From Candidatus Micrarchaeota archaeon (GTDB taxonomy: Archaea; Micrarchaeota; Micrarchaeia; Anstonellales; Bilamarchaeaceae): 45,594 bases of DNA. The notes under the pieces are model-generated. The model searched no databases. It was not told the DNA's origin and saw only the letters and a program-made list of their open reading frames with translations. The translations under genes and the position numbers were made by a program. This document shows positions 1 to 45,594 of the stretch, one piece after another; the stretch's first letter is position 1, and each line of letters begins with the position of its first letter. Location: positions 1-45,594 of the forward strand of contig JBDRPL010000026.1 in NCBI GenBank assembly GCA_043827025.1, given 5' to 3'.

Positions 1-19
1 CCTTCCACCCTTCACAATA

Positions 20-140
20 TGGGAACTGTATCCACCCTCTAAAGAAGGTAGGGGTTAGTTCCCAGCCATCGGGTCGCTTTCAGATGGGGGAGTCAGGAAT
101 CCCAGGGAAACTAGAGGGGCGCTCCCCTCTGGTTGGCCTA
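20..140. other. GC-rich structured non-coding segment, probably truncated by the window edge (identity unknown)
   Basis: Hairpins gggaact...agttccc (21-63) and agagggg-cgct-cccctct (113-130); GC-rich against an AT-rich background; no diagnostic SRP, RNase P or rRNA motif visible. Confidence 0.3.
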
Positions 141-154
141 ATAAAAAAAGAGAA

Positions 155-206
155 CTGGTCTCATTTCTGACCAAAGTATAAGGAAATTAGTCAGAAACGG
201 GACTAA
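155..206. repeat. Pair of palindromic sites (ctggtc-N8-gaccaa 155-174; ttagtc-N8-gactaa 187-206) at the 3' end of the AAA gene
   Basis: Read directly; 32-bp period; second site overlaps the stop codon. Confidence 0.75.
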
Positions 207-1407
207 ATTGAGTTCTGAAGCCCAATGCAATCAGATTGTAATCTTTAAGAATAATGCCTTCTTCAGTTAATTGGCTTCTTCCCTTAGATGGTCCGCCGAT
301 CTCAATAATTTCCTTTTTTCCATTCTTTTTAATTATATAATCCGGAGATTTTTTTTCACCTTTTATTGTGTAAACGCCATATCCAAGATTGACCAGATGA
401 AACACTGCAAACTCCTCTCTCATCGCTCCCTTTTCAGGTAAGGAATTAATGCTTTTGGAAACAATATATCGAAGACTTGGATGTGAAAAGATCATCTTCG
501 GCTGCTGCCTTACTGCACTTGAACTCACAGGAAGAGGGGTCAATACTCTTACAACCCCCATCTTCTGCAGAATATCCAATAACTCCATGATAGTCCCTTT
601 ACCGATTCCTAAAGTCGATGACAAAGAATTATAGCTAAGTTCTCCTGGTTTGGACAATGCAAGAAACGCGACGATTTTCTCCAGGTCATAAACTTTTTCC
701 TTACTCATCTTGGCATACATCACAGAATCTTCGCGAATGCTTCTCCTAATTGCAAGATATAATGTTTTTATGCAGTTTTCTTCAGACATATTCAGTTGTC
801 CCAAAAATCCGCCCATCTTAAGATAATCGTTAAGGCTTTTCTCAAGATTCCTTTTTACTGAAAATTCCATACTCTTTTTATAATCTCGCCAGTCAACAGT
901 TTCAGTAATCAGTATATTGGAATACCTCAAAAACTCGGAGAATGAAAGTGGAGGCAATTCATAAAAACAGGCTCTTCTATCAAGACTATAAAGCCCTAAT
1001 GCAGAAGAACCGCTTATTACAAAACACAGCCCTTTGTTCCAGTCATAAAGGGATTTTATCTCTTTTGACCATGCAAGATAATTGTGCGCCTCATCTATAA
1101 AAAAATTCCTAAACCCTTTTATCGTAAAGAGATATTTTACAAAATTATAGAGGTTGACTGTTTCGAAAACAGGGTGGTCCAATGAGAAAAAAATGCTATT
1201 CTGTGTGTTGTTCGCAAGGTGAAGCAACATCGTTGTTTTTCCAATCCCGCGCAAACCAGCGACAATTTTTATCCGCGGTTCGGTGAGAACATCTTGTTTT
1301 ATAGTTGAAAAAAGATCCCTGTCCATGTAATTTTCAACATCCTGCTTCCTTCTTATCTCCTCCTCGGCAAGAACGGCATAAACAGATTCGAAGTTTTCGT
1401 TTTCCAT
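187..1407 (-). CDS. AAA+ ATPase (AAA_14/COG1373-like) with wHTH and C-terminal DUF4143 / PD-(D/E)XK-like domain
   Basis: Walker A GLRGIGKTT, Walker B FFIDEAH, ISGSS motif, YLKMGGF, C-terminal PDY...EIGG. Confidence 0.85.
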   Translation of the reverse strand: MENENFESVYAVLAEEEIRRKQDVENYMDRDLFSTIKQDVLTEPRIKIVAGLRGIGKTTMLLHLANNTQNSIFFSLDHPVFETVNLYNFVKYLFTIKGFRNFFIDEAHNYLAWSKEIKSLYDWNKGLCFVISGSSALGLYSLDRRACFYELPPLSFSEFLRYSNILITETVDWRDYKKSMEFSVKRNLEKSLNDYLKMGGFLGQLNMSEENCIKTLYLAIRRSIREDSVMYAKMSKEKVYDLEKIVAFLALSKPGELSYNSLSSTLGIGKGTIMELLDILQKMGVVRVLTPLPVSSSAVRQQPKMIFSHPSLRYIVSKSINSLPEKGAMREEFAVFHLVNLGYGVYTIKGEKKSPDYIIKKNGKKEIIEIGGPSKGRSQLTEEGIILKDYNLIALGFRTQFSPVSD

Positions 1408-1444
1408 AAGATATTAATGCATGAAAAATTTAAAAATCTTTGTT

Positions 1445-1496
1445 TTAGTCCGATTCTGGAATAAAATGATAAACAATTGGTCTAGAAGTGGACTAA
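1445..1496. repeat. Pair of palindromic sites (ttagtc-N8-gaataa 1445-1464; ttggtc-N8-gactaa 1477-1496) upstream of the AAA gene
   Basis: Read directly; same consensus and same 32-bp period as 155-206. Confidence 0.75.
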
Positions 1497-1610
1497 AAAG
1501 TAAAAAATCACCATTGACTGCGAGAACAATGCTGAAGCCTAAGGATGAAAAGATAGAAAGTGGGCAGAAGAAATAAAGAATGAAACAGGATAAAAAAATT
1601 TAAAAAAAAA

Positions 1611-2015
1611 CTATTTCTTTTTCCTTGCAATTGCCAATTTTTTTTCTAGTTTTGCAACAGGCTGTGCAACTGGAGGCGTCAAACCGCAAACTCTTGCAAG
1701 AAAAACAGAATTAATCGAACTGCTGAAATGAAGTATGTTTATTATCTTCTCGCTTGCTTCCCCACTGATCTTTTTTGATTTTTTCCATTCTGAGAATGCA
1801 GAGATGATTCCATCACCACGAAAACCTGCAACACCGCCGAGGCGAATGAAACTCTTGTCAGGTTCATAAACAGAGATATGGGAAAAAGAAAGATACAAAC
1901 GGTTCTTTTCAAGCCTTGCATCGCTGATATTTACACTAACATTTATTTTTTTCATAGGTGCAAAACTGTTCCTTTTTGATTCAGTTGACAGAAAATCTAT
2001 AAAGTCCAAATCCAT
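1611..2015 (-). CDS. Conserved archaeal hypothetical protein, probable SecB-like fold
   Basis: 134 aa; four beta-strand-like segments, then a helix and LARVCGLTPPVAQP resembling the SecB C-terminal G-x-PP motif. Confidence 0.5.
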   Translation of the reverse strand: MDLDFIDFLSTESKRNSFAPMKKINVSVNISDARLEKNRLYLSFSHISVYEPDKSFIRLGGVAGFRGDGIISAFSEWKKSKKISGEASEKIINILHFSSSINSVFLARVCGLTPPVAQPVAKLEKKLAIARKKK

Positions 2016-2055
2016 ATTCTCGCCTCACTACTAGTCAGCATCAAGATTTTAATAT

Positions 2056-5000
2056 TTACCTGCCACTCATTGCCCCTCTTCTCTGAGTCATCTCACCCAG
2101 GTAATCGCCCAAAGATTTGCCTGCGGGAACTCCTTTGGTGTCTCCTATGCCTACCATAAACAATACTCCTACTTCAGGAGCACCTGATCTAGGGTAAAAA
2201 TCACCATATCTGGCAAATTCACGAGGGTCTCTTGAACGTACGTATGCGCCAAGATCAAATGTTGGGCCATAACTTGTTTGGTAGCGCGCATATGCTGCTG
2301 CTGCACTCTTTGAATCAGTAAGGCCTTCGCCAAGACTTCCAAGTGCTGTAGTCCCTAACAAACCAAGAGTAAACTTTCCATTCACAAGAGTAATTTCAGA
2401 ACCCGCAAACAAATAAGTTGAATCGCGTTTAGCACCTATCAAATAGGCTCTTAACCTATCAGCATATTCAACATAAGCACCTATGTTCCATTTCCAACTA
2501 GTGTCTATATGATATAACAAATAGTCCTGGTCCTTGGTAAGAGAAGAATTTTCAAAGAATCTGTATCCATTAGCTGCAGCATAAACTCGCAAATGTCCGT
2601 CAAATTCCTCCTGCAAGGCATCGATTTTAGGTGAATACCACACATTGTACAGAAGTCCCTGAAGAACTTCTTTTTGCTGAACACTCAAATCCACCTGCTC
2701 TTTGTTTAGTATCTTTGACCGAATTTCTTTTGTGAAAAGTACTTCATCAGGATCATCGATCTTTGCCAATAGTGATGCCAAAACCTCCGGAGGGACATCT
2801 TTAAACGTTCCTTTTTCAATAGCTTCACCCGTCTTAAAGTACTCTGCGCTAATTGCCCGATATCTTTGCGAATCTTCAATCACATTAGAATAAACAACTG
2901 TAGCTGCAGAAACATCAACTCCTCTCCTGCCAGTAAATGAAGGCTCTTCAGAAGCAATCATAACTGCAACGCTTATTGCAAATCGTGAAACCCAAACACT
3001 GTCTAGACCGTTAAGCCCGATCTGAATGCCATTCAAGGCAACTGGAGGAAGGCCCTGATGTGAATATGCAGGAATAGAAGAAAACAACTGCACAAAATTC
3101 CTGTCTCCGAAAGTCCAAAGATAACGCGTATTAAATCGTTGAAGATCCTGGTCCTTGAAACCCCCATCTTCTTTAGTAAGAAGATCAACTTGAATTGAAT
3201 GGTCTTTTCCAAAAGAGATTCCTAGGTAATAATTATCAAATATCTGCCTTACTCTTTCGGCATATTTTTGCTTGAAAGCATCTATGACTCTTTTTGCATT
3301 TGCAGGGTCCCTACCCACTTCGTCCTGTACCTTGTCATATTCTGTAAGGATTTGTTCAAGGCCAGTGCTTCGTGAGATATTCAATGTTCCATTTACGCTT
3401 GCCCACCTCAATAAGCCTATGAAATTCCAGAACAAATTATCGAACTTTGTTTCGGTTTCCAGGGAGTTTCTGGAAAGTGAAACTTTGCCTGCGTCCACAT
3501 CATCGAGTGTAGGGGGTTGTAGGATATCTGAATACTCTTCTTTCCATTGACCCACCAAATTTAGCAACCCCCCGACAAATGCAGCCTCCTGCTGATCATT
3601 TTGTTTCGGTGAACCGCTGGTGCCATAAATCGTTGCTGTTAGTCTTTTAAGACCGGCGATATACCTCTCCCTCTCATTTACAACTGCAATTTCCCTGAAG
3701 TTTTCAGAAGCTGATGAATATGAGAGGCCTCCTCCAAAGGAATACTTGCTTGTCTGTCTTTTTACAAACGCTCCTCCACGCCAACCAAATTTTTCGCCCT
3801 GCTCAGCAGCTTGCCTTACAACTTCATTAGTCGAAGAGATAACTGCTCCTGCTCCTGCAGTGACTTCCCACATATTATCTTTCCCTTTTACAACGCGATA
3901 GGTCCCAACTAAGTCCTGAGCAAGATACACATCTTCTTCGTCCTTAGAGGCAGGACTTTTTATCCTAAGTAATTTTCCAGGAGTTGCAAACTGGTAGGTA
4001 GCTGCACCACTGCTATCCTGCTCCATTGTTCTTCCATAAGCAGGAGTCCATTCAAGGAGTTTAGGCATTGGTTGACCTTCCTGTGTTAAAAGAGGAACTT
4101 CCTGAATGGATGCTAATCCGGAATTTAAACCCGCATCAAATGCAACTGCAAATCCACCAGTATCTGTTTCCTGGACATTTGCTGCAACCGTCACAGGACC
4201 ATTAAGCGGCTCATCTAAATCAAGAGCAGCATAATTCAACATCCTTATTGCACTATTACGCCCTTCCCTTAATCTATAGAGAGTTCCTTGTTTATCAAGA
4301 TAATAAGTTTCAAGTTGCATCCATTCATCTGTAGCTGTTTTGCCTCCGCTCGTTGTAAGGAACAATGAGGTTGGATTGTCCTTATCCCAGACCTGTCCAA
4401 CTATCCCTGCAAGATGTTTGCTTGAATCCTCATCCATCTTTTGAATCCCAAAGGCAGCGCTATCTATTCCTATAATCCTTACGCCACCGCCTTCCATTTG
4501 CTGAACATTTCCAATCGGAACCGCAAGCATCTGGCCCCCTAACAAGTATGCATTTTCACTGGATTTTTGTCCACCGAATGCCCAACCTCCAGTAGGAGTT
4601 ACACCTGCACCCAATCCACCAAAAACCGTGGTCCAATCTTCCACACCTCTTCGTGCATAGAGTCCACCTGCAGCCGAACCTCCAAGATGTTCAAAACTAT
4701 ATTCAGGTGCAAAAGGCGAGATCATAGCCTGCCTTATTTCCTTAAGCAACAATGTAGGACTAAGGCCAGATATTTGTGTACCTGGTAAATAACTAGATGG
4801 ATTCAGCATAGGTTGAGACTGCCATATAAAAGATAATAATGAAGTCCTAAACTCATCCGTAGGCCTTACTTGAAGAAAGTTAAACTGCGGCAAAGTCACA
4901 TTGCCCCCATATTGCCCAAAGGAAGTTCCAACATTGCCAATTCCAAATTGAGAACCTGAAGTCACACTTGAAAGAGACAGCGGAAATGGATTAGGAAGCA

Positions 5001-7092
5001 TTAATTGATTTCCACTCATATCCTGAGGAGTCAAAGAATAGATATATCCAACCTCTCTTTGCCTTATATCATGAGGAGGAACAGGATTGACTTGTAAATA
5101 ATCGTCAAGCAACCGATAGCGAGACATTACAGATACTGCGCTCTCCTTCAAACTAAGAAGATTATCAAAGAAAGAGCTGAGGCGCATTGCAGACTCGCGG
5201 GTGTTGACAGGTGCAGATGCATAGGCCATGCCATATTGAGAAGTTTGTGGTGACATCGAAACAACAAACACACTAATTTCTTTCAAGCCCTCGCTAAAGA
5301 CTTGTTGGTTTCCCCTGCAGACATTTGAAAGATGAGTTATTGCATTGAAATAATTTATGGCCAGCAACGAATCAATTGCAAGAAGTTGGGCAACAGTTGT
5401 TGCAACCATCGCAGACTCTCCTGAGGTTATTGAAACGACTCCATTTCTTTGGGCATTTTCAAAATAATTTATGAAAGAATATGCCACAAGCGAAGGAAGC
5501 TGAGCGGCCTGTCTTGCCAAAAGTTCTTCAGCAGTTAATGTTGGAAGCGCAGCAGCTACTTGACCTTGTTGTAGGGCAGGACCATATAAACCTACAAAAA
5601 ATTGAGCATAGTTTGCAGTCCAGGACTGTCTTGCCAAATCAAGCCTTTCAGGAATCATTGTCCGGATTAACTGTTGTTCCATTTCCGTTAAAACAAATTC
5701 AATATTACTCCCTGAAAGTTGAGATACTGAAGAAGATGCTGAAACTGAAAGCGTAGAAAATAACTTCATTGAATTTTGATCAAGAGTGAGAAGGTATCTC
5801 ATTCCCAGAGCACATAATAATGGATTTTGAAATTGAAGTGACCTCACATATTCTGCAAGAGCTTGTGCTTTTTGATCAATGTTAAGATAATCAGTTTCTA
5901 TTACTTGAAAGATTTCGTTTAGCCTGGCCAAATTAACCGCAGGTTCGCCTACCTTTGACCTCGCTTCCAACCATGCATTGAGTTGTGTTTCTTCCTGTTG
6001 CAAAGAAACATCTAAATCCTTTCTCCTTATTTCAACCAACTCATTCATTTTTGAAACGTAGGCTAATCTCTGGGCAAGATACTCAAGGCCAAGACCAGTA
6101 GGATTAAGTTCGAATACTGCAAGCTGTTCCGGCATTGTTTTTTCACGAACAAGTATAGGCAATCGCTGGATCTCCTGGACCAGTTTGGACTCGTCTTGAG
6201 ACATTGTCTCCCTTACAAGGTCCTTTTCTTTGGCCCATGTTTCGTAGACTTGTCTGATTACCTGCAAAGGGCTTTGTAGCAACCTGCCTGAAACTGCAAT
6301 CCCCATACTGCGAAGTATGCGGGTGTTTTGAGATAAAAGGAATGCATAAAATTCTTTTTTCTGGGATTCGTCAAGGCCTTTGAACAGATCATAAAGCCCT
6401 TGCGTGATTACATATGCTTCGTTTACATTAGTTGTGGGAAATATCTGGATTATTCTTTCGACAATTTTGTTAACATCCTTGGTTACAACGCTAGTATTTA
6501 TTGCATCGGCAAAATTTCCAAGAATTGTTGGGTCTGTGCCGCGTAATTCAAGTTTCAGTTTGACAGGTATACGTACGGTGACAGAATCTACAAAGGACTG
6601 ACCATATGTGGCTATCGCCTCCCTTGGTCGGGCCTTAGCCATCTCAATGGCATTCAGGAATTCTGTAAATGTGAATTTGCCTCCATCCTTCGGGATAAAT
6701 TTTTCATAAACTGGCTTGAGCTTTTCATGAGCTTCTATTTTTTCCCTGATTTTTTCAGTGAATGCTCCTGGGTCCAGATAACTGGTATCTCTAGTGTAAT
6801 TAGTAATTGCCTTTGCTTTGTGTTCAGGATTTCCTGTGGAAAAATACAGATAAATTAATCGCAGGATTTCCTGGGAAGGCGATTCAGTAAGTCCTGAAGT
6901 TGAAACCTGGGCAGATACCATGCTATAATTTAGCTCAGGACTTTTTAAAAACTTGCCCCAGGACACCGGAAGGAAAGGCAAGACTACTGTGCCGACGAGC
7001 ATTGCACCTATTTTGCCATTTGAAACTGCCCTCCTAAACCAGGATTGCTTTTCAGTGCGTCGCATGCTTGAATCTGGACGTTTCAGTTTCAT
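2056..7092 (-). CDS. Giant exported hypothetical protein (1678 aa), helical N-half and Gly/aromatic beta-strand-rich C-half
   Basis: Long ORF; basic N-terminus, hydrophobic stretch and VSA|Q cleavage-like site; alternating-hydrophobicity strands from about aa 810. Confidence 0.8.
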   Translation of the reverse strand: MKLKRPDSSMRRTEKQSWFRRAVSNGKIGAMLVGTVVLPFLPVSWGKFLKSPELNYSMVSAQVSTSGLTESPSQEILRLIYLYFSTGNPEHKAKAITNYTRDTSYLDPGAFTEKIREKIEAHEKLKPVYEKFIPKDGGKFTFTEFLNAIEMAKARPREAIATYGQSFVDSVTVRIPVKLKLELRGTDPTILGNFADAINTSVVTKDVNKIVERIIQIFPTTNVNEAYVITQGLYDLFKGLDESQKKEFYAFLLSQNTRILRSMGIAVSGRLLQSPLQVIRQVYETWAKEKDLVRETMSQDESKLVQEIQRLPILVREKTMPEQLAVFELNPTGLGLEYLAQRLAYVSKMNELVEIRRKDLDVSLQQEETQLNAWLEARSKVGEPAVNLARLNEIFQVIETDYLNIDQKAQALAEYVRSLQFQNPLLCALGMRYLLTLDQNSMKLFSTLSVSASSSVSQLSGSNIEFVLTEMEQQLIRTMIPERLDLARQSWTANYAQFFVGLYGPALQQGQVAAALPTLTAEELLARQAAQLPSLVAYSFINYFENAQRNGVVSITSGESAMVATTVAQLLAIDSLLAINYFNAITHLSNVCRGNQQVFSEGLKEISVFVVSMSPQTSQYGMAYASAPVNTRESAMRLSSFFDNLLSLKESAVSVMSRYRLLDDYLQVNPVPPHDIRQREVGYIYSLTPQDMSGNQLMLPNPFPLSLSSVTSGSQFGIGNVGTSFGQYGGNVTLPQFNFLQVRPTDEFRTSLLSFIWQSQPMLNPSSYLPGTQISGLSPTLLLKEIRQAMISPFAPEYSFEHLGGSAAGGLYARRGVEDWTTVFGGLGAGVTPTGGWAFGGQKSSENAYLLGGQMLAVPIGNVQQMEGGGVRIIGIDSAAFGIQKMDEDSSKHLAGIVGQVWDKDNPTSLFLTTSGGKTATDEWMQLETYYLDKQGTLYRLREGRNSAIRMLNYAALDLDEPLNGPVTVAANVQETDTGGFAVAFDAGLNSGLASIQEVPLLTQEGQPMPKLLEWTPAYGRTMEQDSSGAATYQFATPGKLLRIKSPASKDEEDVYLAQDLVGTYRVVKGKDNMWEVTAGAGAVISSTNEVVRQAAEQGEKFGWRGGAFVKRQTSKYSFGGGLSYSSASENFREIAVVNERERYIAGLKRLTATIYGTSGSPKQNDQQEAAFVGGLLNLVGQWKEEYSDILQPPTLDDVDAGKVSLSRNSLETETKFDNLFWNFIGLLRWASVNGTLNISRSTGLEQILTEYDKVQDEVGRDPANAKRVIDAFKQKYAERVRQIFDNYYLGISFGKDHSIQVDLLTKEDGGFKDQDLQRFNTRYLWTFGDRNFVQLFSSIPAYSHQGLPPVALNGIQIGLNGLDSVWVSRFAISVAVMIASEEPSFTGRRGVDVSAATVVYSNVIEDSQRYRAISAEYFKTGEAIEKGTFKDVPPEVLASLLAKIDDPDEVLFTKEIRSKILNKEQVDLSVQQKEVLQGLLYNVWYSPKIDALQEEFDGHLRVYAAANGYRFFENSSLTKDQDYLLYHIDTSWKWNIGAYVEYADRLRAYLIGAKRDSTYLFAGSEITLVNGKFTLGLLGTTALGSLGEGLTDSKSAAAAYARYQTSYGPTFDLGAYVRSRDPREFARYGDFYPRSGAPEVGVLFMVGIGDTKGVPAGKSLGDYLGEMTQRRGAMSGR

Positions 7093-7219
7093 AGTTTAAC
7101 CTAGATAACCTAATTATGACTCGTGGTGGTATTTTTTCTTAGGATGTAATGTTATAAAAAGAATAAAAACCTATGTCCCACCCAACAGTGCGGGATATAA
7201 ATAAACAAAGTTCATTTTA

Positions 7220-7279
7220 GGTCCCATTCAGCAGAATGGGAAGGCAAGCGAACGAGGTTCGCTTTATATCTCATGGACC
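7220..7279. other. Intergenic two-hairpin element
   Basis: cccattc-agca-gaatggg (7223-7240) and aagcgaac-gag-gttcgctt (7246-7264). Confidence 0.45.
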
Positions 7280-7284
7280 AAAAA

Positions 7285-8289
7285 TTATTTACATCTCCCG
7301 AGGTCACAGACCTTGCCGTCAGGGCATAGGGTGACAACCTTCACTACCTTATTGGTGCTTGTGCAATAATATTCGGTCAACACCCGGGTATTAAGGCATT
7401 TGTCTGCAAATGAAAGTATTCCTTTGGTCACAAAACCTTTCCGGTAGAAATCCTTTCCTGAGTCAGAGTCATAGCATTCGAAATCGCTTGAATCGATTAT
7501 TGTTTCGTTCGTCTCTACAGGCTCAAGCATGCATTTTCCCTCATAACAGAAATACTTGTCCTCGCATTTTACCGAGGAAAACTGCTGCATGCTCTCATTG
7601 CTGCAGGAATATTCCCTTACTATTTGAGTATCAATGCACACGTCCTCATACTCCTTGGTATCATAGCCATCATTAACACTAACAGTGCCCCTGACAAACT
7701 CATTGTTTCCATCTGAATCGCTGCACTGGTAATTCAACTTAACACATGAACTGTTTATGCATCCCAAATCGCATGCGATTATTTCTGACACCAATTCATC
7801 ACCCCTGCAAGAATATTCCCTCACAGTGAATCGGTCTGAACAGGCATCCTTGTATATCTTATTCCTAAAGGTGACTGTACCTGCCTTGAATTCATTATCC
7901 GCAGAGTCAGAATCATAGCAAGGACTTTCCTTGCATAAGTTAGTCATGCAATAGGTGCCTGCCTTGCATTCGGACTTCTCAACAGTTACTTCATTGTCCA
8001 GGCAATAATACCTAACAAGCTGGCCATCCTCGCACCTGTTATCATACCTTTCTTCTCCAACACTGACGCCATAAGGCGATTCGTCGCACACCTCGATTTT
8101 TATAGGAGGAGGCTCAATACTCTCATTCTTTACCGGAGGAACCACAGTCTCGTTCTTGGTTATATTTTCCACAGGTAGATTCACAGGGGGCGTAACAGTC
8201 TGATTGTCTACACCTGTCTTCTGCCCCTGGTCCAGGTCAATGCATCCAAACAATCCGAATACCAGCAATAAAACGATTAATTTTTTCAT
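7285..8289 (-). CDS. Cys-rich repeat lipoprotein (four C-x-DSD...G-x-V...D-x-C...EY-x-C repeats)
   Basis: Lipobox LFGC; Pro/Asn-rich linker; start moved to ATG 8289 because the upstream GTG is part of an AGGTG RBS. Confidence 0.8.
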   Translation of the reverse strand: MKKLIVLLLVFGLFGCIDLDQGQKTGVDNQTVTPPVNLPVENITKNETVVPPVKNESIEPPPIKIEVCDESPYGVSVGEERYDNRCEDGQLVRYYCLDNEVTVEKSECKAGTYCMTNLCKESPCYDSDSADNEFKAGTVTFRNKIYKDACSDRFTVREYSCRGDELVSEIIACDLGCINSSCVKLNYQCSDSDGNNEFVRGTVSVNDGYDTKEYEDVCIDTQIVREYSCSNESMQQFSSVKCEDKYFCYEGKCMLEPVETNETIIDSSDFECYDSDSGKDFYRKGFVTKGILSFADKCLNTRVLTEYYCTSTNKVVKVVTLCPDGKVCDLGRCK

Positions 8290-8428
8290 TTGAGACACCT
8301 ATTTTTATATTCATGATTCAAATCAACCATTACCTGCATAATGATTGTCTTTAGTACTGTTTATAAAAACTTTCGGTCAAAAAAAGAATCTACGCACTGT
8401 GATTACTTGTCACTGTGCAGATTAGAAT

Positions 8429-8463
8429 GCCACGATCGTGCGAACAAGTTCGCATCTCGCAGC
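8429..8463 (+). repeat. Acceptor-stem-like hairpin upstream of tRNA-Phe
   Basis: GCCACGA-TCG-TGCGAAC-AA-GTTCGCA-TC-TCGCAGC versus tRNA acceptor GCCGCGA/TCGCGGC. Confidence 0.55.
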
Positions 8464-8474
8464 TTTCTTCGAAA

Positions 8475-8643
8475 GCCGCGATAGCTCAGCTGGGAGAGCA
8501 CACCTGAATTTCTTTGGTATTTTTTCATTCAAAGGAATTCTGTGAAGCTGAAGTCTCTCAATTGAAAAATCCGAACCTGATTTGGATCGCCAATTTAGGA
8601 ATTTGAAACGGTGGGGTCGCTAGTTCAAACCTGGCTCGCGGCA
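8475..8643 (+). tRNA. tRNA-Phe(GAA) with two introns (30/31: 8505-8546; 37/38: 8554-8607)
   Basis: Acceptor GCCGCGA/TCGCGGC+A, D-arm GCTC/GAGC, anticodon stem CACCG/CGGTG restored after removing both introns, T-arm GCTAG-TTCAAAC-CTGGC; intron 1 has a clean BHB helix CACA/TGTG; no encoded CCA. Confidence 0.92.
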
Positions 8644-8692
8644 ATTTTTCTTTTTTTAATAAGATTAGCGACAGCTATGTGAATTCAATCAA

Positions 8693-8802
8693 TGTGACCG
8701 AAGGGACCCCACAGCAAGCTGATAGGGTATGCCCCATTCGATCACAGCTTTGATGAACTGGATTTCGCTGCAAGCAGCGGGGTATGGACCCAGTTCATCA
8801 AA
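8693..8802. ncRNA. Orphan double-hairpin element between the convergent tRNAs
   Basis: Hairpin 8693-8746 and hairpin 8749-8802 (perfect 13-bp base stem); both capped by C-AA-G (CUUG on the minus strand) and both carry GGGTATG on the 3' arm. Confidence 0.45.
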
Positions 8803-8846
8803 TCAAGACTGAAAAGCGAAAACATGAAAAGATGATAAGGTAATAT

Positions 8847-9017
8847 TGCCGAGGGTGGAACTCGAATCCACGACCTCTCAATTTCTCAGTTAAAAATGCA
8901 ATTTAAGGTCATCGCCCTGCAATGCAGGGCTCAACACTCATAATTTGTTTTTTCTTCTTTGCAGAAAGAAAAGTGACCATATGAGTCGAGCACTCTAACC
9001 AGCTGAGCTACCCCGGC
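8847..9017 (-). tRNA. Elongator tRNA-Met(CAT) with a 97-nt intron at 37/38 (8883-8979)
   Basis: GCCGGGG/CCTCGGC+A acceptor, anticodon stem CTCGA/TTGAG, loop CT-CAT-A|A, BHB helix CTCA/TGAG, T-arm GTGGA-TTCGAGT-TCCAC. Confidence 0.92.
8883..8979 (-). ncRNA. Putative intron-encoded box C/D guide RNA targeting C34 of tRNA-Met
   Basis: Guide AATTATGAGT (8945-8936), D'-like TTGA (8934-8931), C'-like GCGATGA (8915-8909), D box CTGA (8889-8886), degenerate C box ATGGTCA at the 5' junction. Confidence 0.65.
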
Positions 9018-9023
9018 TTAGTT

Positions 9024-9059
9024 GCTGGGGTTCGTGAACTTGTTCACGGCTACCCCGGC
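9024..9059 (-). repeat. Acceptor-stem-like hairpin upstream of tRNA-Met
   Basis: GCCGGGG-TAGC-CGTGAAC-AA-GTTCACG-AA-CCCCAGC; first 11 nt identical to the tRNA 5' end. Confidence 0.65.
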
Positions 9060-9125
9060 ATATATACTGGATTCCTATAAAATGAGGACAAAATATTATA
9101 AATCAATCCTTTCCTGCCTGGCAAA

Positions 9126-10523
9126 TCACTTCATAAACAGATTCGGCAGCAGATTCAGCAAAAACGCAAGAAGTGTCAAAACCATCAAACCAAAAACAAT
9201 TCTTTTGTTCTTTATATTTATGCTCAACAATCTGTACCCATCAAAGAATGGAAGAGGAAGCATATTCATTGTGCCAATGGCGAAATTCAATACGAATATC
9301 AGGCCGAGTGTCACATAGATGAACTGAAGGGCGACATTCGAATAAGCAACAAGAAAGAAAGAATTGTTAAGCGGAATGAACATTATTCCCAGTTTTCCAT
9401 TTGCATCCGTCTGCACATCCATCTCTCCCTTATTGGTGATAAAATGCACTGTTGAATTTTTTGGAAGCTCCATTCCATTTTTAGAGTATTTGGAAAGATC
9501 GCCTGTGAAGTCCATGCCATTAACACTCTTCAATATGAATGACTCGTTCATACCTGCAACCACGAGAAGCCCTGATTCCTTGAAAGGCTGGGTGAAATAG
9601 ATAAAGCCAATCAACAAAATGAATGCTAAAATACATGTGAAGAAATTAGCAGTTGAACCTGCCACTATGACGCGAGACTGGCGAACCCTGTCCAGATGCT
9701 TGAGCCCTTTTTCATCAGGCTCCACAAATGCCCCCACAGGAATTATACCAAAAAGCACCAGGCCAGTTGAAAGAACGCGTATCTTTCCTATTCTTGCAAG
9801 TATTGCATGAGCACCTTCATGTACCATTAATATGACCACAAGAGCTACGATTCCCTCGAAAAAAGGAAGATTGATTCCTGGGATAATGAATGTGGCACCT
9901 GCATTAGGCTGGACCGCAGATATACCTGAAACATAATCAACTGTCTGCTGAGAAATTATTAATGCTTGGAGAATGAGCCCAAAAAACAGCAATAGGAACG
10001 CCCCGCCCACGATAAGGGATATCAGAAAAAACATCGGAATGAGGTTAGCGATTGAAAAGGGTGGCTCTGCAGATGTTGATTCTGCTTGTGCAGTAGTTCC
10101 GCTGTCAGACACTGCACCTATAGGAAACCCTATTATATATGCAAGAAATGGAAGTATGAATGGGGCAACCAGAAACATCATCACGAACAAAAGAAAAAAA
10201 CCTGCGACTGCGGCTTTCAGTGATTTTTTCTTCATAAGGAAAAATGTAAGGAGCCCATATGACATGAAACTTCCAATATCAGCAAACATATTCCATAATT
10301 TTTCCATACCTGAAAGGCGCTCAATCAATAGAAGGCCTTTCTTGCTTTTAAGAAGCACACAACCCATCTCGGAATGAAAACCATACTTCCTTACAAGTAT
10401 ATTTGTCAATATGATCATTTCGACGAAGACAAGCACAAATTTCAAGAGGCCTGGGGCATCCGCCGAGAGTATTGCATAAAAGATTATAAAGGCTAAAAGA
10501 ACTAAAACCGGCAGAAATACCAT
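9126..10523 (-). CDS. Site-2 protease family (M50) intramembrane metalloprotease
   Basis: HEGAH, GAFVEPD, AGSTAN and NMLPLPFFDG motifs; many TM segments. Confidence 0.92.
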   Translation of the reverse strand: MVFLPVLVLLAFIIFYAILSADAPGLLKFVLVFVEMIILTNILVRKYGFHSEMGCVLLKSKKGLLLIERLSGMEKLWNMFADIGSFMSYGLLTFFLMKKKSLKAAVAGFFLLFVMMFLVAPFILPFLAYIIGFPIGAVSDSGTTAQAESTSAEPPFSIANLIPMFFLISLIVGGAFLLLFFGLILQALIISQQTVDYVSGISAVQPNAGATFIIPGINLPFFEGIVALVVILMVHEGAHAILARIGKIRVLSTGLVLFGIIPVGAFVEPDEKGLKHLDRVRQSRVIVAGSTANFFTCILAFILLIGFIYFTQPFKESGLLVVAGMNESFILKSVNGMDFTGDLSKYSKNGMELPKNSTVHFITNKGEMDVQTDANGKLGIMFIPLNNSFFLVAYSNVALQFIYVTLGLIFVLNFAIGTMNMLPLPFFDGYRLLSINIKNKRIVFGLMVLTLLAFLLNLLPNLFMK

Positions 10524-10577
10524 ACCTAACCATTAGTTCTTATGATTTTAAATATCTAATGTAGAAATAATCTGATC

Positions 10578-11039
10578 ATGGGAAACTGCGAGATTTGCGG
10601 AAGGCATGAAGCACAGGTCATAGTTTTGATAGAAGGAGCGAAGCTTCCCGCATGCAGAGGCTGCGCATCCGGAGGAAAAGTGCTTTTCAACCTCAGCGAA
10701 AGTGAGGCTGTTTCAGCTCCGCAGACATACAGAAAAGGAGCAATAGAATCAGAAGAGATAACTGCCGATTACTCAAAAAAGATAAAAAATGCAAGGGAGC
10801 AGAAAGGGATCAACTTGCACGATCTTGCCAAAAAGCTCAACGAAGCAGAGAACTTCATAGACAATATAGAAAAAGGAAAACTCAGGCCAACAATAAAGAT
10901 TGCAAAGAAGCTGGAAAAGGAACTTGGCATAAAACTTATTGAAACAACAAAGGAAGTACCGACTACAATCGAAGTGAAGAAAGAAAAGTTCAGGGAGCAG
11001 ACTCTTGCTGACCTACTGGAAAACCAGAAAAAGAAATAG
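10578..11039 (+). CDS. mbf1: Archaeal multiprotein bridging factor aMBF1
   Basis: N-terminal CEICG...CRGC zinc ribbon, HTH domain, C-terminal TLADL. Confidence 0.9.
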   Translation: MGNCEICGRHEAQVIVLIEGAKLPACRGCASGGKVLFNLSESEAVSAPQTYRKGAIESEEITADYSKKIKNAREQKGINLHDLAKKLNEAENFIDNIEKGKLRPTIKIAKKLEKELGIKLIETTKEVPTTIEVKKEKFREQTLADLLENQKKK

Positions 11040-11046
11040 TGGTCTA

Positions 11047-12084
11047 ATGGGCGTAGACCTTGGAGACATCTCAATAAAAAGACCAATAACACTTGAAATG
11101 CTGTCTGGAAAACAGGTTGCAATAGACGCATTCAATACTCTTTATCAGTTCCTTGCATCCATACGCCAGGAAGACGGAACACCATTGCAGGATTCACATG
11201 GAAATATTACTGCACACCTTTCAGGATTGTTTTACAGGACATCGAAACTGATTGAAAGTGGAATAAAGCCGATTTACGTATTCGATGGAAAAGTGCCAGA
11301 ATTCAAATTCAAAAAAAGGCTTGAAAGGGAACAGACAAAAAAGGATGCGGAAGAGAAATGGAAAAAGGCTCTTGAAGAAGAGAGATACGAGGATGCAAAG
11401 AAATTCGCCCAGGCAACCTCCAGGCTCACGCATGAAATGGTGGATGAAAGCAAAGAACTCCTTAAGGCTATGGGCATTCCTGTTGTTCAGGCCCCAAGCG
11501 AAGGGGAAGCACAGGCCTCCATGATGGTGGAAAACGGCGAGGCATACGCATCTGCATCCCAGGATTATGATTCACTCCTGTTCGGTTCGCCAAGGCTTGT
11601 GAGAAATATAAACATAACTGGCAAAAGGAAAGTCCCTAGGCAAAACAGATTCATAAACATAGAGCCTGAGGAAATAATTCTCAAAGAGACGCTTGAGGCA
11701 CTCGGAGTTTCCAGAGAGCAGCTAATAATAGTGGGAATACTGGTTGGCACTGATTTCAATGAAGGTGTAATGAGGGTCGGCCCGAAGACCGCGCTGAAGA
11801 TAGTAAAAGAAAGGAAAACTTTTGATGAGGTAAAGGGACATGTCAGGGAAAAATATAATTACGAATTCGAAAAGAATATAGATGAAGTATACGACTTTTT
11901 CATGAACCCGCCGCATGAAAAGACAGGCAAACTAAAAGCAGGCAGGCTGGATGAAAATAGAATAAAAACAATACTCTGCGAAAAGCACGAATTTTCAGAA
12001 GAAAGGATAGAACGAGTGATGGAAAAGATAAAAAATGCAGTGCTTGAATCCAACTCGCAAAGCAAGCTGGACAACTGGTTTTGA
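11047..12084 (+). CDS. fen: Flap endonuclease-1
   Basis: MGVDL start, IDAFNTLYQFL, EGEAQ, GTDFN, C-terminal PIP box QSKLDNWF. Confidence 0.97.
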   Translation: MGVDLGDISIKRPITLEMLSGKQVAIDAFNTLYQFLASIRQEDGTPLQDSHGNITAHLSGLFYRTSKLIESGIKPIYVFDGKVPEFKFKKRLEREQTKKDAEEKWKKALEEERYEDAKKFAQATSRLTHEMVDESKELLKAMGIPVVQAPSEGEAQASMMVENGEAYASASQDYDSLLFGSPRLVRNINITGKRKVPRQNRFINIEPEEIILKETLEALGVSREQLIIVGILVGTDFNEGVMRVGPKTALKIVKERKTFDEVKGHVREKYNYEFEKNIDEVYDFFMNPPHEKTGKLKAGRLDENRIKTILCEKHEFSEERIERVMEKIKNAVLESNSQSKLDNWF

Positions 12085-12389
12085 CATAAGCTAAGACGTA
12101 TAGAACAGGAAAAAACCAACCTCGTAACTCATTCGGCAGAAAAACATCGGGGACAAAAAATAGGTTTTAAATCCCATAAATGCATATCATTAAAGCCAAG
12201 AATAACAGGGCCCTGTTATAAAAAGAGCGGCGTGCTGAAACGTCTGAGGCAAACGGGAGGCGCAAAAGTATGGCAGACAAAAAACTGAAACCAAAACCAA
12301 AACCACAATGAGGGATTCTGCAGCAAATAGGTTCTGATTATTCTTTTTTTATATTTATAAAATGGAAAACAATAGGTAAGGTGAAAAAG

Positions 12390-12572
12390 ATGTTTGAAGG
12401 CAACAGCCAATGCAACCTATGCAAGAAAGAATTGGGCGACAAAGACAGAAACTTTAATATAGGAGTCAGCGGCCAAACATATGCAGTATGCAACAACTGC
12501 AACACCAACAGAAAAGAAGATGTGCTGAGGATGCTGCACCAGAAGCCAACTAGGAAATTGAACAATGATTGA
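12390..12572 (+). CDS. Small CxxC...CxxC zinc-finger protein
   Basis: CNLC and CNNC pairs; AGGTGA RBS before ATG 12390; TATA-like tttataaa upstream. Confidence 0.65.
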   Translation: MFEGNSQCNLCKKELGDKDRNFNIGVSGQTYAVCNNCNTNRKEDVLRMLHQKPTRKLNND

Positions 12573-12629
12573 ATTTTTTATTTGGAATTTATTTGAATTT
12601 TATATATGGATAATTTACAGGAAAATAAT

Positions 12630-13370
12630 TCACAGGAACTTCTTTACAATTGAAACCAGTTTGGTAGTGCCCCTTACATAAATAGGGGCGTTTTTTGCAA
12701 CGATTTTCGCATTCTTCAATGACTTCAAAAGTAGTTTCGGATTTTCACCATAATCAGAAAAATCTCCCTTGATTTCAACATAGGTCTTCCCGAATTCAAA
12801 AAGGAAATGTGAGTCGCTTCCTGCACCTTTGGGTTTTTTATGAAGCTCTGCGAAATTATCCGCCTGTTTGTTGAAGCTCGAAAAGCACCTTCCATTGAAT
12901 ACTTCAATTATGTCTGCTTTTTTCGCAAGTGCAATATCCGAACAGCCTCTCCTTGTCTTGTCGAACATGTGCGGAAGGTAGCTTAATGCGCCCTGTTCCC
13001 TTATCATGTCAATTGCTTCCCGGAAAGGAGTTTTCTTTGGGATGGCTTCGGTCAGATAAATGCCGATAAGGTCGTATCCTTCCTTCACGCAGATCTCTTC
13101 TGCAGGAAAGAAATCGAATGAATTAGATTTGAAATATCCGAACGAAGATATGGTGTTGTGGTCAGCAATTGCAGGGATTATGCCAAGCTTTCTTGATTTT
13201 GACACCAAATCTTTTGGCTTGATGGTTGAATCTATAGAATGGTTCGTATGAACGTGAAAATCAATGCGGCAGACAGAATCATCAGTCTGCCACAACTTTG
13301 GAGAACTGGGTTTCGCTGCAAACGGTATTGTATGAACCCTTTTCTCCAAATCAATCTTCAAATGCACCAC
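12630..13370 (-). CDS. PHP-domain phosphoesterase
   Basis: DFHVHT, IADHN, EVFNGR and GSDSH motifs. Confidence 0.9.
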   Translation of the reverse strand: MVHLKIDLEKRVHTIPFAAKPSSPKLWQTDDSVCRIDFHVHTNHSIDSTIKPKDLVSKSRKLGIIPAIADHNTISSFGYFKSNSFDFFPAEEICVKEGYDLIGIYLTEAIPKKTPFREAIDMIREQGALSYLPHMFDKTRRGCSDIALAKKADIIEVFNGRCFSSFNKQADNFAELHKKPKGAGSDSHFLFEFGKTYVEIKGDFSDYGENPKLLLKSLKNAKIVAKNAPIYVRGTTKLVSIVKKFL

Positions 13371-13614
13371 ACCCTGTTAGTTTTTCGCAGAGAATATATG
13401 TTAAATCTTTCGCCTGTTTTTTTGAGATGTCTTTCAGCATCAGCTTGCCGCTCGCATAGATGCTCACTGCTTTTTTGCCGATATTCAGCAGGATAACAAC
13501 GTCAGTTCTTGCTATGACATCTCCAAAATCCACCTTGTCCAGATTTATTCGCTTCTTGAATTTGGCCTCGAATGAATTGGAGCTTGCGCATGGCTCAAAA
13601 GTGTAGCACTCCAT
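13351..13614 (-). CDS. Small hypothetical protein, resembling the C-terminal domain of long ThiF/MoeB proteins
   Basis: Abuts the ThiF-family gene; N-terminal Cys and SIYASGKLMLKD motif. Confidence 0.55.
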   Translation of the reverse strand: MECYTFEPCASSNSFEAKFKKRINLDKVDFGDVIARTDVVILLNIGKKAVSIYASGKLMLKDISKKQAKDLTYILCEKLTGCGAFED

Positions 13615-14283
13615 TCACACCCTCCGGGTCCAAAAAGGAACTTTACTGAAAAGATCGAAGAAAAGGAAGACTGGGGCGCGGATAAACTGTTTGCCGATTA
13701 TCAGATTTATGATCTGCGCTGAAGCCAAAGAGCCTGCAATCGCAGGAACAGGTGAAATCACCGAAGAGCATTGTTTGAACTGCTTTTCACTCTTGCCGAA
13801 CACACTTGTGAAATCTTTTTTGATGAAAACAGAAACCATGCCACGAGAATGGCCTGCTGAACAAAAAACATACGGGATTCCCATTGACTTCGCGGATTTT
13901 GAAATTAAAATTCTTGAACGCACATTATCTGTGCAATCCACGACAGCATTGCACCCTTCGAGCAATTCATCCTCAAAAAAATCAGATTTGACAACTCTGA
14001 CTTCGTTGTTGATTTCCTTCGCCTTTTTCTCTGCAACATCTATCTTTCTCTTGTCAAGCGATCCATCATCTGAGAGTATCTGGCGGTTGAAATTCGTAAG
14101 GTCGAAAGCATCATGATCACAAATTGCAAAATTTCCAATCCCTGCCCTTACAAGCATTTCAAATGCAATGCCACCTGTACCGCCAAGCCCTATGACTGCG
14201 ATTCTGGATTTTTTCAGCTTTGATTGTTCCTGCTTTGTGACTGTGCCCAGATTCCTGAGGAACTTTTCACTATAAAATCCCAT
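13615..14283 (-). CDS. ThiF/MoeB/UbaA family E1-like adenylyltransferase
   Basis: VIGLGGTGG, D-x-D...TNFNRQ, VDCTDN; start set at ATG 14283. Confidence 0.9.
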   Translation of the reverse strand: MGFYSEKFLRNLGTVTKQEQSKLKKSRIAVIGLGGTGGIAFEMLVRAGIGNFAICDHDAFDLTNFNRQILSDDGSLDKRKIDVAEKKAKEINNEVRVVKSDFFEDELLEGCNAVVDCTDNVRSRILISKSAKSMGIPYVFCSAGHSRGMVSVFIKKDFTSVFGKSEKQFKQCSSVISPVPAIAGSLASAQIINLIIGKQFIRAPVFLFFDLFSKVPFWTRRV

Positions 14284-14284
14284 T

Positions 14285-14689
14285 TCAATTCCTTTTCCTT
14301 TTGGCAGAAATAATGCGCTTAAACACATTCAGCTTTTGTTTGAGGATTGCATCAATCGTCTTCTTCCTGTAATCCATTATACTGTAAAGAAGGAAAAATG
14401 CTGTTGAAATGCCTACCCATGCAAGAACTATAGTACCCATCTTTCCGATATCAGTTTGTGGAACATGGTCTCCATAGCCAATAGTAGTTATTGTCACTGT
14501 AACAAAATAAACAGAATCTAAATAGCTCCAGTTTTCGACATTATGGAAAAAAAATGCCCACAGGATATGAATTAAGATTATGAATGCAAGCGCAAGCAGA
14601 ACATTTCCAAATACCTGGTCAGGCCTAGATGGATGCTGTATGAACTCATGCCCTTCTGCCACGATCTTATTTTTTGATGATTTTGCCAT
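14285..14689 (-). CDS. Two-TM potassium channel pore protein
   Basis: Selectivity filter TTIGYGD flanked by two TM helices. Confidence 0.92.
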   Translation of the reverse strand: MAKSSKNKIVAEGHEFIQHPSRPDQVFGNVLLALAFIILIHILWAFFFHNVENWSYLDSVYFVTVTITTIGYGDHVPQTDIGKMGTIVLAWVGISTAFFLLYSIMDYRKKTIDAILKQKLNVFKRIISAKRKRN

Positions 14690-14762
14690 TAGTTTATTTT
14701 GAGCCTCATATTTATAAACTTTTTATACGAGAGATATCAATAGTGAAGAAAAAGGTCGTTCG

Positions 14763-16004
14763 ATGATAATAAATTGCCTAGGCGCATCTGGAGAAGTTGG
14801 AAGAAGCGCATTCCTTGTTGAAACAGATAAAAAAATACTTCTTGATTACGGGATAAAAATATTCGGAAGGGATGAAATGCCTGAATACCCGCTAACCCTT
14901 CCTGTAAGTCCTGATGCTGCGATAATATCCCATGCCCACATGGACCATTCAGGTTATCTTCCAAATTTGTATGTCAATTCACACACCAAATGGTATGCCA
15001 CAAGAGCCACCCGCGAAATCGCAGAAGTCCTGATAAAAGACTCGATGAAGATATTGGGGGAAAGATGCCCTTTTGACACTGGCCACTTCAACAAGGCCAT
15101 GGGCTCATGGGCAGAAGTCAATTACGGCAAGGATTTGTATATTGGAAAGACAAGGGCAAGTTTCTCTGATGCAGGCCACATAGCAGGAGCTGCAATTGTT
15201 GAACTTGAATATCAAAAGAAAAGGCTTGTTTATACTGGAGACTTCAAAATGGAGCCCACTAGATTGCATCGCGGAGCCAAACCTATTGAGGATGTGGATA
15301 TACTTATCATAGAAGGAACCTATGGGTTAAAAGAACATCCAAACCGAAAAGATTCTGAAAGGCAATTGATGGATGAAATAGAAGAAACCATAGATAATGA
15401 AGGAACTGCCCTGTTGCCAGCATTCGCTCTTGGAAGAACCCAGGAACTTATAAGAACAATACGCGCGCATAACAAAGACGTTCCCATCCATCTTGACGGA
15501 ATGGGAAAAGGGCTGACTGAGATTTACATGAAGAACAAAGGATATATAGAAGATCCCCGCGGATTCAGGCAGGATGTCAAAAGCGTAGATATGGTTTATG
15601 GGTTTTATGCAAAGAAAGAGGCTGTTCGCCAGCCTGGCGTAATAATCACAAGCGCAGGCATGATGCAAGGTGGCCCGGTTCTCGGATACCTGGTAACTGC
15701 AAATAAGAATTCAAGGATAATTTTCACAGGATATAATGTCGAAGGGACAAATGGCTGGAAACTCCTGAACAAAGGATTCATAACAATAAATGACAATGAC
15801 CTTGAAGTTGATTTGCCTTCTCAATATATTGACCTGTCAGCACATGCAGGCAGAACGGATCTGCTCAATTTTATAAAACACGCAAACCCGCAAAAAATAG
15901 TGGTGGTACACAGCGACCATGCAAAGGAATTCCAGACGGAGCTTGTGGAAAACTTCGGGTATGACGCAGTTGCGCCTTCTATTGGAGATAAGATAGAAGT
16001 ATAG
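14763..16004 (+). CDS. MBL-fold beta-CASP ribonuclease (aCPSF2-like)
   Basis: EVGRSA, SHAHMDH, AGHIAG, YTGD, EGTYG, LSAHA motifs. Confidence 0.92.
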   Translation: MIINCLGASGEVGRSAFLVETDKKILLDYGIKIFGRDEMPEYPLTLPVSPDAAIISHAHMDHSGYLPNLYVNSHTKWYATRATREIAEVLIKDSMKILGERCPFDTGHFNKAMGSWAEVNYGKDLYIGKTRASFSDAGHIAGAAIVELEYQKKRLVYTGDFKMEPTRLHRGAKPIEDVDILIIEGTYGLKEHPNRKDSERQLMDEIEETIDNEGTALLPAFALGRTQELIRTIRAHNKDVPIHLDGMGKGLTEIYMKNKGYIEDPRGFRQDVKSVDMVYGFYAKKEAVRQPGVIITSAGMMQGGPVLGYLVTANKNSRIIFTGYNVEGTNGWKLLNKGFITINDNDLEVDLPSQYIDLSAHAGRTDLLNFIKHANPQKIVVVHSDHAKEFQTELVENFGYDAVAPSIGDKIEV

Positions 16005-16073
16005 CCATTCAAAACAAGTAACCTACCTCTCTTTGCATTAAAATGCTCTTCGAAAGCCTTTTTAACGGCATAA

Positions 16074-16093
16074 GAAGGTATTTATATACCTTC
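16074..16093. promoter_or_regulatory. Palindrome gaaggtat-ttat-ataccttc centred on a TATA box upstream of the 16151 operon
   Basis: 8-bp perfect inverted repeat enclosing tttata. Confidence 0.45.
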
Positions 16094-16150
16094 GGAGACA
16101 TATATTTATAATAAGTTGGGTGTTACTTTATATGGAGATTGAGGTAAGGA

Positions 16151-18718
16151 ATGAGGCGATTAAAAAAACAACAGTCAGTCCGAGGAACATCGGTTGGAAT
16201 CACCACCATGTTAGCCCGAGCCACATTCTTTGCATTCACACCACTCCTTTCAATAATAGCACCAATTCACACAGGAGGAGAACCTATGGTTAGACAAGCA
16301 TCAGCAGACATGGTCGAATCACTTGCAGGAACAGCAGTTTCATTAGTGCAATTACAGGCTGCAAAGGTCCAATTAACAAAACTCAAGACATACGCAGAAG
16401 GAAGAATCAGCGAACATGACACACCAGAAAATTATGTAGTTCTTGATGCTGCAGAATTAAAGCCTCTTTTTGGAGCGCTTAATACACTTGGAATTCTCCC
16501 TGTGAAATCGCTTCCTGCTGATGAGGCTACAAAATACCTGCAGGATTTGCTTATCAAAGATAAAAAACTTGATGGCAAAAAACTTGAATTCGAAATGGCA
16601 GGAATCTCTTTAACGAGATATGGAAAAATGAACCTACTCACAATAGATGCACTTGATACGTATCTTGAGCAGATGAGAACTGATGTCGAGAGAGCAAATG
16701 GACTGGTAGGGGGAACAAACAATGACCAAGTTCTTGAGGGTGTTGACACTTTTCTGAAATACGGGCTTGTGGACGATGCAAAGCAAGCTGCAACTCAAAA
16801 ACCAGCACTTGATACAAAGATTAATGCCAAAATTACTAGTTATTATCAAACAGTTTCAAAACAAATAGGAATTTATAGTTCACCTGCTTACGCCCAACGG
16901 GTACAAAAGGAAACGGAACAGGAGCTAAGAAGAATCGAGCCTTTCAATGTTACTGATGCATTTACTAGCGAACTTGCACAACTTCAAGGATTGGCAGAAA
17001 GCAGATTGCCACTACCAACAGTAGCCCCTCAACAGATCACAAATCTAAACAAACTATGCACTGGACTGGGAATAGCTCCATTGATAGAAGGTGCTGATTC
17101 TAAGGGAATAACTGCAAAAATCGCAGAAATACGAAGCAAAATCCTTAGAGATGCAGAAACTCTTGCAGAGAATCCTAAGGTAGGGACTGCAGGAAGAAAT
17201 GAGTATAGTAATTTAACGCGTTCGCTGCAAATGCTTCTTGAAGGCGAAGGGACGAGAAGGGCATGGATTGCCCAGAGCCCGCCCCCTGCAGCATTGCAAA
17301 ATACAAGAAATGTGGCCAGATACTTAAGTCTTCTTGATAAACTAAGAGCAACATACGTCCAAAAGGCAAATACTGCGATTGCTAAAGCAACAAGCGCAGA
17401 GGAAAAAAAGGTACTGCTGGCAAAACAAGAAATAACAAAAGCAAATGGCTTGTTGCAGGGCCTTGATAAAGGATATGAGACACTAGTATTTCCTGGAAGA
17501 GAAAAAGGAGATTTAGCATCACAAAAGGCTCTTATTAAACTCCGAGAAGCAGGAGGAAAATTCACTGATAAGTATATTCAAGATCATCGAGAGATCGTGA
17601 TGACTGAAATCAAGCAATGGGAAAAAGATATTAAAACACAATTCAAAACTGCCATGGACGAAGATGGGGCAAGGGTAAAGGCTTACACCCTAGTAGTGAG
17701 TGACGTGGTCGGCAGGATAAAAACACTGGATAGGGGAGCAAAGGTGGATTCTGCAAACATTAAGGGTGCATTAGAAGACTTGAAAACAAAGAAAATACTT
17801 GCACGAACTGACAACACCTTAAGAGCTATGCAAGAATTGACCGGAGAAATAATTAAAAGTGCTGAGATACTAAAAATAAGTGAAAAAAAGGGGGGCAAAG
17901 CAGCAGAAACTGCATTGAAAAGAGAGATAACTGACAAGATTAGTAGCGCAATCGCAGCAGATAGGCAGAAAGAAACTCCTCTCCAAGCACTAAGAACCAA
18001 AGTCCTCGAAGAGATAAATTCAAAAATCGAGATAATAAAAAGTGCACCGAAAGAGGGGACCATCAGAGTAACCGACGTAATACTATCTCCAACATATACC
18101 TGGCTCATGGCGAATGTAAAGGTTAATGACACCACCACCCTAACAGAACTTGAGACATATCTAACAAAACTTGCACCTAATGGGGAACTAACAGTAGAAT
18201 TCGAAAGGAAACTAGAGGAAGAAAGGGCAGCAGTAACAGGAGAAAGAGAGGCTGCGCTGAAGAGCCAGGAATTTGCAACACTGCGCCCAATTATAGACGC
18301 ATCAAAGGTTGTTTATTTAGATGCAACAGGTTTTGATCCTGAAGCAGGAACTATTGTTTTCAGCACAGGAACTGCCCAGGAAAAAGAGATGGAAACGTAT
18401 TATATGTACGTTTACGAACAAATGGGAGATGGGACTTACCTTGTGTTGAATCCGGATGAAAGGCAACGGGACGAGGGAAAAAGATACATTGGAATTGTAA
18501 ATCCGCTTACAAGAAAAATAGAAGAAGTTGAATACAAAAACGGGAAAAAGAAGAGTAATGGAAATGTGCTTGCAGACATAGATCCCGTAGGGCTTGGAAT
18601 CGTTTCAATGGAAAAGACAAACACTAAAATTTTATTTGAAAGTGAAAAGCCGATTTTTAAGTTGGGAATCCAATTAAAAACAGGAAGCGAAGCATACGGA
18701 TTTGGATTAAAAAAATAG
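16151..18718 (+). CDS. Large exported, mostly helical/coiled-coil hypothetical protein (855 aa)
   Basis: GAGGT RBS; basic N-terminus, hydrophobic stretch and ASA|D site; K/E/A/L-rich helices; beta-rich C-terminal ~150 aa. Confidence 0.8.
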   Translation: MRRLKKQQSVRGTSVGITTMLARATFFAFTPLLSIIAPIHTGGEPMVRQASADMVESLAGTAVSLVQLQAAKVQLTKLKTYAEGRISEHDTPENYVVLDAAELKPLFGALNTLGILPVKSLPADEATKYLQDLLIKDKKLDGKKLEFEMAGISLTRYGKMNLLTIDALDTYLEQMRTDVERANGLVGGTNNDQVLEGVDTFLKYGLVDDAKQAATQKPALDTKINAKITSYYQTVSKQIGIYSSPAYAQRVQKETEQELRRIEPFNVTDAFTSELAQLQGLAESRLPLPTVAPQQITNLNKLCTGLGIAPLIEGADSKGITAKIAEIRSKILRDAETLAENPKVGTAGRNEYSNLTRSLQMLLEGEGTRRAWIAQSPPPAALQNTRNVARYLSLLDKLRATYVQKANTAIAKATSAEEKKVLLAKQEITKANGLLQGLDKGYETLVFPGREKGDLASQKALIKLREAGGKFTDKYIQDHREIVMTEIKQWEKDIKTQFKTAMDEDGARVKAYTLVVSDVVGRIKTLDRGAKVDSANIKGALEDLKTKKILARTDNTLRAMQELTGEIIKSAEILKISEKKGGKAAETALKREITDKISSAIAADRQKETPLQALRTKVLEEINSKIEIIKSAPKEGTIRVTDVILSPTYTWLMANVKVNDTTTLTELETYLTKLAPNGELTVEFERKLEEERAAVTGEREAALKSQEFATLRPIIDASKVVYLDATGFDPEAGTIVFSTGTAQEKEMETYYMYVYEQMGDGTYLVLNPDERQRDEGKRYIGIVNPLTRKIEEVEYKNGKKKSNGNVLADIDPVGLGIVSMEKTNTKILFESEKPIFKLGIQLKTGSEAYGFGLKK

Positions 18719-18742
18719 GTGTAGAATTGAAGGTAGACAGAT

Positions 18743-20842
18743 ATGAAACTGGGAAGGAAAACGGATCAGGCACAAACAGGATTCAAACGCATTGTTACAA
18801 AATGTGTTTCCCTAGGAGCAAAGCTTTGCTTAACCAGTTTTCTGCTTCCACCTGCAATGGCAATATCCAAAGAAGCTTCTGCCCAACCAACAATTCAAGA
18901 AGGTGAAGATATGGCCCAAAAACAACTCGAAACTGTGACAACTGTTCCCGAAGCAGTAGATGCATTAAGAAGGATATCTGAAAATCTAAGTCCTATAATT
19001 TCCCTTGAAACACAAGAAAAAAGAGATCTTAAAACTGCAACAGCCCTGTTAGGAAAAGAATTAGGAAAGGGAGTTGACGAAACCAAGATAATGCCTTCCC
19101 AGAGAATCGCAATCTACATGTACGCAAAGAAATTGCAGGACCATGATGAAACACGAACAGCAGGAAATCAGCTTATCGGGAGCATACCCATAACAAGCGC
19201 TGCACAATACCTTATAACATCACTTGCACAAAAAGCAAGATACAGTGAAGAGGACAAAACACTTTTGAGATTTGCACTGGATAGGGGTTTATCCCTGCTA
19301 AAAGAAGGGAAAAAAAGAGAATTAGAATCTAATTTTCCAGGCAGGGCAAAAGTGGAATTACATGCAAAACTAAGAATGATACATGATAGAGATTTTGCAA
19401 TGGGCAACATGATAAAACCTTACATTATAGGATTGGAAAAAGCAATGGAAGGCGAAGCTACCATCAGCAGAATCCCGATAAGGATAGACACCGGAATTAC
19501 AGTCACGCAAACTGCATTCTCGGAGCAACACCAGATAATCAGATTCTTGGGGACAAACGAGCAGAGAGTAGAAAGGTCAATAGAACCGCCAGCAACACTG
19601 ATTTCTTTAATAGGAGATGAAGAAACAGCAAAAAAACTTGCAGGCAGCTACATAGATGGAGTGTATGCAGAGTCCCAGGGAAATGTAAATGATGCTAAAA
19701 GATATGGGGCTGAGGTTGCAAGGATATTTCGCGAGAATTCATCAAAAATATTGGATGATTATTGCGGAGGACTTGGGTGTAGAACTCCAGAGCAAAAAAG
19801 ATCAGCACAAACAAAGCTTGATGATGTTTTGAAAAAATTAGAGGCAGGGCAAATAAGCGGAGGAATTGAAGGGCTTCCGATTGGCCCTCTTAAATCAGAA
19901 CTTGGAAAGACAAAAGAAGAAACAGTAATTATAGATGTGGAAAAGGGAAGTGCATTGTTCTTTGCACTGGACACTGCAATCGTAATGAAACTCGAAGGAC
20001 TGGACAAAGTCGAGGAATGGCTTAATGGAAGAAATGCAGATCCCAAGCCATTAGGTTTGATGATCAGTGAGTTAGGGCTGGTTTATTACCGCAGCCTCCT
20101 GTTATATACTGAAACCGAGAAAATAGGCAAGCGTGTTATAGGTACGGAGCAAAAAAGCGCAACCATCTCTCAGAGGCTCGGAGCTTCAGCCTCATTCGCC
20201 AAAGGCTTGGGAAAAACAGTCACAATACTGGGAAAACTTATTGTAGACAATGAACGTTCAACCATTTGGTTTACCCCATATATAAAACCAGACGTTGATT
20301 CTATTGCAAAGTCATTGAAAATAAAGGGCTTATTTGGAATACCTGCTTTGGCATTGGAATTCGAAGGCTTAGAACTTAGGTCAGAATCATTACAAAAAAG
20401 AGTGCCTGGCCTTAGGAACTGGATAAAACTGCAGGACACAAATAAACAACTGGTCATGCCTCCAGAAGACATAGGAGTATCTTTGTTCGGATCAATCTCA
20501 TACAACCTAGGCGGAGGCCAGACATTAAAATTCACTGCAGCACCTGTTTACTCATTGACAGTAGGCGGAAATGAGTATGACACTGTACACAAGTATGGAG
20601 TCGCAGGGATTCTAAGATATGGAACCATTTCAAACAATTTCCAACTGGCCCTGGATACAAAGGTAGCAATAACACGCGTAAGCACATGGCTGGGATTAGG
20701 AATATCCGGAGATGTCAAAGACCTTGTCAGGGCTGGGATAGAACTCGGTGCATTTAAAGGAACAGGAGAATTAGGAAAAGGACTTGGCTCAGACCTTGGA
20801 TGGATACCTGCCCTGAACCTACGAGTAGAGGGGAGGTTTTGA
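18743..20842 (+). CDS. Exported hypothetical protein with a C-terminal beta-barrel-like region
   Basis: Long signal ending ASA|Q; amphipathic strands in the last ~250 aa; ends LNLRVEGRF. Confidence 0.8.
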   Translation: MKLGRKTDQAQTGFKRIVTKCVSLGAKLCLTSFLLPPAMAISKEASAQPTIQEGEDMAQKQLETVTTVPEAVDALRRISENLSPIISLETQEKRDLKTATALLGKELGKGVDETKIMPSQRIAIYMYAKKLQDHDETRTAGNQLIGSIPITSAAQYLITSLAQKARYSEEDKTLLRFALDRGLSLLKEGKKRELESNFPGRAKVELHAKLRMIHDRDFAMGNMIKPYIIGLEKAMEGEATISRIPIRIDTGITVTQTAFSEQHQIIRFLGTNEQRVERSIEPPATLISLIGDEETAKKLAGSYIDGVYAESQGNVNDAKRYGAEVARIFRENSSKILDDYCGGLGCRTPEQKRSAQTKLDDVLKKLEAGQISGGIEGLPIGPLKSELGKTKEETVIIDVEKGSALFFALDTAIVMKLEGLDKVEEWLNGRNADPKPLGLMISELGLVYYRSLLLYTETEKIGKRVIGTEQKSATISQRLGASASFAKGLGKTVTILGKLIVDNERSTIWFTPYIKPDVDSIAKSLKIKGLFGIPALALEFEGLELRSESLQKRVPGLRNWIKLQDTNKQLVMPPEDIGVSLFGSISYNLGGGQTLKFTAAPVYSLTVGGNEYDTVHKYGVAGILRYGTISNNFQLALDTKVAITRVSTWLGLGISGDVKDLVRAGIELGAFKGTGELGKGLGSDLGWIPALNLRVEGRF

Positions 20843-20847
20843 TTCTT

Positions 20848-23685
20848 ATGAAAAAAATATATTTTTTATTGGCTTTGTGCCTGCTTGGATTCAGTGCAAC
20901 CACTAACTTATTGACAATGGATGTCACTGGAAGCGCAGGAAGGGAATATGGCTATCTGAGAACAGACCTTAATTTTGAAATGAATTTCAATACGAATGGA
21001 AATGATTTCTGCACAGGCCAAACTATTACAATAACCCCGACATATAACGGCATATGGCCCAAAACACAGGGGAATTTCGAGGCTTTTGGAGTGTATCGTG
21101 AATGCAGGGTAAGGACCGATCCTGGTAGGGACTGCCCGGATGATCCAATAGATTATAATACGATAAACCTGAATCAGAGAACTCAATGGCTTTCAAGGGA
21201 AGATTTTGATTTTATAATAAACATGCCAAGAGAATACCTCCTGGAACAGGTTGACCTCCTCAGTGGATTGTCCAGCCAAAAAGTCAGATACAGGCAATAT
21301 GAAAATGTGTTTTATCTTGATAAGCTTGGAGGGGTCGGAGTTTTCTGCGATGCAGATGCAGAGATAAAAATAACCCAGCCAAATGGAAATCAAATGACAT
21401 TGTTTAGCGGTCCTGTAGCAAGCATGGGAAGTAGAAATTTTGTTCCGAACCTGGCAGGAACATACACGATAAGAACAGAAGTTAGGAACATAAGATGTTT
21501 TGGAGTAATTGAAAAGAGGCCAACAGACGATGGTTATTACTGGATGAACATTTTCAGGGTCAATCTTTTTAGATATGCCGGGTCACTGACAGAAACCAAA
21601 ACTGTAACTGTGCAATCCGTCAGCCCAAACATGAACCTTATCGTAACAGCACCTCCTGAAAACACTGTGTTTCCCCTTGATGACAACAATCAGGCATTCA
21701 TGAGAGTAACAGTTAGAAATAACGGCGAATTACCTGTGACTGTCAATGATGTCATGGTGGCTGATCCTTCTTTTGACATCGCTCCTGCATCAAGATCATG
21801 CGCATTAGTAGGAATATGCGAACCAATGCTTGATGACGGATTCGGCGACATAATAAACGCAGGACAGACAAAGGAGCTTCTGATGTATGCTGAAAGTACG
21901 CTCTGTTCTCCTGGAAGGCAGACGAATCTTGCCATTTTATTCCCTTATTCAACAAGCCAGGCAGTATGCGGCGTAGTGCCTAATCCTGCCAATGCAATAA
22001 TAAGATACAGCATGCTGTGCACTGGCGGATTATGCCAAATCAACAGCGACTGCCCAGAGCAGGAAGTCTGCTGGGAAGGAGAATGCAAAGGCTTTGAAAT
22101 TGATGTCACACCTGATGAGGCAAACGCAGGGCCAGGCGGAGAGGTCATTGACTTCGAAGCGATGTGCACCATTGAAGGGGAACTCCCAGTGCCATGCAGC
22201 GAGATTTTGGATGACGGGGAACATATAGAATGGTGGTATGATTCTAATGATGGCGCTACCGTCATAATTTGGGGAGACGACGATGGGGCGACTGTCACAA
22301 CAACTAATGACGAAGGCACTGTTCAGATACATGCAGGCATAAGGGATAATGAAGATACGGCTACCTTAGAGATTAGTTATAATGGCTTTGGGCTTGTTCT
22401 TGAGCCTGAAGAGGCCACAATATTCGAAGATGAAACGCAACAATACACATTGACCTGTTATAATGACGTACTTACAAGGAATGAACCTGTTGGCTGCGGC
22501 ACTGGCAACCCAATAACCTGGAATTCAAACGGCCCTATAACCTTAAGCGGAAGGTCAAGCCAAGGCATAACTGCAACTGGAAATGACGTGGGACAGGCAA
22601 CAATAAGAGCCTCGAAAACAATAGTTTCATTTGTAGATGGAAGGCCGATCACTAGAACCTACAGCGATACTGCGACACTTACTATTATAGAAAATCCAAA
22701 TGGTTATGGAATAGACATCACGCCAGATTCAAGCCAAATTGGGCTTAGTGAAACCCAGGTTTATGTTGCAACATGCTACAATGACATTAGAACCAAACTC
22801 CAGCCAGTTCCTTGTGGAATGACAACATGGACTCAGGCGCCAGGTGGGCTCGTAATATTTGACAATCCTACAAACGAAGGGGCAAATGTAACTGCAATTG
22901 CAGAAGGGCAGGCAGAAATAACGGCCTCAACGGTTCTGAGAACAGTAGTCGATGGAGTAAAAATAACAACAATTTACACAGACACCTCTGATCTTACCAT
23001 AGGCCCTGCTGTAAAAACATGCACTGTTGACAAAATAAACAGTACGGGGTGGACTGAACAATATGGCATAACCTGCAGGTTTGGCGGGCCGATAGTCGAT
23101 TGTGGAGTAGTCGTATGGAGTGCAGAGGGTGGTCAGATAATTGCACAAAATAACGATGAGATTTTACTGGCATTGAACCCACCAGCAGGAGATGAAGAAA
23201 GCATAATCGTAATAGTGACTGCAAATGCTGAAGGCGACGTAACTTGTTCATCCGAGGAAGAGCTATGGTCGAGATGCATAGGTGAAGACTGCCAGCGCGG
23301 AGAGGAAGGGCCTGAAATAACATTCGACCATGACGAACTGCCAGACAAGGAAGATGACAACTGCATAATCCGAGGGCCATCTGTACTTAATGCAGGTGGA
23401 ACATACAGCTATTTCATAACCTGTGACCATCCAAACGGATGCGGCCCTGTAACATGGAATGTCAAGGACAGGGAATATTTTGAAGGCATCGTAAGGATAA
23501 GGGACTTTGACAACAAGCACATAACCCTCACAGTAAAGGACGACGAAGCAATGAAGCAATTAATAGCTCTAGGAAACCTAATGACCCTGATAAGCGGAAA
23601 GAACCAGAATGCCGGAGCTGAATTCAGATTCTATTGTTCAGTAGAGCCAAAGCTCGTACCCTATATCTGTACAGACCTAACTTAA
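20848..23685 (+). CDS. Secreted Cys-rich multi-Ig-like (Big_2-like) surface protein
   Basis: Signal MKKIYFLLALCLLGFSA; repeated 'I-D-x-TP..A...C...PV-x-C...W' modules; GGAGG RBS. Confidence 0.8.
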   Translation: MKKIYFLLALCLLGFSATTNLLTMDVTGSAGREYGYLRTDLNFEMNFNTNGNDFCTGQTITITPTYNGIWPKTQGNFEAFGVYRECRVRTDPGRDCPDDPIDYNTINLNQRTQWLSREDFDFIINMPREYLLEQVDLLSGLSSQKVRYRQYENVFYLDKLGGVGVFCDADAEIKITQPNGNQMTLFSGPVASMGSRNFVPNLAGTYTIRTEVRNIRCFGVIEKRPTDDGYYWMNIFRVNLFRYAGSLTETKTVTVQSVSPNMNLIVTAPPENTVFPLDDNNQAFMRVTVRNNGELPVTVNDVMVADPSFDIAPASRSCALVGICEPMLDDGFGDIINAGQTKELLMYAESTLCSPGRQTNLAILFPYSTSQAVCGVVPNPANAIIRYSMLCTGGLCQINSDCPEQEVCWEGECKGFEIDVTPDEANAGPGGEVIDFEAMCTIEGELPVPCSEILDDGEHIEWWYDSNDGATVIIWGDDDGATVTTTNDEGTVQIHAGIRDNEDTATLEISYNGFGLVLEPEEATIFEDETQQYTLTCYNDVLTRNEPVGCGTGNPITWNSNGPITLSGRSSQGITATGNDVGQATIRASKTIVSFVDGRPITRTYSDTATLTIIENPNGYGIDITPDSSQIGLSETQVYVATCYNDIRTKLQPVPCGMTTWTQAPGGLVIFDNPTNEGANVTAIAEGQAEITASTVLRTVVDGVKITTIYTDTSDLTIGPAVKTCTVDKINSTGWTEQYGITCRFGGPIVDCGVVVWSAEGGQIIAQNNDEILLALNPPAGDEESIIVIVTANAEGDVTCSSEEELWSRCIGEDCQRGEEGPEITFDHDELPDKEDDNCIIRGPSVLNAGGTYSYFITCDHPNGCGPVTWNVKDREYFEGIVRIRDFDNKHITLTVKDDEAMKQLIALGNLMTLISGKNQNAGAEFRFYCSVEPKLVPYICTDLT

Positions 23686-23698
23686 TCTTTCTTTTTCT

Positions 23699-24994
23699 TC
23701 AGATTTTGACGCTTTCCCCAATCCCTGGCACAATAACTTCATAATCCTTTTCAAGATTATCCTTAAGGTCAGTCTTTTCACCATGCACCAAAATAACCCG
23801 TTCAAGCCCCTTGATACTCCTAATGAACTGTAATAACTCGTTGTAATCAGCATGGCCTGATAGTTTCAGTTCATTGACTTTCATCTCGACCTTTATGGTT
23901 CTCTTTGAGCCATTGTGCCCAATCTCGACTTCCTTCTCCCCGTTAAGCAATTTACGCCCAGGAGTGTGTTCAGCCTGATAACCAACAAAGATTATCCTGT
24001 TCTTCGGGTTGGAAGCAAGCTTCTCAAGATAGAACAATGCCGGGCCACCGGTCAACATTCCTGATGTGGAAACAATGATGCAAGGCTCTGATAAAACATC
24101 CTCCCTTGTCTTTGATTTGGACTGATGAAAGAACTTGCTCTTGAAAGGATCATCCTCGCTCATCAATATCCTTCTTTTGATGTCCTCATTGGCATAAATC
24201 GCATTATGCCTGTAAATGCGCATTGTTTTGTTAATCATCCCTTCTACATATATTTTACACTGGCGAAGAGCTCCGCTCTTCATGTAATCATCAAGCGTAA
24301 GGAGAACCTCCTGTGCACGGCCAACTGCAAATGAAGGTATTAATACAGTGCCACCTGTGTCGATGGTCTCGTTGATCATCTTTATCATTTTGGAATAGGA
24401 ATCCTTGTAGCTTGGAATTACATCTTCTTTGCCACCATAAGTGCTTTCAACTATAAGAGTCTTGGCGCTGATGTCACGATCGCATGCATCCAAAACACGG
24501 GTCTTGCGCATGCATATGTCTCCAGTATAAATTATTCCGCCATGGGAATTTATTTTCAGCATAGTACTGCCTAAAATATGGCCTGCATTGTAAAGGGTGC
24601 AGTCAAAAGGCTCTTTCAGAGTATTGCCATACTCAAGCATGTTCGTAACCTTCAAAACCCGATCCACATCTTTTTGTGTGAATAGCTTCTCCTTCTGCAA
24701 CCTATGATAGTCAGGAAGAAGCACACTCAGCAAATCGCGAGTGGGCTTTGTCATGTATATGTTGGGCGAATGGCCCTTTGCATAGACATGAGGCAAATAA
24801 CCTCCATGGTCCAGATGCGCATGGCTAATGAAGATATTTTTTATCTTCGCCAATTCTTCATTTGGAATATCTGGTAACTGTACCTTTTCCCCAAGTTTTA
24901 TCCCGCAGTCTACCAGAAGGTTTTTATCCCCCTCACTGAAAAGAACTGCGCTTCGGCCTACCTCTTTGGCTCCGCCGTAAAATTTTATTTCTAT
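23699..24994 (-). CDS. MBL-fold beta-CASP ribonuclease (core like aCPSF1, no KH domains), probable ATA start
   Basis: SHAHLDH, AGHILG, ESTYGG, LSGHAD; frame stays open upstream of 24853 as IEIKFYGGAKEVGRSAVL...LVDCG. Confidence 0.9.
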   Translation of the reverse strand: MEIKFYGGAKEVGRSAVLFSEGDKNLLVDCGIKLGEKVQLPDIPNEELAKIKNIFISHAHLDHGGYLPHVYAKGHSPNIYMTKPTRDLLSVLLPDYHRLQKEKLFTQKDVDRVLKVTNMLEYGNTLKEPFDCTLYNAGHILGSTMLKINSHGGIIYTGDICMRKTRVLDACDRDISAKTLIVESTYGGKEDVIPSYKDSYSKMIKMINETIDTGGTVLIPSFAVGRAQEVLLTLDDYMKSGALRQCKIYVEGMINKTMRIYRHNAIYANEDIKRRILMSEDDPFKSKFFHQSKSKTREDVLSEPCIIVSTSGMLTGGPALFYLEKLASNPKNRIIFVGYQAEHTPGRKLLNGEKEVEIGHNGSKRTIKVEMKVNELKLSGHADYNELLQFIRSIKGLERVILVHGEKTDLKDNLEKDYEVIVPGIGESVKI

Positions 24995-25148
24995 TTAAAT
25001 CACCTAATTTTTTTATTTTATATATTAGACTACTCAATTAATAACTAAATTTGCTCAAATTGTTCAAAAGAAGCCATATAATGTTGTATTCTTGTATATC
25101 AGTATGTACCAAAAGGTTTTAGAATCTATTGTTGTAAAATATGTAATT

Positions 25149-25883
25149 ATGGGTTCATTTTTCAGAAGGGTTGTAGGAAGAGCAATCATTAAACCTCTAA
25201 AGCCTACACTTGTGCGTGAGTTAAACGAACACATCCAGACCACTCTCCCTGAGATAGGAATGGATGCGACAAGATATGCAGTAGTACTCAAGAAAATACG
25301 CCACTGGAGCCCCATGGAATCAGATCAAGATAATGTGTCTGTGGTGATAGATGCTGCCCAACATGGCTGGCTAACTACTATGGCACAAACCTACTCCTCA
25401 CCAAGCAACGTTCTTTTGGAATTCAGCCCTTTTGTTACTCTCTTAAACAGTAGGCGAAGAAATGCGATGCTGGTGCATGAAGTAGTCCATCTTTCCACGC
25501 CCCCAGGGATACAATATGATAAACATCAACAACTCGTATGCAGATCCATTTGCGAAGGCTTTGGAAGATATTATGAAGAGAGATATCTCGAAGACCACAA
25601 GCCAAGCGTATTCGAAAGAGCATATGATGTGTTGTTCAAAGCAGTTGCAAAGATAAACGAAATAACTTCAAGGATAAGCCATGCACTCTCTGGCAGGGAA
25701 TACTTTGATTATTATGCAAAAGGATGTAACTTTATCACAAGGTTCCCTGCAAAAATAAGGGCATGTGTACCAACAATAACATTCATCCACCCGCCAACAC
25801 TCGAAGAACTCAAACAACCAGGACTATATCTAGAAAGACCCGAAGTCAAAAGGGAAATAAGTATTTTCTCAAACACTGAGTAA
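25149..25883 (+). CDS. Hypothetical zincin-like metallopeptidase
   Basis: HEVVH followed by EGF (gluzincin-like third ligand) and Y-x-x-G; start set at ATG 25149. Confidence 0.6.
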   Translation: MGSFFRRVVGRAIIKPLKPTLVRELNEHIQTTLPEIGMDATRYAVVLKKIRHWSPMESDQDNVSVVIDAAQHGWLTTMAQTYSSPSNVLLEFSPFVTLLNSRRRNAMLVHEVVHLSTPPGIQYDKHQQLVCRSICEGFGRYYEERYLEDHKPSVFERAYDVLFKAVAKINEITSRISHALSGREYFDYYAKGCNFITRFPAKIRACVPTITFIHPPTLEELKQPGLYLERPEVKREISIFSNTE

Positions 25884-26579
25884 TTCTAAAACATCGTCCC
25901 TTGTCAATGTCCTTATTCTCCTATCCAAGAATTTCTCGAATTTAGCAGAATCCATCTTCTTCTTTAGGGCTGCACGAACTGTCTTGTTTTTCTGCGAAAA
26001 AAGAATGCGGATTAGGTTTTCTTGGTCTTCGGTCAGCTTTACACCTGTTGGCTCAAGCACTATGATTGCAGAATCAACCTTTGGCTTTGGAACAAATAGG
26101 TGAGCAGGAACAGTTTGAATAAGTTTCACCTTGAAGAATATCTGTGAAGTGACAGAAAGCCGGCCATAATTTGATTCATTGGGCTTTGCAACCATCTTCT
26201 CTGCGAATTCCTTCTGCACCATGAGCACAGCCTTGTCAAATTGATAATCTTTTAGCTTGAAGATGATTGGTGAAGAAATGTAATAGGGAATGTTGCCGAA
26301 AACAACATCGACTTTCGGCATTTCGTATTCGAGAAAATCTGCTTCAACAACCTCAACATCTGGAAATGTCTCTATCAGAAGTTCGATAAACTGCGTATCT
26401 TTTTCAACAACGATTAGCTTCTTCGGTTTCTTATCAAGTATCTTTTCCGTCAGCCTGCCATCTCCTGGCCCTATCTCAAGAACAATCTTTCCAGCAACAT
26501 CTGCAAGGCTCACTTCCTTCCTGAGTATATTATGGTCCTGCAAAAAGTTCTGACCCAACGACTTCTTCAGCATCAGCAC
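25869..26579 (-). CDS. ksgA: 16S rRNA m6,2A dimethyltransferase KsgA/Dim1
   Basis: GQNFL, LEIGPGDG, NIPYYISS, PKPKVDS. Confidence 0.96.
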   Translation of the reverse strand: MLMLKKSLGQNFLQDHNILRKEVSLADVAGKIVLEIGPGDGRLTEKILDKKPKKLIVVEKDTQFIELLIETFPDVEVVEADFLEYEMPKVDVVFGNIPYYISSPIIFKLKDYQFDKAVLMVQKEFAEKMVAKPNESNYGRLSVTSQIFFKVKLIQTVPAHLFVPKPKVDSAIIVLEPTGVKLTEDQENLIRILFSQKNKTVRAALKKKMDSAKFEKFLDRRIRTLTRDDVLELLSV

Positions 26580-26815
26580 TCGTCCCCTTTCTTCTTCTCC
26601 AGAATCAGCAAACCGTCAATTATCCCATAGGCATAGTTCGCAGCACCGAATGCTGAGAAGTAATCGCCCTTGTCGAAAAAATGTTTTGAATCATGGAAGT
26701 AATTGACAGCCCATTCAAGGACTTCATCATATTTCTTGAATTTGTAGCTCTTGAACTCATGAATTATCGCTTCGAGCTTCTTGATATCTTTTTCAGCCCT
26801 TTCTTTCTCGTCCAT
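26573..26815 (-). CDS. DUF357 family protein
   Basis: A-x-NY-x-x-DSKHF-x-x-KGD...A...YAYG-x-ID pattern. Confidence 0.85.
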   Translation of the reverse strand: MDEKERAEKDIKKLEAIIHEFKSYKFKKYDEVLEWAVNYFHDSKHFFDKGDYFSAFGAANYAYGIIDGLLILEKKKGDEC

Positions 26816-26875
26816 AGCAGTTAACTAATATGAAAAGAATTATAAAATATGGCGTCGTACTGTAGACGTGGTAAT

Positions 26876-27304
26876 ATGAAATACTTGATACTGATCTTAT
26901 CTGTTTTTTTAATATTGTTTGGATGTACTTCCCCGCCTGATGATAATGGCGAGGACGATTTATCAGGATACACAGACCTGCTTGTCAAGGCAACGCCTGC
27001 AGAATGCAAGGGAATGGAAAGTTGTGAGTTGTTTGCATGCGCAACATATAACTGCTGGTGCGATGAAGGAAGGCTGGATGGAGGGGTAGTGGCAGAGTAT
27101 GCAATAAGGGTTCCAAGCATGACAAGGGTGGATGAGCTGGTAAAAAGATATTTCAGCGAAAACCCAAACGAAGCAGGAACAATCAGGTCCATAAAAAAGA
27201 TAAGCGACCTGTATTACAATGTATTTTACGAAGTAAATGACAGTGAACGAGTGCTGACCGTGATGGTGGATGGAACCATATTGGCAACCCAGTGCGGTGT
27301 ATGA
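26876..27304 (+). CDS. Cys-containing lipoprotein
   Basis: Lipobox LFGC after a hydrophobic signal. Confidence 0.75.
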   Translation: MKYLILILSVFLILFGCTSPPDDNGEDDLSGYTDLLVKATPAECKGMESCELFACATYNCWCDEGRLDGGVVAEYAIRVPSMTRVDELVKRYFSENPNEAGTIRSIKKISDLYYNVFYEVNDSERVLTVMVDGTILATQCGV

Positions 27305-27849
27305 TTATGAAAAGGATTCTGGCATTATTGTTGGTTTTGGGGATTGTGTTTTCAACAAGCGGAACAACAACCTTATTATGGCCTGATGCCACATTGTTCA
27401 AGTTCTCAGAGGGTACTGCCACTTCGCATAGTACTGTACAAAACCCTGAAAGCTATGATATCAGCATGGAACCGTGGAACAAACCTGCATGGTGCACCAA
27501 TCACATTGACATGGGAAAGGTCAGTTTAGAGTCAATGACAACTCCTCCAACTTTAGGATACAACGACGATGTGCATGGATTTATGGACTGCACCGAGATC
27601 ATAGAAGGCCATGCATATTGGATAAAGACAAGGGATGGAAAATATGCAAAGGTAAAGGTGAAGGAAGCAAAGTTCATCGGCCTAGGCCCTGACGGAAATA
27701 TAAACAGGGTAGTGTTCGAATGGGAATACCTTGGAGAAGGCAAAACAAGTACACCAAAAACACCTGGCGATGGAACGGAAAATCCATGCCCATTATCAAT
27801 TGGGTTCGCAGCCTTGGCATCCGCAAGTCTTTTCATCTTTAAAAGGTGA
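27301..27849 (+). CDS. Secreted protein with a HmuY-like motif and a C-terminal Cys-TM-basic anchor
   Basis: Signal peptide; YWIKTRDGKYAKVKV; tail CPLSIGFAALASASLFIFKR. Confidence 0.7.
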   Translation: MIMKRILALLLVLGIVFSTSGTTTLLWPDATLFKFSEGTATSHSTVQNPESYDISMEPWNKPAWCTNHIDMGKVSLESMTTPPTLGYNDDVHGFMDCTEIIEGHAYWIKTRDGKYAKVKVKEAKFIGLGPDGNINRVVFEWEYLGEGKTSTPKTPGDGTENPCPLSIGFAALASASLFIFKR

Positions 27850-27857
27850 ATGCCATA

Positions 27858-30626
27858 ATGAAATTAAAACCAATATTCATTTTTCTTCTTTTTGTTGTGT
27901 TGATTTTTTCTACTCCTGAACAAGACTCAGGAACCTTCTGGAAAGAAGTAACAGATAAAACTAAGCAACTTAAAGATAAATTTAATGATTATGTGACCAG
28001 AGAATGGTCGTGTAAAAGTTGGGTAAAAAAAGACAGTTATGTAACAATCAATGAATGGAACTGCAATCAAGAGGTTTCTGATTGTATTAGTGCATCAAAT
28101 TGTTATGACAAATGTAAGCATCTAAAAAGTGGATCAAAAGAAAGGGATAAATGCCATGAGGATTGTACTGATAAATGTTGGGCAGGTTGTTCTTTAACAC
28201 TTGCAAAACAAAACAGGGAATACCAATTAACCATTTTAGATTGCATTGAGAACCCTGACAAATACAATCCTGAAGAAAAATCAGAATGTCAAAAAGCAGA
28301 AGATTCGATTGAAGCTGGATATACAAGTTATTGCCCTTCATATAAGTCCTATCTCATTGATAGAAAATCCGGCTGTAGTTGGGATTTTTACAATCAATAT
28401 TGTTATAAACATGAAAGAGAAATGAATGAAGATTGCACTAAAAGATCAAATGAATTGGAAGCAGGAAGAGAATATATGAGAAAAGAGTATCCTGGCCAAT
28501 CTCTTTCAATAGAAGAAGTTGCACTTCAACACCCATACATCATGAATAATATTTATGAGGTTCGAGGGTTAGCTCAACTTCAATATTGTACTGACAATAC
28601 CTATTCAATGTGTTTAGCAACTGAACCTATTGATGTGATTTGTGGGGAAGGCACTCCTCCGCCCATTGTCTCAGAAGATACTAAGATCGTGGTTGACCCA
28701 CCTCATGAAACAATTGTTGGCGACGGCAAAACGCCATATCCAATTACAATAACATATACTGGCCCAAAGGATAAGATTACAGGGCACAAAATCAATTTCA
28801 AAATCGAAAGCCTTGAGAGCCAATGGAGTGGAGATATAGGCAAGCTTTCCAAATCCTCAGGCACTACCGATTCAAATGGCAGGATACTTCTGGAATACAC
28901 ACCTCCATCACTACTCAAATCAGACCTGGGATACTCAAAAGACGGAACACTTAGTATACAAATAACTGCTGGGGATGGAAAAACAAGCGGACACGGAACA
29001 TATGAGATTATGCCTTTGGATATTAATGCAACTGTGATTGCCGTAACACCAGTTCAGGTACTTGAAGGTGTTCCATTCGTTGCAGGTAAAGAAATGGCAG
29101 TTTTTGTGCTAGTTGCAGCCAGCACACCAGATGTTTATAAGACCAATGAAAATGTACGCTTCAGGCTCAAGTTCTCAGCAGAAACAGTAACCAAAGATGG
29201 AAAGAAAATGCCTGGATTCTATCCAGTTGAATCCTTTGACATTCTTGTTGATGAAACGCCTGCGCAAGTCGAGGCAAGCACAAAAAGCGATTTCCTGCAG
29301 GTCATACACCCAGGAGAATCAACAGACATCGAACTTCTTAAATTCCTCCTGCCAGAAAATTCAATAGATGATCCAAAAATCAAGCTCTATATTTTCTACC
29401 TAGATCATGCTGACACGCGCCTGGAAGGCAACTATATCTTCACATCAAAACTATATATGGAAAGACGGGTTGATCCAAAATCCGACAAATGGGAAGAAAA
29501 AGATTTCGGAGGCGAGGAAACCACGGTCAAGGTATACCCTTCCAAAAGATTCGACATTAATGTCTATCCAGTTGCACTTGGGCTTTGGACAGGTGACCCA
29601 TGCGATGTCTGCGTAAAGGCCCTCGACTCACCAAATCCGCACAACAACATGTCAATGTATGAATTCACATGCACAAAACTGGCGTTCCAAAGAAGCGGAA
29701 AGGACCATTTATTTGATTATTTTTGGGAGGGAAAGATAGACCAGAAAACAGTTGACTGGCTTTTTGAAAAACCGAGTTTCCTTGGCCAGATTTTCAGTCC
29801 AAAAGAAAGCTTCTGCAGGGAAAACTTCCAAAAATCATATACGAAAGAAGAATTCACTGCAATGGCATCGAAAGACCCTGCAAAGAAGGAATATGCAGGA
29901 ACCAAAGGACTACTCACTCCAAAAGAAAGATACCTTCTTCTGGCAGATAGAAGCCTGCAATACTTCCAAGCAGTTATGCCCATAGCTGAGGAAGACATAA
30001 TCCTGCATTTCAAGGACACTCCCCAATCAAGCCTTCTTGTTGACCCACAAACCTCATCCATAATGAATCTCATTGCAAGGCTTGAGACAGCAAAATCGAA
30101 TTTCTTCGACAGTTCTTTGGAAAGATTCGTTGCATTCGTGCCAACAGATGGCAATAGAGAACAGTATGGTACTGGCTACAGCTTTTTGAATTTCGACGAT
30201 GAGGGGTATATGGAAGGCATGGTTGCTGACGAAACTGTTCTTGTAAATCATGGGAATGCAGGATATACTACAATGGTACATGAAATAGCACATACCTATT
30301 GCGCAGTTGATGAATACCAGCACTGGCTGGCACAATCAGCAATTCATCTTATCGTAATTCCATTGTTTTGCGGGGAAGGTGCACTTGGCATAAATTTTCA
30401 TATGGGAGATGATAAGGGAAATAAAATATACAATGGATTCTGGGTCGAGGAAAAAGCAGTAATGGGCACTGTTGAACATCCTGCATATTCATTCATGGGC
30501 AAAGCAGAGACCTCGCAATACAAGGTCTGGATTACAGAAGAACTGTATTACGGGATAGGAAGCAACCTGGGAGTTTTCCCGACATTCAAATCCTACTGGA
30601 AGGACAAGGAGGAGAAAAAAACATGA
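27858..30626 (+). CDS. Secreted multidomain zinc metalloprotease: Cys-rich N-domain, invasin-type Ig domain, M64/M66-like catalytic domain
   Basis: Signal peptide; GDGKT...GTTDSNG Big_1-like motif; HEIAHTYCAVDEY; AGGTGA RBS before ATG 27858. Confidence 0.75.
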   Translation: MKLKPIFIFLLFVVLIFSTPEQDSGTFWKEVTDKTKQLKDKFNDYVTREWSCKSWVKKDSYVTINEWNCNQEVSDCISASNCYDKCKHLKSGSKERDKCHEDCTDKCWAGCSLTLAKQNREYQLTILDCIENPDKYNPEEKSECQKAEDSIEAGYTSYCPSYKSYLIDRKSGCSWDFYNQYCYKHEREMNEDCTKRSNELEAGREYMRKEYPGQSLSIEEVALQHPYIMNNIYEVRGLAQLQYCTDNTYSMCLATEPIDVICGEGTPPPIVSEDTKIVVDPPHETIVGDGKTPYPITITYTGPKDKITGHKINFKIESLESQWSGDIGKLSKSSGTTDSNGRILLEYTPPSLLKSDLGYSKDGTLSIQITAGDGKTSGHGTYEIMPLDINATVIAVTPVQVLEGVPFVAGKEMAVFVLVAASTPDVYKTNENVRFRLKFSAETVTKDGKKMPGFYPVESFDILVDETPAQVEASTKSDFLQVIHPGESTDIELLKFLLPENSIDDPKIKLYIFYLDHADTRLEGNYIFTSKLYMERRVDPKSDKWEEKDFGGEETTVKVYPSKRFDINVYPVALGLWTGDPCDVCVKALDSPNPHNNMSMYEFTCTKLAFQRSGKDHLFDYFWEGKIDQKTVDWLFEKPSFLGQIFSPKESFCRENFQKSYTKEEFTAMASKDPAKKEYAGTKGLLTPKERYLLLADRSLQYFQAVMPIAEEDIILHFKDTPQSSLLVDPQTSSIMNLIARLETAKSNFFDSSLERFVAFVPTDGNREQYGTGYSFLNFDDEGYMEGMVADETVLVNHGNAGYTTMVHEIAHTYCAVDEYQHWLAQSAIHLIVIPLFCGEGALGINFHMGDDKGNKIYNGFWVEEKAVMGTVEHPAYSFMGKAETSQYKVWITEELYYGIGSNLGVFPTFKSYWKDKEEKKT

Positions 30627-31522
30627 AATTTGCATTGGTTTTGATTCTACTCTCCTGCACGGTTTTTGCAGCCACTTTCGATGAACTGCATTCAGTATTT
30701 GCATTCAAAGGAACTGTTTCAAAAAGCGAAGATGTTCAGTGTTCTGTAGAGATTATGCCTCATGGAACAATCAAAATTTTTGCAGATACTCTCAAAGGCC
30801 AGAAAAACTACCAGATAGCACTTCTTGACAAGGACTGGAAGAAAATTGATAGTTATAATCTCCCTGTGTTTTTTGATTTCATTGACGAGGCTGGGGCTCA
30901 GGAGATAAACGACTATCCTTTTTTTGTCAGGCTGCCATATGATGAAAAGGTCCAGGTAATACAAATCATAGATGAAACAAACAAAAGATATTGCCAGGCA
31001 ACCAGGTCGGCAAATCCGCCGGAAGTTAGGATAATTTTGCCAGAATCTGATAAGGATTGGGAGCTGCTGGATGGCATCAAATGGACAAGTTCAGACAAGG
31101 ACAAGGAAGAGATTTCATTCGATATTTATATTTCAACCAATGAAGACACTAATTGGGAGCTTATTGCATCAGACTTGAAAGAAACAAAAATAGAGTTTGC
31201 AAAACCAGTACAAGCAACTAAAGTCATGGTTGTGGCAAAGGATGGATTTAATGCTGCGCAGGCAATAAGCAAAAGCGCATCAGCAACTCAAAACAAATAC
31301 CAGATACCTGATGAAATAATGATAATCGGTGAAAAGAAAAACGTAAGCCCTATGAACTTCAGCTTCATGGATGAAAATGATAGGGTTGTCTCCAAAAGGA
31401 TTGACCCGAAGAAAGACTGGCTTGGCGAGCTGATTGACAGCATATCTAAAATTATAGGTGGAATGTGCGGGTCATTCTTCATACTCCCCATGGCCCTGGC
31501 AGCAATCATGCTTCATAAATGA
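30623..31522 (+). CDS. Secreted Ig/Fn3-like protein with a C-terminal Cys-TM-basic anchor
   Basis: Signal ending VFA|A; SANPPEV...W..SD.D...DIYIS...W motif; tail MCGSFFILPMALAAIMLHK; ATGA overlap with the protease gene. Confidence 0.7.
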   Translation: MKFALVLILLSCTVFAATFDELHSVFAFKGTVSKSEDVQCSVEIMPHGTIKIFADTLKGQKNYQIALLDKDWKKIDSYNLPVFFDFIDEAGAQEINDYPFFVRLPYDEKVQVIQIIDETNKRYCQATRSANPPEVRIILPESDKDWELLDGIKWTSSDKDKEEISFDIYISTNEDTNWELIASDLKETKIEFAKPVQATKVMVVAKDGFNAAQAISKSASATQNKYQIPDEIMIIGEKKNVSPMNFSFMDENDRVVSKRIDPKKDWLGELIDSISKIIGGMCGSFFILPMALAAIMLHK

Positions 31523-32021
31523 GATTGGCAAGACTCTTCCTTATTTTTTCTTTTGGAGCTTCTTCAGGATAACCAATTGGAATAATTGCAATAGGGATTT
31601 GGAATGCCTTTGCCCGAACCACTCTTGAGACTTCAAGTGGATCAAATGCTCCTATCCAGCACGTTGCCAATCCAAGGGCAGTTGCTACAAGCTGTGCATA
31701 GGCTGCTGCAAGGGTTGCATCCTGGATGCAATAAAGGCTTTCACCGCGTTCTGCATATTTTACACTTGATGCCTTCTGATCTGCAAGAAAAACCAATAAG
31801 TAAGGTGCTTTTTCTATGAATGTCTGCTCATGGGAAGCATAGGCAAGATCTTTCTTCGTAATTTCAGAACGAACAACTGCAATCTTATATGCTTGTTTAT
31901 TGCCTGCAGAAGGAGCAAGATTGATTGCATCAAGTATCTTCTTTATCTTTTCATTCTCAACTGGCGTGTCTGAAAATGCACGGCATGAGAACCGGTTCTG
32001 GATTGTTTCAAAGAGTTCCAT
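31506..32021 (-). CDS. Nitroreductase family protein
   Basis: RFSCRAF, APSAGNKQ, LGLATCWIGAF, IGYP. Confidence 0.93.
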   Translation of the reverse strand: MELFETIQNRFSCRAFSDTPVENEKIKKILDAINLAPSAGNKQAYKIAVVRSEITKKDLAYASHEQTFIEKAPYLLVFLADQKASSVKYAERGESLYCIQDATLAAAYAQLVATALGLATCWIGAFDPLEVSRVVRAKAFQIPIAIIPIGYPEEAPKEKIRKSLANLIYEA

Positions 32022-32066
32022 TTAATCACCACTAAGCTATAATGAAAACAGAGAAAAATATAAAGT

Positions 32067-32180
32067 GTAAGCAGCAGTGCGCTTTTCCGCCCGTAGGGCA
32101 GTACTTACAACACCGTAAAGGGGCTTAACTTCTGTGTTCGAAACGGGAACAGGTGTTTCCCCCTTCCTATGGCCGCTAAC
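32067..32180 (-). rRNA. rrf: 5S rRNA (stand-alone)
   Basis: GCGGCCATA...ACACCTGTTCCCGTTTCGAACACAGAAGTTAAG...AGTACT...GCTGC; TATA tttataaa about 25 nt upstream. Confidence 0.95.
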
Positions 32181-32234
32181 AGAAATGTATCTGAATAAAA
32201 GAATTTATAAATGTAACTACTATCAGATTTTCTG

Positions 32235-33518
32235 TTACTCTAATTTTTCTCCAGTATGCACAAGATCAGCATAGACTTCGCCCATTGCACCTTGTCTTGC
32301 CAAATTGGCAGCTCCAGCAGTTGCTTTCACAGATGCTTGTAAAGTTCTTTTACCTGCACTTAAAAGTGAATTGGTTAGAACTCCTGCAGGCACCTCACTC
32401 GCCTTAGTGTACAAATCCTTAACCATCGAAGAGGTAAATTCCCCAACTATACCTGCTTTGGTGCCACCTGCAGACTCACAGTCCCTTGCACTTTGTATAG
32501 CTCTCTGCACCAGTTCAGGATATGTTTTTTCAATTTGTTCCAAGAAGCTTCTCGGGCTCAAATGTCCATCCAAGAGCTTTCCTACTAATTCTCTTGTGCT
32601 AGTTTCAGTTTTCCGAATCAATTGTTCAGTAACCTCATCTGCCCCTTTTGGTAATTTAATATTTCCTGCAAAACCAAATGCAAATACTGCAGATGCTGCA
32701 GTTCTCCAATCCGCTTCCTGGCCTTTTAGGTAATCGCCAATCCTAGTATAAGTCACTTCAGTTGCCCCGGCAACTGCTTTTTGAGCAGCTATCCCTTTCC
32801 ACCCCTTGTCTGCTAATGATGCGAGTTTTGTTGATTTTCCCAATAATGAAAGCGTGCCTGCAGTTGCAACAGTTGCTGCAGCATCAACTAGAAAATCCCT
32901 TGAAACCTTAAACACTTCATTTGCATCAGTCATAACGCTTCCAACCCTTTCCATTTCTGCATCAAACCGATTAACTGCAAAGACTATGTCTTTTCTTGCC
33001 ATATCCGTCCTCATATATTCTTTATCCGCTTTTTTGCTATCTCCCTGTATTCTTGCTTCTGTATAGGAACTTAGCGCAGATATGTAATCCCCAACTGCCA
33101 TATGGTATTTCTTTAACATAGTTGATGCACCTTTTAATGACTTTTCAACCATGTCTGCCTGTTCCCTAACTCCTTCTGAAAGGCCTAATTGCCCTAGGGT
33201 AAGAACGTCAAACCCAAACCCCACGAAACCAGAAGTCATGTACTTGGCACCAAATGCAGTAGAAGCAAATTCTTCTTTAGCCTTATTGTAATTAATATCC
33301 AACTCAGATCCTTTTGCATGCAATTCTTTCATTCTTTCAAAATGAGATACTGCCCTGCTTAACTCTTTTACTAGCACCTGTTGTTCAGGAGTTCTTTCTT
33401 TTACAGGTATCTTGATCAATTGCGTACGGACATCATTTAGTTTTATGATACTTTCATTTAACAGCTCCGCCCGTGCATTCGTTTCTTCATGTTTCTCCGC
33501 AGACTTATATATTCCCAT
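32235..33518 (-). CDS. Helical hypothetical protein with Gly/Ala-rich hydrophobic segments
   Basis: 427-aa ORF, no signal peptide, starts 5 nt after the upstream stop. Confidence 0.75.
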   Translation of the reverse strand: MGIYKSAEKHEETNARAELLNESIIKLNDVRTQLIKIPVKERTPEQQVLVKELSRAVSHFERMKELHAKGSELDINYNKAKEEFASTAFGAKYMTSGFVGFGFDVLTLGQLGLSEGVREQADMVEKSLKGASTMLKKYHMAVGDYISALSSYTEARIQGDSKKADKEYMRTDMARKDIVFAVNRFDAEMERVGSVMTDANEVFKVSRDFLVDAAATVATAGTLSLLGKSTKLASLADKGWKGIAAQKAVAGATEVTYTRIGDYLKGQEADWRTAASAVFAFGFAGNIKLPKGADEVTEQLIRKTETSTRELVGKLLDGHLSPRSFLEQIEKTYPELVQRAIQSARDCESAGGTKAGIVGEFTSSMVKDLYTKASEVPAGVLTNSLLSAGKRTLQASVKATAGAANLARQGAMGEVYADLVHTGEKLE

Positions 33519-33522
33519 TTCA

Positions 33523-34350
33523 TCACTTTGTCATTGAATCTACAACTGTCTGAAATATGCTACCAGGACTACTTGCTGCCAAGTCTTTCAGCACCCTTAC
33601 CGAAGTAGGATACCCCATTTTTTCGAGCACAAGTGCTGCATAAGTTCTTACAAATGGATCTTCTGCATTGTCCTGCAGCATATTATTTAAAGAACTCGCA
33701 AATTTCTCTGGACCTTCCACTTCCTTAGGATAACTGCCTATAAAGATGATTGACATTGTATTAACTCCATTCATTTGAGATACTTCTGTCCTTAGGCTAA
33801 ATGTATTTCGGACCACCCCTCCCAAATAGAAATCATATTCCGATTTCCATAACTCTTTCAAAGCTGCAATTGAATCTTGTGAATGGATTATGCCAGACAT
33901 ATGAAGAATAAGTATTTTATTATATTTTCCATCTGCATCCTTAAGTCGCCTTGCAGCCTCTTGTGGATTTGCTGCTGTTTTTTCTTTATACCTCTCTACC
34001 AAAGAAGATGCAAGTATTTTGCCTGCATTTGGCACTTTTTTAACAAAAATATTCATTGCCCTGACTTTAGTCCTGTCTTCGATAGTGGGGTCGTTTAATA
34101 CCCTATCCAAAAACCCATATGCCTTTTTTGGATTTTTCTGAAAATACGCGCCTAATTCTCTTTTTTGGGTATCTGCCCCCTGGCTTTTTAATAGCTCCAT
34201 CAATCCATCTTCTTGACTTTGATTAGTTCCTACCACTGATTTCTGTACCATTTGATCACCTGCATTACATCCAGATACGACCCATAGTGAAAAGACTATT
34301 GCAACCATCCTTTTAGCCTTATTTAGCCGGGATTGTCGCCTATGACGCAT
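33523..34350 (-). CDS. Lipoprotein with HEAT-like helical repeats
   Basis: Basic leader, lipobox VSGC, DPFVRTYAALVLEKMG HEAT-like motif. Confidence 0.7.
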   Translation of the reverse strand: MRHRRQSRLNKAKRMVAIVFSLWVVSGCNAGDQMVQKSVVGTNQSQEDGLMELLKSQGADTQKRELGAYFQKNPKKAYGFLDRVLNDPTIEDRTKVRAMNIFVKKVPNAGKILASSLVERYKEKTAANPQEAARRLKDADGKYNKILILHMSGIIHSQDSIAALKELWKSEYDFYLGGVVRNTFSLRTEVSQMNGVNTMSIIFIGSYPKEVEGPEKFASSLNNMLQDNAEDPFVRTYAALVLEKMGYPTSVRVLKDLAASSPGSIFQTVVDSMTK

Positions 34351-34382
34351 AAGATTAAATATGTGAAGAAGTTTCTTAATAT

Positions 34383-34865
34383 ATGCAGTACTCAGATCTT
34401 TTAGACAAAGGTAAATTTCAAGATCTTAAAAAGTTCTGCCTTACGATGTGGAAGCAGGAAAAGGACAAAAAAGCCTTGAGTTATTATGGGATATCTCTCC
34501 TTCTGAATAAAGAATATGAAAAGGCCCGGGGCTATTTTGGAAAGCGGTATTTAAAGTCAAAGGACAGAATGTTGATAATATACCATGCAATGGCAAATAT
34601 AGGCCTTGGAGAAATTGAAAAGGCACAGAAAGACCTCTTATACGAGTTAAAGCAGGAGAAAGAAATCCCTGTTTTATTGCAGATTTTTAGAATCTTTTTA
34701 GTTATAAACAATTTTCCTAATGCTAAAAAGGCAATTAAAAAGGCATTTTCTATTGATTTTGATAAAACAGTTTCTTCGCTTGAGATGTACTATAAAGAAT
34801 TTGGAGAAACCAAATTGGCTGAGGAAACAGTTCAACTCCTAAAAGATCTTAACCTAAAATCCTAG
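34383..34865 (+). CDS. TPR-like hypothetical protein
   Basis: Helical repeats with YYG..L...EYEKA..YF and LGEIEKA patterns. Confidence 0.65.
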   Translation: MQYSDLLDKGKFQDLKKFCLTMWKQEKDKKALSYYGISLLLNKEYEKARGYFGKRYLKSKDRMLIIYHAMANIGLGEIEKAQKDLLYELKQEKEIPVLLQIFRIFLVINNFPNAKKAIKKAFSIDFDKTVSSLEMYYKEFGETKLAEETVQLLKDLNLKS

Positions 34866-34937
34866 CCTAAGCTTAAGAGGTTAAAACTCACCCTGCAATG
34901 GAGAAGGATTATAAAACATCTAGGACAAAGAGGTTTC

Positions 34938-35819
34938 ATGGCAAAAAAGAATAAAGTCAAAGGCGGTGCCAGGGAAAAGAAATCCGAGGCAAATGAAACC
35001 AAGAAAGAAGGCATGATTAGTGCCATTTCCGGCAGCTTCACTGATGCAGGGCAGCTTGTTTTCAAAAAAGCGAAGCCGCTTGCAATCAACATATTCAAGG
35101 TATCACTGGCCTTCACGATTGTAGTCGCGATATTCAGCATGGCAGTTACACTTCTCATAAGCCTGACCTCCCTCTCCAAAATGCAACCTCAGGCGGACCA
35201 GGTCATGCCATTAATTTCCCAGCTTCCGCTGACAGAACAGCTGATTGTTTATTTTGCAATGATTCTGCCATTCATATTAATGATGTTATATGTGATCGCA
35301 CATATGGCCCAATACAGGATAATTGATTACGAAAATAAAGATAAGAAGGCAGGAATTATTGAACACCTAAATAAATGCTGGAAGGGCATACTAAAACTAG
35401 ACATGATACTAATCGCTTACCTACTGGCAATTGTAGTTATTTCATCTGCCTTGGGAGGAAGCCAGGCTGGCGGACCGACAGGGCCAAGCATTGCAGCAGT
35501 ATTGTTTTCATTTATCGCATTGGTGGTAACTTTCGCAGTTCTTTTGATATTTCCAATTGCACATCTTGAAGTGGCGATAAATGAAAAAGGCGCAGTACAG
35601 GCAATTGCGGATTCCGCACTTATGGTAAAAAATAACCTCTGGAAAACAATAATATTCTTTATTCCGTATGGCTTGCTTTCACTGATATTCTTCAGTTTCG
35701 CATCATCAGGAAACCAAAACCTGCTGGCTGCAATGTTGATCTTCGTTTTGTTCGACACCCTGGGAACATTGCTCATTGCCCCAACATTCTATTTCTTCTG
35801 GAAAAGGATAAGTGATTGA
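34938..35819 (+). CDS. Six-TM integral membrane protein
   Basis: About six hydrophobic segments; AIADS..MVKNNLW motif. Confidence 0.75.
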   Translation: MAKKNKVKGGAREKKSEANETKKEGMISAISGSFTDAGQLVFKKAKPLAINIFKVSLAFTIVVAIFSMAVTLLISLTSLSKMQPQADQVMPLISQLPLTEQLIVYFAMILPFILMMLYVIAHMAQYRIIDYENKDKKAGIIEHLNKCWKGILKLDMILIAYLLAIVVISSALGGSQAGGPTGPSIAAVLFSFIALVVTFAVLLIFPIAHLEVAINEKGAVQAIADSALMVKNNLWKTIIFFIPYGLLSLIFFSFASSGNQNLLAAMLIFVLFDTLGTLLIAPTFYFFWKRISD

Positions 35820-35820
35820 T

Positions 35821-37323
35821 ATGCATAAACACTGGTCAGAACAATTGGCAGACAAGGTAATCGCGGAAAAAAAGGAACCTTATGTTGTTTCATCAGGGAT
35901 GACTACAAGCGGACCGGCGCATTTTGGAACCGTATGTGAATTTCTCTTCCCCTATGTAATTGGAAAGACTATAGAAAAGAAAGGGAAGAAAGTCAAAATA
36001 TTGATGGTCGGGGATATATTGGATGCCTTTGACAGGATACCCGCCCCTATGATGAAATACGAGCAACAACTCACACCACACCTTGGAAAACCTTTGTGCT
36101 ATGTGCCTGACCCGACTGGCAAAAGCAAAAGCTTTGGAGAATATTTCCTTGATGAGGTCAAAGAACTCATGAAAAAGCTGAACGTGCATATGGAAGTCCT
36201 GACTGCAAACGAATTGTATGAAAGCGGAAAGTTCGATGAATGGGCAAGATTTTATCTTGAGAATGAAACCAAGGCAAAGGAAATAATCGAAAGGACTAGC
36301 GGGAGGAAACTGCCCAAGGATTTTTCAGTGCTGATGCCCATCTGCGAGAAATGCGGAAAAATCGCAACCACAAGAGTCACATCCCACGATAACGAAGGCT
36401 ATGAATATGTATGCGACAAGGACGTCGAATATACGAAAGGCTGCGGATACAGGGGAAAAAACAAATTGACAGACCATAAATACAAGATAATGTGGAGGCT
36501 GCACTGGCCTGCATGGAAACAAATTTTACATTCATCGATTGAAGGCGCAGGCGTAGATCATCACACAAAAGGGGGGAGTGAGGACACATGCTGTGTAATC
36601 ACAAAAGAGCTTATACAGAAAGACTATCACATCCCTTACAAATATGGATTCATATTAATGGAAGGCAAGAAGTATTCCAAATCAAAAGGCCTGGGCATGG
36701 GCGTGACTGAACTACTAACATTCATTCCTCCTGAAATATTAAAATACGCATTGTTGAAACCCGATCTTGAGGAAAACATAGATATCAATCCAACTGCACA
36801 GAACCTACTTTTGCTTATAGATGATTTTGAAAAGATAGCCTCGAAAGAGCTAAAGGAAGGTGAAGAATCGTCAAGGGCAGATGAGAAAAAGAAGGCTGCG
36901 TACGAACTCTCTGCATCGCAAAGGAATTGGACCGCTCCATTCTTGGACATGATACTCTACTATCAAATTTATGGTCCAGAAGGGGCTTCAAAGGTCCTTG
37001 AAGACAAGAAAGGGCTCTTGTATATGAAACCATATGTGCAGAAATGGATCGATGCTGATTTCGTTCCTGAAGAATACAAATTCAAATACCAGCCGAAGAA
37101 AGCAGATGGAAAGGTGCGCGAATTCGCTGAATCACTAAAGAAAGAGATGGATGCCACTGCAATACATAATGCAGTGTTCGAGTTCGCAAAATCAAATGGA
37201 ATGGAACCAAAGGATTTGTTCAAAATGATTTACCAATGCCTCATTGGAAAAGAAAAGGGGCCAAGGCTGGGAAAGCTGATCCATGCAATAGGCGTAGAAA
37301 GGATAAAGAAAGATGTATTATGA
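35821..37323 (+). CDS. lysS: Lysyl-tRNA synthetase, class I
   Basis: HW start, SGPAHFG, CEKCG, KYSKSKG, GPRLG. Confidence 0.96.
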   Translation: MHKHWSEQLADKVIAEKKEPYVVSSGMTTSGPAHFGTVCEFLFPYVIGKTIEKKGKKVKILMVGDILDAFDRIPAPMMKYEQQLTPHLGKPLCYVPDPTGKSKSFGEYFLDEVKELMKKLNVHMEVLTANELYESGKFDEWARFYLENETKAKEIIERTSGRKLPKDFSVLMPICEKCGKIATTRVTSHDNEGYEYVCDKDVEYTKGCGYRGKNKLTDHKYKIMWRLHWPAWKQILHSSIEGAGVDHHTKGGSEDTCCVITKELIQKDYHIPYKYGFILMEGKKYSKSKGLGMGVTELLTFIPPEILKYALLKPDLEENIDINPTAQNLLLLIDDFEKIASKELKEGEESSRADEKKKAAYELSASQRNWTAPFLDMILYYQIYGPEGASKVLEDKKGLLYMKPYVQKWIDADFVPEEYKFKYQPKKADGKVREFAESLKKEMDATAIHNAVFEFAKSNGMEPKDLFKMIYQCLIGKEKGPRLGKLIHAIGVERIKKDVL

Positions 37324-37871
37324 CGCCATCAACAAGAATTACAAGAATATACATCTACCCAACCGACACTCTTTATGGGATTGGCGGGATTGCGCTTGAT
37401 GAAACAGTTGTTAGGGATATTCACAAGATAAAAGGCTCTGATTCCACCAAACCGATGTCTGTAATCATGGCAGACCTGGAAATGATAAAACAGTGGTGCG
37501 ACATTGATGAACAACAGGAAAGAATACTGAAAAAATATTTGCCTGGACCGTACACATTCATATTAAGAATGAAGGGGGGAAAGGGCAGAAACATTCCATG
37601 TGGAAAGGATGGCAAAATCGGAGTCAGGATCCCGAAGGATACTGAGATAGTCCACATCTGCAAAGAGATAAATGCGCCGATAATAACAACAAGTGCAAAT
37701 TTCCATGGCCAGGAACCCCCAAAAAGATTCGAAGATATACCAAAGGGAATATTGGAAAAGGCAGACCGGATCATAAGGGAAGATCGAGGGGTATCTGGCG
37801 AACCTTCAACAGTGGTTGACCTGGTTGACAAAAAGATAATAAGAAAAGGAAAAGGAGGCTTCAGATTCTGA
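37320..37871 (+). CDS. tsaC: Threonylcarbamoyl-AMP synthase (YrdC domain only)
   Basis: YPTDTLYG, PGPYT, TTSAN, PSTVVD; ATGA overlap with the lysS stop. Confidence 0.92.
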   Translation: MTPSTRITRIYIYPTDTLYGIGGIALDETVVRDIHKIKGSDSTKPMSVIMADLEMIKQWCDIDEQQERILKKYLPGPYTFILRMKGGKGRNIPCGKDGKIGVRIPKDTEIVHICKEINAPIITTSANFHGQEPPKRFEDIPKGILEKADRIIREDRGVSGEPSTVVDLVDKKIIRKGKGGFRF

Positions 37872-37925
37872 GAAGAGTCAGGAAAATATATAAATGTACT
37901 CTGGTTATTCCAATTGGTGTAAAAT

Positions 37926-38201
37926 ATGGTTGAAATTCATAGGACAATAAAATGCTCTAATTGCAGCAAAGACCTTAATCTAAGCATAAATACAGAAGTT
38001 GGGGTTACTGAATTGGTGTTCCATGGAAAATGCAGTTATTGCGGAAATTCACTCCAATTGAATTTCTCTGTTATAGGAAGCGATGACAAAAACAGTTCAT
38101 CTTCGTCAAGCAGCACAGATGACATAGCTCCAGTAAGCATTGATGATCATTTGTTTGAGCCTGAATTCCCAAGCGATGCGATAAAGGACCTGATTGACTG
38201 A
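37926..38201 (+). CDS. Small zinc-ribbon protein with an acidic tail
   Basis: CSNC and CSYC pairs; TATA and GGTG upstream. Confidence 0.75.
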   Translation: MVEIHRTIKCSNCSKDLNLSINTEVGVTELVFHGKCSYCGNSLQLNFSVIGSDDKNSSSSSSSTDDIAPVSIDDHLFEPEFPSDAIKDLID

Positions 38202-38204
38202 AAA

Positions 38205-38969
38205 TCAGAGCTTGAGAAGGTCATTTATATTATTTAGGATTGAATCGGGCTTGAATGCCCCTATGTCTTTTTCTTTTGAAACTCCAGTAAGCACCAAAGC
38301 GGATTTTATATTTGCATGTTTTGCAGTCAGAATATCCGTGTCGTATCTATCACCCACGATGACAATGCCCTTTCTGTCAAGCCCATGGTCAGCCACTATG
38401 ATGTCAATGCATTCCTTGCTTGGTTTTCCTAAGATTAGGGATTTCTTGCCAGTAGATGCTTCAAGAAATGCCACAAGTGCTCCAGAACCTGGCATCATAC
38501 CTTCTTCAGTAGGATAAGTCAAATCATAATTAGTTGATATGAACCTTGCGCCATTGTATATAAGGCTAAAGGCCTTTGCAAGTATGTCATAGGTGACTTT
38601 CCTGTGAAGCCCTACTGCTACAATAGTCGCACCTTCGCCATCTTCAGATATCTTGATGCCTTTTTCAATCAATTCGTCTTGTATCCCTCCTTCTGATACG
38701 CAAAAAACAGTTTCATTGGGGTGATTTTTCGATATGTATTCTGCAAGCAAGAAAGAGGTTGGATAAAGTTCTTCCAACTTCGCGTGCACACCCATATTTG
38801 CCATTTTCTCCAGGAGGGACTTACGGGATCGTGTAGAGCAGTTGGTTAGGAAAAAAACATTCTTGCCATTCTTGCGCAGTTGTTCGATGGTTTTGTCCGC
38901 TCCTGAAATAAGGGTTTTGCCCCTGTAGACTGTACCATCTAAATCAAAGATAAATGTTTGGAAAGACAT
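38205..38969 (-). CDS. HAD-IIA (NagD-like) phosphatase
   Basis: FDLDGT, LTN, GKP, VGDRYDTD. Confidence 0.93.
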   Translation of the reverse strand: MSFQTFIFDLDGTVYRGKTLISGADKTIEQLRKNGKNVFFLTNCSTRSRKSLLEKMANMGVHAKLEELYPTSFLLAEYISKNHPNETVFCVSEGGIQDELIEKGIKISEDGEGATIVAVGLHRKVTYDILAKAFSLIYNGARFISTNYDLTYPTEEGMMPGSGALVAFLEASTGKKSLILGKPSKECIDIIVADHGLDRKGIVIVGDRYDTDILTAKHANIKSALVLTGVSKEKDIGAFKPDSILNNINDLLKL

Positions 38970-39001
38970 ATGTTTAAATTAGTTCGAAAACAAATTAAAG
39001 C

Positions 39002-39628
39002 ATGAAGGTTGCTTGCTTGTTTTCTGGTGGTAAAGACAGTTGTTTCGCACTGTTTTGGGCAATAACCCAGGGATTCAAACCAGTTCTGACCACCGTAAAG
39101 GCCGAGGAATATTCTACAATGTTTCACCACCCTAACATTGAAGCCACGAAACTTCAGGCAAAGGCCATTGGCCTAAGGCAGATTTTCGTAAAAACGGATG
39201 AGAAGAAATGGCATGATGATCTAAAGGCGGCAATAAAGAAAGAGAAGTGTGAGGGGATAGTAAACGGAGCAATTGCAAGTGAATACCAAAGAAGAAGGAT
39301 CGAGAAAATTGGGGAAGAACTGGGAATACCTACTTATGCGCCACTATGGCACAAGGAAGAAACGCTTGCCAAAGAACTTGAAAACATGGAAGCCTATGTT
39401 GTTGCAGTTTCAGCAGAAGGCCTTGGAAAGGAATTGCTTGGAAAACCATTGAAAGAACTGATGGATAAAAAGGTGAAGGGCATCCACCCATTGCTTGAAG
39501 GCGGAGAAGGCGAGACATTCGTTGCAAACGCGCCATTCTTCAAGAAAAGAATAGTCATCAAGGAATGGGACATCAAATGGGATGGTGTGAGGGGCGTTGC
39601 AGAGATAAAGAAGGCAGAGCTGGTCTAA
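39002..39628 (+). CDS. dph6: Diphthine--ammonia ligase
   Basis: SGGKDS PP-loop, GAIASEYQ, EGGEGET. Confidence 0.9.
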   Translation: MKVACLFSGGKDSCFALFWAITQGFKPVLTTVKAEEYSTMFHHPNIEATKLQAKAIGLRQIFVKTDEKKWHDDLKAAIKKEKCEGIVNGAIASEYQRRRIEKIGEELGIPTYAPLWHKEETLAKELENMEAYVVAVSAEGLGKELLGKPLKELMDKKVKGIHPLLEGGEGETFVANAPFFKKRIVIKEWDIKWDGVRGVAEIKKAELV

Positions 39629-39672
39629 TAGATAAGATAGCTTTAATAAGATTAATAATCATTGTTTTCCTC

Positions 39673-40128
39673 ATGACAGAACTGCTTGGCTCATTTACTT
39701 TTTTCGTGAAGCGAGTTATGGCTGCCGCAAAGAAAGGCGGTTTGAAAAACGATGATTGCGGAACACTGTCAAGGCTTCTCACAAGGACAAGAAAAAAGAA
39801 CCTCATTCTCGCAAGAGGAATGTTATCCGCACTCTCCATTGGAGGCGCAACTGACAAGGATGTCCAGAGGTTCGGCAATCTGCTTGAAAAAGCGCATCAA
39901 AGGATAACTGCAGACAAAGAGCCTTTCAGCAAAAACGAGAAGGATGAGATAGGTGAGATATTCAAAAAAGCATATGTTTCTGAAAAAGCTGCAAAATGGT
40001 TCGCATACAATCTTGACGAACTGGTTGCCAATGAAATAGAAGATTTCATAAAAGGAAGGCAAATAGTGGCTTCAAAGAAAACAGTAAGATTCGAAACTGC
40101 AAAGGACCAAAAGAAGATCACTGTCTAG
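39673..40128 (+). CDS. Helical hypothetical protein
   Basis: ORF between dph6 and the next gene; start set at ATG 39673 to avoid overlap. Confidence 0.6.
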   Translation: MTELLGSFTFFVKRVMAAAKKGGLKNDDCGTLSRLLTRTRKKNLILARGMLSALSIGGATDKDVQRFGNLLEKAHQRITADKEPFSKNEKDEIGEIFKKAYVSEKAAKWFAYNLDELVANEIEDFIKGRQIVASKKTVRFETAKDQKKITV

Positions 40129-40138
40129 GTAGATCACT

Positions 40139-40714
40139 ATGAAAATAAAACTAAGCCCAGAAATAGCGTATTTGATAGGCTTCTGGAGAAAAAGAAGGCT
40201 ATACGATGGGCTTGGAGTCGTAGGCGGTCCGGAAATGCAGGAAATATTTGTAAAAGGCGCCATAGACAACTGCCTTACTACTCCTGAAAAGATGATAAGC
40301 AATGAAAAAGGATTACTTTTCCATCACAGCGCATATAAGCGATTTTTCTTCGAAATAGAACAGGACCAGCTTGAAAGATTCAAGTATCTCAATGAATACG
40401 CTGCAAACTATCTTGCAGGCACTTTTGATTCAGTTGGAGAAATCGATGACAAAGGCAGGGTATTTCTGATGAAAACGAATCATCAGGATGAAATGCTCCT
40501 CATTAGATTGGGGTTCGGAGCAATAAGAAAAAAAGATATTCTGCTTATTGGAAAGCCTGTTGCATTTTTGACATTTATAAAGAATTACGTAAAGAAATAC
40601 AAGGATCACAAGGTTTTTGAATATCTGAAGGATAAGGCCAAGAAAGGCAAACAAAAAGAAAAGGATTGCAAGGTTGCAGAAGCCTGCATCCAAAAACAAG
40701 CTACTAATTTATAA
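40139..40714 (+). CDS. Degenerate two-motif LAGLIDADG-like protein
   Basis: LSPEIAYLIGFW and NYLAGTFDSVGEI helices about 80 aa apart. Confidence 0.65.
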   Translation: MKIKLSPEIAYLIGFWRKRRLYDGLGVVGGPEMQEIFVKGAIDNCLTTPEKMISNEKGLLFHHSAYKRFFFEIEQDQLERFKYLNEYAANYLAGTFDSVGEIDDKGRVFLMKTNHQDEMLLIRLGFGAIRKKDILLIGKPVAFLTFIKNYVKKYKDHKVFEYLKDKAKKGKQKEKDCKVAEACIQKQATNL

Positions 40715-40865
40715 AATCTACCACACAGATTGGTAAGTAGGAACAAAACCTTTTTTTTACGAACCTAATTTTACATTCCGATTATTGACGAATTTTTTTA
40801 GGATAGCAACTAGCTTTTTAGAACTTCTGCTAGACAATATGTGCAACATATTAGGAGGTAATCTC

Positions 40866-41894
40866 ATGCTATCCATATGGAAGACCAAGCCAGAAAAAGG
40901 GCTGGAAATCAAAGATACAGAAATACCAAAGATAAATGATGACGAAGTACTGGTGAAAGTAAAGGCAACTTCAATATGCGGAACAGACCGCCACATATAC
41001 AATTGGGATTCCTGGGCACAGAAAAGAATTGCAAAAAATATCCCGTACGTATTTGGCCATGAAGTAAGCGGTGAAATCGCAGAAATGGGCCGCAACGCTA
41101 AAGGGCTTGCAATTGGAGACCACGTCTCAGCAGAAACACATATTGCATGCGGCTATTGTTACCAGTGTAGAGTAGGGAACGAATATATATGCGAGAACGT
41201 GAAGATACTTGGAGTAGACACCCATGGCACATTTGCAGAATATGTCAAGATACCTTACAAAAACGCATGGAAGAATGATAAGCATATACCACACCATGTA
41301 GCAACTGCACAGGAACCTCTTGGAAATGCAGTGCATACTGTTTTTGATGGTGAAGTCGCAGGAAAGAATATAATGATATTCGGGGACGGGCCAATAGGCA
41401 TTTGCGCCGTAGCATTATGCAAGGTAGCTGGTGCAGAAAGTATTTCTATAGTAGGCATGAATGACAAGCGCCTGAAACTTGCAAAGGAATTCGGTGCTGA
41501 TGACACCATTTATGCAAAGACCGAGGATCCTGTGAAGAGGCTGAAGGAGTTGTATCCTCATGGAGCAGATGTTTTCCTTGAAATGAGCGGAAATGAACAA
41601 GCTTTGCACAACGGGTTCGAATGCCTGAGGGCAGGGGGAAGGGCGAGCATACTTGGAGTTTTCAAGGACGACGTGAAGATAAACATGAATAGTATAGTAT
41701 TCGGCGCATTCCGAGTGCATGGAATAAATGGAAGGAAAATGTATGACACGTGGTACAAGTCAGCCTCGTTCCTGCGAACAGGAAAAATAAACCTGGAAAA
41801 AATCGTGACGCACCGTTTTAAATTGAAGGAAATAGAAAAAGGATTTGAAACACTGAATGACAGAAACGGAATAAAAATAGTCTTGGAACCGTAA
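40866..41894 (+). CDS. tdh: L-threonine 3-dehydrogenase
   Basis: ICGTDRHIY, GHE, SAETHIACGYCYQC, QEPLGNAVHT, GINGRKMYDTW; GGAGGT RBS. Confidence 0.95.
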   Translation: MLSIWKTKPEKGLEIKDTEIPKINDDEVLVKVKATSICGTDRHIYNWDSWAQKRIAKNIPYVFGHEVSGEIAEMGRNAKGLAIGDHVSAETHIACGYCYQCRVGNEYICENVKILGVDTHGTFAEYVKIPYKNAWKNDKHIPHHVATAQEPLGNAVHTVFDGEVAGKNIMIFGDGPIGICAVALCKVAGAESISIVGMNDKRLKLAKEFGADDTIYAKTEDPVKRLKELYPHGADVFLEMSGNEQALHNGFECLRAGGRASILGVFKDDVKINMNSIVFGAFRVHGINGRKMYDTWYKSASFLRTGKINLEKIVTHRFKLKEIEKGFETLNDRNGIKIVLEP

Positions 41895-41906
41895 TAATAG
41901 GTGAAA

Positions 41907-43091
41907 ATGATGAATCAACAACTAAAGAAAGATCTTGAAGAAGAACTGAAAGTGCTTGAGGAGAAGAATTTACTCTGGAATCCCAAGCCCTTGAATGGGC
42001 CTTCTGAAGCCAAATCAATAGTAGCAGGGAAGAAAGTGATAATGCTCTGCTCTAATAATTATCTTGGGCTTACAAACAATCCAATGCTCAAGGAAGCTGC
42101 AATCAAAGCTCTGGAAAAATACGGGGTCGGGTCAGGTTCAGTTAGAGCAATCGCAGGAACCATGGACCTTCATCTGGAGTTAGAAAAAACAATTGCCAAA
42201 TTCAAGGGAACTGAGGATGCGCTTTATTATAATACAGGTTTCACTGCAAACAGCGGGGCGATTCCTGCACTTCTTAGGGAAGGAGACACTGTAATATCAG
42301 ATGAGTTGAACCATGGTAGCATCATTGATGGTGTCAGATTAACAAAGGCCACCCGATCGATTTACAAGCATAAGGACATGTGCGAACTTGAGAAGAGGTT
42401 ACAGGAAGCCAAAGGCGCGAAAAGAATAATGATAATCACTGACGGAGTCTTTTCAATGGACGGAGACATTGCCCCATTGGACAAGATTGTTAAATTGGCA
42501 CAGCAATACAATGCAATTGTTTATGTTGATGATGCGCATGGCGACGGAGTGCTTGGTGAAAAGGGAAAAGGAATAGTTGATCACTTCCATGTTCACGGAA
42601 AAGTAGATATGGACATGGGAACCTTTTCAAAAGGATTCGGGACCATGGGTGGATACGTTGCAGGCGACCACACATTAAAGAAATATCTGCTCAACAAATC
42701 AAGGACATGGCTGCTTACAGGCTCACATGCTCCTGCAGTAGTTGCAGCAAGCATAGCAGCACTCAACCTGCTTCAATCAGATGACAAACTTGTCAAAAAG
42801 TTATGGGAGAATCGAGATTACTATAAGAAACAGCTCGAATCACTTGGATTTGACTGCGGATTCTCCGAAACGCCGATTGTGCCCATAATGACATATGATG
42901 CAAAGAAGGCAAGTGAGATGAGCAAGAGATTATATGATGAAGGTGTTTATGCATTGCCTATAGTGTATCCTATGGTTGCCCAGGACAAGGCAAGGATAAG
43001 AAGCATGATAAGGGCCGACCTATCAAAAGAAGATCTTGACTTTGCTATTGATAAGATTGCAAAGGTTGGAAAGGAATTGAAAATAATATGA
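41907..43091 (+). CDS. kbl: 2-amino-3-ketobutyrate CoA ligase (glycine C-acetyltransferase)
   Basis: CSNNYLGL, SDELNHGSIIDG, DDAH, PLP-Lys motif GTFSKGFG; follows tdh. Confidence 0.9.
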   Translation: MMNQQLKKDLEEELKVLEEKNLLWNPKPLNGPSEAKSIVAGKKVIMLCSNNYLGLTNNPMLKEAAIKALEKYGVGSGSVRAIAGTMDLHLELEKTIAKFKGTEDALYYNTGFTANSGAIPALLREGDTVISDELNHGSIIDGVRLTKATRSIYKHKDMCELEKRLQEAKGAKRIMIITDGVFSMDGDIAPLDKIVKLAQQYNAIVYVDDAHGDGVLGEKGKGIVDHFHVHGKVDMDMGTFSKGFGTMGGYVAGDHTLKKYLLNKSRTWLLTGSHAPAVVAASIAALNLLQSDDKLVKKLWENRDYYKKQLESLGFDCGFSETPIVPIMTYDAKKASEMSKRLYDEGVYALPIVYPMVAQDKARIRSMIRADLSKEDLDFAIDKIAKVGKELKII

Positions 43092-43140
43092 AAAATGATG
43101 CTAAACAAATGAATTTGATGTTTATTTGGAGGTTATGAAA

Positions 43141-45459
43141 ATGAGATTAATGACAATACATGCTGATTTCATGGAAGTCAATCCTATGAAACAAGCAATA
43201 AAGGATGCTGAAAAATGCAGTCTAGAAACCAAGAGGTACAATGAACTGCTGGTAGTGTTCATGTCTGTAGAAGCAGGAGATGATGATGTTGCAAAGATAT
43301 CTGAAAAGACAGTGGGCGAAATAGAAAAGGTTTCTGAACAAGTAAAGACAAAGAAACTGCTGCTTTATCCTCTGGTTCACCTGACTTCCAAACCTTCTGC
43401 GCCAAAAGTTGCGCTTGAGGTATTGCTGAAATGCGAAAAGGAATTGAAAGCAAAGGGCTATGACGTGGATCATTCGCCTTTCGGCTGGTACAAGGGCTAC
43501 ACATTGAAATGCAAAGGCCATCCCCTTTCTGAATTGTCAAGGGAATTGACATTATCAGGAGACGTTGACCTTAACGTAGAAAAAACAAAGAAGGCAGCTC
43601 TTGAAACCGCTGCTCACCTGCTATATGACATTGCAAGAAAAGAGCTGAAAAAAGAATTTGTAGGAGTGTCTGGAAATGACAACGGAGTTTTCTATTCGAA
43701 CTGGTGGAGCATGAAAAACCTCAAGGATGAAGAAGTCCATAGGATAGTGAATGAGGCAAACAAGCTGGTTGAAAAGGGCGCGGAAATCAAAATAGAATTC
43801 ACCACAAGGGAAGATGCAATAAAACAATGCGGAAGCGAATATGAAAAGACCTTACCAAAGAAAGCAGAGAAAATCAGATTGGTCAGGATTGGCGATCTGC
43901 CTCCTGAGCCGTGCAAGAATGCCCATCTTCCAAACATAAATCTCATAAAGAAGATAAAGGTTCTTGGAATAGAAAGAACTGAGGCTGATCTCAAAGTCAA
44001 ATTCTCCATAGACTTATCTACAGAAATGGAAGGTAGTGAGATATCTGAGAGTTTGAAGAAAGAAGCTGCGCAGAAGAGCCATCTCCACATACTTGATTTG
44101 GATGGAAAATTGCATGATATAGACACATTCAACTTCGGCCATAATGAAAACCTGAAGAAATTCGCAACATATGAAACAAAGAAAGTCAGGGCATATGAGA
44201 AAGAGCCTGTGCACATAAAGATAATGAAGGAACAGGACCTTGTGGACTATGAACCAGGAAGCGATTCTGGAAACTTCAGATTCATGCCAAAGGGAAAACT
44301 GGTGAAGGGATTGCTTGAAGACGCAATAACAGAAGTATGCGTTCGTGACGGTGCAATGGAAGTAGAAACGCCGATCATGTATGATTTCGAGCATCCTGCA
44401 CTCAAAAAATATTTGAACAGGTTCCCTGCAAGGCAGTACAAGGTCATAAGCGAAGACAAACCATTGTTCCTGAGGTTCGCAGCCTGCTTCGGCCAGTTCC
44501 TTATGGCACATGACATGGCCCTAACCTACAAACTGCTTCCCATGAAGATGTTTGAACTTACAAGATACAGCTTCAGAAGGGAGCAAAGTGGAGAGCTTGC
44601 TGGATTAAAGAGATTAAGGGCATTCACAATGCCTGATATGCATACATTTGCAAAGGATTTCGACCAGGCAAAGAAAGAATTCGAACACCAGTATGATTTG
44701 AGCCTTGAATGGATGAAGGGGCTTGGCCTTGAAAGCGAAGTGGGTTTCAGGGTGCAGGAAGATTTCTTCAATGAGAACAAGGATTGGTATGTGAGAATGG
44801 TGAACAAGGCTGGCAAGCCGATATTAATAGAGCTGTTCAAGGAAAGATATGCTTACTTTGTAACAAAATTTGAATTCAACTTTGTTGATGAAGCTGACAA
44901 GGCAAGCGCTCTTAGTACAGTACAGATAGATGTGGAGAATTGCGAAACTTATGATATCAGATATGTAGACGAAGACGGAACCAAGAAAGGGCCGTTGATA
45001 TTACATGCTTCGATAAGTGGAAGCCTGGAACGTGTCATGTATGCATTGCTTGAAAAACAGGCAATGGAAATGAAAAAAGGCCACAAGGCAATGCTTCCGA
45101 TATGGCTTGCGCCTACTCAGGTGAGGGTAATCCCTGTTAGCCAAAAGCAAGATGAGTTCTGCAGGAAATTGCTTGAGAAATTCGAGGGAAAATGCGTGAG
45201 AGTGGATCTTGACGACAAGGATGAGACGCTTGGAAAGAAGATCCGCGGTGCTGAAATGGAATGGGTTCCATTCATAGTAGTCGTAGGTGAAAAGGAGATC
45301 GCTGAGAACAAATTCGCAGTTACAGTGAGGAAAACAGGCGCTAAGGGGATGTGGGCCCTTGAGCAGATCATCGAACATGTCGAAAAGGAAAATCAAGGAA
45401 AACCTTTCAGGAAACTTTCTTTGCCTGACGAGCTGAGCAAGAGGCCTAAGTTCAGATGA
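43141..45459 (+). CDS. thrS: Threonyl-tRNA synthetase, archaeal type, with an inserted extra domain
   Basis: N-terminal editing domain (YPLVHL, PFGWYK...CKGHPLSE), LRFAACFG, FRREQSGEL, MPDMH, C-terminal anticodon-binding domain. Confidence 0.96.
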   Translation: MRLMTIHADFMEVNPMKQAIKDAEKCSLETKRYNELLVVFMSVEAGDDDVAKISEKTVGEIEKVSEQVKTKKLLLYPLVHLTSKPSAPKVALEVLLKCEKELKAKGYDVDHSPFGWYKGYTLKCKGHPLSELSRELTLSGDVDLNVEKTKKAALETAAHLLYDIARKELKKEFVGVSGNDNGVFYSNWWSMKNLKDEEVHRIVNEANKLVEKGAEIKIEFTTREDAIKQCGSEYEKTLPKKAEKIRLVRIGDLPPEPCKNAHLPNINLIKKIKVLGIERTEADLKVKFSIDLSTEMEGSEISESLKKEAAQKSHLHILDLDGKLHDIDTFNFGHNENLKKFATYETKKVRAYEKEPVHIKIMKEQDLVDYEPGSDSGNFRFMPKGKLVKGLLEDAITEVCVRDGAMEVETPIMYDFEHPALKKYLNRFPARQYKVISEDKPLFLRFAACFGQFLMAHDMALTYKLLPMKMFELTRYSFRREQSGELAGLKRLRAFTMPDMHTFAKDFDQAKKEFEHQYDLSLEWMKGLGLESEVGFRVQEDFFNENKDWYVRMVNKAGKPILIELFKERYAYFVTKFEFNFVDEADKASALSTVQIDVENCETYDIRYVDEDGTKKGPLILHASISGSLERVMYALLEKQAMEMKKGHKAMLPIWLAPTQVRVIPVSQKQDEFCRKLLEKFEGKCVRVDLDDKDETLGKKIRGAEMEWVPFIVVVGEKEIAENKFAVTVRKTGAKGMWALEQIIEHVEKENQGKPFRKLSLPDELSKRPKFR

Positions 45460-45469
45460 TTTGTCTTTG

Positions 45470-45507
45470 AATTTTCTTATTTTTTTTCTTCTTTTTTTGT
45501 ATTTTCT
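45470..45507 (+). terminator. Oligo-T archaeal terminator after thrS
   Basis: Successive T-runs downstream of the stop. Confidence 0.5.
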
Positions 45508-45594
45508 ATAACATAATTTTTCGACGTATTTGTCAAGCTATTTAAATGTAATCAAACAATTGAAAGAGTTATGGCTAGTTCTCAAGTGACTGCA

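What the first reader, a model, noticed from the sequence alone, without database searches (positions are those of the whole stretch)
8429..9059. Both tRNA genes are preceded by a mini-helix copying their own acceptor stem around a shared GAAC-AA-GTTC hairpin
Seen: 11 nt before tRNA-Phe lies GCCACGA-TCG-TGCGAAC-AA-GTTCGCA-TC-TCGCAGC (8429-8463; tRNA acceptor GCCGCGA/TCGCGGC). 6 nt before tRNA-Met lies GCCGGGG-TAGC-CGTGAAC-AA-GTTCACG-AA-CCCCAGC (9059-9024; acceptor GCCGGGG/CCTCGGC). Flanks match the cognate tRNA, the core hairpin is shared, and both end CAGC. Inference: either a small element that inserts at tRNA 5' ends with duplication, or a leader that acts as a tRNA-mimic decoy or processing aid. 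I do not recognise this arrangement from described tRNA leaders.
Basis: partly seen in the sequence, partly recalled or inferred. Interest (0 to 1): 0.7.

Follow-up and report, generated by a model that had tools for sequence, protein, structure and literature searches.

The report
Hairpin cassettes duplicating tRNA gene ends
The short hairpins in front of these two archaeal tRNA genes are two members of a family of 40-60-base inserts, each carrying a direct and an inverted copy of the gene end beside it, found at both ends of many tRNA genes and at some protein-gene starts; they likely act as folded single-stranded DNA recombination sites rather than as RNA processing aids, and the enzyme that would move them is unidentified.

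Summary
At least 10 of 40 tRNA genes in this genome have such a 5' module (non-cognate control 17 of 1236) and 8 of 39 a mirror-image 3' module. The layout is: gene end, spacer, inverted copy, hairpin core, direct copy. The inverted arm complements the adjacent end; it is not a copy of the tRNA's other acceptor strand. Modules occur in about 47 of 99 genomes of the family and at a few protein-gene starts. They have empty orthologous sites, appear as identical copies before different tRNAs, and keep structure, not sequence. Purine-rich loops and G-T wobbles lie on the antisense strand for 5' modules (34 vs 3) and mostly on the sense strand for 3' modules, the signature reported for integron attC sites. 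This points to folded single-stranded DNA, not a tRNA-mimic leader. They fail attC membership, and none of seven enzyme families tested tracks them. An RNA role is not excluded. This scan found the same family before on other archaeal DNA; ten literature searches found no description.

The parts
8429..8438 (+). Direct copy of tRNA-Phe nt 1-10 (8 of 10 identical)
8439..8454 (.). Core hairpin of the Phe module, 7-bp stem, 2-nt loop
8457..8463 (+). Inverted arm; can pair with the direct copy or with the real tRNA 5' strand; two mismatches are C-A on the sense strand and G-T on the antisense strand
8464..8474 (.). Spacer, itself a 4-bp stem with a 3-nt loop (GAA on the antisense strand) that caps the arm/tRNA-end hairpin
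8475..8643 (+). tRNA-Phe(GAA) with two introns, inferred at 8505-8546 and 8554-8607; the sister species lacks the first, which fixes that junction
9049..9059 (-). Exact direct copy of tRNA-Met nt 1-11
9033..9048 (.). Core hairpin of the Met module, 7-bp stem, 2-nt loop
9024..9032 (-). Inverted arm of the Met module, one C-A (antisense G-T) mismatch at pair 3
9018..9023 (-). 6-nt spacer of the Met module
8847..9017 (-). tRNA with CAT anticodon (read as elongator Met; inference) and a ~97-nt intron after the anticodon
8360..8369 (+). TATA-like box upstream of the Phe module (inferred promoter)
   Evidence: by eye
9076..9082 (-). TATA-like box about 20 nt upstream of the Met direct copy (inferred promoter; the module would be co-transcribed)
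   Evidence: by eye

Best explanation
The two leaders are copies of a small, gene-less DNA cassette (spacer, inverted arm, hairpin core) lying between two direct copies of a gene end, and it is likely moved and maintained by recombination acting on one folded single DNA strand, much as integron attC sites are. Shown: the layout is the same when read outward from either tRNA end; the same kind of cassette sits at some protein-gene starts; orthologous sites can be empty; identical cassettes precede different tRNAs that share their first bases; tandem arrays exist; the outward strand carries the purine loops and G-T pairs. Inferred: because the two acceptor strands are an inverted repeat, a DNA-level process aimed at the acceptor-end sequence reaches both ends on opposite strands; the arm and the direct copy pair to rebuild a duplex target on the folded strand; exchange between that site and a matching gene end inserts or copies the cassette and leaves the direct repeat; the arm is then re-matched to its new neighbour by template switching or conversion. 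Side effect (predicted): in the precursor RNA the arm binds the spare copy, which would limit its interference with the acceptor stem. The acting enzyme is not identified.
For: Cognate specificity. Mirror 3' modules: 8 of 39 versus 33 of 1210 non-cognate and 8 of 390 shuffled; most follow a T-run. Strand polarity, 5' modules: loops purine-rich on the antisense strand in 34, pyrimidine-rich in 3, one tie, of 38; G-T 19 versus A-C 6. 3' modules: 10 purine-rich, 4 pyrimidine-rich, 2 ties of 16; mismatches G-T 7, G-A 11, G-G 4, A-C 1 on the sense strand. Outward strand folds better as DNA in 29 of 38 and 13 of 16. attC sites show G-T pairs, purine skew and GAA loops on the recombined strand (PMC5027507, passages). 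Empty sites: 19 of 21 tRNA-Phe genes; Val-CAC in G001; two protein-gene sites filled in G000 and empty in G001. Gene-to-gene copies: identical cassettes before two tRNAs in G103, near-identical in G007 and G100; tandem arrays in G029 and G085. A shared 13-nt spacer abuts nt 1 of Leu, Ser, Ala and Val genes in three genera and a variant of it occurs at a protein-gene start. All 6 core pairs show two-sided changes in 19 hand-picked Ser/Leu modules.
Against: No enzyme tracks the modules: IS200 TnpA in 11 of 47 module-bearing versus 14 of 52 other genomes; tyrosine recombinases 29 of 47 versus 31 of 52; Cas1 0 of 5, reverse transcriptase 1 of 5, serine recombinase 0 of 5, IS110 1 of 5 module-rich genomes; no GIY-YIG match in G000 or G001. 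The two focal modules are among the loop exceptions (TT on the outward strand). 7 of 38 and 3 of 16 modules fold better as DNA on the other strand, and with RNA energies 14 of 38 5' modules favour the sense strand. Mismatch base and position are confounded, and kin are not independent, so the p-values overstate. Long persistence at fixed loci fits a host function as well as re-invasion: the Cys copy (13 nt) and arm plus spacer (16 nt) are identical in G000 and G001, whose four-fold sites are 39% identical, and one regulator-gene module is kept in two genera. No excised circle or precise-excision joint was observed.
Confidence: 0.5

Rival explanations
1. Enzyme-free origin: stalled replication at folded tRNA genes switches template to another module through the shared first 8-11 bases and back, copying the cassette; quasi-palindrome correction then matches the arm to the new site.
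For: No dedicated enzyme found. Spread is richest among Ser and Leu genes that share their first bases. Repeat length varies from about 7 to 35 nt. Template switching at quasi-palindromes is recalled knowledge.
Against: It does not by itself predict the same outward-strand polarity at both ends, a conserved spacer, or persistence of a hairpin between direct repeats, which should be deletion-prone (recalled).
Confidence: 0.2
2. RNA-level role: the transcribed leader is an acceptor-stem mimic or conformational switch that tunes RNase P processing, or translation at protein genes.
For: TATA-like boxes lie upstream of the direct copy. The sense strand does fold (-10.6 and -16.5 kcal/mol). The predicted fold of both unspliced precursors is a swapped state in which the leader copy pairs with the tRNA 3' strand (minimum-energy structures at ensemble frequency under 0.5%). 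Modules are conserved at Cys, Ser, Phe and an HTH regulator gene.
Against: 5' modules favour the non-transcribed strand; most 3' modules lie beyond a T-run; 19 of 21 tRNA-Phe genes lack a leader; an RNase P RNA-like gene is present (E 6e-16, below the family cut-off); no bulge-helix-bulge can be drawn on the two focal modules (by inspection).
Confidence: 0.2
3. Scars or decoy landing sites of tRNA-targeting viruses and integrative elements: the direct copy is an att remnant, kept as a spare target.
For: Partial tRNA duplication by integrating elements is known (PMC9897764, passages; PMC3293823). G000 has tyrosine recombinase genes beside tRNA ends.
Against: No cargo or integrase lies between the repeats; att scars carry no inverted arm. 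At G000 C19 a copy of the real tRNA-Val 3' end lies beside an integrase gene with the module's own copy intact beyond it. 0 of 224 direct-repeat matches in viral contigs were tRNA-linked (the first scan covered 25 of 64 parts). Recombinase presence does not track modules.
Confidence: 0.1

Closest known systems
Integron attC sites and empty gene cassettes (PMC5027507, passages; archaeal integrons and CALINs, bioRxiv 10.1101/2022.02.06.479319, passages)
   Same: Layout core repeat / inverse core / unpaired spacer / hairpin / core repeat; G-T pairs, purine skew and GAA loops on one strand; structure kept while sequence varies.
   Different: The repeated core is the host gene end, different at each site, with no AAC triplet at the crossover box; no conserved extrahelical bases seen; no cargo gene; no integron integrase above cut-off in G000.
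tRNA fragments left by integrative elements (attL/attR; PMC9897764 passages; Caldiarchaeum tRNA-Thr 5' fragment, PMC3293823 part 1 of 5)
   Same: A direct repeat of a tRNA end next to the intact gene.
   Different: Insert is 30-60 nt, not kilobases; no recombinase inside; carries an inverted copy; occurs at both ends and at protein genes.
Bacterial non-autonomous palindromic repeats acted on as single strands: NTS with Ssn nuclease (PMC11893778, abstract start and two passages); REP/RAYT (recalled)
   Same: Short gene-less hairpins in many copies; the 13-nt spacer also caps hairpins in phage contigs.
   Different: Those repeats have a fixed sequence and a linked enzyme; here the stem is rebuilt from each host site, the target is duplicated, and no GIY-YIG or tracking TnpA was found.
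Intron families shared among archaeal tRNA genes (Thermoproteales intron transposition, as reviewed in PMC4090602, passages)
   Same: The same hairpin words occur inside tRNA introns of these genomes; the review supposes a DNA-level mechanism, still unknown.
   Different: These modules lie outside the mature tRNA, have no bulge-helix-bulge, and come with a target duplication.
Mitochondrial hairpin elements near tRNA genes (yeast GC clusters PMC4478555, sponge RHE PMC2800124: search listing only; Neurospora PstI palindromes: recalled)
   Same: Enzyme-less mobile hairpins near tRNA genes.
   Different: Organellar; a cognate direct-plus-inverted copy of the tRNA end was not checked in those papers.

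Membership tests
Integron attC site | Imperfect hairpin folded preferentially on one strand (G-T and purine skew) | tested here: met
   against PMC5027507
Integron attC site | Conserved AAC/GTT triplet in the outer (R) box | tested here: not met
   Outer stems are tRNA-end sequence; AAC/GTT, when present, is at the tip of the inner stem
Integron attC site | Conserved extrahelical bases 6 bp apart near the L box | tested here: not met
   Focal cores are perfect 7-bp stems; no gap column in the aligned cores; the detectors selected perfect stems
Integron attC site | Integron integrase as the acting enzyme | tested here: inconclusive
   Catalytic-domain pieces of the three G000 tyrosine recombinases score far below the IntI cut-off; attC clusters without integrase exist; activity untested
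att scar of an integrative element | Direct repeat of a tRNA end | tested here: met
att scar of an integrative element | Recombinase and cargo between the repeats | tested here: not met
   Inserts of 31 and 36 nt
Casposon / Cas1-type target duplication | Cas1 homologue, terminal inverted repeats, fixed-length duplication | tested here: not met
   Cas1 0 of 5; repeat length variable
IS200/IS605 non-autonomous element or REP | Linked Y1 transposase and no target duplication (recalled) | tested here: not met
   Duplication present; TnpA does not track modules
Ssn-associated repeat (NTS type) | Small GIY-YIG nuclease in the genome | tested here: not met
   No PF01541 match in G000 or G001; the five matches in relatives lie in 527-566 aa frames
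Archaeal BHB tRNA intron or split-tRNA leader | Bulge-helix-bulge at the junctions | tested here: not met
   By inspection and predicted folds
Processing leader or tRNA-mimic RNA | Transcribed and cleaved or bound as RNA | not testable with these tools
   No RNA run holding the stretch was listed

The most novel reading that the evidence does not exclude
A host-wide, integrase-less recombination system in small archaea uses the tRNA acceptor end itself as the crossover core: each cassette carries its own inverted copy of the target, folds as single-stranded DNA into an attC-like site, hops between tRNA and gene ends, and is the same machinery that drops related hairpin modules inside tRNA genes, where they become introns. 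It would be the missing DNA-level mechanism of archaeal tRNA intron gain.
Probability: 0.2. Interest if true: 0.85.

Novelty: new variant of a known kind. Interest (0 to 1): 0.55.

Why it matters
How archaeal tRNA introns spread is described as unknown but probably DNA-level (PMC4090602). These modules share hairpin words with those introns, leave a readable footprint (direct plus inverted copy, empty and filled orthologues) and show a strand signature that predicts the substrate. That makes the question testable with oligonucleotides and by phylogenetic profiling. If an enzyme is found, it would recombine a site whose stem is copied from its target.

Tried and rejected
Exact core GAAC-AA-GTTC as the family tag: 9 sites, 7 unrelated; cores vary. 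Enzyme candidates: IS200 TnpA, tyrosine recombinase, Cas1, reverse transcriptase, serine recombinase, IS110, GIY-YIG; none tracks the modules (draft genomes, so not found is not absent). No small ORF flanked by hairpin clusters was seen in G000 or G001. Rfam: nothing but tRNA above noise at 8300-9150. Viral contigs: 0 of 224 matches tRNA-linked. Genome-wide detector: its 11 hits inside coding regions are near the shuffled background of 5 and were not counted as modules. The Thr-TGT 5' hit and the Phe 3' hit are probably chance. Hits in families f13 (7 of 72) and f14 (11 of 57) look like coding-sequence chance matches. 5S rRNA and the RNase P RNA-like gene show no end copy by eye. Sigma-70 and terminator scan is not suited to archaea. 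No RNA holder listed. A look for excision joints in the best-holding run could not be obtained, so precise excision is untested. Exact protein look-up gave no names, so no taxonomy.

Full report
Setting. The window is contig C26 of a 1.33-Mb, 91.6% complete genome. Archaeal flap endonuclease is above cut-off and the best match of a neighbouring gene is aMBF1; an RNase P RNA-like gene is present below the family cut-off. The label Micrarchaeota comes from earlier notes on this genome and was not tested by me. tRNA genes are intron-rich; I curated 40 by hand, and the set may be incomplete.

Observation. Both stretches are as described and exceed chance. The downstream arm is an inverted copy of the adjacent end, not of the opposite acceptor strand: it complements nt 8-13 in Cys and Val and, at 3' modules, the T-run after the gene.

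The family in this genome. By eye 13 of 40 genes have an upstream copy of their own first 7-15 bases (Phe, Met, Cys, two Val, two Ser, three Leu, two Ala, Arg-CCT). The detectors found 11 and 10 of 40. Mirror-image modules follow 8 of 39 3' ends (one probably chance). Read outward from the gene, both kinds give end, spacer, inverted arm, short internal loop, hairpin core, direct copy. A strict genome-wide detector gave 25 hits (7 at tRNAs, 7 intergenic or at gene ends, 11 in coding regions) against 5 in a shuffle. Convincing non-tRNA cases are C5:16739, C32:70165 and C18:14120, all at protein-gene starts, and a longer insert at C10:24190-24380. In Ala-TGC, Ala-GGC and Arg-CCT the core is a longer hairpin that also opens many tRNA introns, so leaders and introns share parts.

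Relatives. I fetched 1.01 Mb of about 1.1 Mb of G001, same genus; median protein identity is 64% over 476 pairs and four-fold sites are 39% identical. Of 25 G001 tRNA genes inspected, Phe, Cys, Ser-GGA and Ser-TGA have orthologous leaders with changed cores, Met and Val-TAC have a different intron-type module in antisense orientation, and Val-CAC is empty. The G000 inserts at C5 and C10 are absent in G001, while the C18 module at an HTH regulator gene is present in G000, G001 and G036 with different cores. Of 30 loci fetched with the Phe 5' motif, 21 were tRNA-Phe; only G000 and G001 had a leader and G024 had a 3' module (by eye). One low-depth contig from run X5 carries a variant Phe leader in which 8441 and 8452 change together and keep their pair; another spans the Met leader with no listed change in it (depth near 3, may be error). 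A Ser/Leu direct-repeat pattern that does not ask for a hairpin matched 43 of 99 family genomes, the reversed control 15; I judged 36 genuine by eye. Adding searches gives 47 of 99 (list), a lower bound. Outside the family, genuine-looking cases occur in four more families of the order and one outside it (311 genomes, by eye). Identical or near-identical cassettes precede different tRNAs in G103, G007 and G100, and tandem arrays occur in G029 and G085. In 19 hand-picked modules all six core pairs show two-sided changes. A scan of 185,579 species for the Met/Phe-type 11-nt repeat gave 24 hits, none labelled archaeal; most are tRNA 5' duplications, and one Peregrinibacteria case has an inverted arm with the same C-A mismatch.

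Which strand folds. For 38 distinct 5' cores the loop is purine-rich on the antisense strand in 34 and pyrimidine-rich in 3; arm mismatches read G-T 19 times and A-C 6 times on that strand. For 16 3' modules the sense strand has 10 purine-rich and 4 pyrimidine-rich loops and 22 G-containing mismatches against one A-C. With DNA energies the outward strand is better in 29 of 38 and 13 of 16; with RNA energies in 23 of 38 and 12 of 16. One false 3' hit (L119) was dropped before the count. Both focal modules fold better on the antisense strand but have TT loops there, so they are exceptions to the loop rule. Kinship inflates these tests. The same three features mark the recombined strand of attC sites (PMC5027507). 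That GNA loops and tandem G-A pairs are especially stable in DNA is recalled.

Mechanism. A transcript cannot fold the antisense strand, and most 3' modules lie past a T-run, so one polarity at both ends is most simply a DNA-level process aimed at the acceptor-end sequence, which occurs on both strands. I infer a cassette whose folded strand rebuilds the target duplex and recombines with a matching gene end. Against this, no enzyme was found among seven families, no excision product was seen, and persistence at Cys, Ser, Leu and a regulator gene could reflect a host function. Both unspliced precursors are predicted to fold with the spare copy pairing to the tRNA 3' strand, so the module can matter at the RNA level; whether as cost or function is open.

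Known and new. It works like an empty integron cassette but fails the AAC and extrahelical-base tests; it is not an att scar, casposon, IS200 derivative, Ssn repeat or BHB intron (membership table). Ten searches of the held library returned no description; subscription journals are largely missing. Papers seen: PMC3293823 part 1 of 5; passages of PMC5027507, PMC11893778, PMC4090602, PMC9897764 and bioRxiv 2022.02.06.479319; others as listings only. Earlier notes of this scan describe the same family in other archaea; my first reading was recorded before seeing them, the phrase 'direct and inverted copy' follows theirs, and they are not independent support.

Verdict. Real, apparently undescribed in print, a new variant of gene-less hairpin elements; mechanism about 50% likely as stated; interest 0.55.

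Noticed in passing
window 8687-8806: A ~120-bp gene-less element between the two tRNAs whose palindrome matches an end of an IS200-type element on C6; four more full copies at 98-99% identity and several half copies in the genome; also in runs X2 and X3. Looks like an active non-autonomous IS200/IS605 derivative.
   Followed up: partly
window 8387-8423: A further imperfect hairpin between the TATA-like box and the Phe module; not seen in G001.
   Followed up: no
window 7214-7275: A GAAC/GTTC hairpin with imperfect outer arms just past the end of the 337-aa ORF.
   Followed up: partly
window 2056-7092 (-) and 7285-8298 (-): A 1678-aa ORF and a cysteine-rich 337-aa ORF with no Pfam or NCBIfam match.
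   Followed up: partly
G001 L097, L105, L075, L132, L150 and G000 C25:36720-36757: An intron-type hairpin module in antisense orientation abuts tRNA 5' ends, with a variable loop of 19 nt in the seven cases counted by eye and a TATA-like arm; it may carry a portable promoter.
   Followed up: partly
G001 tRNA introns, e.g. L091 and L075: The intron-opening hairpin has a loop that can pair with bases after an A-rich linker, a possible H-type pseudoknot (by eye).
   Followed up: no
G000 C18:20205 (-); G001 L067: A tRNA that reads as Ile with anticodon TAT, unusual for archaea (recalled), with several introns.
   Followed up: no
G000 C19:1700-1830: A copy of the tRNA-Val(CAC) 3' end beside a tyrosine recombinase gene, followed by a 3' module: a probable integrated element boundary.
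   Followed up: partly
L166-L189: About 20 bacterial genomes (CPR, Omnitrophota, Planctomycetes, Bacteroidota, Gammaproteobacteria) have a tRNA 5'-end duplication 29-49 nt upstream, often with a small palindrome where the D-loop would be.
   Followed up: partly
G000 C24:43142-43175: Two GAAC/GTTC hairpins inserted within a coding frame.
   Followed up: no
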